DNA of 60,075 nucleotides, filler included, from Sphacelaria rigidula (lineage: Eukaryota), in NCBI GenBank assembly GCA_964200075.2. It is 10 parts of 10 records of this genome, joined end to end, with 100 filler letters (N's around TTAATTAATTAA, not from the genome) between each part and the next. Parts side by side here need not be neighbours in the genome. Positions count along the whole stretch, not along the records: positions 12,038 to 17,955 come from CAXNAA020023500.1; 9 more parts are not named here. One strand, 5' to 3'. A program made the translations under genes and the position numbers. The notes under the pieces were generated by a model that had not been told where the DNA came from, made no database searches, and saw nothing but the letters and a program-made list of their open reading frames with translations. Of the stretch, positions 1 through 60,075 are shown piece by piece. Within the stretch, counting starts at the first letter, position 1, and each line of letters begins with the position of its first letter.

Positions 1-1309
1 CCGATCGATGACCCAGATAAGGTACAATTGGAAAAGAATTCCTAGATCAGGTATACCTCGGCGGAATGTGGCTTACACAAGGTAAGCGATTTTTGGAGGC
101 GGAATGCCCGTTTTCACGTGGCCATATCTCTCGAGTAACATGTTTTTCGTCCGTTCTGTTTTCAAGTCCCGGGTGCCAATGCCCCCCCCCGAATGATGTG
201 CGTGAAAATTCCGGAGCGAACACGGTCAAAATGGCGTGTTTCGCTGTTTTCGCGTATCTGACGATTTTTCGTACCTCTCTTAGGCAAAAAAACGAAAAGG
301 TAAACCTTGTTTAGGCCATTGCCCCAAACAAAACGACCGCACCCCGAAATGAGTTTCCAACACTGCCACGAAGAAAGTGGCCATGCAAGGCGTGAAAGCT
401 GGTTCAGACTGGATGAAGCGCTTTTCATGGGTGCTAGTGGCGAAACCACGCCAAGCGTGGGAGTTCTTACCACCTCGATGGGTGTGTGTGCAGCTCTCAT
501 TTTGCCCGTTTCATCCAACTAATTGTATATCCCCCCGGAGGCCGCCGGGGGAGTTTAGTATCATCACGTCTGACTGTTGATGTAATAAGTGGAAGAACTG
601 CTCGACGAGTGGCTTCTTCATACTGTGTATTCTGTTGCCACGAGCAACTAAGTGCGTCATGATGCTGTACTCTGGTGAGAGTGTATCTCAGCAGACTGCT
701 GAATGCTACTTTGCAAAGATCGCTGACGTCTGTCGCCATGTTGGATCGCTTCGCTGAGCCCGGTCGTCGCCGGCGGCGATAGTATCAAGTCTCTCTCGGA
801 TGCTAAACAAGAGGAGCTTGAAACCTCGATGACTAGTCCAAAGAAGCTTGTTTGCAGCATGATTGCTTTCGATCAGCTACGCGCTAAAATATACCCCCCA
901 CTTCACGAGCTGTGGACGTTACAAGAGGTGCGGTAGCTCACGCTCGTGCCGGCGCAGCAGACGAGTACCTCGCTGCTACATTTTCCCTGCTCTTCACTTC
1001 GAAAATACGCATGAAGGCAAACGACCAGCACCGTACTTTGCGTCAGGGGCGCTTGCGCGACGGGAACATCGCCCTATTACGTGTTCTGTAGGGCTTAGAG
1101 GCACTTTCTGTTCGAAAAATGTCGCACCCTGACGGTGATGTTTTTTCAACTGTTCATCGTCATTCTTGAGGTGCTGTATAAAACTTCTGGGCTAGGGTTA
1201 CATGGCCGAAACTGCTTGCGTATCCCGAGCCAATTGGACGAAATCAATAGAATTTTGATGACGACTTGAACCGCCCCCAAATGATGAACCTCAAATTCGA
1301 TTCCAGGCT

Positions 1310-1840
1310 GTTACAGGGTTCTTCACAGTCTTTGTGATAACTCCTGTGCAGCATTTGCAGACCCTAGTACCACTACCAGCATTTCGTATAGCGTTTTTAT
1401 CGACAAATTGTAAGCAACCCCGTGAAGTCACTCCCAATTTGAAACTTCCAAGTTATTTTGTTGCAGGATCTCCAGAGTTGCTTTTTCAGGGGAAGCTGTC
1501 CGAAATAAATCCTCTTCTTGCCCAATTTCCAACATTGGGCAAAACAGGATTTATTTCGAACAGCTTCTGCTGTACAAATCCCATACACTCGCAGATTTGG
1601 AATTTGTACAGAAGCAACTGCTCGAATGAATCCTCACTTTGTCCACCGGTTCATCGAGGAACTGGGTAGAAAGATAACTTACTGCAAACAGCCTTAGCTG
1701 TGCAAGTCTCACATACTGTATAGTAATCAGCGTATGAGATTCGAGGGGCACAAGAAATTGTTGAAACCTCATCATTCCGCCCCCCGATTCACACGTCACT
1801 TGCAATGAGGGAATTTCCAATTGCATATGCTACTTACAAA
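1310..1840 (+). repeat. ~530-bp repeat, inverted partner of 4140-4690
   Basis: For example, ACCCTAGTACCACTACCAGCATTT (~1360) and CCCCCCGATTCACACGTCACTTG (~1780) match the reverse complement of ~4612-4634 and ~4176-4200. The copies are diverged. Confidence 0.8.
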
Positions 1841-2148
1841 TCTCAGACACTGACTGCGAGTTTATATGTATAGGTTGCCCACATGAATTGCGACCATTGC
1901 CCACGGGGCAGCGGGGGGCAGATGTGCTTACCCAATGCTGGCCACAAAAAATTCCGGGAGAGAAACGTTTCAACAGAACATGGTGTTGGAGTACTCCATC
2001 CCAAAACGGGCTGTTATTTTTGTGCTGTGGTTGTTTTGCGTTGTGAAGTGCTTGCTGGTCAGGACTGCATATATATATATATATATATAGCGATCCCCCT
2101 CACTCGGCTGTATAACGGTATATAACACCCCCATATATCTAAATCTAA

Positions 2149-2401
2149 GTCTAATGCCGGGATAGCCACCTCACAAAAAGTGCACGAGAGACCTTCCGAC
2201 AAACCGGCTGTGATCCCACTTTTGGGCTCGTTTCCAGCCATTTCGCCTACATGAGAGGTGTGTAGCAGTCCGAAATTAACTATAACGCCCAAATGACTCG
2301 CGTCGTGCTGCACGAAACCAGCTCTAACGGCATTATTTTTATTATCATCGCCTCCGTGCACTTTTTTGGCCGGTTGGGGGGGGGCTATCTCGACAGCAGT
2401 C
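2149..2401. mobile_element. MITE with ~20-bp TIRs and 4-bp TSD (Sola-like); second copy at 52872-53123
   Basis: Termini GTCTAATGCCGGGATAGCC...GGCTATCTCGACAGCAGTC, flanked by CTAA/CTGA. Colinear homology with the contig 9 copy. Confidence 0.75.
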
Positions 2402-3299
2402 CTGAACTGACAGGCATCCACATTGTGTAGCCATACGTATAGCGCATGCCGCCGCGCTAAGTCTGTTGTGTATAGGCCACCACACGTATATCTGCATGGT
2501 ATGGTGGTGTCCTAGACGGTATTGCAGGGTCCAGCACAGCAACATACCGTGCGTGTTGTTGTGGCGATATCCCTGTTATATCTTGTTCTTGCTATTGCTG
2601 TTTTTGTAAGCACGGGGCTACGGGAAGGTGCCCGCTCCGGTTCCAGTTAAACATCCGAGGATACCATCGAACAGCAATAGCAAACGTTTCGGGAATCGGC
2701 ATCACGCAGTTCTTGAAGAACGGAACAGTAATCGATAAGTTACCGTTCGTATTAGAAAACAATGCGCATGGAACGCTTTGCAGTTTGAAAAGCACCGATT
2801 TTGATGGCAAGAAACTTCTCCGGGCCCCCATTTCTGTTGTATCAGCCTGTCAAAAGTATTTCCTCGTTCATCAATGCCTGGATGGGGGACAGGGAAGCCG
2901 TCCTCCCTCAGGTTTTGAGAGCCGTTTAAATTTTGCGGATGCAGTTGATAAAAATCAAACTCTCTAGCTTTCACAGATGTTGCGACTTCGGTGCAGTTTG
3001 TTACCGTGGCCACCTCTCAGACGGGAGTACGCGCTAGAGTAACGAAAGGTAGCTATGATCCGGTTTGCCTGCCATACTGCCGACAGCGTCGCGTGAAAGC
3101 CATAAGACCCGTGCTCTCGACGGTTGATGGCGTGAGTCTCGAATGTAACGACAGGCGGTTGATCGTAGAGCACTCTCGTCTCTTCTCCCAACTTGCGATA
3201 ATCCATGAGCTCCTGACATCGGAATGATTATTACTTGTGGGAAGCTACTCGTCCTGTACCGAGCTGTCCACGCGACCAGCGTGTGCTGCCGATTGCCTA

Positions 3300-3880
3300 T
3301 GCGCCACGCTAGCAACACTTAGCTCACCACCATAGGTTTCTTTTTCCACTCGCATGTCAAAAAGGTCTCTTCAAGTGTTCGATCTCTCATACACCCCCTC
3401 AACTGGCGTGTGGCAGGCCCTTCTGCTCGGCCACCCCGTTGAGGGAGGTCGACGAAAATCAACGATGAATAACACCCCATAAGTTCAAATTGGATATATC
3501 TGTTATTGCCGCAGCACCGCCCTTCCTGGTATGTGTGTAACAGAGAACAGTAGTAGCGATGACGGGAATATTGCCCTATTTTTCAACGACATGTTTTTCA
3601 GCGCATTGAGGCGCGTCCGGTCAAAAGGGAGAGACAGAGAGGAATCGATCTTCGCATTCGTGAGCTCGACAGGCAAGAAGAGACGACCGAATCTCTTCGC
3701 ACGTCGATGTTCTGGCGCATGAAAAATTTGGCACATGCTGGTATAACAACAACGATGATGTCAGTTTCTCAAGCGATTGGTAATCGCCGAGCGAGGACAC
3801 ACAAAGGACACAGGCGAGGAGTTTCCTCTCTGTCGTTGCTTGTCTCTTTGGTGATATCGTCATCGACACGCGTGTACACC
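3300..3880 (-). repeat. Dispersed repeat (probable decayed TE), homologous to 33245-33825 in opposite orientation
   Basis: Both ORF-track translations share CTRVSMTISP...RKLLA.VLCV.SLGD and MCVTENSSS.DGNIALFF. Family not recognised. Confidence 0.75.
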
Positions 3881-4139
3881 NNNNNNNNNCGTTAGGTGCA
3901 CCTAGCCACAGCTGCTCAACTGCTGCGGACATTCGGGGGGGGAAGACGGCTTCTCTCGGTCGCAAGTGTTTCGCGTCTTCCCCGCAAAAGCGAAATGCCA
4001 CTTCAACCCCATATTTTGTATAAACCACTTCTTTTAGGATCCACTGTTGATGTCTAGGTAGGTTCATGCTGTAGTCTCACCATTACCACAGCTAAGCTCA
4101 GCCGTATGGGGACGAACACTGGCAGTCAGTGCATGGGGT

Positions 4140-4690
4140 TTGCAAGCAGCACATGGTAAAAATTCCCTTATTGCCCCAAGTGACGTCTGAATCGGGGGGT
4201 GAAATGATGAGTTTTCAACAAATAACTATTATTGTGCCTCTCGAACCTCATACGCCGGTTACGGTACAGTATGTGGGACTTGCACAGCTGAGGCTCTTTG
4301 CAATTTGTTCTGTTTTTGCCAAGTTACTCGATGAATTGACGGGCAAAGTGAGGATTTATTACTTAGAGCAGGATCTGCTGTACAAATTCCAAAGCTGCGA
4401 GTGTATGGAATTTGTACGGCAGAAGCTGTCGGAAATAAATCCTATTTTTGTCCATCAGTGGAAATTGGGCAAGAGGATTTTTTTCGGACAGCTTCTGCTG
4501 TACAAATAATTCTACAGATCTTGTACTGTAACAAAATAATTTGGGATTTTTAAATCGGGAGTGCCTCCACAGGGTTGCTCCCAGTGAATGTGTCGAGAAA
4601 ACGCTGTACAAAATGCTGGTAGAGGTACTAGGGTTTGAAAATACTGTACAGGGTTGTTGAACCCTGTGGAGGTGTCCTGCAGGGTGTTAT
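4140..4690 (-). repeat. ~550-bp repeat, inverted partner of 1310-1840
   Basis: See partner. The ORF translations 1551-1826(-) and 4129-4509(+) share QVT.ESGG.MM.FQQ...QYV.LAQLRLFA. Confidence 0.8.
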
Positions 4691-4709
4691 TTGTCTACGT
4701 GTGTAGATC

Positions 4710-4873
4710 GTGTCTCATCAAATTGTTTTCGTCTCGAAAACGTATGGTGGAATCGAGCTCACTCGTACGTGATACGTCCACGTCATTCATATTTTCAACA
4801 ATCTGAGAAAATAATTTGCGTGGACAATTCAGAAACGAACGTTCTCGACACGAAAACAATTTGATAAGACACG
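4710..4873. mobile_element. Small MITE with ~35-bp TIRs
   Basis: CGTGTCTCATCAAATTGTTTTCGTCTCGAAAACGT versus the reverse complement of ACGTTCTCGACACGAAAACAATTTGATAAGACACG (3 mismatches). Confidence 0.7.
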
Positions 4874-5919
4874 GCCTCGAAGTGTACAACAAACCATGGG
4901 TGACAACTCCATCTCTCGTGCTCGCTCGATTTTTTTCATGTATAATTAAACCCCCCAACTTCACTTTGGGTACCCCTATTAATGAGAGGTGAGCCAAGCA
5001 ACTCCCCCCCCCCCCCCCCTCCTCCCCCCGGGTCTAAAACATGTACAACTCAATATTATTTTATCCACAACGGTTTGTTGTCTCCGTAAGACGTGGTTTT
5101 AGCCTGTACAAATGAGCTAGAACAGAATAATGGTTCGGTCAAAACCTTCACTTGGCTTTCTCACACGGGAAATGTCGATCAAACCCTACGTAAACTATAT
5201 CGATCCCTCATGATTCGATGGCGTGGAATGACTTCCAAGGTCAGAGTTATGACCAAGACCTACAGTGGAACGTCCAAAGTTGACCGTTTTATATACTAGT
5301 GGCTATTCTGTGGAGTAAAAGCAGAGATTCGTTTTCAAACAACCAGCTCGGAGTCGACTTCTCTATTGAGTTTCAAGAAAGAAGTCGTAGCTCTCTATTC
5401 AGGCAGATTTCACCAGGTTTTCGCCCGTATGACAGTGACGTCGCCTCGTGCCGCAGCAAGCACCGGCTGGGGCATGTCGATCATCATCACATAGATGGAT
5501 GGACAGTCAAACGGGACAAGGCGAATTCTTCTCCTGTTGGCAAGGTGATGGAAACAACCAGCCAGATATCTAATCCGAAGGTTTCGAGTTTACGCGATGT
5601 GTTGTGCCCTGTCGACTTGTTGAGGAGTAATCTCAAGATGGTGGAATATGACATACTTCACGTCAACGGAATATACAGGTGACTGGAAATGGTGCAGGAC
5701 TTGCACATGCTTCAACACGAGGACTCCCACACGTACTGATTCAAGAACACAGCACCTCGCCTAATAGCGTCAAAACGATTCTGCAGCCTGCTTCCCTCTA
5801 TCCAAACAACGGCGGTTTACACACAACTGTCGGTTCATCACTACACCCCTAGAGGGAAATGTACCAATTAAGATACGCTTAAGGCACCTGGCGGGGAAAA
5901 CTCTATATCTTGGGACCCA

Positions 5920-6019
5920 NNNNNNNNNNNNNNNNNNNNNNNNNNNNNNNNNNNNNNNNNNNNTTAATTAATTAANNNNNNNNNNNNNNNNNNNNNNNNN
6001 NNNNNNNNNNNNNNNNNNN
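5920..6019. other. Artificial contig linker N44-TTAATTAATTAA-N44; first of nine (others at 11938, 17956, 23974, 29992, 36009, 42026, 48043, 54060)
   Basis: The same 100-bp spacer with a six-frame stop cassette recurs every 6017-6018 bp. The contigs measure 5919, 5918 (x4), 5917 (x4) and 5916 bp, i.e. size-sorted concatenation. Confidence 0.97.
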
Positions 6020-7404
6020 ATCGCCACTTCCAGAGACAGCCAGGGTTTTCACACTGCCTCATGGGTGTCTAACCAGGGGGGGGAGGGTCGGATCGCAGCG
6101 ACAAATCAGCGGCAGTTCTTTCGAAAAAAGATTTTTTCGAAAAGGAGACAATCCTCTTCTATACGAACATGTTTTATGCTTTTCGTTTTGGTGTTTTACG
6201 CTCCCCTTCTTGGCGAGCATACGCCTCAATGAGGCGTTTCTCCTCGTTGGTCATGTTGCTTTGGGATTAACATCTTCCCACTTGTGCCCGTTAATATGTG
6301 ACATTAATGTCTTTATTTCCTTCAAGTTTATCCCCCCCCGGATGTCTCTGCATTTGTGTGGTGTTCGTTTCAAACAGCCTACTTCAAGTTGAACGCGACA
6401 ATTTATGGGAAGTGCTCGCACGCATAATTCAATACAGACGTCCCTGGGGCGCCTTCATGCCCGCATTTGTACGTGTTGAGCAGCTCAAGATTAAAGTAAA
6501 CATGGTTCTACAGCATATAGTCCTTTATTCCTTTTATACTTCTCACCCTGCTGGAAATGCTCCAAGCAGTTCAGGTGATGATTCTCGTTTCGAGTCTGCT
6601 TTTGGTTATGCTCGTTTGTTTTCTTGTCCAAATATGTTCTTTCTGCGAACAGAAGAAGTAAGACTATCGTGACTATTGGGTTACTTCCCGGACAGATTCC
6701 TCGTGGTCTGGCAGGCCTTGATTAGGCCAGTTTTGATGAGAGATGAAGCCCGATGACTGATGATCAATCCTTTTGGAGTAGGAGAAAAGTCTTCACGAAG
6801 ACATCCTCTTCAGACCTACTAGCAGACAATGCAAAAGCGCCCCATATCAAAACAGCATCAGGCAGGTGGGAGATCAGTACAACTGCCGATACTTTGATTC
6901 AACTCGTTGTTTGTTTCGGGCAGGTCTGCGTCCACACAGATGAAGTGGGTGAAGCAACGAACGGTGATTTGACCAAGCTAGGTGCAACACACGGCCCAGC
7001 TCACGTTGCACATGTAATGGTTCCTCGCTGTACGGTGGCAATTGCCAGCGCCTGTGGAACGCCCAAGCACAAGCGCACTTGATATTACGACAGCCGTTTC
7101 TCAGCTACAGAGGAGGAGCTATAGTCACTGGGAAACGGTTCAGCAGGGGATTCGTAGCACCAAGACGCCCGGAATTTGAAACAGAAACGGGCATATTTGC
7201 TCACTGTTTGATTTGTTTTGTCTATGTGACGACTATTCAAGGTGTCGGTTCTCATTCAGATCTCACTGGATCCAACTCCAGAAACGTACACCGGGTGCAG
7301 TCAACCAAGAGCTACAGATCGGTGTGCGTGATGTTGCATCGCAAGCAGTAGATACTCGCACGGCGTAGGTCTAGTACTGTACTGTGTGCATCCGATGTTC
7401 GCTT

Positions 7405-7646
7405 GAGGAACTTCGCAGGCTTAGTGGTGTAATGCGTGGGAGGACCGCGTGCCTTTTGGACCGCATCGGACTAGAAACACCTCGATGATTAGGGTTAGCG
7501 TTAGCGTTAGGGTCAGGGGCGGTCCCTGCAGGAACTGGCCCGAGCAGGCTTGAAAAACGTCGATCCTGGGGTGTTCAGATTCCGTTGTGGCCCAAAAGCC
7601 ACGCGGTCCTCCCGCCCACTACACCACTAAGCCTGGGAAGTTCCTC
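7405..7646. mobile_element. MITE with ~75-bp TIRs and an internal telomere-like tract
   Basis: GAGGAACTTCGCAGGCTTAGTGGTGTA... versus ...TACACCACTAAGCCTGGGAAGTTCCTC. TTAGGG/TTAGCG hexamers at 7489-7518. Confidence 0.8.
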
Positions 7647-9180
7647 TAACGAACCTTTTGAGAGGCTTTAATGTACGAAAAAAATGGCTAGCGAGAAAAT
7701 GAGGCCTTCAGGCGGGTTCTGATGAAAAGCTATAATCCCTTTTTTATCGCGTTTCCAACGGTCGCGCGTTACAGCTACGTGGCCAAAAATGTTTTTTTTC
7801 TTTTCGGCATGTGATTATTTGCCCCGTAATTTTAAGCTGAAGAAGCTGAGAGTTTCCCTGTCAAGCCTTCCGGTTGCGCGCCAAGAGTTATGATCGTTTT
7901 GATGAAGCCACTCAAGGTCAGAAATGACGTGGACCTATCCATCACAGCGCTTTTTGTGTGTCGCCGCATCTTCTCCCAGTCCACGTGTGTCGACAAGAGA
8001 GCCCTGAACTTCATGTATCTAGCCGCACTACTTGGTTGCGACAAAACCGCCCGTGGCACCGCGCATGGTCCCGGTTCATCGGTCTGATTATTTCTTTCAA
8101 TCTGAAAAAGTGGGTTTTGGTAATGCGACATACGATAAATTTCCAGCGAAGAGCGAGGAAATGTTGAAGAATCAACAACGACTTTTCGGATCCCCCGGTC
8201 AATGATCCATACTGTCTCTAGGTATTCTTTCGCTGCTCACCTCTCACGCAATCATCACCGAAATATAACATATGGTTCGACCATTTTGGGTCCCACCCTC
8301 ACAGGCGACCAAAAACACGTTTTGCTGGTTTGTTTTTTGCGTAGATGACGACAAATATCACAAAAATCAACCACACACGCTCAAGGTCTCTGAAGCGTCT
8401 ATTGAAGTCCATGCATACAGTACGTACCCTGCCATCTCAAATTGAACAATCCCATTCGAACTGCGATAGTACTTGCTTGGTTGAAACAAAAATCAAAAAC
8501 ACACAAAAGAAACAGTCGGAACTACACTGAGTTCACATGGCGAGTATGGCACGGTGCAGAAAGCTCCAAAAGAAGAGCATTCCGAAAAAGAACCAAACCA
8601 AAACTCTACAAAATAAAAAATATAATGCCAAAGAGTTTTTGACCCCTGCCCTGTCCTCTGCTTAGTTCCTCCGGCAGTTGCGTTGTCGTTGCCCAGGCCC
8701 CCGTCGCCCATCTCTGTTTCTTTCGTGTGATGCAGCGCTGCGGCACTATAGTACAGTGGTGGTAGAGCACAGCGTAGCACCGCACGGTAAAGTAGAGTAC
8801 AGTCCTATCTAATATGTTCATCTGTATCTCACGCTGTCATGGATATGAAAGCCTCTCAGCTCAAAGTCAGGGCAGCAGCGACGTGTCTTGGGTGTTGACC
8901 GCGAAGCACCGGCTTACTGTGCAGTGCAGTATATATGCGAGGATAAGTGCCAACGGAATCAATCTATGTTCACATCCGTTCGTGTGCAGTAATTGCTGGA
9001 GGCTTGTGCCCCAGATCGCGCTGCTGCCAGCCGTACGTAGCTGGAGGGGGTGAGTAAGAGTGCCAATCTTTGACGTTGCTGAGTATTGCAGTCGTCCCTT
9101 ATTCTAAGTGATTCACCTGACATTCCAGCTGCTTGGTGTCAGTTGGTATATTGGAAGGTTTGGCTTTGATTCGCCCCCCC

Positions 9181-9311
9181 CCCGGGGGGGTGGGGGGGTG
9201 TACTTATTTGTTGCTTGCCTTGGTCGTTTGACCATTGACCACGCATACCTTTCGAGACGGAGCACCCTTCCTACAGTACTCCTAACATAGACACCTCCAA
9301 CCTTTGGGTAC
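9181..9311 (-). mobile_element. 5'-truncated LINE 3' end (same family as 28640-29910)
   Basis: Reverse complement reads GCTCCGTCTCGAAAGGTATGCGTGGTCAATGGTCAAACGACCAAGGCAAGCAACAAATAAGTAC followed by a C-run. Confidence 0.75.
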
Positions 9312-10189
9312 ACATCCGTTTCCCTCAGGGGGGCGATGGTGTGCGGTGAGTTCTTCAAAGCGTCCCCCCTAATCTAAACCCAAGTGTTGAGCGCTCGCAC
9401 AAGAAATTCAAGTGTTTTCTACACAAAAATCAAATACCTCTCGAGCTTGAAGGACCCAGGTGGTCCAAACACTACATCAACCGGTCGTTCGTCTCTCTCT
9501 GAGCTTGATTGATTGTCGCTAATGACGATACGCGAGGAACTAAGCCATGGCCACAAAATAGACGTACCCCAAAATGAGCAAAATGAGAACGCTCGCTTGA
9601 GAAAACACAGTAAAAAAAATCAGTGTTCGATCGCTTGACGCTGGATGGCTCCACCCTCTGCTGATGTCATTGGTGCAGCACCACCGGATTGTGAGAGGCG
9701 CCGTCAATTCTTCATTTGCGCAGACTACGTATACGTACTAGGGCCTCAAAGAGTCAAGACACGGCCGTACGCCGTGTCTTGACGGTCGAAAAAAACGACT
9801 TCCATGGTAATCGGTTGCCGTGATACCACTCTGAGTCCCCGCAACAAAAGCGGCAAGGTTTCTTCGCTGGGCCATTTTTTTGCAGAAATTAGAGCTGAAT
9901 TGAAAGACGAGGAGCTTGGGGTCATTCCAACAAAATTGTGCTCCTACATGCTGTGTGTGCGTTATGTGTCAAGTCACAAGTGTTGTGGTGCCTGTTGATA
10001 TTTTCTGAACTATTTGGAAGTGTGTTCCGTGCGCGTGTGGGCAAAGCTAGTTTGGAGATCGCACTCTTTGGTTTTTAAGAGAACCATCACGTACTCGGGA
10101 TTGGGGTGAAGTGACGGCAAGCCTATTTGCGTAGGATCTTGTTCGGAAAATCAGTATCTGAGAAACCGTACGTCGCAGGTAGACAACGC

Positions 10190-10514
10190 GGATTTTTTCC
10201 TGTTTCATACCAAGCACGAGGAAGATATGATCTTTACTATACTAAAATGTCCCAAACCAGTAAAATAGCAACCTGACCCACTATTTTTCGTTCACTATAT
10301 CGTAGCGAGGTTCGGCGCAAAATTTCAAAACACAAGTACCAAACCTGGGCCGGTGAGTGGCCTGGAAAATACTGTTCCGAATTTCAAGGCCCCGCCTCAC
10401 CTCAAGTTTTAGAGTTGAACGTTACAATTTTGTACGGAGAATCCAGCTCTAAAAACTGAGGTGAGGCGGTGACTGCAAACTACAAAAAAGCCGCTTCTAC
10501 GCTGGCCGAGCTCG
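10190..10514 (-). mobile_element. Partial Tc1/mariner-like non-autonomous element (family of 12742-13565)
   Basis: Ends GCTGGCCGAGCTCG|TA. 10320-10386 matches the reverse complement of 13075-13140. Internal hairpin at 10392-10469. Confidence 0.65.
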
Positions 10515-11019
10515 TACGAGTATTGGATGAGTGTTCGGTGTTAGGTTCGGATGGACGGGTGGGGATGAGCTTTTGGTGACTTTGAGTTTTTGTGGCCACG
10601 AGCAGAACAATATATTGGCATAGGGTGTGCACTTTTGACAACAGTTTCGTGAAATTGAAAGTATAGCGTTGATTGAGAGCGATGTTTATTATTCGCTCTA
10701 CCTTGACCAACTCTCGTCAGCGGTTTTGTGCGTGTTTTCTTCGCCTGTTAGCACTGTCGTGTCCTGATAGCTACGCGTCGACATCCTATTCAGGGATACC
10801 GAGGACTTCAGTGGCAAGCTACTTTAGAAGCGTGTCGGGCTCCGTACAAACTCCGAGAGACATTTCCGAACTGAAACTATGTCATTCATTTGTTGACCGT
10901 TTCTCACTCTCACTCAATCGTATCCTAGACTTCATCCACGGCCCATTGATTTGATATGGAAACTGTATGGGGTATATGCAATAGCCCGCTCGCGAGGGCG
11001 TCCCACTCGGTCAGGCGGG

Positions 11020-11312
11020 CTCTTATCGAAGGGAATCATCCCCTGTTGATAAAACAGCCATTGATTGGTCGCTGCGATACCATCCCCCCCCTCCCGAAAG
11101 TAAAACTACCTGAAACCTCGCTTTCGAGGAGGACTTTGTGTATACCCTGAACGGGGACATGCGTGTCCCATTGACCAGGGCACGTGAAAAGGCTTGCAAC
11201 ACAACTCAACAGAGGTGAACCTGACAACTTCGTGCCCCACGAACCAAAAACACAGCTCGAGCCGTGCCTGCTAAAAACTGAAGCACGTTGTTCGTGACCT
11301 TGCTCAAATCTG
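11020..11312 (-). mobile_element. One arm of a long-TIR foldback element (family of 14194-14655 and 54915-55041)
   Basis: Terminus ...GACCTTGCTCAAATCTG and internal CAGAGGTGAACCT and ACACAGCTCGAGCC are shared among the three copies. Confidence 0.7.
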
Positions 11313-11314
11313 CC

Positions 11315-11570
11315 CCGGGAACCGTAGGTATAAGTTAATCGTACCGAGTGTACCCCCAGTATTTACCGGGGTATCTCATACCATGGTATGGGTGGGTATC
11401 GTGAGTATGAGTTTTAAAGATAACAGATTGAGGGGGTATGCTAGGTATTGAAATATCGAAATACTGCGGTATCATAGGTATCGTAGGTATGAGTTTTGTA
11501 AATACCCGATCGAGCGGGTACGGCAGGTACTGGTATTTCGAAATACCGTGGTATCGTAGGAATCGTAGGC
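11315..11570 (-). mobile_element. End of hAT-like non-autonomous element with TACCG/CGATACC subterminal repeats
   Basis: Reverse complement of the 41200-41438 and 39950-40160 sequence; terminus GGAACCGTAGGTA. Confidence 0.7.
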
Positions 11571-11937
11571 ATGTTGTGTTGTGTGTTGTCGTTTCATCTA
11601 TTCTGGACGCCGGTCTACACGTTTCGGTATGTGTGGGCGCACCCGCCTGGGTCACACAGGAGGAAGGTCAACACAGTAGTGTTTTCTTTTCTGTTTGTTC
11701 TAGTACCCCACCTTCCTTCCGCGGTGCTTGCCTTGTATTTTTTTTATCGCGAGAGGGGCTCGACACTCCCTTTCCCTCGTCGACCGTTGAGCCGAATCTT
11801 GTGTACCCACGACATAGTCGCTCTCCACTGTTGGGCATGGTGTGAGAAAAAATCCCAGATCGCTCTGAGGTTTGAACCCACGACCCAACCGTCAGAAGGT
11901 TTCGAAGTTACCAACTGAGCCACCGGGGCGACCGGCT
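11570..11937 (-). mobile_element. tRNA-derived SINE
   Basis: Minus strand starts AGCCGGTCGCCCCGG, with Pol III A-box TGGCTCAGTTGG (11922-11911) and B-box GGTTCAAACC (11878-11869), a ~300-bp body and an ACA-rich tail. A truncated sister copy lies at 58330-58463. Confidence 0.85.
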
Positions 11938-12741
11938 NNNNNNNNNNNNNNNNNNNNNNNNNNNNNNNNNNNNNNNNNNNNTTAATTAATTAANNNNNNN
12001 NNNNNNNNNNNNNNNNNNNNNNNNNNNNNNNNNNNNNTGGAAATCTTAGTTTGCCAGTAGTACAACGGCTGTACTAATGATGATGTGGGCAACGTGCAGT
12101 ACAGACAGAACTAAGCAGTACAATACTGCCTGTTGTGCCTGCAGCATACGGCAGTATACATGCACACATGTCAGGTTGGAGACGGTAATATACAACGGCT
12201 GCACTAGAATTGATGTGGAGAAGTGCAGTCAGACAGTACTAGACAGTAGTACAATACTTTTGTCTGTACGGCCGCGTACGTAATATGGCAGTATAGGTTG
12301 AACATGGCAGGTTGCACACAGTGCGAGCTGGGCCAGCAGCGATCGGGGGAGGTCTACGTTTCAGGTATTTTTGCATAAATACAGGGAGCTTGGCATGGCA
12401 AGTCTTCAGGTCTTTGTACCTCGCCTTGGCCTGCACATCCCTCCGGTTTCCGCTGACCGTTCTTTTGGTATCCTCTCACCCTTTTGGTACCCACCCCTCT
12501 CAAAATATATCTTCAACCAACCGTAAGCTAGGGTCAACATCTCTCATAGTTTTTTCCTAGCGGTATTTTTTCCTCATAATATATTGCGAAAAACGAGGGA
12601 AAACAACCAACCGGAAGAAACGGCCTGATAGGCCATGATTACAACCATCTTCAAAATTAACGACGACGATCGAAATTGGGACCTGTGAGATTGGATTTTT
12701 TGTTTTCCACCGAACAATTTCGATCAAAAACTTATGTGCTA

Positions 12742-13565
12742 CAAGCTGGGCCAGCCGAGAAGCGATTCTGCAGTTTGCAGGCCCATTATACGGCCAATAC
12801 TTGGAGCTGGACCCTGAAATTTGGTATGGACAATTGAGTAGGGCATAATAAAAAAAATGCTGGCGTACACAAGGTTTTCTCTTTCTTTCATGAGTTTTAG
12901 GGGCATCTTACCGATGTCTGAAAACTGATCATTGCCCTGAACTCATGAAGAAAAAAACTTGTGTACGCCAGTAATTTTTTTCATCATGCCCTACTCATTG
13001 TCCATACCAAACGTCAGGGTCCAACTCCAAGTATTGGCCGTATAATGGGCCGTTTAGTGACAAGAGTCAGATACGTTCGGAACAGTATTTTGCAGGCCAT
13101 TTACCGGCCCACGTTTGGTGTTTGTGTCATGAAACTTTGTGTGGGGCGTGGCTAGGGCATAGTCAACCAAACAGAGTGGGTCAGGTTGATATTTTTCGAT
13201 TTTTTCCACTGGATTAGGGCGTTCTACTATGGTAAAGACCATATTTCACGAGAACGGTCTAACCCTTATGAAAAACTGGAAGGCCCATTATTATTTTTTA
13301 TTCGGCACTCTTTTGTGGTTCTCCACACCAAAATTCGTCGCCATCCGCTAAATCCATCGATCGGGAGTTTCACAGAGATTCTAGTATTAGCGCTATCGCC
13401 CTTAGGTGTAGAAATTACTAGACATGGGGTTTAATCAACGGGCCCAAACTTTTGAGCAGATGGGCACCTTCTCCTTGATTAGACGATCAACACGATATGC
13501 GGATCACGACCCAACTCGTCTGTGTCGATGAGATATTGCTTTTAGAAATCCGTTTTTAGGCCTCG
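12742..13565 (+). mobile_element. Tc1/mariner-like non-autonomous element with TA TSD and internal long hairpin
   Basis: TA|CAAGCTGGGCCAGCC ... AAATCCGTTTTTAGGCCTCG|TA; the right TIR is partly deleted relative to the 38759 copy. Hairpin at 12780-13051 with ~130-bp arms. Confidence 0.7.
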
Positions 13566-14193
13566 TAAGGCAGGCCCATACTGCCCAAAATCAAACGAAA
13601 ACAGCGGGCAACGGAGAACCCACAACATACGCTGCAAATAACGAAGGGGGTTATCCCCTATTTCACAATCCCCTTTTAACCCTTTGACCCCGAGATCAGT
13701 CTTTCTGGATCATGCATACTTTTTTCACTTGAAATTGATGCCGGTTCAACAAAAGACCAATCTCGCGGTCTGAGGGTCAACAGGGGATTGGCCCCTTGAC
13801 GACCAGTCCCGAGTCCCATCGGCAAGCAGTTTTGTACAAAGTGGAACCCAGATCTGCACGCACTTTGACGAATGCGGCGGGTCTGGAAGTGGTCGTGAGT
13901 TCAAGCAGGTCCAAGGTCTGTGTATTGCTGCGGACAGTGCACAAGGCGACACAACACCTACACACCCAGCCCCGAAAAAACATACACAGACACCCACCAC
14001 TCACGCGCATTAGTTTCACTGCTAGGCCTTGCTAATGTACACACAGCAGTCTTTGTTTCACAGAAATCCGTTCTGTATCGGACGAATGGCTACCGCATGC
14101 ATGTCAAAAACAACTGAAAACGTGTCGTTGTGACCGCTTTGTAAGCGTGCGCTGCACCCGTCTCACACAAATCATTTCTGAATGAATTCTGAA

Positions 14194-14655
14194 CAGATTT
14201 GAGCAAGGTCACGCACAACGTGCACAGCTGATGAGCCGCTAGGGCTCGAGCTGTGTGTTTTTGATTTGCGGGGCCACCAAGTTCCTCAGGTTCAGCTCTG
14301 ATTGTAGTGAACTGTGTGGTGAGCGTCTACATGTGCCCCTGTCAACCGGACACGTATGTCCCCTTGGAGATGTTCGAAAATCCCCTTTTGGAAAGGGGAT
14401 TTCTGTGCACGGTGAGGGGATTTTTCAGGGGGGGGGGGGGTATCACAGCCATCAATCGCTGGTCGCTTTCCCGAAAGGGGATTATTCCCTTCGTTAAAAA
14501 TGGCCCTTGGAGCCACCTCTCAACGAAGGGGGTTTTTCTTTTTTTCAAAACGATCGTTAAGTGGTCGCTGCGATAGCACCCCCCCAACAGCACCTTGAAG
14601 CGGACCATAAATGTCCCGTTGACAGGGGCACATGCAAAGGCCCACCACACAAGCC
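14194..14655. mobile_element. Foldback/long-TIR element
   Basis: Starts CAGATTTGAGCAAGGTCACG. Internal inverted pair CATGTGCCCCTGTCAACCGGACA (~14330) / TGTCCCGTTGACAGGGGCACATG (~14612). Confidence 0.7.
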
Positions 14656-15159
14656 AACGAGAAAAACTGCACTCTCTTCGGAACCAGATTCACTTAAAAA
14701 GGCCCTCCAAGTACTCTATTCCCAACCGATTCTTTCAACGGTGCCCGCCTCTGTGGTAGAGTCATAATCTCTTCAGTGCGTTTGCGGAAAGAAGAAGGCC
14801 TTCGCAACGATATCATTTGAATGTACACAGCTGGCAAAATTCGCGGATCGCTGGATACATCACTTGAACCATAACATTCACCATGACGGTCGGAATAACT
14901 CACACTGCGGTGCACCAGTCACGGTGTACGGTCGGCACCACACGAGTAGAAATATCATAATACTATCATAAATGCATCATTTGTCGTTTGACGAGCCGTC
15001 AAAGACGCTTTTCAGTGTATATATCCCCTGTAGGCCCCCTCACCTGGCAGTGAGCTGGAACTGAACTTCACCTCATTTGTGCACCTTGCTTTCGGTTATG
15101 GCCGCAACTCCATCTAGGCACACTTGGGGCAGACAGGATCTTGTGTATAGGGGGGTCTT

Positions 15160-15200
15160 CTCTCTTTGCTCGTGGGTGGTGTTGAGTAAACACCAGGGTT
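15160..15200 (-). terminator. Histone-type 3' stem-loop plus purine-rich downstream element of H2B
   Basis: Minus strand AACCCT GGTGTT TACTC AACACC ACCCA CGAGC AAAGAGAG, ~105 nt after the stop codon. Near-identical motif after H2A. Confidence 0.75.
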
Positions 15201-15298
15201 GTTCAACAGAGCTGGGGGAGGTGCGTCATAATATTCACTGCTCCGCAAGTGCTTCTGCTCGTGTGGTTGTCGGACCAAGACCCGCTACGGATGGCCAT

Positions 15299-15649
15299 CT
15301 AGGAAGAAGTGAACTTTGTGACGGCCTTCGTGCCCTCGGACACTGCGTGCTTGGCCAACTCTCCGGGGAGCATCAAGCGCACGGCCGTCTGAACCTCGCG
15401 AGAGGAGAGAGTGGACTTCTTGTTGTAGCGGGTCAGCTTGCCGGACTCGCCTGCCACACGCTCGAACACGTCGTTGATGAATGAGTTCATGATGGACATG
15501 CCGCGCTTGGAGATCCCCGTGTCGGGGTGCACCTGCTTCAGCACCTTGTAGATGTACGACGAGTACGACTCCACCTTCTTGGCCTTCTTTTTCTTGTCTC
15601 CGGCCTTCTTGGGGGCCTTGGCAGACTTCTTCGACGGTGTCTTGGCCAT
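15299..15649 (-). CDS. H2B: Histone H2B, 116 aa, intronless
   Basis: Canonical histone fold: [38 protein letters not shown]...[20 protein letters not shown]. Confidence 0.99.
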
Positions 15650-16014
15650 CTTTACTCTTTCTTGTACGTCAGTGGCTGGAGTGGGGTGCGGTGAGATGTG
15701 GTTGAGGTGGGGTGTGGGGTGAGCTTGAGGCGCGGACTGTACTGTGCGGCGAGTACAGTTTAAAATTCAAAAGTGGTAGTGGAGGAGGCATGCTTATTTA
15801 ATGTTCCTGTTGGCACCTCATGTTTGTGTGAGCCAATCAGCGACCTTTCAACCGTCATAATAGGGGCGTTCTTGAACCTTTTCAAATTTGAATTTTGACA
15901 AACACAGACCCGTCGCACTATTTTGCTCCCGTGACCTTCCCGCCAGCCCACACTTCCATTCACCACCACAACACACATGTTCAACACCCCAGCAATCAAT
16001 CAGCAGCATTAATC
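15650..16014. promoter_or_regulatory. Bidirectional H2B/H2A promoter with central CCAAT box and mirrored TTTGAATTTT motifs
   Basis: 365 bp between divergent ATGs. CCAAT at 15833-15837, AAAATTCAAA at 15762-15771, TTTGAATTTT at 15887-15896. Confidence 0.75.
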
Positions 16015-16392
16015 ATGTCTGGCAAGGGAAAGGGCGGGCGCGGCGAGGGCAAGAAGTCGGTGACCAGGTCTGCTAAGGCGGGTCTGCAGTTCCCGGTCGG
16101 CCGTATCGGCCGGTTCCTCAAGAAGGGCAAGTACGCGTCTCGTGTGGGCGCCGGTGCCCCCGTGTACCTGGCGGCTGTGCTGGAGTACCTGACCGCCGAG
16201 GTCCTGGAGCTGGCTGGTAACGCCGCACGCGACAACAAGAAGGCCCGGATCGTGCCCCGCCACATCCAGCTGGCTGTCCGCAACGACGAGGAGCTAAACA
16301 AGCTGCTCGGCGAGGTGACGATCGCATCGGGCGGCGTGCTGCCCAACATCCACGCTGTCCTGCTGCCGAAGAAGGTCGTGAAAAAGGACTGA
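16015..16392 (+). CDS. H2A: Histone H2A (canonical type, no C-terminal SQ motif), 125 aa, intronless
   Basis: [10 protein letters not shown]...[21 protein letters not shown]...[26 protein letters not shown]...[15 protein letters not shown]. The true start is ATG 16015, not the ORF-track start at 15895. Confidence 0.99.
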
Positions 16393-16467
16393 GCTTCTCT
16401 GGACTTACTATGTGAAGTCTTGAATCGAAGCAGGCCTTCTGTGCCCGCCGCAAGGTGGGGCCAAGAC

Positions 16468-16511
16468 AAACCCCTGGTGTTTTACTCAACACCACCATTT
16501 CAGAAAAGAAA
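16468..16511 (+). terminator. Histone-type 3' stem-loop plus purine-rich downstream element of H2A
   Basis: AAACCCCT GGTGTT TTACTC AACACC ACCA TTTCAG AAAAGAAA; stem at 16476-16493, ~84 nt after the stop codon. Confidence 0.75.
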
Positions 16512-17149
16512 TGCGGCTCGTTTTGACCGCTGTGCTCAAACTGTGGACGCGCACCTCGAAACGGAATGATACGCCTGACGGGTACGAATGATGACTGCAG
16601 CAAGTGAGTTGTGTCACTGGACGACCTGCGACATCAGCACTGCACGCCAACTACTGAAACTTTCGGATACGCGACCGTGGAAAAAATGTTTTGATCACTT
16701 TTCATCTCTGCTGGGAACCAAATCCTCTGTAGTCATGGTACTTGGGACGTGCAGGTCAGAGAAGCTCTGATATCGTTGTACCTATCTTTTTAGCCTCGTG
16801 ACCACCACGCAGGGTAGGCGATGTGTTGGGATAGCACTAATTCAGATCGAGAAAGTCACCTTGGTGAGGGAGCAGCGAGGTGAAAAATTCAGGATGCGTA
16901 GGCCCCAAGATCGGAGATTCGATTCTTCGAGGGGGAGGGAGGGGGGACATCCAGCCCGCTGTCCCCCCTAGTTTATTACCGAGGCGTTAACGGATGCGAT
17001 CAGCTGCCGGCACTTTCTACGATAGCCCCTCCCCAAAAAGTACATGGTTTTGGGAGGCAAAATTTACACGTGAATCGAAATGGGAAAAGCCGAGCACAAC
17101 AAGAAGCTGGGAATTCCCACGCCCTGTCTGCCGTAGACAGTAGAAGTCC

Positions 17150-17430
17150 CCATATAGATTACATGTTATTACAAATTTTATATTTCATACATGATATACT
17201 ATATATTATAGTCGATACATCGTAGGTCTATATTATACACATGCCTCTTCTCCTTGATATGTACTATCTTATACTACGAACAATATATTTATATATTATA
17301 AAAAAATATATATGACAATTTATCAAGGGGCAGTGTATACTATATGATATAATATTATTAATATATAATCTATACAAAATATATGATCATTGAATTATAT
17401 ATATAATGTAAATATGTATATAAATATGTA
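17150..17430. repeat. AT-rich low-complexity tract
   Basis: Dense TATA/ATAT content against a ~50% GC background. Confidence 0.7.
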
Positions 17431-18159
17431 AAAGAGAAGCAAACACACACTCCGCAAAGCCCGCCAAAAGTGTCGGATTTTGTCAATGTTCATGGATCAT
17501 TTTCTTGCAACAAAATTATCAGAAAAAATTCGAGTAAAGGGAACGTGTATACCGGCCCCAAGACTACGACCATATATTTAAGTAAATTTCGTTTGAGGCT
17601 GGTTGGATTTCAGTTTTTGAACACGGGGAAGACGAGAAAAACAAAATCAGGATAATTTTAATTGTCGAAAAAATGCCCTCCGACATCTGTCTGAGGTCAT
17701 CGGGACAGGACGGGCAACGAGCAGAAACTGAAATACGAACCCCACCAAGCCCACCATACTGTGCGGTTTTGTCGGCGTTTATTGATCAATTTCTTGTGGC
17801 AAAATCCACAGAAAAAAATCAACGGTGTTTATTGGTCAATTCCTTGCGACAAACTTGAAAAAAAAAAATCGAAGAAATCATGACAATTTTCGAAGAAATG
17901 CCCTCCGGGAGGGGGGGGGGGGGGGCGCGGCAAACAAATAAAAAAAAACAAGATANNNNNNNNNNNNNNNNNNNNNNNNNNNNNNNNNNNNNNNNNNNNT
18001 TAATTAATTAANNNNNNNNNNNNNNNNNNNNNNNNNNNNNNNNNNNNNNNNNNNNGGTCTTTCGTGCAAGACAGATATGCCACTTCAGCCCCATATTTTG
18101 TTTGAACCCCAAAATATAAAATCGGCTGTTTAGTAGTGAAAATGCTACTACTGTACGGG

Positions 18160-18980
18160 GGTAACAACACGCGAACAGATCGTGATCTGCTTTAAATACT
18201 ACTGCACGAGGGGCCAGTAACGCGCCAGGTGCATGGGTACTGTTGCACGTCGGAACGCAGACCGCCTCTCGCACGAGAAGCACCAGTACCAGCAGTATCT
18301 TGATTGCTAGTAAATGTGAACGGCTAGGGGTGGGACTGAATCAGCCGGTGCCGGTACTGCTGCTGCCGTTTTCCCTCATGCGAGAGACGGTCCGCGTTTC
18401 AATCGTCCTACAACGCCCACGCACCTTGCGCGTGATAGCCATCATGCCGGAAAGCGCTGGTCCGTACTGCCCGCTGATGAAGTCGATGCTTCCTCACCAG
18501 GCCAAGTGCTAAAAGATACAGCTGTGCGCATCTCTCTGTGCGAGCTGTGAACATCGGGTGTGTCTCGCACGCGTGGCTACTGCTCGTGGTGATGGGGTTG
18601 AAATAATAAAGCCAGCTTACAATACAGGGGAAAACAAGTGATATGTACTCGTACTGAGATGCTACAGTATACTGATACAATATGAGGGTAACGACATGTG
18701 AACAGATCATAATCGATTTCAAGTGGGGAGAGGGGAATAACGCGCCAGGTGCATGGATATTGTCGTACGTCGAAACGCGGACCACCTCCCGCACGAAAAG
18801 AAGAAGCAGCAGTAGCAGCAGCAGCATCTTTATTGCCAGTAAAAGTGTACGGCTGGGCATGCTTCTGAATCACTCGGTGCCGGTGCTACTGCTGGTGCTG
18901 GTGCTGGTGCTGCTCTTCATCGTAGACGGTCCGCGTTTCGACCGTGCGATAACACCAATGCACCTTGCGGGTGATGGCCA
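18160..18980. repeat. Diverged direct duplication (18160-18441 and 18688-18980)
   Basis: Shared anchors GAACAGATC, TAACGCGCCAGGTGCATGG, CGGTGCCGGT, AGACGGTCCGCGTTTC and GCACCTTGCG, about 520-540 bp apart. Confidence 0.75.
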
Positions 18981-19629
18981 CTGTTGTGCTGGCCACCTAC
19001 AAACTCTGCTCCAGTGCTGTGTAAGTTGACATCGCTAAAAAGACACTACTACCATAACCACCTTGCCGGCTGCCAGACTATCACACACTGTCAGGACGTG
19101 GGATCCGCTGGCATTGCTACTGTCTGTACGGGGGTGTTGCCCCCTTATCAGGTACATTTTGGAGCATGATGCTAGATAGATGAATATCACCCTTCCTCGC
19201 ACATAAGCACCAAACGCCGGGGGTTCTCACTCAAGACTTCGACAACTGCTGTGTGTCTAGGTGCCCCTTGGAGCAGGATGCGTTCGGTGTCCGTTTGACA
19301 AAGTTATTCCCCCAAAAATGAAATCGATAAGGATTTCAGACTGGAAAAATCTAGCAAAACTCCCATGACAAGAATCCCGACGCAAAAAACATCAATCGCA
19401 AGGATCCGATTGCAAGAATCACGACGCGAGAATCACGAAGCAAGAACGGAGTAACAAAAAACCTCCTAGTCGAATTTTACCCGAAGCAGAAACCAACTTC
19501 ACTTTGTGAAATTGGAACCCCACAACCTTGTGAGTTCCTCATCAAGAGAGAGCAAACCATCCGTACCGGCCACCTTCCGTTTGAGGGGGCGGGTTGTGCA
19601 AGCTGGCGGTCAGCATACTCCCCGCGTAT

Positions 19630-21429
19630 CTAAACAAGATCAGCATAACGAACGGCATCATCAATCTGTTTATCGGACGCCACTCCTAGCTCTAACTTCA
19701 CGCTTGAACCCTCCAACGTCTCTACTGATCCCGCACCAACAAACCGGCCAACAGACCCACATACAACTGCCGTTGAACCATAGAGCTGTTCCGCATTCAC
19801 ATGACAACTGCTACTGCTGGAGCTACTTTTACGACCTGCACTGCTCCAATGCCTCAAAGGGCCAGTATGCTTGCTACACAGTCCCATTCCAGCGCCACCG
19901 TGTGTAGAAGATGGAGCTGCCACCTCTACCTTCACTCCTGCTCCTACCCTTGGCACGGAAGACACCTCACGATCAGCCCCTGAGTGTAGCTTGCCCGTAA
20001 GCAACGGTGGTGCTACACCAATCCGCCTGGCAACAGGGTACACACTACGTTGAGCATCAACAACGTCGCTTGTGCCAGAACTCAAGCATGGTTCGCGCTT
20101 GCGTTTAGTTCCTCGCACGTCAGCAACGCTTCCTCCACCACCCTCTGTTATGCTACGGATCGAGGTGACCTCACCAGTGCTGAGCTCTACCGTGTTGTAC
20201 ACTGTAGCTACATCACGCGCAGTAGGATGCTGCCGGCACAATTTTGCCTCATCAAGGTTGTCGTTCTTGAGAATATCAAACTTCAAGCGCCCCTCCTTGC
20301 TAGTCTTGTAGCTCATCACATTCACCATTCCCGCCCTGGCATGCTTAGAGCAGAACTCCGCCTTTTTGGTTCCCGCTACACCATACGACGGCTGCTTCGA
20401 GCAGCCCTGGTCGCTACATCTCTTGCTCACCACATTGACCATTCCCGCCCTGGCATGCCGAGAGCAGAACTCTGCCTTCTTCATTCCTGCTACACCATAA
20501 GATGGGCGCGTGGGGCAGCCCTGGTGGCCACACTTCTTGTTCACCACATTCACCATTCCCGCCCTGGCATGCCGAGAGCAAAACTCCGCCTTCTGGCTTC
20601 CCGCTACACCATACGACGGTATTTTAGAGCAGCCCTCATCGTCGCACTGCTTTGACACAACATGCACCATCCCCCCCCTGGCATGCTGAGAGCAGAACTG
20701 CGCCTTCTTGCTTCCCGCCACACCATATGACGGCCCTTTGAAGCAGCCCTCATCGCCGCACTTCTTTGACACAACATCCACCATCCCCGCCCTGGCATGC
20801 TTGGAGCAGAACTGCGCCTCGTTGCTTCCTGCCACACCATACGACGGTTTCTTCGAGCAGCCCTCGTCACCACACTTCTTGTGCCCCACATTGACCATTC
20901 CCGCCCTGGCATGCTTGGAGCAGAACTCCGCCTTCTTCATTCCTGCTTCACAATAAGATGGGCGCGTGGGGCAGCCCTGGTGGCCACACGCCTTGTGCAC
21001 CACATATACCATTCCCCCCCTGGCATGCTGGAAGCAGAACTCAGCCTTCTTGCTTCCTACTACACCATACGACGGCTGCTTGAAGCAGCTCTCGTCGCCG
21101 CATTTCTTCGTCACCACATCCACCATTCCCGCCCTGGCATGCTGAGAGCAGAACTGCGCCTTCTTGCTTCCCGCCACTCCATACGAGGGCTTCTTCGAGC
21201 AGCCCTTGTCGCCGCACTTCTTTGACACAACATCCACCATCCCCGCCCTGGCATGCTTGGAGCAGAACTCCGCCTTGTAGCCCGGTACACCATACGATGG
21301 TCGCTTCGGGCAGCCCTCATGTATGCACTCTCTTCTCGCCACGCTTGCCATCAGCTCTGTCGCGTGATCTTTTGTTGAAGAGTAACTGCTCGCGGTAGGA
21401 CAATTGGCATAACAGCGGAAGGTTCTCAT
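19630..21429 (-). CDS. EsV-1-7 family cysteine-repeat protein (9 tandem 38-aa C-x4-C...C-x2-H units plus low-complexity tail)
   Basis: Unit KKCGDEGCSKKPSYGVAGSKKAEFCSKHARAGMVDVVS repeated over ~21336-20311, with a degenerate tenth unit ending LCRQH. It matches the EsV-1-7 repeat of Ectocarpus siliculosus virus-1 and brown algal genomes. The start could be Met27 (21351) or an upstream exon. Confidence 0.9.
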   Translation of the reverse strand: MRTFRCYANCPTASSYSSTKDHATELMASVARRECIHEGCPKRPSYGVPGYKAEFCSKHARAGMVDVVSKKCGDKGCSKKPSYGVAGSKKAQFCSQHARAGMVDVVTKKCGDESCFKQPSYGVVGSKKAEFCFQHARGGMVYVVHKACGHQGCPTRPSYCEAGMKKAEFCSKHARAGMVNVGHKKCGDEGCSKKPSYGVAGSNEAQFCSKHARAGMVDVVSKKCGDEGCFKGPSYGVAGSKKAQFCSQHARGGMVHVVSKQCDDEGCSKIPSYGVAGSQKAEFCSRHARAGMVNVVNKKCGHQGCPTRPSYGVAGMKKAEFCSRHARAGMVNVVSKRCSDQGCSKQPSYGVAGTKKAEFCSKHARAGMVNVMSYKTSKEGRLKFDILKNDNLDEAKLCRQHPTARDVATVYNTVELSTGEVTSIRSITEGGGGSVADVRGTKRKREPCLSSGTSDVVDAQRSVYPVARRIGVAPPLLTGKLHSGADREVSSVPRVGAGVKVEVAAPSSTHGGAGMGLCSKHTGPLRHWSSAGRKSSSSSSSCHVNAEQLYGSTAVVCGSVGRFVGAGSVETLEGSSVKLELGVASDKQIDDAVRYADLV

Positions 21430-24400
21430 GTCAGCTCACGAGAAACAACGTTGAAGAAAACATTATCGTCGCACATGAACGGGAGGGACAGGAGCTACCC
21501 GTACCTACTGAAATGACACTTTACATTTACTGATTTCTGTTACTTCAAACCTGGTGCTCAAGGTAATCCGAGCGAATCGGATTTCCTCGCCAATACGGCA
21601 GTGTACAGCATCAATGGAGTACAAGAGGCGAATAGAAGTTGAACCCCTGAACGCATAATACCAAGTCGTGATTCACCGGGCATGATACATGCAGTATGGT
21701 AGAGTTTAGGGCCTGTAGAACACCTGCCAAACATTTTATGAAGCTGCTCTACACTGGCAGAATACCTGACATTGTTGGAGGATATCATATATGTACCTAC
21801 AAGTAGGAGGAAATCGTGCCGATCTCAAAGATGCCTGACCAGATTCCGAAATACTGGCCTGGTTTGGTCCTGTTCTATTTCACTGCTAGGAATATAAATA
21901 GAAGAGGGATGACTTATGTTCTCAACAGCGGTACACGCGACCGTCCAAAGCAAATGATATCAACATTGATACAAAACCTCGAGTGTACACACGCGCAGAA
22001 AAGTATACATATCTGCCGAATCTCAATACACGCGCACATGTGCTCCCATGCATGGATGTCATCCCTTTCGTCTTATCGGGTACCATCGGAAACAAAAGTA
22101 ATGTATTGCTCTGGCTTCCGCTTCAACCACAAGTGAGTTCATATGTTGGGTAACCTGATGTTTGCTTCAGTCACTTTTCTCTTGGACTTCACGACTCGTA
22201 TCGCGTGTACATGGTGTGCATGGTAGTACATGCTCGTTGTCGCCAGGGTAAGAGTGTCATTGCAGGAAACGCCGAAAGTTGAGCGGAGCGAAACACAGTT
22301 GGGAGACACATCGAGGCTTCCAGTGAAGTGCATTGCACATCTGTTGGATGAGTACATCACGACTGTACACGATTGGTGCAAACATTCTAGATGACGCCGA
22401 CATGACCATGGTCGTCACCGTAAAGGTCCCTCCCTCCCTTTACAGTCAGTCCTTGTGGATTCCGGCAGACGCCTGAAAAGGGCGAACTTTTCGAAACGCA
22501 CCCATATCTGACCAAACGTTGGGGGAACGTCTTCTATACTACCAGAATATCACCATTCTTAGACGTACCCTCAAGCGTGATGAGAAATTATCCCGCATGT
22601 GTCGGACATACATCATACAGTGAACATGTACTATTCTACGTGCCTTGAACACATGCGTACATACATATGCCGCGCAGACAAGTGCTACATAAACGGGAGA
22701 GCTACGCTGGTTGGGCACAAACATTTTGAAGGAAACAGGTATTGTGCACATGTGTGGCACATGTGCTTTCAACTGAGGAGATTTTCTATGCTCAGTTCTG
22801 CCCAACGCGTGGGGTACTGTGGTCGTCGTGGTTCGAGGTCAACTGTAAATGTTTGGTGCAAGTTGACGAAGAAAGTGCTTAAACGAATGGAAAGAGCCGC
22901 CGTTCATTTGCTGCTACTGTGACATCTGATTCCATTCCATATTTCTGTGACATGTTGCTTGTCTTCCCAATCATCTTCGCTAAACGAATGTTCCATTACC
23001 CTTCAAGCACCCTTCAAGTGTGCACATGGAACGCCATGCACAAAGGCGGACATGGAACCTGTGAGCAGTGCGCCTGCGCACGCATGTTGATGGTCGGGTT
23101 CTCCCGTGAAAACTTAGCGAAACCAGACACGCGATCCGGCAAAACATAACCCTCCATTTCGGTCATATGCGGTCCGGGGCAGCCGTGTCTTGGAAGCCGA
23201 ACGATTCCCACTAGCAGCACGACCGGTACAGGGTGTTTCAGGGCCTTGATTGAAGGAAAGACGGGGTTACGCATACTCCAGAAACACTAGATGGTGAACA
23301 TTCGTGAGGACATTTGGGTCAAACACGATCGTTTGCAGAGACGCTTGCTCATGCCTCTCTACGTGTGCTAACCTGTGTACTATGCTGCTCTATCGCCAAC
23401 AACACGTTATGTTTCGAGTGGGCACGTTCAATTCAGTAAATTTTGAGTGTGCTCAATGAGACATCGAGATGCATTGAAACAATGAATCTGTCTGACGCGT
23501 ATGGCAAGCTCTCGCGTGACCATCTCTCAGTCGGGCTTAGGTCTCGAGTGACTGTCTGAGAACCGGACGGTAATACTGAACATCTTGAAGAACCCTCGTT
23601 GAACCGCTTCAGGAAGATGGACGCGTGGGGAAAGTACAAATGAAATGCCAGCCATATGAAAACTGCCCATCACACGTAGTACGCACTTTCATATTGTCAT
23701 GTGCCTGGCAATGGCCCATACAGTAAACAAGGTTTGACTGTGAGAACGTCAAACCCTCATGTGTGATGTGCTCCCATCACGAAGGCCATACACCACTACG
23801 ATCACATGTGCCCTGTACGTACTTCGCGTGCCAGTAAAGTACGTCATGCTTCCAAACGTTCGTGAAAATATGTCCAGTCCTACTTGGTGTCTGCCCATGA
23901 CTCCGCTCAAGTTTCACGGCTATATGGTGAAGGTGGTACCTTCCGAACACTATCGTAGTACAGTAGTCAGCGTNNNNNNNNNNNNNNNNNNNNNNNNNNN
24001 NNNNNNNNNNNNNNNNNTTAATTAATTAANNNNNNNNNNNNNNNNNNNNNNNNNNNNNNNNNNNNNNNNNNNNTACCCGATGACTCGCAGGAGGAGTCGG
24101 TAGTGCACCTTTCAAAGCAAGTCGTAGTGTTCGCGGCGTGGGGCCCATGTCATGCATCGTATAAATGGATCAAAAAGAGTCAAAATGGAGTATATATCGA
24201 CATAACTCGTAATGACAAAAGCATTTTTTCTCCCCGTTTTTTTTTCTCCATCAACTTCGTCTTCGCTTCACCTCTCTAACGAACCCAACCATAGGATGAT
24301 CGTCAACGTTGAAATACCCAAACGATTCAACGCCCATAAGTGCACAGACCCATGAGACAGAGGAAGTATGAGTATTCGAGTATTCATAAGAGACCTCTCA

Positions 24401-25586
24401 TACATCTGGAGTGTCAATCTGGGACGATCATTTCTACGTGAGCCCTACTAGCGTACACTGTAATGCGCTTCAACAGTGCACGGCAACTCAGGTGTAAGCC
24501 CTATCGACGTACACTGCACTGGGTTCTCCAATTGTACTCTGACCTAGATGTATGACCGCCAGCACACAAGCTATCCGCGGCTTGGAGTCAGCAGTAGGGT
24601 CATCGTTGGGGTTTGGGGACGGGTTTAGCTATGAGCGGAACCACGGATCTAAAAGGTAACCCGGAAAAGGAAAACTTTCCTCGGCAGGTAATGGTTCCCA
24701 GATGAACGTTCATGTTCTACTTGGATGTCCGTGTGGGACATTTCAGTGCTGAATGGACCTCTCAGATCGATATCGACATCCCGGACGGACCTCGGATTCC
24801 AGATGGATATTCGCCTGCTGAGGACGGGAATTTACAGAAGAGAACTGATTGGAGAGACATGATCTTCTTGATTAACCCCAGCGGCATATCTCAGCGGCAC
24901 AATCGTGCGGGTGCCAAGGTATCTATACAAACCATCGCATACACCGCCTAATAACAACTGCATTTGATCCTGTCAGCCACCCAGGTATCCTAGGACACAA
25001 CCCGTCCCCCGCTCCCGAACACTTCCCCCCTGACACAGGACAATACAAAAAGCAAATAGTATGGAGCTGGGTTTGAATAGGATCTCATAAGTGCCGGTAA
25101 ATTCGAATTTCGTATTTTCGAGAGAACCGGGAAGCAGATGAACGATGAACCCTTTTTTTTATTTATCTCCATCATCACAACCCTAGAAAAAACCGTATCA
25201 CAGCCATTGCAGCGTCATTGGTACAGCACACTGCGGTGTATCGCCGCCCCTTCCTTCCAATCATGAGTACAGTCCCCCTCCTTTCATCGCCACCTCCAAA
25301 GTCGCGCACGTTATTTATACCGTAACTAAGCTCAATGCTTCTTATTTCACCCATCGACGCGGTCTTCTCTTCCAGTACACTGGTCGCAGCCGCCCATGAC
25401 CGCGAACGGAATGCTACGTGTGTGCCATGCTACTACCCCCAAGGACGTACGGAACACAAGTCAACCTCCGCGGTGTATCCTCTCCATCGCGTATTGACAA
25501 AACAAAAACAGCCTGCCTTGCGCCGAGCACTACTCATTCGAGTTTCAACAACTTCACGCAAGATCGGCTACAATGGGCTTCGGGAT

Positions 25587-28041
25587 CTAATCTTTGTCGC
25601 CGCTGTCGCCGTCCAACACATTGTCCCGCTTGCCGAAGAGCGCCGCAAACTTCGAGGCCGCACTCTCGCCGACGCTTCGTGTGCTGCCCTTCTTTCCACC
25701 TGCTGCCAGTTTCAGGTTCTGAAGACGCGACATCCAATCCACGACCCATGAAGCAGCAAGTTTCAAGTTTTATTGCAGGAGTTTGGGGGGAACGGGGGTA
25801 TACACAGATGGAATCGTGAGGATCCAGCGTTGAGTAAAACATCCCGGGGGGCCACGAACCGACACCCCGAACACTAGTAGTTCGGTTCAAATCCCGATCG
25901 TGATGGAGACATTATTTCGGTCCCCAGCATTCAGAAAGGTGAACACAAGAGATTACGTGAGAGCGAAGGGTGGGACGAAACACACTCGGTAAATGCCGGG
26001 AGGCTGTGGGAGTGCTCATCTCAGGCTCGCCATTGCAGTGAAGGGAAAGTGTCGGGGGAGAGATGGGTTTGATCCCTTGAGATCACGCGCTCGTCGCGAG
26101 GAGGACGGGAACGTTGAAGGTATAGCGGAAATAAAAACAACCCGTGGACGGGCAGAATACGTCACAGCAACTTCTGGTTTGAACTACATGACCTGCGAAG
26201 CACACGCCCGCCCGCAGCAGCGAAGCGACAGCACGTAACAAGGTGCACGTGCACGCAGCACAATTGTTGGGGTGACGATTATACCCGGCATGTACGACAC
26301 GAAAACTGTTTAGTTGAGTGAAAGAAGCCAACGATGGGACGCCCGCATTTGCCCCGCATTCGCCGCCATTCTCCACGCAACAAAAACGAGGAGACGCGCG
26401 GGGCACCCTAAGAAGCAAGACGCGAACGTACACTTACGCGCACAATGGCGATCTTCTCGTTATTGGTGCTGCATCTATCCAGCGCGGCCATGTAACTGAT
26501 AGGCGTGGGATACTTGGCAACGACGGCCAGAGCGCATTCTGGTCCCACGCCGTTCACCTGATAGAACGAGAGTAACATCGAAACACACATATACTTACAC
26601 TCAGATACGATGGTTTACGCTTGAAATAAAAAGATACATGAAAACGCACCACTCCTGGAAATCCAATCTTTGAGATAAATATCCCCGGTAAAACGATGGA
26701 CTGTACGGTAGCCTCGTTCTCCGCACCGTCCTTCAACGCCAACGGTTCTTCCTCGCCCACCTATGGCCTATCAAAGAGCGCTAGTGCGTGTGATTGTGAG
26801 AGTTATTTCCTGCCGGCACAGACATTTCCCGCCACTTTCCCTCTCCTCATTCTTACCGAGTAGAGGCACTGCGCGAACTTGAGGCTGATCGATGGCTTCT
26901 CAAACTCTTCCATTGGAAGAACGGCGTTGAACTCCCTCAGGGACACCTTGGGCCGGGAGCGGTTGCGAGCGAACTCTCCGACGCTCTCGATACCTTGGCA
27001 AGCCATGAGCTGTACCGCCGGCATGGCAAGAGGTCGACCACACACACGGGAATGTGAATGGGCAACGTCAACCAAAACCCGTCTCAAGTTATTTTTCACC
27101 CACATGCATGAAGGGGGAATGGGTAGGCGGAAGACCCTGTAAAGAAAACATCCACTTCTTAGTATGAGGATCTCAACACAGACGAATGAATTGATAGGCA
27201 GGACAAGGCCAAGACAGCGCTACAACTAGCAGTAACCGAATACCGGCAGCCCAGCCCCTCGAGTCTATGCCAGAGGCGATCCCCCATTTTTTCCACACGC
27301 CCATCAATGCCGAATCTTGAGAGTCATGGTACACAGACCCTTCGAATTTAAGCCTTTGTCCCATTTGCGAGACGAGTCGTATTACTCGTTAGATTTGCGT
27401 ATCCCTTTGGGGACCCATGGACGATTTTGGTTTTTGTGAATCGGCATCATTTCGACTTGAAAATGAGCGAAAATGATGCCGATTCACAAAAACAAGAACC
27501 GTCAATGGGTTTCAAAAGGAAGGGCTAATGTCCCTTTTCCCACTAGTCCTCAATTTCCCGAATGTCTCGTGTCACTCCACCGAGACTCTCCAGCATCAGA
27601 TCTGGTTATTACTCGCAAGGTCCGACTGGCTGCAACTCAAGAGTCGTTGAAAGCGTGAACGCTTTTATTGCGGCGTGATACGAAGCGTCCCGCTTGTGGA
27701 GAAGCAACTGTGACACACCCATGTACGACAGGGGCCAGCGGAAATCGGTAGCACGACAGATGCCAATAAATACCGTACACGTGACCATTTTCGCAGTTTT
27801 GGAGAATCACGTCGCACGGCACCCCCTACACAGAGAGAGAGAGAAAATGTGTCAAGGAAAAACGATCGCGCAGCCACACTACACTCAAATGCCGCGAACA
27901 AAACAAAACGTGCTGTGGCTGTTGCTATTTTGCGCAAGGGACAAGGAGAACACACGCATTCTTCTCCCTTACCTGCCGCGACAAGGACAACAGAAAGGAC
28001 GCAGTGCCTTCCGTCTTCAAAGTGCGATGCACCATGAAGCC
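25587..28041 (-). CDS. MUS81: MUS81-like crossover junction endonuclease, last four exons (28041-27973, 27009-26857, 26557-26438, 25718-25587)
   Basis: All four are phase-0 GT-AG exons. Spliced: GFMVHRTLKTEGTASFLLSLSRQ / ...VSLREFNAV...SISLKFAQCLYS / VNGVGPECALAVVAKYPTPISYMAALDRC...IVR / NLKLAAGGKKGSTRSVGESAASKFAALF...*. This resembles the end of the ERCC4 domain plus tandem HhH of MUS81. The catalytic ERK motif was not seen, and further exons at 28120-28520 are unresolved. Confidence 0.8.
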
Positions 28042-28639
28042 CTACGGGCGGGTCAACCGAGACAAGGGGGGAGCACGCGGCAGGGATGGCGGGCGGGGGG
28101 ATCGTAGGGAGAAGGAAGGTACACCCCTCTTGGGTAAGATGACCACCACCAGGTCCTTCTCCAAGCTGATAGGTGTTCAGCTCTGTAGTACAGTAAGTAG
28201 AGTTCGTGAGCTAGTCGCGTGTGCGCAGGTGACCAAAATTGGGACGCACTTGTGGCGGCGAGTACCAAGACACGACTGATTTCGTATCGCTCCCGTCGGG
28301 CATACGGGATAGTTTCCACCTCCGTGCTACTTGTGCACACGGGATTTGAGATTCATGCCGCAACGCGAACGGCGGTTTGCACGACGGAATTTGCACGCGG
28401 TGTGAGTTCCGTGCAATCAGCCAAACGGCTTGTATCTCTCGCCTCCAGTAGTACAGCAAGATACGGTTCCTCGCTCGAGGCCCTGACTGCCGTCCTCACC
28501 CTTTTCCCGCCCAGTACTACGGTTTTATGTTTGCAGTTACCCAGAATCGGAAATGTGCTTGCACCCGAGCACACGTACCACAGCTCGCACGCGGGATGTG
28601 AATACAAAACTGTATGTTTGGGTTAACTTGTCTCCCCAA

Positions 28640-29910
28640 CTCGTGAAGTACACTAGGAAAGGAGAGAGACAGCGAACGTGAACAAATGCGTGGTAGTTGT
28701 ATGTAACGGAGATGAGAAGAACTCGGTGGAGTTCAAACGGAAATTGAGAGAAGAGGAATTGCCGATGATCGACCAGAATACATACCTCGGCGTAGAAATT
28801 AAAAAAATGGTTGGGGGGACGCACATATAGGCGAGATGCACATCAAGATGAACGTAATGATGAGAGACTCGCACCTCGACACTAGGTAAGAGATATATTC
28901 TGATGAGTGTAATTGTACTGAAGCTAGAGTATGCAGGAAATGTATGGGAAGGGAACGCGAAATTTGTAAAACAGCTAGAAATAGTGCAGATGACGGCAGC
29001 TAAGAAAATACTTGGATGCTGAAAGACGACGAGCAATACAGGGTCGAGAGCAGAGTTGGAAGTGTGCCCACTTGGAACAAATAGAAGCATGAGAAAATAG
29101 GAATGGCAACATAATGTAAAGAACACACCAGCCGCAAGATTTCCAGCCATACTTGATAGGCCTGTATGAAAGAAAGTGAAGAAAGGGCAGGCTGGAATAA
29201 GGTGTAACAGCGTAGTCGAGAAAGTATGGAAGTATAAAAGAGGAAACCAAAAAGAGATTGTATCAGTAGGTGAATGTGGCGGAGGGTACACTACCAGAGT
29301 AAGGGACATGGTAGAAATTAGAGAAACGCAACGGCTCAGACAGAAAGGGGACGAGGAAGAACACACGAAGATATACGGGGGGGTCGAGACAAGGGGGAGG
29401 GATGAAAACATATCCGCACGGCCCAACGAACTTCGCGAAGAAGCTGAAACTGCGATTTTGGGTGGGGGACCTGAACCTGCCAGAAAGAAGAGAGGGGTGT
29501 ACCAGTAGTCGAGTGGAGGAGGGAGTAGATGCACACAACTGCCCGTGTGGCAAAGCACTAGAGTGAACTCACATAGTGGGAGAATGTGAAATATACTAGG
29601 CGGAAGGGGACGTGTTAGAGGGGGGAATATGAAATGTGGGAACGAAACGAAGGTGGTATGATATCGTTTGGTACATTAGATGATTAGATAGTAGGGAGAA
29701 AACGATCGCTGTACTAGGAGACAGATGGTGGCCACAGACGGCGAAACAGGGACGGGATAAGATGTGTGAAACGTTTTTTGTTATGTACGGAAGAAGGTCA
29801 TGAGCGCCCAAATGTTGGAAGTGTCTCTATTAGGAGTAGAAACGGTGCTCCGTCTCGAGAGGGATGCGTGGCCGATGATAAAATGACTAAGGCAAGCAAT
29901 TAATGAGTTC
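28640..29910 (+). mobile_element. Decayed LINE (RT C-terminal region and 3' end)
   Basis: Frame near 28920 reads KLEYAGNVWEGNAKFVKQLEIVQMTAAKKILGC*KTTSN..RAEL, typical of the post-RT region, with stops. Purine-rich strand; 3' end shared with three other copies. Confidence 0.8.
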
Positions 29911-31549
29911 GCCCCCCCCCCCCCCACCCACCCTACCCCCCCGCCCCCCCTGTGTAGCGCTGCCCTCCGCCCGTCCCCCTCTCCATGGAAGNNNNNNNNN
30001 NNNNNNNNNNNNNNNNNNNNNNNNNNNNNNNNNNNTTAATTAATTAANNNNNNNNNNNNNNNNNNNNNNNNNNNNNNNNNNNNNNNNNNNNCTTGACGTA
30101 CACGTACAACACGTGCCTCCCGGAATGCCAGTGGGCATCGCATGAGGCAAACGCGTTATAGTGCCACCCCCAGTAGTGCAATCGTACTCGAGCCATTTTC
30201 ACTGCAAACGGAACTGCGCCTAAAGAGAGAGTCTCGGACGCGTCGGGGGGAACGCCAACGACTGCGTCGACGGCAGTAGCACTCGACGAAATAAATAGGC
30301 GGTCGGGGGCGTTGGTAGCCGAGAAAGACAGAAAAATTCAAAAACACATGTCCGACGGGATGATCCTGCATGAAGGACAAACTCCCGCCCCGGGGTAAGA
30401 AAAGTCAAGACAACTACCTCCCAACAATAAATCAACCACGGCGGCTTGCAGAGTCCTATTATTTCCGTGAGGAACCATGAAGATAGCTGGGTCACGCAAC
30501 GCCGCAGATTGCTCGGGCGTTATCGTCCGCAGGCTGTGGTCGTCTACGGAGCAAGTAACGTGGCGCCTCGACGATATCCCTACAGATTCTCGCGTAAGCA
30601 AAACCAGTTGGAGAATGCTGGCGCGTGTCCGGCCAATTCGCTGGCACGTGAGGCTTGCGTCTTTGGCAAATGGCTTCGAACACGCTCGCCGTGTCGCCTA
30701 TTTGATCACCGCTTCCGGGTAAACCACCGTCTGACAGGACGAAGTCGCGCGCTTCCGCCAGCTTCACCTGGTGAAGGTTAGTTGGCATTTGGGAGAGTTA
30801 GACGATGAAAGAGAGCTACGTAGCCAAATCAGTGCCAGGGTGGTTGAATGCAGGAAGTGCGACTTAGTGAAAAATCTACCCGGCCAGTCAGAAACGAAGG
30901 ATTCGTCCGGTCGGTCAGAATAGAACCGCAGAATTGAAGGTCATCTGCAGAAGGGGCCAGAAGGAGAACGGCCTTCGGTGCACCTTTCCTAGCTCCGTTG
31001 CCTCTTTAGGCCCAAGCACCTTTGATCCATCGACTCGTTGGGGCTCTGAGGGCGTGTCTCAGCACTTTTTGTTTCGTTCGAAAAATTGCGGTCGATTGTT
31101 TTTTGCCGATCTCATAGGCCCACCGCATTGACGCTCCTTGAAGGCTTCAACTCGAAGTGATAACTAGCAGCGCGCGGAGAAGAATGCGACGGGGTATAAA
31201 ACAATCGTTTGAGATTGATAACATGCGGTCGAAAGGCACGAAGCGGCACTTGACTCCTATCTTACAAACAGGCTTGTACTTGTGATGCTAGGAAGGTCTT
31301 TTTTTTTGCTAGTAATAGAGGTTCGAAATACGCTTTTTTTTTTTATTTCAGAGCGCAAATATCTCAGGAGCAGAGTGCAGAATAATAAAAAACAACTCAT
31401 CGAAAAGAAGTCAAGGGGATACCACATTTGACGGAGGGGGGAACTGATTTTTCTTTACTCTCTGATCCTGAGATATTTGCACTCCGAAATGACAAAAAAG
31501 TTTTTTTCCGAAAATCTCTAATATCACCAAAAATAGTGCCCGTGAAGTG

Positions 31550-31640
31550 GAATTTATGCTCGATTTATGCTCGCATGTTCAAAAACATTATGCTCGATTC
31601 ATGCTCGCAACGTAGAATTTATGCTCGATTATGCTCGTAA
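31550..31640. repeat. Cluster of six (T/C)ATGCTCG motifs in three pairs
   Basis: TTTATGCTCGATTTATGCTCG, ATTATGCTCGATTCATGCTCG, TTTATGCTCGATTATGCTCG. Confidence 0.65.
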
Positions 31641-31707
31641 TATCCAACAAGGATGGCATTCTCGACCGGATATAGACCCACCGATCACTATATTCATGTT
31701 ATATTTA

Positions 31708-32405
31708 CAGTGAGGGGCTCTCAGTATTGCCGGTATGTGCCCACCACGGACACCGGCACTACTCCAAAAGTTGCCAAAATAGGTGCAATTGAGGGCTCTG
31801 AATACCTCAGTAGTGCCGTCTCTGGCACTACTGATGACCGTCCGTTCGTACAGTGCTACGGTTGCCCTTTGTGGGACCAACGGGAGCACAAAACGGAAGA
31901 GGACCTTTGTTTCAAGGGGTTTCGATAGGATACGTCACGTAAGGTTCCGCGGTGGTAGTAGAACTAAACCCGATGTTTTTTTTTGTTTTTCACATTCAAC
32001 TTGATTGATCCTGTTCACAGGTTGATCATTTCCTTCCCTCCTAGCACAACAGGAGCAGTACGGCCACAAAAGTTGCCCATGCCGAAAGACCTTCCCGACA
32101 AGTAAAACAAGGACACATCTGCACCCAACGCAACTATGAAGGTGCGGCATTTGGTGTGGAAAAAAACTCACGAAAGAGTACACCGCCCACCAAAAGGAGT
32201 GAGCGAAAAAGAGTGAAGCACACCCCTTTTCACTTCCTACCGGCACTGTTGAGGGTATAAAACCGTTCAAACCGGCACTACTGCGGGTCATATGTCAGTA
32301 GTGCCGGGCAGCACTACTGCGAGCTCTGGCTGTGCCCGGAGATTTTACCGGCATTATATAGGTCGTTGGCACTATTCAACCGGCACTACTGGGAGCCCCC
32401 CATTG
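31708..32405. mobile_element. Tc1/mariner-type MITE with TA TSD
   Basis: TA|CAGTGAGGGGCTCTCAGTATTGCCGG ... CCGGCACTACTGGGAGCCCCCCATTG|TA; GGCACTACT motif repeated near both ends. Confidence 0.8.
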
Positions 32406-33244
32406 TATCATCTGTAATTTACATTTTTTTACATTCTTTTGCAGCTTTTCACCTCGTGCGTCGTGCAGTACATGCCAAAGGTACCTGCTTCCCACCTTCC
32501 GTGAATACCGGGGTAAACAATGGGCACATCGTCATCCCCTGCACTGCAAATTTGAATGAACCGATTGTACATGCTACGCACTTCTTACCATCATGAGCGG
32601 GGAACGTCATGTACAACTTGCTTGACCGAGTCGTTCGAGGTGAGCGCCCATATATTTTCCCCACCTTCGGGTTGATGCGGGACCAACAATGTATACAGGT
32701 TGGATCTTGTAATTCAATGGGCTCTGAATCACGCGATTTTTTCTCCCAGCTGTAATGCGCGCAAGATGCCTGCGCTGCATAAATGTGTTATCCACCCTCG
32801 ACTCAGCGGTACCAAGAATTTATGCAGGTTAAATGTTGTCATCTCATGAGGAGTCAACTCGTATAAACTCTGAATCGTCCTAACCGTGGTCATTTGTGTA
32901 CGCGTCATTTATTTGAAAAGACGGCTTATCAGATCGGAATTTTCCTTTTCCCCCGCACCTTTCGATCGAAAAAGTGCGGCGGAAAACAAAACTTCCGACC
33001 TGATAGTTCGTGATGTCAACAAAAAATGACTATACAGGGTGGTTCACGCAAAATACCCGATTTCTGTCATCAGCAAATAACAGCGGATCCTGAAAATGGG
33101 GTCCATCTCAAAGATGAGGTTCAAGTGGCATATCTTTCTTGCAGCAACGACGCGAAGCAGCAACACAGAGCGAAACCATCTTCCCCCCCCCAAACCCCGC
33201 AACTGTAAATCATCAGTTGTGGCTAAATGTACCGAACGACTGCG

Positions 33245-33825
33245 GTGTACACGCGTGTCGATGACGATATCACCGGAGAAAGAAGCAACGACAAAGAGGA
33301 AGCTCCTCGCCCGTGTCCTTTGTGTGCCCTCACTGGGCGATTAACAGTCGCTCGAGAGACTGGCATCCCGCATGTTACCAGCACGTGTCGAATTCCGCAT
33401 GTGCCTGTAGGTATCCCCAAAGAACATCGAGCTGCGGAGAGATTTCGTCTCCTTGTCCCTGGAGGTCACCAATGCGAAGATCGATTTCTCTCTGCCTCTC
33501 TTTTTGGACAGTACGCGCTCCTGTGCGCTGAAAAACAGGGCAATGTTCCCGTCACCGCTACTACTGTTCTCTGTCACACACATGCCAGAAAGGACGGTGC
33601 GCTGGGGAAAAAATAATAGGTGATCCAGTTTGAACTTGGGGGGTGTTATTCATCGTTGATGTTACCCTGACATATCTGACCATCATGGCGCCCGAGCACA
33701 AGAGCCTGCCACAGCCAGTTGGTTTGTGTGTATGAGAGAGATCAAAAACTTGTGGATACCTTCTTGACATGCGGAGTGAAAAAAGATACGTATAGTGGTG
33801 ATCTAACTGTTGCTAGCGTGGTGCA
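33245..33825 (+). repeat. Dispersed repeat homologous to 3300-3880
   Basis: See partner. Confidence 0.75.
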
Positions 33826-34409
33826 GAGGGGTGCGTCAGCTGCAATCCGGAGCTGTCGTTGCTCTACTCTACTGACTTCCGTCTGCACAGCGTATGCCGA
33901 GATGTCACACACGGTATCACCGTGTTATTATGTACCCAAATTCGCAAAAGCTACTGCATGAAAACAAAACAGTTTGGTTTTGGAAACTACGTCCAGATAA
34001 TCAAAATGGCTCCTCTTATCCGAGACGACGATCAATCAAATCCATCAACCCAACCACAGCACAGGCACACACATATCGACATCTTTAAGCAACCATGAGT
34101 GCTAGTGGAATACGTCAACGAAACCTGCACGCGACGGTGTGCCACTCTTCTCATTTAATGAATCATGTAACCTCTTGAAAGGGACTCAAGATAGCGTGTA
34201 GAGCCCGAGTACGCGTTTCTTGGGGTTGTGCAATTTTTTCGGGTGTCGCCGTTCGACGTACTCTGGGGAAGTCAGTTGTTCACTGCCGTTTCTCCAGACA
34301 TATCGGAAATCAGTGATAGCGTGATAGCCCCCCCCCACAACACCCCTCCCTTCACCCCCCCCCCCCCCCCCCAAAAATAGCCGATCGGCGCATACTAGTT
34401 GATTTCAAA

Positions 34410-34540
34410 CTGTATGAAGCGCCTACTATGGGCAACATTGGCGAAAATGATCCTGAGCGTGGGAAGTCTGAGCTGCTCCGTATGCTGGGCTTTCGTCGTT
34501 TTGATTCACGTGTACATTTTGCCTTCTCAAACCAGCCACG
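34410..34540 (-). pseudogene. Decayed coding fragment of unknown family (homologue at 50286-50415)
   Basis: WLV*EGKMYT*IKTTKAQHTEQLRLPTLRIIFANVAHSRRF versus LVWGGKIYTLIEVTSAEHNEQLGMPTVRVVFTNVAHMRRS. Confidence 0.5.
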
Positions 34541-37500
34541 TTTCTTGCGGGGGCTGTCGCGGCATCAAAGTCGATACGAGACTGAGTCCTATCGGAGGTG
34601 GGTACTCCAGATACTCTGGGGCGCTCAGTAAATTGGGGGAGTCGACACCCCGGGTTCGCTGCAAGTACTCAGTATTTATCGTAGTCGCTCATGCAGCCCC
34701 CCCGATTCGTGGCACTCCGTACCTTAGTACTGGCACGTGGGAGCACTTCTCTATACTGGATACCTTCCGTGGTCTGGAAAAAATCGCATACCTCGCTTTT
34801 TGTAGCTTCAAATACCAGACGCAAAACGCTTGGACCTGTGAACATCTCCCTTCGATAGTCACAGTTAACGAATGGACTGACATTGAGAAGAAGACTTTGC
34901 CAAATAGGCCGGTTTCGTGTGTTTTTGGTGGTTTGCCTCCCTGTTTTCTCAGTTGAATCAATACCCCGTGCCCGCCGAAACATCCCGGCAGTACGTTGGT
35001 AGATCTCAGAGATGCACGCTCAAATGGGGATAGCTTCTCCATCGACACAGGGCACCACCGTTCCTTCATCAACGCTTCAAGGTTCGAGCTTCAGCCACTC
35101 ACTGATTCTCGCTTACCACGCACACAGGTGCCAACATCCCTTGTCAGCGCATTTTCCTGGAAACCTCTCTCCTCTCCACACGCCGTGCTTAATGCCCCGG
35201 GATATTACCCAACGCGCGCGCTTTGCAGAATAACATATATATGTGCGCGAGATATTAAGGCTATTTGATTTTCCTGGCTGCGTATCTGGGGTCCTCGGTG
35301 ATTCTTGAGTCGGTCCCAAACATGTCACGGAAATGCGTCGGGTTCGACATGTGCACGCACCGTGTAAGGAGCAAAGGCACGAAATCGGCCGTTTTTGGCA
35401 ACAGAGTGAAACTTCTTTGGGAAGGGGGAGAAGAACACCCCCACCCCACAAACGGGCCGCTTCTGAGCAAACTTTTCTCGTGATCTACACGCCGACAGCG
35501 AGGCTGCGATAGCCTCTATTGATATATGCCGTACCTCACCTGTCTATCGGGATCACCTGCAGGCAGTAGATGTTCGAAACACTTGTGCGACAGAGCGCCG
35601 AATCGCGTTAATCTAACCCGAGTTATATGATTCGAGGTATACGACAAAAGTGGAAGAGTGGGGAAGAGATGGCTCGAGTCGTTACGGCTAGATGGCAACG
35701 TCCCCACGCTCCCGTTACTGACGAACAAGTTCGAGTCTCACAACTAAGGCCCGGACACATCCGTAGTGTGCAGTGCTGCAACACTAGGCTTCTGCTGTAG
35801 GGCAGCAATCTCGATGTAGCACGCCAAAAATCGCCTCTTCTCCTTGGAAGTGATGAAGGGCGGTTGGGGGCAGCGTGGGTCACGGGGTGCGTCAGTTGTG
35901 CCTTGCTTTCGATTTGAGAGTCATCCTACGATAGGGTGTACTCATGATCATGCATGCCATAGTCGTAAGACCATTGACCTCGCATCCCTACAACGCCGGG
36001 ACGGAGCANNNNNNNNNNNNNNNNNNNNNNNNNNNNNNNNNNNNNNNNNNNNTTAATTAATTAANNNNNNNNNNNNNNNNNNNNNNNNNNNNNNNNNNNN
36101 NNNNNNNNCCCTTCTGGGCAATCAGGCCGAAGAAATCGTGGATTTGGTGATTCGAACCCGTGATGGTTCGTCCTAGCCGTGAACCAGTCACACGACATGA
36201 AATAATGTAGGTATAGCACGCCCTAACAGTCTAGCACAGGACAATCCACGTCGACAAAAACAACTCCTGGTTACGAAATACTCAACGATCTACGAATGCA
36301 TGCCAACTACGAAAATCAACGTTCAGCATGCAGTGTGCTGTCAAACTGAGGAACTTTGGTGCTGGCTATTTTTATGCGTAGTGTGTGGTGTGTATGGTGG
36401 TCACGGCGTTGTATAATATCTATACGAGTGATCGCTTGGTTCTACTAGGTTCATTAAGACTAGACGGGTCGAGAAGTTCCGAGGGAAATCGACCGTTATC
36501 GTATCTGATACATTGCAGTATTACAGAACACAACATATCGTATTATTATTTTTTATTATTTATTATTATTATTTCCGCACATTAGTCCGATCTCGCGTAT
36601 ACTGCGTCCATACACTGCGAAATTTTGACAGCGATCATCGGATACCGCATTCCATCATTTTTTCCCTCGATACCCATCCATCAGTAAGTACTACGTAGGT
36701 TACGTGACGGCACCGCACATTGTCCTTCGTCTGGATGCTTCCAGGCTGGTTTCAATGCTTAACCCGAAAAAATGTCTGCAGAGCAAATAGCACGAACAGT
36801 AGCGAAAACAACGCGGCAAGTAGGTTCCCTGTGATCTGATGGCCAACCTGGAGTGCGTCGCGCGCTCTGGTCGGTCATCCAGGCACTTTCATCATGCCAC
36901 ACTACTCTGGGATACCGCATACGCCCTGGGGATGGTGCCCGTTTGGTGCCTGTTCGGTACAAAAATCAAGATAACCGATTCCTCGCCCAAACGCCCTGAA
37001 CATTTACAGGCATGTAGCGTATATCAAGGCGAGAGAAACGACCCTTGTCTCGTCTCCAAACTCATCGTCGTTTTGGATTTACGGCCAAAACAAATACTGG
37101 GGGAAATATCTGCAAAAACCTTACTTGAATTTTCGACATTTCGTTCGGAATGTACATATTATGAATTGTTCACTCCGGGTTTGAGAGTTAGGACCTGAAC
37201 GCTCGAGAAGAAGGGCGCTTCGAGCATTTGCAGCGCATCACTGGTGATGTCTTCGTTTGCGTGTTTTTTGAGGTGATAAACGCGGATCCCTATTTCGGAA
37301 GGTCCCTTGGGGCAGACCTAACTAAAAAATGGGGGGGGGGTGACAGCAACTCTATTTTTTGTGATGTCCTCGAGGTAGTCGATGCGTTCATTTCCTTGAA
37401 AATATCAGGTCTTGGCTCTCACAGCCCGAGTGAACAATCGTTCGAGACACTGCTTTGTCTCAAGTAGTCTGACGAATGTGTAGGCCATGTCTTAGATCGC

Positions 37501-38758
37501 TTTTCATGGTTACAGAACGTAGTCCCAGAAAATGCTTTCTGGGCCTCACGTTCATGTTTTCTTCAAAATAACACGTTATCAGGGCATCATTCGCAAATGA
37601 CGAGAGGCGGGTACAATCGCGGTAAAAACGCCATCCTAGAAATTGAAATTTGTGTCGCCCATACATTTTGATGGCGTCGCTTAGTATCACAGTCCAATCA
37701 CTGGTACCCCCGTCAACCGAAGAAACGTGGAGGGTACAACACACAACTCTTTGCACCAATAATCATTAACACGCGAGAGCAATCAGAGCCATGGTGAATG
37801 CTGCGCACTCGTGGGTCTTCGGCAACGATCCCCTGGTCTCAAACTGTCGACAGAGCCGTGAGATATCCCCTGGCAATATTTTGATCGCAACGTTAGTTCA
37901 ATGGCAATGCTGCCGCAAAGCACTACAGTGCACTGATTGCAGTACGTTTGAAGCACAACAAGCAGCCTTCGTAACCGGACGTAAGTGGTATGTACCGTCT
38001 GTGGTGATGTCGGCACCGGCGTGGATTGTGGAAGCTCTTGGCGTATCGTATGGGATGGACACGTGAAGAGCTTATTTTCTCTACACACACTTATGGGAGT
38101 TTTTACCCGATATCTCGTGGTATCGTACCATTTACCAGTACCACCTCCCATGGCTTTCCCGCCGAAAATTGCATGCGGGAGAACTGCTCAAGCGCGCCCT
38201 GATTTGATCGCGTTTTATTGTCCGTTTGACCCTCAGACTGCGAGCGTCGCCTCGGAACAGTTCCACCGGCTGACAGTCCAGGGACAGAGGGGGGGGTGGT
38301 TTTTGACGGAGGGATGCCTGTACGCAGAAGAGCCGGAAAGCTGGCGAAGTCAGCTATGTATGCTTGGAAGTTTCCCACGGGGAGTTCTAAGTCAGGAACG
38401 AGACCTACGAGGAGTGGAGTGATCATTCCGACCAATCACAGGTATTAAAATGGCCATCTTATTTTCCTACACGTAGATCACGTTTATGGTAGACCACCTC
38501 GAAACTTAGCGATATTTTACCATGTTGGCCATGACCGTTCACCCATAGGGATAGAGGGTGCTTTTTACCCTGCTCGTACCCGCCTGACCCCTTTTGTGCC
38601 GCCAGTATAGCTTCATACCAACTGTAGTTATGCTGTGAAGCACTAAGGAGAGACATAGGCGGCGTGCAGTAGAGTGTGTTCAGTCGAGAACAATGGGGTG
38701 TTGAGTGTTCCTTACCGTTGTGCTCAGCCACCGATGATGAAAAACATCGCATCATGTA

Positions 38759-39300
38759 CGAGCTGGGCCAGCCTAAAAACGGATTTAAGCTCTAAAAAAA
38801 GTATCTCATCGATACAAACGAGTTAGGCCGTGATCCGCATATCGTATTAATCGTCTCATCGAGGGGAAGGTGCCCATCTGCTCAAAAATCTGGGCCAATA
38901 TCTCACGGTTCGGACAAATCATCGCCGGTTCGAATCACCAAATATACGATTTTCCAGGCCCGATTGCTCACCAAAGAGCAAAAAGTTGACCGCTGGTCCA
39001 AAAGGTCTCCGCGCAATTTTTGCGCCATTCCACGTACGTGCCTGGGCTGCGCGTACCTGGGCTGCAAGCTGAAAACAAAGCCGAAAGATTGATTCGTACC
39101 GTACGAATCAATTATACTAAAACCAAGTAAGTTTCAGACGAATCATTAATTCGTCCGAACCTTGCAATATTTTCTCGTTGATGAAACCCCATGTCTAGTA
39201 ATTCCTACACAGTACGGCGATAGCGTCCACACTTAAAATCTACATGAGACCCCGAACGATACATTCAGCGGATGATGACGATTTTTGGTGTGGACCTTCC
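38759..39300 (-). mobile_element. Tc1/mariner-like element (family of 12742-13565) interrupted by a MITE
   Basis: TA|CGAGCTGGGCCAGCCTAAAAACGGATTT. 38800-38896 and 39177-39297 match the reverse complement of 13320-13540. Confidence 0.7.
38897..39171. mobile_element. MITE with ~23-bp TIRs (relatives at ~36115-36185 and ~49355-49625)
   Basis: AATATCTCACGGTTCGGACAAAT versus the reverse complement of ATTCGTCCGAACCTTGCAATATT; it splits an otherwise contiguous host repeat. Confidence 0.7.
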
Positions 39301-39601
39301 CTGGAGCACGGGGAGACAATAGATACCCTCACCGTCACCCATTTCGTAATCTATCTCCAGGTATATCGCTCATAAGTTGTCATACTTGAATCAATATATC
39401 ACAAGCAGAAGCACTAGATGCCCTAAATCTGGATATTGCGTCTCAGTTCATGAGAGTTCTATGAAATTTCGTATGGAGAACCGCTAGTGCATAATAAAAT
39501 AAAATGAAACAGCTTGTTACATTTTTTTTTCCATGTTTTTCCATGTTTTTTCATGTATTTTCGTGTTTTCAGTGGAGTTTTGATTAGAAATGAACATTGC
39601 A

Positions 39602-41583
39602 CAGGCACTGTAGGTAAGGTAAGTACCCGGTACCGGTATTTGGGACATCCCATACCCTACCGATACCGGTCTAATCGGGTATTTTGATATGCCATGCCTA
39701 CGATACCCAGAATACCACGGTATTTCGAGATTTCAATACCTACCGTACCCGCTCGATCGGGTATTTTCAAAACTCATAGCTACGATACCCACGATACCAC
39801 GGTTTTTCGAGATTTCAATACCTACCGTACCCGCCCAATCGGGTATTTCTAGGTGTCGTACCTACGATACCCACGATACCACGGTTTTTCGAGATTTCAA
39901 TACCTACCGTACCCGCCCAATCGGGTATTTCTAGGTGTCGTACCTACGATACCTACGATACCACTGTATTTCGAGATACCAGCACCTACCGTACCCGCAC
40001 AACCAGATATTTTCAAAACTCATACCTACGATACCGACGATACCACTGTATTTCGAGATTTCAGTACCTACCGTACCCGCTCAATCGGGTATTTTCCAAA
40101 CTCATACCTACGATATCTACGCATACCACGGTATGGGATACCCCGGTAAATACCGAGGGTAACCCCGGTAATACCGGACGCGATGCACTCCCCACGGTGC
40201 AGCAGCTGGTCCCCGCTTACTATGCAACGTCGAGAAGTTGTCAGACCAGGCTCGTCTTGTTGTCACAAGTACAAAATGCCCAGATTCCCTCTGATTTGCG
40301 TGTTTGGATCAAGTTGAATATAGTCATTATTATGTAGTCTGAAGTGCGGTCGAGTTTTTTCTCGATCGGATTGGTCCACCGCATTTCCGTTCTTAGAAGT
40401 CCTCAAATCCGAATGGTGCTTAGTGACGCGCGGAGAAAAACTGCAAAACAAAGAAGCTAAGCTTTTTTCGATCGAAAACATGCGGTCGAGAGGCACGAAG
40501 CGACACTTGACTCCTACCTATCTTCCAGACCACAACGCCAGATAACACCCGTTTTCAGAACCATGCAAACTCCATCCAACTCATTCTAAGCTACCATCCC
40601 AACCCTGCAGCATCGAGTACGAGTTGGGCACAGGGATAGATACGCTGCAGTAATCGGGTATGCTTTGTTTATTATTTGCTTTGTTTATTTTTTGTTGGCG
40701 GAAACTTGCGCATCTTCTTCCCTAGTAGGATCAGCGACGGAACTGCGTGGTATGGCGGGCAACCGAGTTGCGTACACTTTAATGGACAGTACAGGTATTA
40801 CAAAGCTGCACGTTGTTGAAGTCCTTTTCACGTCGCGTTGTGAGCAGAAAGAAGTGATAGTCCTGGGCTGTCTGTCTGCATTGCACGTTGCCGGCTTCTC
40901 TTGAAAATCGTACTGTAGGAAACGCGTACTCACGCACACGAGACACACTGACAGTACAGACTGCCTGTACTCTACACGAATGACCATGTACCGTTTCACG
41001 AATTTCATCGTCTTTTTTCGATCGGAAGCTTGAAAATTCGATTGGACCCAATTCGACAACAAAGTGCGATTTTCGCTCAAATCAATTCCACCGCCACATT
41101 TTTTCCATATATATATATTTTGCCAAGACACGCCCTGAAACGCTTCTCCGCACTGCCGGATGACAGTTTTGAATTCGGTATAGAGGGTAAGGCAGGTACC
41201 CGGTCCTGGTATTGGGAACATCTCATACCTTACCGATACCGACCCAATCGGGTATTCTCAAAACGCATACCTACGATACCGACGATACCACGGTATTTCG
41301 ATATACCAATACTTACCGTACCCGCACAACCAGGGATTTTCAAAGCTCCTACCTACGATACCCACGCATACCACGGTATGGGATACCCCGGTAAATATCG
41401 GGGGTACGCTCGGTACGATACCTTTCCTACGGTTCCTGTGTAACATTGCTCTTAGGCCTTATCTCAATGTTCCAGCCTAATTTGTAGAATTGTGATTTGA
41501 AACCGAGCATGGAGAACAACGAAGGTATGCTCCCGGTAAATACCGGGGGTACGCTCGGTACGGTACCTTACCTACGGTTCCTG
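39602..41583 (+). mobile_element. hAT-like non-autonomous element cluster with ~79-bp internal tandem repeats
   Basis: Left TIR CAGGCACTGTAGGTAAGGTA and right TIR TACCTTACCTACGGTTCCTG. About 5-6 units of CCTACGATACCCACGATACCACGG...TACCGTACCCGC..AATCGGGTATT at 39690-40130, and a second short copy at 41180-41438. Confidence 0.7.
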
Positions 41584-41674
41584 TGTAACATTGCTCTTAG
41601 GCCTTATCTCAATGTTTTGGCCCAATTTGTAGAATTGTGATTTGAAACTGAGCATGGAGAACGACGAAGGTGTG
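41387..41674. repeat. ~144-bp tandem duplication spanning a TE end and its flank
   Basis: CCCGGTAAATA...CCTACGGTTCCTGTGTAACATTGCTCTTAGGCC...GAGCATGGAGAAC.ACGAAGGT occurs twice. Confidence 0.85.
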
Positions 41675-42635
41675 CCGAAAAAATAAAAATGGGCCTCATT
41701 TTTTTTGGAGAGTTAAGACGTTCTTGTGAAAAAAAAGTATTTGCCATACTAGAACGCCCTAAACCAGTGGAAAGAAAATCTGACCCACTAAGTTTTGTTA
41801 ATTACGCCCTAACAAAATTTCAATACACAATAACCAAACGATGGTCGGTGAGTGGCCTGCGAAATACTGTTCCGAATTTCTACCGACCCGGTTTTTGAAA
41901 GGCGAATGCACCGGCCAAATTTACAGAAGCACCAGATATTTTTATTTCGTGACTCAACCCTTAGACCGCGAGGTTAGTCTTTCTGGATCATGCATACCTT
42001 TTTTCACTTGAAATTGATGCCGATTNNNNNNNNNNNNNNNNNNNNNNNNNNNNNNNNNNNNNNNNNNNNTTAATTAATTAANNNNNNNNNNNNNNNNNNN
42101 NNNNNNNNNNNNNNNNNNNNNNNNNTTTTCACACTATAAGAAAAAAAAAAAAAAAAAAGAGAGGGGGGGGGGGGGGGGGAAGAGATACAAGAACCACAGA
42201 CATTCTCGTCGTACCGTCTGTATGTGTTCGACCTATTATTCATGATGTAATATGTAGAATGAGAGTGGGTCGAGCCTGGATAGAATTCACCTCCGTACGT
42301 CGCGGGGAGGCGCGGTCAACATCACCGTTGTTGGTACGTCTCAGGCGGAGAACCTTTCCAGTTTTAGACGCGTCCATGATAGCTGTTGGTATCCCGTGAG
42401 CTCATGTCTACACGGCACGCTTTCACTTCTGTGCCGCTTTTGTGGGGGATTGACCTACCTCACGAGACGGAACAATTTCCCCCTCACGAGACAAGAAAAC
42501 GCCTGTCTACAAAAATTCTGTAACCGCCACTGCGGCCAAACTGTTGACCCCTCGTGCGAAATCGCAGTCGTGGCGTGGGCCCAGAACCACGATACACATG
42601 CTGAAGCCGCACCCCCCCCCGGGTCGATTTGCAAC

Positions 42636-43130
42636 ATGAGGAAGTCGACGAATAGAGTGAGACTGCTGCCCAGGTTTTGGTGTATACACTGTGAAAGAGA
42701 CTTCCGGTGTCGAAGGGACTGGGATATCCACATCAAAGGCACCGGCCGCAACACTCTATGCCGGTCGAGACACAGGGCTGGGGGCTCCGGCTCGTCGTTA
42801 CAGACGCCGGAAACAAGTGACCGACACTCTTCCCCCCGAGTATCCTCCACGGGACAAGGCCAGTACACGGGGGGGGAACACGGTGAAGTCAAACGCAGCT
42901 CAGACGGCTTCGCGGAATGCGACAATAGTGGTGTGGGTGTAAACAATTCGGTGGTACCTGCGTCCACAAGCACACATGATATGGGAGAACAACGCGACGG
43001 CACCGCCACGCGCGTACGCGGGGGGGGCAATATATCGCGGGCGGACTACGCCTCGGAGAACACCAGCGACGGCGACACGTCGCAGTCGCAAGATTTCTTG
43101 GCTAACCGCACCCCCCAGCCGTTTTCGAAG
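42636..43130 (+). CDS. Putative first exon with a C2H2/C2HC-like zinc finger followed by a low-complexity region
   Basis: MRKSTNRVRLLPRFWCIHCERDFRCRRDWDIHIKGTGRNTLC (F-x-C-x2-C-x3-F-x8-H); possible donor AAG|GTGACG after 43130. Confidence 0.45.
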
Positions 43131-45643
43131 GTGACGATATATGAACGCCGACCGTTGAACAGTCTACGGGGTACGATATTTTGAAAATCCACCGCGTTTA
43201 TTTACAGGCAGTGTTGCGTGCCGCCTGCTAACCCACTTCCGCAGCCGATGTGCTCTCTAGACTTCCGGCAATGAACGATTCACGCACCATATCAACACTT
43301 ATCTGCTCACAGCTACTGTATTGCAGTTGTCGGATATGGCTGTTTCAGTGTCTGATGGTCTCTTCGAATTACAGATGTTGACATATGCAAGGCTATATTG
43401 TCACAATTGTCCTCTACGATCGGAAGAATTTTTGAATTTTCGAATTAAAAAATCGCTCATGCCACCTTGTGCTGTACACCCGAACGGCTATATGGAGTGT
43501 TCCGACAGCGACAGAGCAGCCCCACGGTCATCGTAATGTAGCACGGGCGATACCGTCGGTGGCGGCAGCTAAGCGGCCACGGGTCTTGTGGTGGGCTGTG
43601 TAGGTACGCGGCGTGATTTCAAACGCATATATGTTTTAACCACGTTCTTTCGATCGCTCACAGTGATGAGAAAATCAAGACATCAGTGCTTTTTCTCGTA
43701 AGTTCCACCTGTTATTAGAGGTGTCTCAAACTCGATTGTTTCCCAAGGAAGGGCGGGTGAAAAAAATATCCCTGGGCTCACACTACCCCCCTTCCCCCCG
43801 GCAGCTCCTGATTCGATTTTTTTTTTTCTCAAACGAGACAATACACTACCCCCCCCCCCGCGATACCCTAAGTCGCCTTTTTTTTCCCTCAAACGAGACA
43901 ACTGTTTATCGGCCTTTGGGGCGTCAGTTGTTCAGCAAGACGTTGTCGAAACAATGCGCACGAGCCGTGCGTGGTTCGTTCGTGTGTTCCATGAATAAAC
44001 TTGGATGGTGTGCAGTGGTTTGAGCAATGTTGAGTGTTGTTTTCGATTAGTTTATCGATAAAAGTTCTGGGATGATTCAAGATGATTCAAGCAAGCAAGT
44101 AAAAATGATTACCCCAAATAAATAACGCAGATCCTCCGGCCACACTCCCTCAGCCACACTAGTGCGGCCGTTGCAGTGGTTGCTGCGGTCACAGACGGGT
44201 GAAGGGTTTGTGGTTCGTCGCAACTGCCCCCCTCCCCCTCCTCGATATTTTGCCCCAACTAATTAGTCTCGCCGCGTTCTTGCGAAAAATCCTTGGTTCT
44301 CCTTGTTCTGGTGTTAGAGTGCCGAACTCTAGTCATCTGACTCACTTGGGTTTGCCAGGATTCATGATCAGGTTGCATCAAGCAATGGATTAAGCTGTTT
44401 ATGTTCGCTTACACAGCGTACTTCAAGCCCAACACTAAACCAAGACTCGCCGAGACCGCGACTGTTTTATTTTTTGCTTATTGTGCTTGGGTGTGCTCTG
44501 CAAGTGACGTGACTCTTCTCCCCCGTCCAAGCTACTCTGAAACCAAGTAACTTGTGGTTGAGCTTGGTTGCATTGAGTATATAGGATTTAGTATATAACC
44601 GGAACCTGCCCGCCCGGACACGGTCCCAACAGTGCTACCCCCCCCCCCCCTCAATCGGCCCCAAATGGAAAAAGGGAGTGTGGGTCCAGGGATATTTCTT
44701 TCACCCGCCCTTGCGTCTCCCGGTATCCTGGTTTGTTTTGTTTTATTCATCAAGTGAAAGTGATGGCAATTCGCCGGATGACGGGACCCTCTTGACCGCC
44801 AGATCAGGCCCTATTATGATTCGCGATTATATTTTTCACTTGAAAGAGCAGCAAACAACTCCGCGCCAGCGAATAAACCAGGATACCGGGAGCCGAGTCT
44901 GAGATGCCTCTATTAATTGCCACTTAATATAAGCCGATTTTTGTTCTTTCAAAAATGTGATAACACAAAAGAGTCAAGGGTACTGTCGTGGGTTGTGTAG
45001 GCACGCGGTGTGATTTGAGAGCATATATTCCGGAATCACGTTTCATTCTTGGCGTATCATAAGAACGCAGCATGTTATGATACTGAGTTTTGTTCAACGT
45101 CAAAATTACGTCTAACAAGTATTTTCAAGAAATTATTTTTTATTCCCTTACACACGCTGCGGGGTCATACGAATCGCATTTGCTCGAGTGTCCGGCGCCA
45201 CATACTGAAAAAAAAAGGAAACCCAGCACACGAGTTCGGCGCTACACGGACGACACGGCCGCCTGTGCACGACAAGCTCGATTAATAGTAAGTGTATCCC
45301 CAATTTTGTTATCTGTCCACGCGAATTTTGTGGGATATTAATCTGCAATAGGTTGTTTGACGCCGATGGGGCCCGTGACATTTCGCTTGCTCTACACCCA
45401 TTCCACAGGCAATGACACCGCCATGTGATTTTTTCAAAAAAGCCAACGTTTGCGCCCTACAACCGCCAGTCGATACATCGCGCGCCGATACATTGATTGC
45501 ATAAAAATGCACGCATTCATAACATGAGACAGCACCATAATTCTACGGTGTTATAAATAGAGTGCGGCACTCCGTGGTTGAAGAACACACGGTGATCGAA
45601 GCTGGATCCGCTGCGCTATATTTATGTGTGTAATATGACGCAG

Positions 45644-47816
45644 CGCCTTGACCGCAGTTCTCGCGAGGCGAGATGTGCGGCTCCTACTTCGTCGGAGGCA
45701 CCGCCCCCTATACTCTTCCGCCGCGATTCGAGGGTCAACTCAGGATCCGAAGACGCCGCTCCTTCGTCTGGAGCTTCTTCTCCAGGCCCCGCTGCGAAGG
45801 TCCAAGGTGTCAGTGGAAATCTGTTCGGGGCCGACTACGAGCTGTCCCCAACGATCTGCGGCGGGCAGCCCGGGCACGGTTCGGCGCCCCAGATGCAGCT
45901 GTCGGGCAGGCGTCCGACAAAGAAGATGAAGGGTTTGGGAGACCTTTCTGTTTCATCGACTTCCTTAAAATCTCATGTTTCATGTCTCCTCGCAAATGTA
46001 GGCCGTCAGTACGGCCTGTCGACCAGCGATGTGCTGGCCGTGACCGCGGACACGATTTCACTTCTTCTGGAAATCATGGCAGAGGGCGCGGGAGCGGAAT
46101 GTGATTCGCAGGTATGTGCAATCGTATGAAGATAACGGTGATATGCACGCACGACGAATAATTCGCGAAATTGTTCTAGGCGTTGATTTTTGTGACTTCG
46201 TGGTTGTGTACGATGGTATGCTTTTATTTTGAACTGGTGAAGGAGCGCTTCTTTGGTACGTGCATCCCTCATTTTGTGTAGTGTTCCGTGTATTCTTCAT
46301 GAACATACCCGGCGACCGTAGATGGATTTGTCCTACCAGCCCTGACACTCCACCCCGTTTTGCGCGTGTTGCGTGTCTCCGATTGCAAGCAGAGGTCAAA
46401 GTCAACGTCGCCGGTGACGATCGATATGATGGAACGCGGAAGTGTCCACCGGGCGATGCACAAATATGAGGTTGGAGTATCGCAGAGGATGCTCTGCGTT
46501 CTCGCGTACGCTATGACCGGCGAGCACGCACAGACAACGTACAATGTCCGAGGATGCGGGAAGACGGCGTCCAGTAGGACGAACAATGTGTTCGTGTCGG
46601 CCGCGGCCAACTACCTTTTTTACGGGCACCAATCAACGAAGAAAGAGGACAGTGAGTAGCCACATTCTTTTAAATACTCAACATATGAGATGTTTGATAT
46701 AAATATTGAGAAAAGAAAATCAGCATCATGTCTCACCTCGCTGGCGTGGATCAATATATATATTTGTAACTTGTTCGCCCTCCCGACATCGTAATTGCAC
46801 CCGTCTTCACTCCAGAGCAAATCGTTCACGGCATGACCAGCGTGAAATCGACCCTCCTTAACCAAGTCCGCAGCTGGTGTAAAGTTGCCGTCGAGCGCGT
46901 CATTCGTGCGGCGGAAGATGGAACAGGCAAGACGTTCGCGGCCTTCCACGAGGACATTCGCTGCTTCCTCGACCTAAAAGCCGACGCGGATGTGAACGCC
47001 AGCGTGATGGAGGTGGGTGTATCGAGATATGTAGTATTTGCACGTTGCAGCACGGAATGGCCCCCCGGCTACCGTTGTTTCGTGTGTGGTGCGGTCCGAT
47101 TTTTTATCCGCGGAAGAGATACAAAACCTGTTTTTGCGCAAGCCATTGGTGAATTCCGCTGCGAAAATGGCGTGGATATATTTCCCCTGAAAACATGATG
47201 GAGACACCTGCATATGCTCAACTTGTGTGCGTCTTAGATACTGGTCAAAATCTCCGAGGAAATCCTGTCCACGTGGGTTGCGGGACATCGGTGCTGGTCG
47301 GATGGCGCGTACTCCAAGGCGGGCCTCGACAATATCGCCGGCGAAGGATTCGCGACAAAGTTTGCGGAGAAGGTGACTTCAATGCATCTTTGGATTGATG
47401 GATTGATTGATGGGGCGCTTTCGATCTACCTTATCTTGACCTCGGGTTACGATAACACTGGGCTTGAATGTGTCGATCGCAAGGTATGATGACCGATTGG
47501 GACTGCAGCCGTAATGTTGACGGTGCCTATACTTCGCCCCCGTTTTGGTAATCGCTGCACGACCCCGTTGGCGTCATGCTGGTGCTGATCAAATACTTCA
47601 AAAGGTTACACGCCCAATGGCGCTCATGAGCTTGGAGCAAGCACGGTTGTTCGAGAGGCCGGGTGCTGGCAAGACCGCTAGGGAGGTTTTGCAGCAGTGC
47701 ATTGCCGATTGGCACGAGGCCCTCAGGTGCAGCAGCAGGAGGATCAAGGCGGAAGAGTGGACGTTCCTCCCCTCCCATGCCGAAGTCAAAGGGAAAAAAA
47801 GAGACTGGGACGAGAG
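45644..47816 (+). CDS. Multi-exon gene of unknown function (exons 45644-46111, 46393-46651, 46816-47012, 47238-47372; tentative ~47560-47816)
   Basis: Four consecutive GT-AG exons with compatible phases (0, 1, 0) give a stop-free frame of ~350 aa. The last segment ends AG|GTAAGC but has no clean acceptor. Confidence 0.6.
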
Positions 47817-48142
47817 GTAAGCTAGACGTGCAGATATTGCCGCCCTTCCCTAACCGGCCGCGATATTGCTGACTGTTGTTTGACGCAGCGTAGTATGCGA
47901 TGTAGCCTACAATGTGAGGCTACTTTTGTATTTTTCGTGGCGGGCTGTTTACATATATGCAGAGTGATGCTACGGTAGGGGTACAGAAATAATTTCTGAG
48001 TTTAAAATTGTTAGGAGCCCTTTATCTCATCCAAAACAGACCNNNNNNNNNNNNNNNNNNNNNNNNNNNNNNNNNNNNNNNNNNNNTTAATTAATTAANN
48101 NNNNNNNNNNNNNNNNNNNNNNNNNNNNNNNNNNNNNNNNNN

Positions 48143-48430
48143 GTGCAAGCCAGGTCCGGCGAAAACCCGGCGTGCTCCGGCCCGGCTTTGCAGGGATGCG
48201 AGGTCAATGGTCCTATGACTATGGCAGGCATGATCATGGGTACATCCCCCCCTCCCCGCAACATGGTGATTGATTGTGCATTGACCCTATGGGGTTGGCA
48301 TCGGATGGCAATGACGCTGTAAGACACGCTACTCGCTGCGTAAGTTAAGCAACCAGGTTACCATTTTATTCGCACGCTTGCGTTCTTTTTGTTGCCGTAC
48401 CCATGATGACGTCATGACGTGATGGTCATC
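48143..48430 (+). repeat. Dispersed repeat family (also 52712-52800, 53610-53800 and reverse at 35935-36008)
   Basis: Shared core AACCCGGCGTGCTCCG.CCCGGCTTTG.AGGGA. Confidence 0.75.
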
Positions 48431-49123
48431 GAGCTACATCATTTTGATTTTTTGTAGATTTGAATGTTTCTTACCGTTCAACAAATATTCTTGTTTGGCC
48501 AAAATGAAAACTACGGCCACCGGAAAACGGAAAGATGTCCTGGAACCGCCTCACCTAGCAGAGCAAGTCATTCCAAGGTGTCAAAATCTGCCTAGCTCTC
48601 TTTCGGGGCGTGAAACGACGTGAAATCTCCAAAAAGGCACTTTTCCAGATTTTTTTTTCGTCTGTTATAAGGAGCGGCCTCAGGGGTTGGAGCGAAATCA
48701 ATAGTTAAAAAAAAAATGGTGTATTTATCACGTGTGTATACTTTTTTGGGGTCGACATCGTGCGCCTTATCACGCAAACCAAACGCCTTCCCCCCACCCA
48801 CCCCCTACCCCCACTCCGCATCCTCATCCTGATGAACGGGCCCGTTTCATACCTTCGATAGGAAGGAACATACTGTACAAAGGTTGCTCACCATGCTGGG
48901 GGTGAGACGGCTCGCTTTTGTGTAAAATGGATGAAAACGAAGAAAGGAAAAAGCAAAAAGAAAAGAGAAAAGAAAAAGGAGAAAAAAAGGAAGAAGAGAG
49001 AAGACAAGAAGAAAAATGAAGAAAGAAGGAAAAAAAAAGCGGAAACTTCGCGAACACCAGATCGCTTCGTTCAGCAGCGGAACAAAAACGTAACAAATGA
49101 GGAAAAATAAATAAATTATGTAC

Positions 49124-49273
49124 CTGATGAGCAAAGAATAGGCCGGGGTGGTCGCTAGCCTCTGCCGTTGGCCGCTCATCTTTTTTACCGGTCCACTTGA
49201 ACAGGAACACAAGGCCATAGATGGGCGCTAAGTGCGCGAATGTATCTCGATCCAGGCTATATAATTCTTCCAC
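49124..49273 (-). CDS. UCHL5: Internal exon of a ubiquitin C-terminal hydrolase (peptidase C12, UCH37/UCHL5-like)
   Basis: [57 protein letters not shown], 150 nt, phase 0. It matches the VEE.YSL...GL.FLFKW...FFA.Q segment just before the catalytic Cys. Confidence 0.88.
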
Positions 49274-50989
49274 CTGTCACGCCCGCGTCCATGCCCCCCC
49301 CCCCCAACACACACAAAGCGAAATTGAAATAAACATCAGAAGAAAAAAAACGCACGCAAGGGTCAGACAAATCATCGCTGCTTCAAATCACCAAATCTAG
49401 CATCTTTGAGGCCTAATATCTCGAAAGAGAAGAAGAAAAAAAAACGGAGAGAGAGGGAGAAACAAGTTGACTGCGGGTCAAAACATTCTCAAGACAAATT
49501 TTGCGACATTCCACTTGCCGGGGGTGCAACGCTGAACAACAAAGCCCGAGAATTGGCTGATTCGTGCGGTACGAATCGATTTTACACCAACACCATTTTC
49601 CCGACGAATCATATTCATTCGACCCCCTCGGCATATTTGAGCCCTTGCTTCGAGGAAGTCGAATCAAGACTTGACGGGAAAGAGAGAGTTCAAACAAGCG
49701 CATGAAACGGGCTCCCAGCATGCGAAGGTGTCAAGGTACAGACTGTGCTGTACAGAATACCTTTTTTTATCCACAAAAATCAGCGCCGCATCCCGAACCG
49801 TTTTTCGTCTTCTCTCGTCTTTACCCTCATGCGGCAGTGAAAGAGGACGCAAGCGTGTTCTAACCGACAGTCGTTTGGTTTCCTTTAGTCACCACAAATT
49901 CTTCATATTGAAATACTTTGCTTTTTCGCCTGTGCCAGAGCAAAAAAATGATGGATGTTGAAATTACTTACAAAATTAGATCAACGTTGACAAAAATAGA
50001 AAAGCCAGCTCCTTTTCCCGAAGCTGGAGCAAGACGATGACATAACCGGTCACGTTCGGGTACCAAAGTACAGTTCTGGGACGATTTCAGGTACAAAGAG
50101 CTTGAGTAGCGTAGCATTCCAATTTGCCCCAGACACGGCCATCTGAGAGTGGTCCTACGGTAGGGATGCACAATATTTCTCTGAGGCTCTGCACTGTCGA
50201 GCCCTTCTACGATAGCCCCCGCCCCCAACACCAGCCCAAAACTGTCACGAAGAAATGGTCATACAGCGCCTGATGTTCGGCAGCAGGCTACATGGAGCGC
50301 CGCATATGGGCAACATTGGTAAAAACGACGCGGACCGTGGGCATTCCCAGCTGCTCGTTGTGCTCGGCGCTTGTCACTTCGATCAACGTGTAGATTTTGC
50401 CTCCCCAAACCAGTCACATGTTGAGGGAGGAGCTATCGTAGAAAGTGTATGTCGGAGCCTCGCGGGGGCAAAAACATCTGGGCCTAGAGTGCAGCATCAG
50501 AAAACTTTTGGACTGAAAAGTGCACCCCCTACCGTAGACTCCCTCCTGATTGGCATACACGACCGGACATCCGCAGTAGGCTGCCTTCCCCAGCCTGTAC
50601 CTGAACCTCGATAACTACTCGAAAATGTCGAACGGGAACCACATCAAATCGAACTGCAGGCACCGGCGAGCAGGTTACAGTCGCATACCTGCTCGGTGAG
50701 GAGCGAGCGCCGCATATCTTATCGAAAAAAAAGAAGAAAGGATCTAACTCTCCCCCTCTTCACTCCTACTCGAAACTGGACGCCCCTTGTGCTACAGGTG
50801 GGGCGTGGAAAAATAAAGCAGGAAGAGCTTCACCTCGGCGAGTTGAACTGCCCGTTTTCTACACAAAAAATTGGAGCATGACACTGTTGTCAAGGGACTC
50901 CCAGATGGTGCACTGTACCGTACTGATTACTGACTCATCACAAGCTGGCTGTCGCGGTTTCGAATCCCGGCACATTGTTGTTATTGTTT

Positions 50990-51070
50990 TCATGATCCAT
51001 TGTTGTCATGATCCATTTTTGTCATGATCCATTTTTGTCATGATCCATTGTTGTTGTTGTTGTTGTTGTC
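50990..51070. repeat. 17-bp minisatellite (TCATGATCCATT.TT.. x4) running into (GTT)n
   Basis: Directly visible. Confidence 0.85.
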
Positions 51071-51750
51071 TTCACATTAAAAACCGTTCCGATATCTGCG
51101 CAGTACTCCGTACTGGACATCTGATGCGGACGCCTTCCGTGGTAACGGGCTAACTACCCCAAGCGAGGGTAAAATAAAAAATAAAAAAAGCTGACCCAGA
51201 AAAAATTCACACAGATGCGATACAAAAGAAAGAATAACATAAAATAAAAAAATGCGGTCCATTTTCTGAGAAACTGGCTTCAGTCGTTGGAAACCCGAGG
51301 TGGCGAATGACAGAAAAACAAAACTGACTGATGAGCTCGGCTCGACGCGGCGCGGGCTTGCTGAACCAATCCGCGATACGAAAATACAAGGCATGTGAAG
51401 TACATACCGGGGGATAGGTGGGTGTTCCCATTTTGCTTTTTTTTTTCAACATCATCTCGGGTATGTCTAACGTGTGACGCCGGCTGGGTTCCTATTAATA
51501 CGGGATCAATTAGTTTGCGACAATCAAATCAGATGTGTTGGTCGTTTGATCTTTTTGACACGATGGAGACTGTTCCCGAGAAAAGGGGGACGGGATTCAA
51601 GGCTCTCGAGAATATATATATAATATATATATATATGCATAGCTAGATTTTCTAAAGATCATGACCGCATGAATACTATATTCGTTTGTCACGTTTGGTT
51701 ACTGACAAAGCACGAGGATGCTCGTCACTCGATTCTCAGTCACCAAAGTC

Positions 51751-51845
51751 CCTGCCCCCCCCCTGCTCCGTCTTGAAAGGGATGCGTGGTCAATGGCCAA
51801 ACGACTAAGGCAAGCGACAAATGAGTACGCCCCCCCCCTCTCTCC
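51751..51845 (+). mobile_element. Short LINE 3'-end fragment between C-runs
   Basis: C-run, then GCTCCGTCTTGAAAGGGATGCGTGGTCAATGGCCAAACGACTAAGGCAAGCGACAAATGAGTACG, then C-run. Confidence 0.75.
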
Positions 51846-52489
51846 CCCTTGCCTTTTTTGGGCCGATATTGATGTTCCCTCGGATGTTTTCCGATATCTA
51901 TTTACACCCCATAAAAACGGTACACGACAGTTTAAAGGAAGTTCACACCATACACGGCTTGAGAGAAAAAAAAACAGTGGATACCGCTGTTCTAGAGAAC
52001 TTGAGCACAAGCACCGCTTCCACGGACGCTAGTACTCGTCGTGCGTCTGTAACCCGACATGCGACGGAGAGTGTTATCTCAAAAGCGTTGGTGCTACCGC
52101 CTGCATCCCCGCACGGCCGTCTTCATTCTTCGAGTCATGCCACGGTAGGGGTTTATTGCACATTCGGGCCCGCATGTTTCTCATTGAGGGGCACCTAAAG
52201 TTAGGAGCTGCACAAGGATACGGGTCGGGGCATTCCCGTTTTCAGTGTCTCTCGAGATATCCCCAGCCCATGGAAATGCTAATCGTGGCGTGCTGAGACA
52301 TACATAATAAGTCGTTTTTTGGATGAGATGAAGGGCTCTTGACAGTTCACACCTGAGATTTCTTGTGCGCCCTTTCCGTGGCACCACTCCTCTGTGGAAA
52401 ATAACACAATACATCTGCGATATGACGGATAATACCAGGGTAACATGCAGATTACCGTCGCCCGTTCCCCCCCCCCCCTCACGGGGTGT

Positions 52490-52680
52490 GTGGTGAGACA
52501 TCCATGAGGCAGTGTGGAGCCCGTGGCTGTCTCTGGAAGTGGCGATACCGGAAAGTGAAGCAACTTATTGGAGGTTGTCATCCGTATGGAAGATAATCAG
52601 TACACTCCGGGCCGAACAATCACAGCACGATGCAGCTCACCCGTCATGCGACCCGCCGGACACATCACGGCGCTTAGCGC
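52490..52680 (+). repeat. Dispersed repeat (also 53865-54055 and reverse at 6020-6075)
   Basis: GGTGAGACA.CCATGAGGCAGTG...GGCTGTCTCTGGA.GTGGCGATACC shared. Confidence 0.75.
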
Positions 52681-52871
52681 TTGATGGGTGATTGATTGCG
52701 ACTCTGGTCTTGCGAAACCCGGCGTACTCCGTCCCGGCTTTGTAGGGATGCAAGGTCAATGGCCACATGACTGCGGCATGCGAGGTCATGAGTACACACC
52801 CTCCCGGGGTGTTCGGACTCTGGACTAATCCTTGAATTCCCCACCACCCCCCGGTCGTCCATACAAAAATG

Positions 52872-53123
52872 GACTAATGCCGAGATAGCCCCCCCCAACA
52901 AATTGCACCGGAGACCGTCCGACACACCGGCTACGATCCCACTATTGGACTCGTTTGCAGCAATTTCGCCCACAGCATGAGAGGCGTGTAGCTGTCCGAA
53001 ATCAGCTATAACGCTCAAATGAGTCGCGTCGTGCAGCACGGAACCAGCTCTGACGGCATTTATGATCATCGCTTCCGTGCACTTTTTGGGCCGGTTCGAG
53101 GGGGGGCTATCTCGGCAGCAGTC
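52872..53123. mobile_element. MITE with 4-bp TSD (AATG), sister of 2149-2401
   Basis: AATG|GACTAATGCCGAGATAGCCCCCC...GGGGGGCTATCTCGGCAGCAGTC|AATG. Confidence 0.8.
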
Positions 53124-54159
53124 AATGACACATAAAACTGAAACCGACTTGCGCGGGAAAATGGAGATTCGAATCCGGGAAAAGACTTTCAACTTTCCTG
53201 ACAAGATCGAAAGGAAAAAAAAAAACTGGACACGGAAGAGGGCCAACTCTTCAGCAGAAGCACGTGGATACCATTTAGCCGTGGACTTTTTGAAAATGGC
53301 GCGAAAAATTGAGCAAACGGTAAAATCGTTCCGAGAAATGTAGCAAATATGGCGAGACTCCGACCAGGAAATCTCGCGTCTTTTGGTAGGTAGCTATAGG
53401 ATATACGGCTCAACCCCTCTCGTACATACGACAAAATAACCTTTCACAGCTGTTACGTAGGCTGCGAAGCGTGCTCCGCGCTTGACGCGACTTGGTGCTG
53501 CATGTAGCTCCACACTCATATTTGAAACAACGCGATGAATAATACGGGACGCACAATAGACGAATAATAATGTGCTTGGCTTAGCCCCCCCCCTCCCCCC
53601 CGAATCAGCCTGGTCCGGCGAGAACCCGGCGTGCTCCGCCCCGGCTTTGTAGGGACGGACCCCCGATGGGGTCGACGTCGGTTGGCGATGACGCTATAAA
53701 ACACGCCATTCACTGCGTAAGCTAGACGACCAGGTTACCGATTTTATTGCGCACGTACGTTTTTGTTGCGGTAAGCATGATGCTAGTCCAGCTACATCAT
53801 CTTGTGTGCAGTGGGAGAACCTCAACTCCGCACAACAGGGATGATCGTACAACGTACTGTTTAAATGGTGAGACACCCATGAGGCAGTGCATAAGCCGCG
53901 GCTGTCTCTGGAGTGGCGATACCAGAAAATAAAGCAACTCATTGGAGGCTGTCATAAAAATGCAAGACAATCGATGCGCTTCGGGCCGAACAATCTTTGC
54001 AGGATGCAGCTCACCCTTTATGCGACTCGCCGAGCACACCACGGCGCTTCGCGCTGGGTNNNNNNNNNNNNNNNNNNNNNNNNNNNNNNNNNNNNNNNNN
54101 NNNTTAATTAATTAANNNNNNNNNNNNNNNNNNNNNNNNNNNNNNNNNNNNNNNNNNNN

Positions 54160-54241
54160 CCCCCCCCCCCCAGTCTCGAAGCTCCGTCTGGAAAGGGATG
54201 CATGTTCAATGGTCAAACGACTAAGGCAAGCAAAAATGAGT
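54160..54241 (+). mobile_element. Short LINE 3'-end fragment
   Basis: GCTCCGTCTGGAAAGGGATGCATGTTCAATGGTCAAACGACTAAGGCAAGCAAAAATGAGT. Confidence 0.7.
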
Positions 54242-54358
54242 CAACGAGGACGTTCCCCCCCTGCCCCGCCCCGCCCCGCCCTCCTCCCTCTTCCCTCGTC
54301 CCCTCCTTTTAATCCTTTCCGTGACCTTCCGACCCCCCTGATGTTTAATACGTGTCAG

Positions 54359-57300
54359 GTTTGCACCGACGGCGATGATTTCGTGTCGCTGCACGGCTGC
54401 TTGATGCTTGTTGCGTGGATGATCCTCGCGCCGATTGGGATATACTACGTTAGGTGTGCATGTGTGTGTGCTTGGGTATCTTGCTTTCGTTATGCTCCAC
54501 TGTCCGGGAGAGAAGATACACATCCGTATTTGTACTAGTTTCTTATTTATTCATAGCGTAGTGTCGCTCCGTTGTATACTGCAATCAAATGGGTGGTGTC
54601 CGGTTTTTCCATACTATATCGAAGTCACCAATGATCCTTTTCAGAACCGTATTTTCATCTCCCACGGTTGGGTTCGTTCCAGCTAATGTCCCAAATATGA
54701 GGCGCTTCATGCAGCCTGAACCCAAACATCAGGCGCATCATGACATCTTTTCTCGTGACCCTTTTGGGCTGGTTTGGGGGGGGGGGGCTATCCTCACCAC
54801 CACTACCGACCACCCTGGGGGTGACTGTACATATGTAAACATACCCAAACTAAAACTAAGGCTACCGATGGAACTAATGCGCGTAGATTAGCAAGCTGGG
54901 GGGACCAAGGCGCGTTCACACAACCCAACACGATCAGAGGTGAACCTCAGTAACTTGATGCCCCTGCGAACCCCAAACACACAGCTCGGGCCGTAGCTGG
55001 TCATGACCCGAGCACGTTCTGCTTGGCCTTGCTCAAATCTCTTCAGATTTCAAAGAGAAACGATCGCGGCACACTCGCGCGAGTTGTCAGCACCGACATG
55101 TGTTTCCCAACATACAGAACAAATTTCCGTCAAACGAAGGCTGCCGCGTGTATATTATAGCAAGGTGTACCGCCAATGTGCGTAGATTAGAAAGAATATG
55201 CAACCTAGTGCATCTATCTGTGCGCGTTTTCTCGGGGCTCGGTGTCTTCTGCGGCCTACACACGTTTTTTGGTCATGGCTGTCTTCTGTGCATAACATCA
55301 ACGAAACTAAATGCGGAACAACTAAACAGCAGCAAGCATACTCATCATGTGCAGTATAAATTCGAGGTGATAGAAGAGCGAACAGTTCACGGCCCGCGTG
55401 ACTGGTACGTGTCTGTGCGTGTTTTTGCGGTCCTCTGTGTGTACGTATTCGCTTGTGTCGCATCTGCTGTTGCGATAAACACGTTTCAGTCACCTCCAAA
55501 AAGCTAATGAACTAAATGCTGAGCAACACGTTGAAATATAAATGAAGATAGTCGCGGAGCAACTGTGCTCCGCCATAGACCATCACGTGCAGTTTATGAC
55601 CCGCTACAGAACAAACGGCGGAGCAACTATCCACGGACATAAAACGGTCAGCTGCGACACGTTCTCTCTAGACTGCTTTGTGTGCATTAGCAAGGGCTGC
55701 CGCTCGAACTAATGGGCATGAATGGTACGTGACTGTGCCTGTTGTTCTCGCGGCTCCATCTCTACGTGTGAAAGTGAGGACAAAATTAACTAACTAGTTA
55801 TGCTCATGTTTTCCTACTCATCATGGAACAATAACTCATGCAAAGAGGATCTTTTCCAGCGGACGAGGTATGCACGTTTGGTTTCGGGAAAATCATACAT
55901 GGGTTCCCAAAAAATCATGTGCGCTCACGGCGCACCATTGAAAATCATGCGCGCCCTAGGATATTGGCGAAAATACTTGCGGCTGGTCAGCGCCGCATTA
56001 CCACGCAGACCGTGGCGACTTGAGCTACACTTTCACAATTTTAATCGAAGCCAGCACGACGAACGCAGGGTGCAGTGGTACAGTACGACAGTAAAATGAT
56101 GTACTGTCTCTCATCTCTCACTTCTCATCGCTTGGCTAACTTCCTGTTGTCTCAGTGACTTCCCATTGCCAGCTCGAAAGTATAACATTGTTCTGTGTTG
56201 GTCGTTTCAAACCTGAACATTCTGTGCTCGCTCACTTCCCGTCCATGTATAGTGCGCGCCGACACATCATCAAGGGAAACGAGCTACCGCTTTGTGTACC
56301 CAACGGCACAGCGAACCCGAGGTAGAAAGTGTGGCGTGTACCGCGATAGACAACATCATGGCGACGGTATTTTTCTCTTATGCCTGTTGGTTATATCGAG
56401 TCTACCGATACCGCCATGTTCGCCGCGCCGTCTCTTTAACATTCATCCTCTGTTTGGAAGAGCATGGACCGCGTGTCACCCACGGGGTAAGTTCTGTTGT
56501 TTTGGCAAAAAATCACTTGAAAAATATGGACAAGGCCCAGGGGAACCACCCTGGCGATCAAAGGGATACATTTTGGAGCTGGCGGGAGAAAGGGGTCACG
56601 TTCTCCGGAGGTTTGGGGAATCTGATGCTTTGGTGAAACCCATAGACAAAGGGAAGGAACACATCGGGGAATGGGGGAAAAGAAGACACTGCACTGTACT
56701 GTACAGCATTGTACTGTCCTGCGTGTTTTTGTGGGGCTTGCGTCTACCTACATTGTTCCGTGTGTACCGTTCTGTCTGTTCGATATCACTCATTTTGCTG
56801 AAGAGATGGCACGGCGAACATGGCGCTGCCGATAGACTTGGCACAATTACACACGCTGGACAATACAATTTGTAATATATATTGCCCGCTCAATATATCG
56901 AGGCGTGGGGTGGTCAATATATATTGGGCGAGCGATATGATGGCGAGAGAGGGTCAATATATATTGTGCCATCAATATGTCAAGTCTCGCGACATGCAAT
57001 ATATATCAACCGAACAATATATCACGACACGCGCCACCTCAAAATATATTGGCCGAGTAATATATTGGTGCGGTAAGGCACCAATATATATTTGTCGAGT
57101 AATATATTGGCTGCCACACGAGATCAATATATTGATGATTCGATATACTCAACACCCAAAGCGCCAATATATATTGCCGCCCCAATATATCGTGCGTCAA
57201 AGCGTCCAATATATATTGGACGGGCAATACACGAGGGAACCGACGGTCACAATACATATTGGTGTAGAAATATATGTTGATTTTCAACACGTGGATTGGA

Positions 57301-60032
57301 AAGTGTGTGGGAAATAGTATGATGTGCACTTCTATGTTCGCGGGCGCCATTGAAAGATGTGTTGCCACATGCCGAAAACGCTCAATATATTCCTCCGTGA
57401 GCGTGTTTAATATATATTGGCTGCACAGTAGCTATGCGATGAGCGTGCGAATCATCTAGTGGAAGAACAATACTGTTTCATGGTTTGCGCTCGATATATA
57501 TCACGGCAACAATATGTTCCGCATCACTTCGACTCGATATATATTGAAACTTCAATACACACACAGCCGGTATGCACAATATATATTGAATGTTTTGTTC
57601 TCGGAGAAAATGCATGTCCAATATAGATTGTCATGCATTACTTCACGATCATGACACGAGAAATATATGCTGCTGCTTCAATATCTCCGAGGACATCTCA
57701 ACACAATATATATTGGAAGGACGACATTTGCGCCGTCTCCAATACGAAGTATTCGTATCATATTGAAACATATTGTATTGTCCAGGGTATAAGCGACACA
57801 GAACCGGTGACCACAGGGGCACCAAAAGACGCATATCGACCCGTTCTTTCTGTCGTTATGATGTTTACCGATGATATATCTTATGCTGTGAAGGGGATGG
57901 GCGGCCCCGTACCGGTGGCCAGATAGGTATCAGAAGGCATATATACCGGGTCGCCTCTTCTGCCACCATATTTTCGGACCAGTATATATCTATATCTATA
58001 TCTATATATATATCAAACGAATTCGACAACTCTTCGTAGCAATGCACGCGAACTTCTGCCACTCCCTTCGCAGCGTTTCCCAATCTGCAGGGGCTCCGGC
58101 ATCCACCGTGTCTGGATATTTTCTTCAAGTGTACACCATACTTATAATATCCGATATATATTGACCGGCCAGTACATTGGCACCCACGTAGACCCGATAT
58201 ACATATATATATATATATATTGATCGGTCAACATGTTCTTACCAATGAGACCCTAATATATATTGGTCGCGCAATATGCCGTCACCCACGCTGCCCCAAT
58301 ATGTATATTCCTTCAACAAAAGAAGGCACAGCAGGGTTGAACTAAAGCGAAGAAAAAGAAGAAAACTCGTGTGTTGGCGTTCCTTCTGTGTGATCCCGGC
58401 TGGTGCGCCCACATATACCGACAGGTGTAGACCGGCGTCCAGAATAAATGAGACATCACATAATGGGCGCTGTGCTCCCAGCTTGCACAGTACACACTGT
58501 TGTCTAAATAAGGCCTTGCAACGCACAATTCGCCTAGCTACTACCTTGCACCGATTGACGAAGAGCGATAGAACCTGCCGGCAAAGTAGAATCAGTTCCA
58601 CAGGCCATCTGTGCAGAACCGCCGGTCCGAGCAGCACCATTTTTTTATCCACCCGTACATAAGCCAGCAGATAGCTCACGCCACGGCACGCACACTCCCA
58701 ACGCCACAGCTCACACGCAAACATGCACGGACGAACCAACGTAAACGACAACAGGCAAGGGATCATGCAGCGGAGAGACAAAGCCCATCGCTCCGGCTCG
58801 ACAAGCGCACGTAAGAAAAATATCGACCTAGATATCCTCCTTGAAGGTTTCAATTTAAAGACCGAACGACTCTTGATATTAATTCCACCCACTACAAGGC
58901 CGGAGCGTGTTCGCTGTTTTTTGCGTTGTGTGCTTCGAACCCGAATGCACCCACCGGATTATAGCCTTTCCCAGGGCGCGTCCCGTGCTCAGCGAAAACA
59001 AACAGAGAATGACCTGTTTCTGCTAGTTTTGAGGGTAAGCTTGAGAGGCGCTTGAAAGAAAGTTTCAACCCCATAATGTGTCATTGGTGTGGAAGTGTAT
59101 GTGGCGTCTGATTGGGGCACGCGTCACCTTAGCGCACTATTTTTCCATCTCAAGAATGTAGTCTACAATCAAGTGTATGCGAAGAAACGGAGAAAGGTGG
59201 GCAACTTACAGTAACATGTCGTCAAACAGCCTGGACACGTTTCGTTGGCTAACACCCCTCCCCCCCCCCCCAAGTTTAGCACCCTTGACGATCTTGTTAG
59301 CCGTGGGGCTGAAAGCCCTCATTTGCTCACACTTGTATACTGGTGAATTATGGTTGCCGTCAGGGTCGTTTTCGCAATTTTTTTCAAAACAACCACGCGT
59401 GCGAGACCCGTGGCGTCGGTGCCTATGGCGCTGGTGCCACGTGCGTCAGCCGTGGCTTACCACTAGTATTACCGTAGTATCATTGTCATGATGGTATAGG
59501 CACTATCAACTCAAAATTTCCGAAATGATCCATTTTCGTGACAGTGATTTCGAGCGCGATGAGAATGTGGCATCAACTCACAATCAATCAGTTACACCGA
59601 AAAAAAGCAAAAATGTTAAAGCGCCAGAATCACCATCACTCTCACACCGCGTTCTCACTTCTCTGACCTCGGTAAAACGGACCCTTAACGACCACAAGAG
59701 AACGACGGGAAACAACACCTGAACTATTCTAGATACTGGACTACTAAAATCGTTATTGCTATTATTATTTCCATCACTAATTTTTATCCCTTTTGTTTTT
59801 GTTGTTTGCTGCTGCTGCCGGTTGATCGCTATTACATGTGGTCCGTCAATGTGGGGTAATCAATCAATCAATCATCAATGTGCAGGTACCGGAAAGGTGA
59901 GGAGGTGCCCTTCGGATTGCAATGGTACGAGATGCACCAGGAGATCATGATCCTGGCTGCAGAGGCCATCTTACCCATGGGAATCACGGCAATCTTCGCC
60001 CTCGATGCGGACCATCGCCAAGAGCATGCCAA
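54359..60032 (+). CDS. Cytochrome b561-domain membrane protein (CYBDOM-like), two internal exons 54359-54453 and 59886-60032
   Basis: Spliced in phase 2: VCTDGDDFVSLHGCLMLVAWMILAPIGIYYVR|YRKGEEVPFGLQWYEMHQEIMILAAEAILPMGITAIFALDADHRQEHAK. This fits HG.LM..AW...RY.K...W...H...H, i.e. three of the four haem-ligand His. Intron 54454-59885 is GT-AG. Confidence 0.85.
56873..58310. repeat. ~42-bp-period array of palindrome CAATATATATTG with a companion half-site and unique spacers
   Basis: Main motif at 56873, 56915, 56955, 56997, 57042, 57082, 57125, 57165, 57207, 57250, 57408, 57492, 57535, 57577, 57619, 57661, 57704, 58152, 58195, 58254 and 58297. Confidence 0.85.
58330..58463 (+). mobile_element. 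5'-truncated copy of the tRNA-derived SINE
   Basis: CCTTCTGTGTGATCCCGGCTGGTGCGCCCACATATACCGACAGGTGTAGACCGGCGTCCAGAATA matches the reverse complement of 11599-11667. Confidence 0.8.
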
Positions 60033-60075
60033 GTAAGCGGTTACGGCACTGACAGCGTGATACGCGGCATGCCCC

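Follow-up and report, generated by a model that had tools for sequence, protein, structure and literature searches.

Do the histone genes of the brown alga Sphacelaria rigidula end in a dedicated 3' processing signal comparable to that of animal histone mRNAs, and how far would such a resemblance extend? The question was raised by a divergent gene pair, H2B(-)/H2A(+), on CAXNAA020023500.1, which was recognised from the sequence and the ORF list. H2B and H2A were the only histone genes in the window (i.e., the whole stretch of DNA analysed, 60,075 nt with filler), and each was followed on its sense strand by one hairpin (Table 1). The H2B protein matched the Pfam family Histone (PF00125, E 3.5e-18), and its nearest named proteins were brown-algal H2B with 92%-100% identity. 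H2A matched both Histone_H2A_C (E 9.5e-19) and PF00125 (E 5.8e-16); no SQ-type C-terminal motif was seen in its translation, from which the protein looks canonical. A CCAAT motif was present at 15833-15837, inside the shared intergenic promoter region.

Table 1. Positions of the histone gene pair and its 3' elements along the window.
Feature	Position	Strand	Details
H2B coding sequence	15299..15649	-	116 aa; stop codon included; no intron; from ORF list
H2A coding sequence	16015..16392	+	125 aa; stop codon included; from ORF list
Shared divergent promoter region H2B/H2A	15650..16014	.	position only
H2B 3' hairpin	15178..15194	-	stem GGTGTT/AACACC, 6 bp; loop TACTC, 5 nt; 104 nt after stop
H2B hairpin parts	CCCT 15198-15195; GGTGTT 15194-15189; TACTC 15188-15184; AACACC 15183-15178	-	
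H2B downstream purine box AAAGAGAGAAGA	15156..15167	-	positions 11-22 after stem
H2A 3' hairpin	16476..16493	+	stem GGTGTT/AACACC, 6 bp; loop TTACTC, 6 nt; 83 nt after stop
H2A hairpin parts	CCCT 16472-16475; GGTGTT 16476-16481; TTACTC 16482-16487; AACACC 16488-16493	+	
H2A downstream purine box AGAAAAGAAA	16502..16511	+	positions 9-18 after stem

The hairpins behind H2B and H2A

The element common to both genes reads CCCT-GGTGTT-(T)TACTC-AACACC-ACC and starts at the distances from the stop codon listed in Table 1. Both copies have a stem of 6 bp with G-C at the first and second pair, and the sequence following the stem (ACCCAC in H2B and ACCATT in H2A) fits ACC(C)A in each case. The loops are longer than the 4 nt of the metazoan form, and the models accommodated them by inserting one or two extra loop residues. 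Otherwise, the H2B and H2A 3' regions were unrelated; the single long piece that they shared was a 16-nt exact inverted-repeat arm, which could be lengthened in an alignment across the 1-nt loop indel. The pattern GGTGTTN{4,7}AACACC matched twice in the window against 0.04 matches expected (~50-fold), and none of 100 shuffles gave two matches. These observations confirmed two claims of the first-pass annotation of this DNA, namely that both genes end in the same stem-loop and that their 3' regions have nothing else in common. When 66-nt stretches were folded, the minimum-free-energy structure contained the hairpin in both cases; the folding energy alone was not significant (z only -1.5 and -2.3).

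A hairpin family in metagenomic relatives

The hairpins were compared with those of metagenomic relatives (H2B 66%-88% identical), a set of loci that are not phylogenetically independent and in which the two copies described here are the only brown-algal ones. A GG...CC hairpin of 6 bp with a 4-6-nt loop was found ≤ 200 nt after the stop codon in 74 of 108 distinct H2A/H2B 3' regions, compared with a mean of 1.2 and a maximum of 5 in 200 dinucleotide shuffles. The other 34 regions had no such hairpin, suggesting that the signal was lost in some lineages. Four of the six stem pairs varied on both sides and the first two G-C pairs were invariant (56/56 rows), figures that are inflated by construction because the aligned rows were chosen for perfect stems. 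Stop codon and hairpin were 17-169 nt apart (median 60), and the 3' flank of the 74 hairpins began with A in 60 cases and carried C as its second nucleotide in 69. The same hairpin type recurred behind H2A, H2B, H3, H4 and H1 individually, on many contigs and in any gene arrangement. Loops of 5 nt (15 hairpins) and 6 nt (two hairpins) accounted for 17 of 90 distinct hairpins, which supports the variant loop length proposed in the first-pass annotation. An H2B tree (116 columns, 40 of 70 inner branches open) served only to name near neighbours.

For a covariance model (R1), 56 distinct hairpins with four-nt loops were taken from behind H2A/H2B genes of the metagenomic relatives, and the window was left out. 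Among its 15 matches in the 60-kb window, the first two were exactly the H2A site (25.5 bits, E 0.00053; 16468-16499 including flanks) and the H2B site (23.8 bits, E 0.0014, on the correct strand; 15172-15202 including flanks), and the third scored 12.1 bits; the E-values are rough owing to a short calibration. In the relatives, the model gave 80 matches in 225 kb, of which 73 lay sense-downstream within 300 nt of a core histone gene. Among the genes covered by these 73 were four of five H3 and six of seven H4 genes, none of which were in the training set, and further matches lay behind H1-like ORFs, one of them a Pfam Linker_histone (E 1.6e-14). Phage sequences chosen for the exact core pattern reached up to 20.6 bits, indicating that the score derives mostly from the core and that the genomic context carries the argument. 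As a specificity control, none of nine giant-virus-type H2B loci (viral contigs, 53%-66% identical) had a match at E ≤ 1. The exact hairpin pattern matched seven times in viral contigs; tblastn gave no histone match in any of the seven loci, and these matches in phage-like contigs were attributed to chance.

In Rfam, there was no gathering-level match in the window. RF00032, the metazoan SLBP-bound stem-loop, scored 13.7 bits on the H2A copy, compared with its gathering score of 34; no match was listed for the H2B copy at E ≤ 10. In 19 loci of relatives, Rfam gave 19 matches at E ≤ 0.1, each to RF00032; four reached the gathering score and the others scored 24-33 bits, so that the relatives' hairpins form a continuum up to and above that score. 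Like RF00032, the algal element occupies the sense-strand 3' UTR of core histone genes without introns, has a 6-bp stem with two initial G-C pairs and U-A pairs at the stem top, and is flanked by ACC(C)A on the 3' side and by an A/C-rich sequence on the 5' side. In contrast to RF00032, the loop is one nucleotide (H2B) or two nucleotides (H2A) longer than the standard 4 nt, and the 5' flank ends in CCCU, not AAA, which permits a seventh U-A pair. The comparison of loci placed the hairpin in a covarying family that is specific to histone genes. Judged by sequence and context, the element is a real histone 3' stem-loop, a long-loop variant below the Rfam threshold, and very probably a functional one.

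The purine box downstream of the stem

The stem and the purine box are separated by ACCCACGAGC in H2B and by ACCATTTC in H2A. The word AAAGA begins 11 nt past the stem in H2B and 12 nt past it in H2A (0-based offsets 10 and 11), in agreement with the earlier description of a purine-rich element about 10 nt past the stem. The purine tracts named in that description have their outer ends at positions 15160 and 16511. The H2A offset is the modal one among the relatives, and the location of the H2B box agrees with their purine peak (positions 13-16) and AAAGA offsets (11-12, 0-based).

Among the 90 hairpins, AAAGA started at offsets 9-13 in 29 (17 loci, six stem classes), whereas the controls gave 0/87, 1/90 and 0/90. 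The positional conservation on which the first-pass annotation had made its reading depend was therefore observed. The purine fraction was 0.77-0.80 at positions 13-15 after the stem against a background of ~0.42. Furthermore, when different histone classes on one contig were compared, the word that they shared in register was longer behind the stem than in front of it or further downstream. In 27 pairs, one from each locus, the word after the stem was longer than that before the stem in 22 pairs and shorter in four, with one tie (Wilcoxon p 9e-4), and longer than that further downstream in 23 and shorter in none, with four ties (p 1.3e-5). The box itself differed among lineages. In a separate clade, a GGA-type box followed 11 of 12 hairpins, compared with six of 78 elsewhere, and AAAGA followed none of the 12; some lineages had boxes of the GGAAT or ACGWWGA type that were not purine-only.

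These comparisons showed a downstream box in the aligned loci that is fixed in position, common to the histone classes within a contig and different between lineages. This is the behaviour expected of a target co-evolving with a trans-acting guide. An AAAGA(G)-core purine box that keeps a short, constant distance on the 3' side of the stem also resembles the HDE, which is read by the U7 snRNP (U7 snRNA, Lsm10, Lsm11, FLASH and CPSF73), although the GGAAT and ACGWWGA boxes of some relatives depart from it. The algal box, 11-12 nt after the stem, is somewhat closer than the vertebrate HDE. Hairpin and box probably constitute a two-part processing signal; for the box taken separately, the balance tips slightly towards a functional second element.

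Formation of the histone mRNA 3' end

The reading that we favour, although we give it about an even chance, is that this pair of elements represents the histone mRNA 3' processing signal in its brown-algal form. According to this reading, nascent H2A and H2B transcripts would fold the 6-bp GG...CC hairpin, which an SLBP homologue would bind. A second factor, most likely a U7-like snRNP with Lsm10/Lsm11, would recognise the purine box ~10-20 nt past the stem, and the shared CPSF73-type endonuclease would cut in the spacer that separates the two, a few nt past ACC(C)A. Some of the mRNA, if not all, would then end in the hairpin instead of poly(A), and the hairpin would govern stability and translation. 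Recognition of the box by a U7-like RNA is a tentative proposal, which we consider distinctly less probable than the function of the box as such.

SLBP, Lsm10 and Lsm11 are now reported widely, yet we know of no guide RNA found outside animals. A search with the U7 family RF00066 gave no match in the 60-kb window at E ≤ 2, a result that means little given the small fraction of the genome covered, and none in the 19 loci of relatives at E ≤ 0.1. A motif scan for an anti-box followed by an Sm-like site returned four sites in the window. The best of these (~51233, minus strand) was rejected as a U7 candidate, since it lies in T-rich low-complexity DNA, is without a 3' hairpin and folds with a z of -1.1. 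The same scan of the relatives' loci returned six sites, four of which were read as antisense strands of the histone 3' elements themselves.

The protein components are reported more widely than the first-pass annotation assumed. A eukaryote-wide survey, a 2026 preprint (10.64898/2026.10.14.759114), reports SLBP widely in protists and homologues of Lsm10 and Lsm11 in stramenopiles including Ectocarpus. For Physarum, a stem-loop, a purine-rich HDE, SLBP and both Lsm10 and Lsm11 are reported, with no U7 identified (PMC8600027). From the initial interpretation, a histone-specific 3' stem-loop with a long loop and a positioned purine box was upheld, whereas the view that the U7 machinery is essentially metazoan needs revision. 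The algal arrangement resembles the protist and green-algal systems (Chlamydomonas/Volvox, Physarum and those in 10.64898/2026.10.14.759114), for which a divergent stem-loop with a purine-rich downstream stretch is described and SLBP and Lsm10/11 homologues are reported, with U7 not identified.

The main alternative is that the hairpin is a genuine SLBP-type structure but that the mRNAs are mainly cleaved and polyadenylated downstream, with the hairpin serving stability, translation or cell-cycle control and the box acting as an auxiliary or protein site instead of a U7 target. H2B relatives (86%-88% identical) occur in MMETSP-derived protein sets, which we take to be poly(A)-selected transcriptomes and which would then hint at polyadenylated histone mRNAs in related algae. 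That no U7-like RNA was found in the window or the relatives' loci points in the same direction. A precedent exists in Physarum, whose histone mRNAs combine stem-loop and HDE with a poly(A) signal and occur in poly(A)+ forms for all expressed genes (PMC8600027). Moreover, the distances of 83 and 104 nt between stop codon and hairpin exceed the 25-60 nt of animals given in the survey (10.64898/2026.10.14.759114). In contrast, AATAAA, ATTAAA and TGTAA were absent within 420 nt downstream of either stop codon, a weak argument given that the brown-algal poly(A) signal may differ. The fixed distance between stem and box across classes and contigs is easier to reconcile with a ruler-type cleavage signal than with a loosely placed auxiliary element, and the report of Lsm10/Lsm11 in Ectocarpus (10.64898/2026.10.14.759114) also speaks against this alternative. 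We regard downstream polyadenylation as possible, with a chance clearly below that of the processing signal.

Alternatively, the hairpin alone might be functional, with purine tracts that are fortuitous or reflect local composition. The two boxes in the window share just the 5-nt in-register word AAAGA, compared with means of seven among the relatives' boxes within a contig and four for unrelated pairs. In the nearest 5-nt-loop clade (L023, L025, L028, L029 and L039), the purine stretch is also less strictly placed, with fractions of 0.50-0.85 over positions 3-22. However, AAAGA is rare in the window (0.0013 per position) and yet occurs behind both stems at the modal place of the relatives, and L010, the nearest relative on the H2B tree, carries AAGAGAG at the same distance after the stem. 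A function of the hairpin alone is accordingly improbable. An origin by chance, as the terminal inverted repeats of a gene-carrying mobile element or as a terminator hairpin of a generic kind, as might be suspected from two copies in inverted orientation 1.29 kb apart that bracket the gene pair and from their weak folding z-scores, is highly improbable, since the same hairpin type stands behind each histone class whatever the arrangement, its stem covaries, its pattern is far above expectation in the window and its exact matches in viral contigs adjoin no histone gene; the comparative data contradict this reading, and its terminal-repeat and chance forms were rejected.

Regarding the processing signal, stem-loops and SLBP are already known to be widespread in protists, and what appears to be the variant aspect of the present sequences is the loop of 5-6 nt. 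The scan in the survey (10.64898/2026.10.14.759114) demands a 4-nt loop and would thus have missed this form, which also escapes the Rfam threshold; such hairpins are a blind spot of current surveys. That source characterises stramenopile stem-loops as lying further downstream and being less conserved, unlike the sharply conserved hairpin and box of the relatives described here. It was the only source on SLBP or stem-loops in brown algae or stramenopiles that surfaced in our literature search, and its per-clade supplements may already list stem-loops or SLBP of brown algae. Two brown-algal histone papers (PMC7784034 and PMC12459048) did not contain the terms 'stem-loop', 'polyadenyl' or 'hairpin', nor did PMC12459048 contain 'SLBP' or 'stem loop'.

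The question whether histone mRNA 3' ends are formed under U7-type RNA guidance outside animals too is of long standing. A box that keeps its distance, is common to all five histone classes of a genome and varies among lineages is a possible guide target. Candidate targets are CAAAGA/AAAGAG in this alga and several clades, and sequences of the GGAAT or ACGWWGA type in others. The search key for a guide would be the reverse complement of the local box, followed by an Sm site and then a 3' hairpin. Brown algae and many other stramenopile-type protists might process their histone pre-mRNAs via a U7-like guide RNA whose 5' end co-evolves with the box, a generalisation that we consider less likely than not. 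If true, RNA-guided histone 3'-end cleavage would predate animals, and an SLBP altered to match would recognise the long-looped hairpin. Our results also suggest that the expression of canonical histones in brown algae may be underestimated by RNA-seq on poly(A)-selected material.

The histone gene pair and its 3′ hairpins

H2B and H2A form a single divergent pair within the window, and a tblastn search with H3 and H4 queries from relatives detected no other histone genes there. The closest named H2B proteins were all brown-algal (Sphacelaria, 100%; Laminaria, 97%; Ascophyllum, 95%; Discosporangium, 94%; Choristocarpus, 92%), followed in similarity by xanthophyte, oomycete and diatom proteins. 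Given that the EsV-1-7 family is expanded in brown algae, a neighbouring ORF with nine such cysteine-rich repeats also fits a brown-algal taxon. A CCAAT motif (gagCCAATcagcg) was observed at 15833–15837, within the divergent promoter common to the two genes.

Coordinates of the histone genes, their hairpins and the EsV-1-7 ORF in the window
Feature	Position	Strand	Details
H2B coding sequence	15299..15649	−	ORF list, Pfam confirmed
H2A coding sequence	16015..16392	+	ORF list, Pfam confirmed
H2B hairpin	15194–15178	−	loop TACTC; 104 nt from stop codon to start
H2A hairpin	16476–16493	+	loop TTACTC; 83 nt from stop codon to start
601-aa ORF, nine EsV-1-7 repeats	19633–21435	−	Pfam PF19114, E = 2.6 × 10−142

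Read along the mRNA, the 3′ region of each gene contained CCCT-GGTGTT-loop-AACACC-ACC, followed by ACCCACGAGC and then AAAGAGAGAAGA in H2B, and by ACCATTTC and then AGAAAAGAAA in H2A. The core pattern occurred twice in 60 kb (0.04 expected). Outside this element the two 3′ regions did not align, and the sole long inverted-repeat arm between them was 16 nt. The first-pass annotation, which had described one hairpin element behind both genes in otherwise unrelated 3′ regions, was thus borne out. Folding energy by itself was not significant for the two hairpins (z = −1.5 and −2.3). Rfam gave no match in the window at the gathering level; at a permissive level, RF00032 (the metazoan-type histone 3′ stem-loop family) matched only the H2A copy, scoring 13.7 bits where the gathering score is 34.

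Elsewhere in the window, long hairpin-forming stretches at 12782–13049 (+) and 27407–27516 (both strands) resembled plant/animal miRNA-precursor models. The match to MIR2630 (92 bits vs. a gathering score of 144; E = 3.9 × 10−17) and those to mir-2009 on both strands were well under threshold, and the stretches are probably not the miRNAs in question but inverted repeats of a MITE-like type. The window also contained 801 N positions (assembly gaps) in several places.

A hairpin family with variable stems and loops

The relatives comprised 79 metagenome-contig loci encoding H2B (66%–88% identical), in which 116 genes were located with their stop codons (79 H2B and 37 H2A); 108 3′ regions were analysed after leaving out seven with < 150 nt downstream and one duplicate. 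Of the 108 regions, 74 had, ≤ 200 nt from the stop codon, a 6-bp GG...CC hairpin with full pairing and a loop of 4–6 nt, whereas 200 rounds of dinucleotide shuffling averaged 1.2 such regions and reached 5 at most. Stems varied by lineage yet stayed paired (GGTGTT, GGATTT, GGATAT, GGAGAT, GGTGAA, GGAATT, GGCTCT, GGCCCT and others). Two-sided changes affected four of the six stem pairs among 56 distinct 4-nt-loop rows, but this count is inflated because the rows were chosen for perfect pairing, and the comparison that avoids circularity is the one with shuffled sequences. Run on 69.7 kb from 19 of these 79 loci, Rfam yielded 19 matches at E ≤ 0.1, all to RF00032, four reaching the gathering score and the remainder scoring 24–33 bits. 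Since the relatives' scores extend to the gathering level, the window element represents the divergent end of a continuum reaching the curated family.

The first-pass annotation had suggested a covariance model of brown-algal histone 3′ regions. A covariance model built from metagenomic relatives (R1; 56 distinct 4-nt-loop rows behind H2A/H2B genes, window sequence excluded) picked the two window hairpins as its best two matches with filters off, each in the right orientation (25.5 bits, E = 5 × 10−4; 23.8 bits, E = 1.4 × 10−3); the third match scored 12.1 bits (E = 1.1). Across the 79 loci, R1 gave 80 matches at E ≤ 0.05, comprising the 4-nt-loop H2A/H2B rows themselves (58), 5–6-nt-loop rows (3) and new ones (19). 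Seventy-three fell on the sense strand ≤ 300 nt downstream of core histone genes (H2B, 41; H2A, 21; H4, 6; H3, 5); with no H3 or H4 hairpins in training, a match stood behind four of five H3 and six of seven H4 genes with enough flank. The other seven were located behind H1-like ORFs (five, one confirmed by Pfam as Linker_histone, E = 1.6 × 10−14), behind a contig-truncated H2A (one) and at L026:21–50. In the linker histone H1 genes with hairpin and box (L019, L027, L034, L035 and L038), the reading frame stops about 190–275 nt before the hairpin and shifts near the C-terminus, which suggests an intron. The match at L026:21–50 (−; 20.8 bits, CAAAGG box) was behind no recognised histone ORF, with an H2A-like ORF some 640 nt upstream of it. 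None of the nine giant-virus H2B loci (L087–L095; homologues 53%–66% identical) had an R1 match at E ≤ 1. Phage sequences picked for the exact core pattern scored 12.8–20.6 bits; the core thus accounts for most of the R1 score, and it is the genomic context on which the argument depends.

The variant loop proposed in the first pass, 5 nt in H2B and 6 nt in H2A, recurred in 17 of 90 distinct relatives' hairpins (4 nt, 73; 5 nt, 15; 6 nt, 2). Loops were conserved within lineages, which argues that they are read by a protein. In one 5-nt-loop clade (L023, L025, L028, L029 and L039), the loop was aacat after H2B genes and cacat after H2A genes at several loci, suggesting histone-class-specific reading. 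Longer-loop variants are easily missed, given that R1 recovered only 3 of the 17 at E ≤ 0.05 and that the scan of a 2026 eukaryote-wide survey demands a 4-nt loop (10.64898/2026.10.14.759114).

The downstream box

The box, a purine-rich stretch 3′ of the hairpin and candidate counterpart of the metazoan HDE, was analysed with 0-based offsets from the stem end. Of the 90 hairpins, 29 (from 17 loci and six stem classes) had AAAGA starting at offsets 9–13, compared with 0/87 further downstream, 1/90 upstream and 0/90 at offsets 20–24 in intervals of equal size, so that the purine tract is positionally conserved in other histone genes, as the first reading required. The purine fraction peaked at positions 13–15 (0.78, 0.80 and 0.77; background, about 0.42). 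Different histone classes on one contig had the box in common in otherwise unrelated UTRs. When the longest in-register shared words were compared using one pair per locus (n = 27; 52 pairs in all), the post-stem word was longer than the pre-hairpin word in 22, shorter in 4 and tied in 1 (p = 9 × 10−4), and longer than the word further downstream in 23, shorter in 0 and tied in 4 (p = 1.3 × 10−5), with loci in the box statistics not being phylogenetically independent.

Position-fixed boxes of other types replaced the purine box at several loci (L030, L032, L033, L016, L037, L041, L053; L061, L071). A GGA(A)T-type box (GGAAT/GGAT) at offsets 9–15 marked 11 of the 12 hairpins of one clade vs. 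6 of 78 elsewhere, with no AAAGA in that clade, and another clade had ACGTTGA/ACGAAGA boxes. In the window, where AAAGA has a background rate of 0.0013 per position, it begins at offset 10 behind H2B and offset 11 behind H2A; the in-register stretch common to the two boxes is only 5 nt. L010, the closest neighbour in an H2B tree of poor resolution, carries AAGAGAG at an equal distance.

Implications for histone mRNA processing

The hairpin, ACC(C)A flank, variable spacer and a box that is fixed in position and present in all histone classes have the same anatomy as the two-part histone pre-mRNA processing signal. On this likeness we favour a mechanism in which an SLBP-type (stem-loop-binding) protein would bind the hairpin and a second factor would recognise the box and so fix the point of cleavage immediately 3′ of the hairpin. 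As the chief alternative, the histone mRNAs would mostly receive poly(A) downstream, as in Physarum, where this has been shown even though a stem-loop, HDE, SLBP and Lsm10/11 are present (PMC8600027); that study also records a purine-rich stretch downstream of the stem-loop. No common poly(A) hexamer occurs ≤ 420 nt from either stop codon in the window, although these hexamers may not be the brown-algal signal. For the favoured two-factor cleavage, a co-evolving trans-acting reader fits the boxes, which differ between lineages and are uniform within a genome, and a U7-like RNA is the obvious candidate.

In protists, both histone stem-loops and SLBP are established; a 2008 paper reportedly described them. 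The 2026 preprint covers both as well, records purine-rich downstream stretches in green algae and reports Lsm10 and Lsm11 homologues in Ectocarpus (10.64898/2026.10.14.759114). In two brown-algal histone papers (PMC7784034 and PMC12459048), neither stem-loops nor polyadenylation came up, and the literature searched gave no description of the brown-algal hairpin, although the preprint's supplements may list it. With histone stem-loops in protists already known, the long-loop brown-algal hairpin is a variant; together with the relatives' boxes, the window element is a useful lead in the search for a guide RNA beyond animals.
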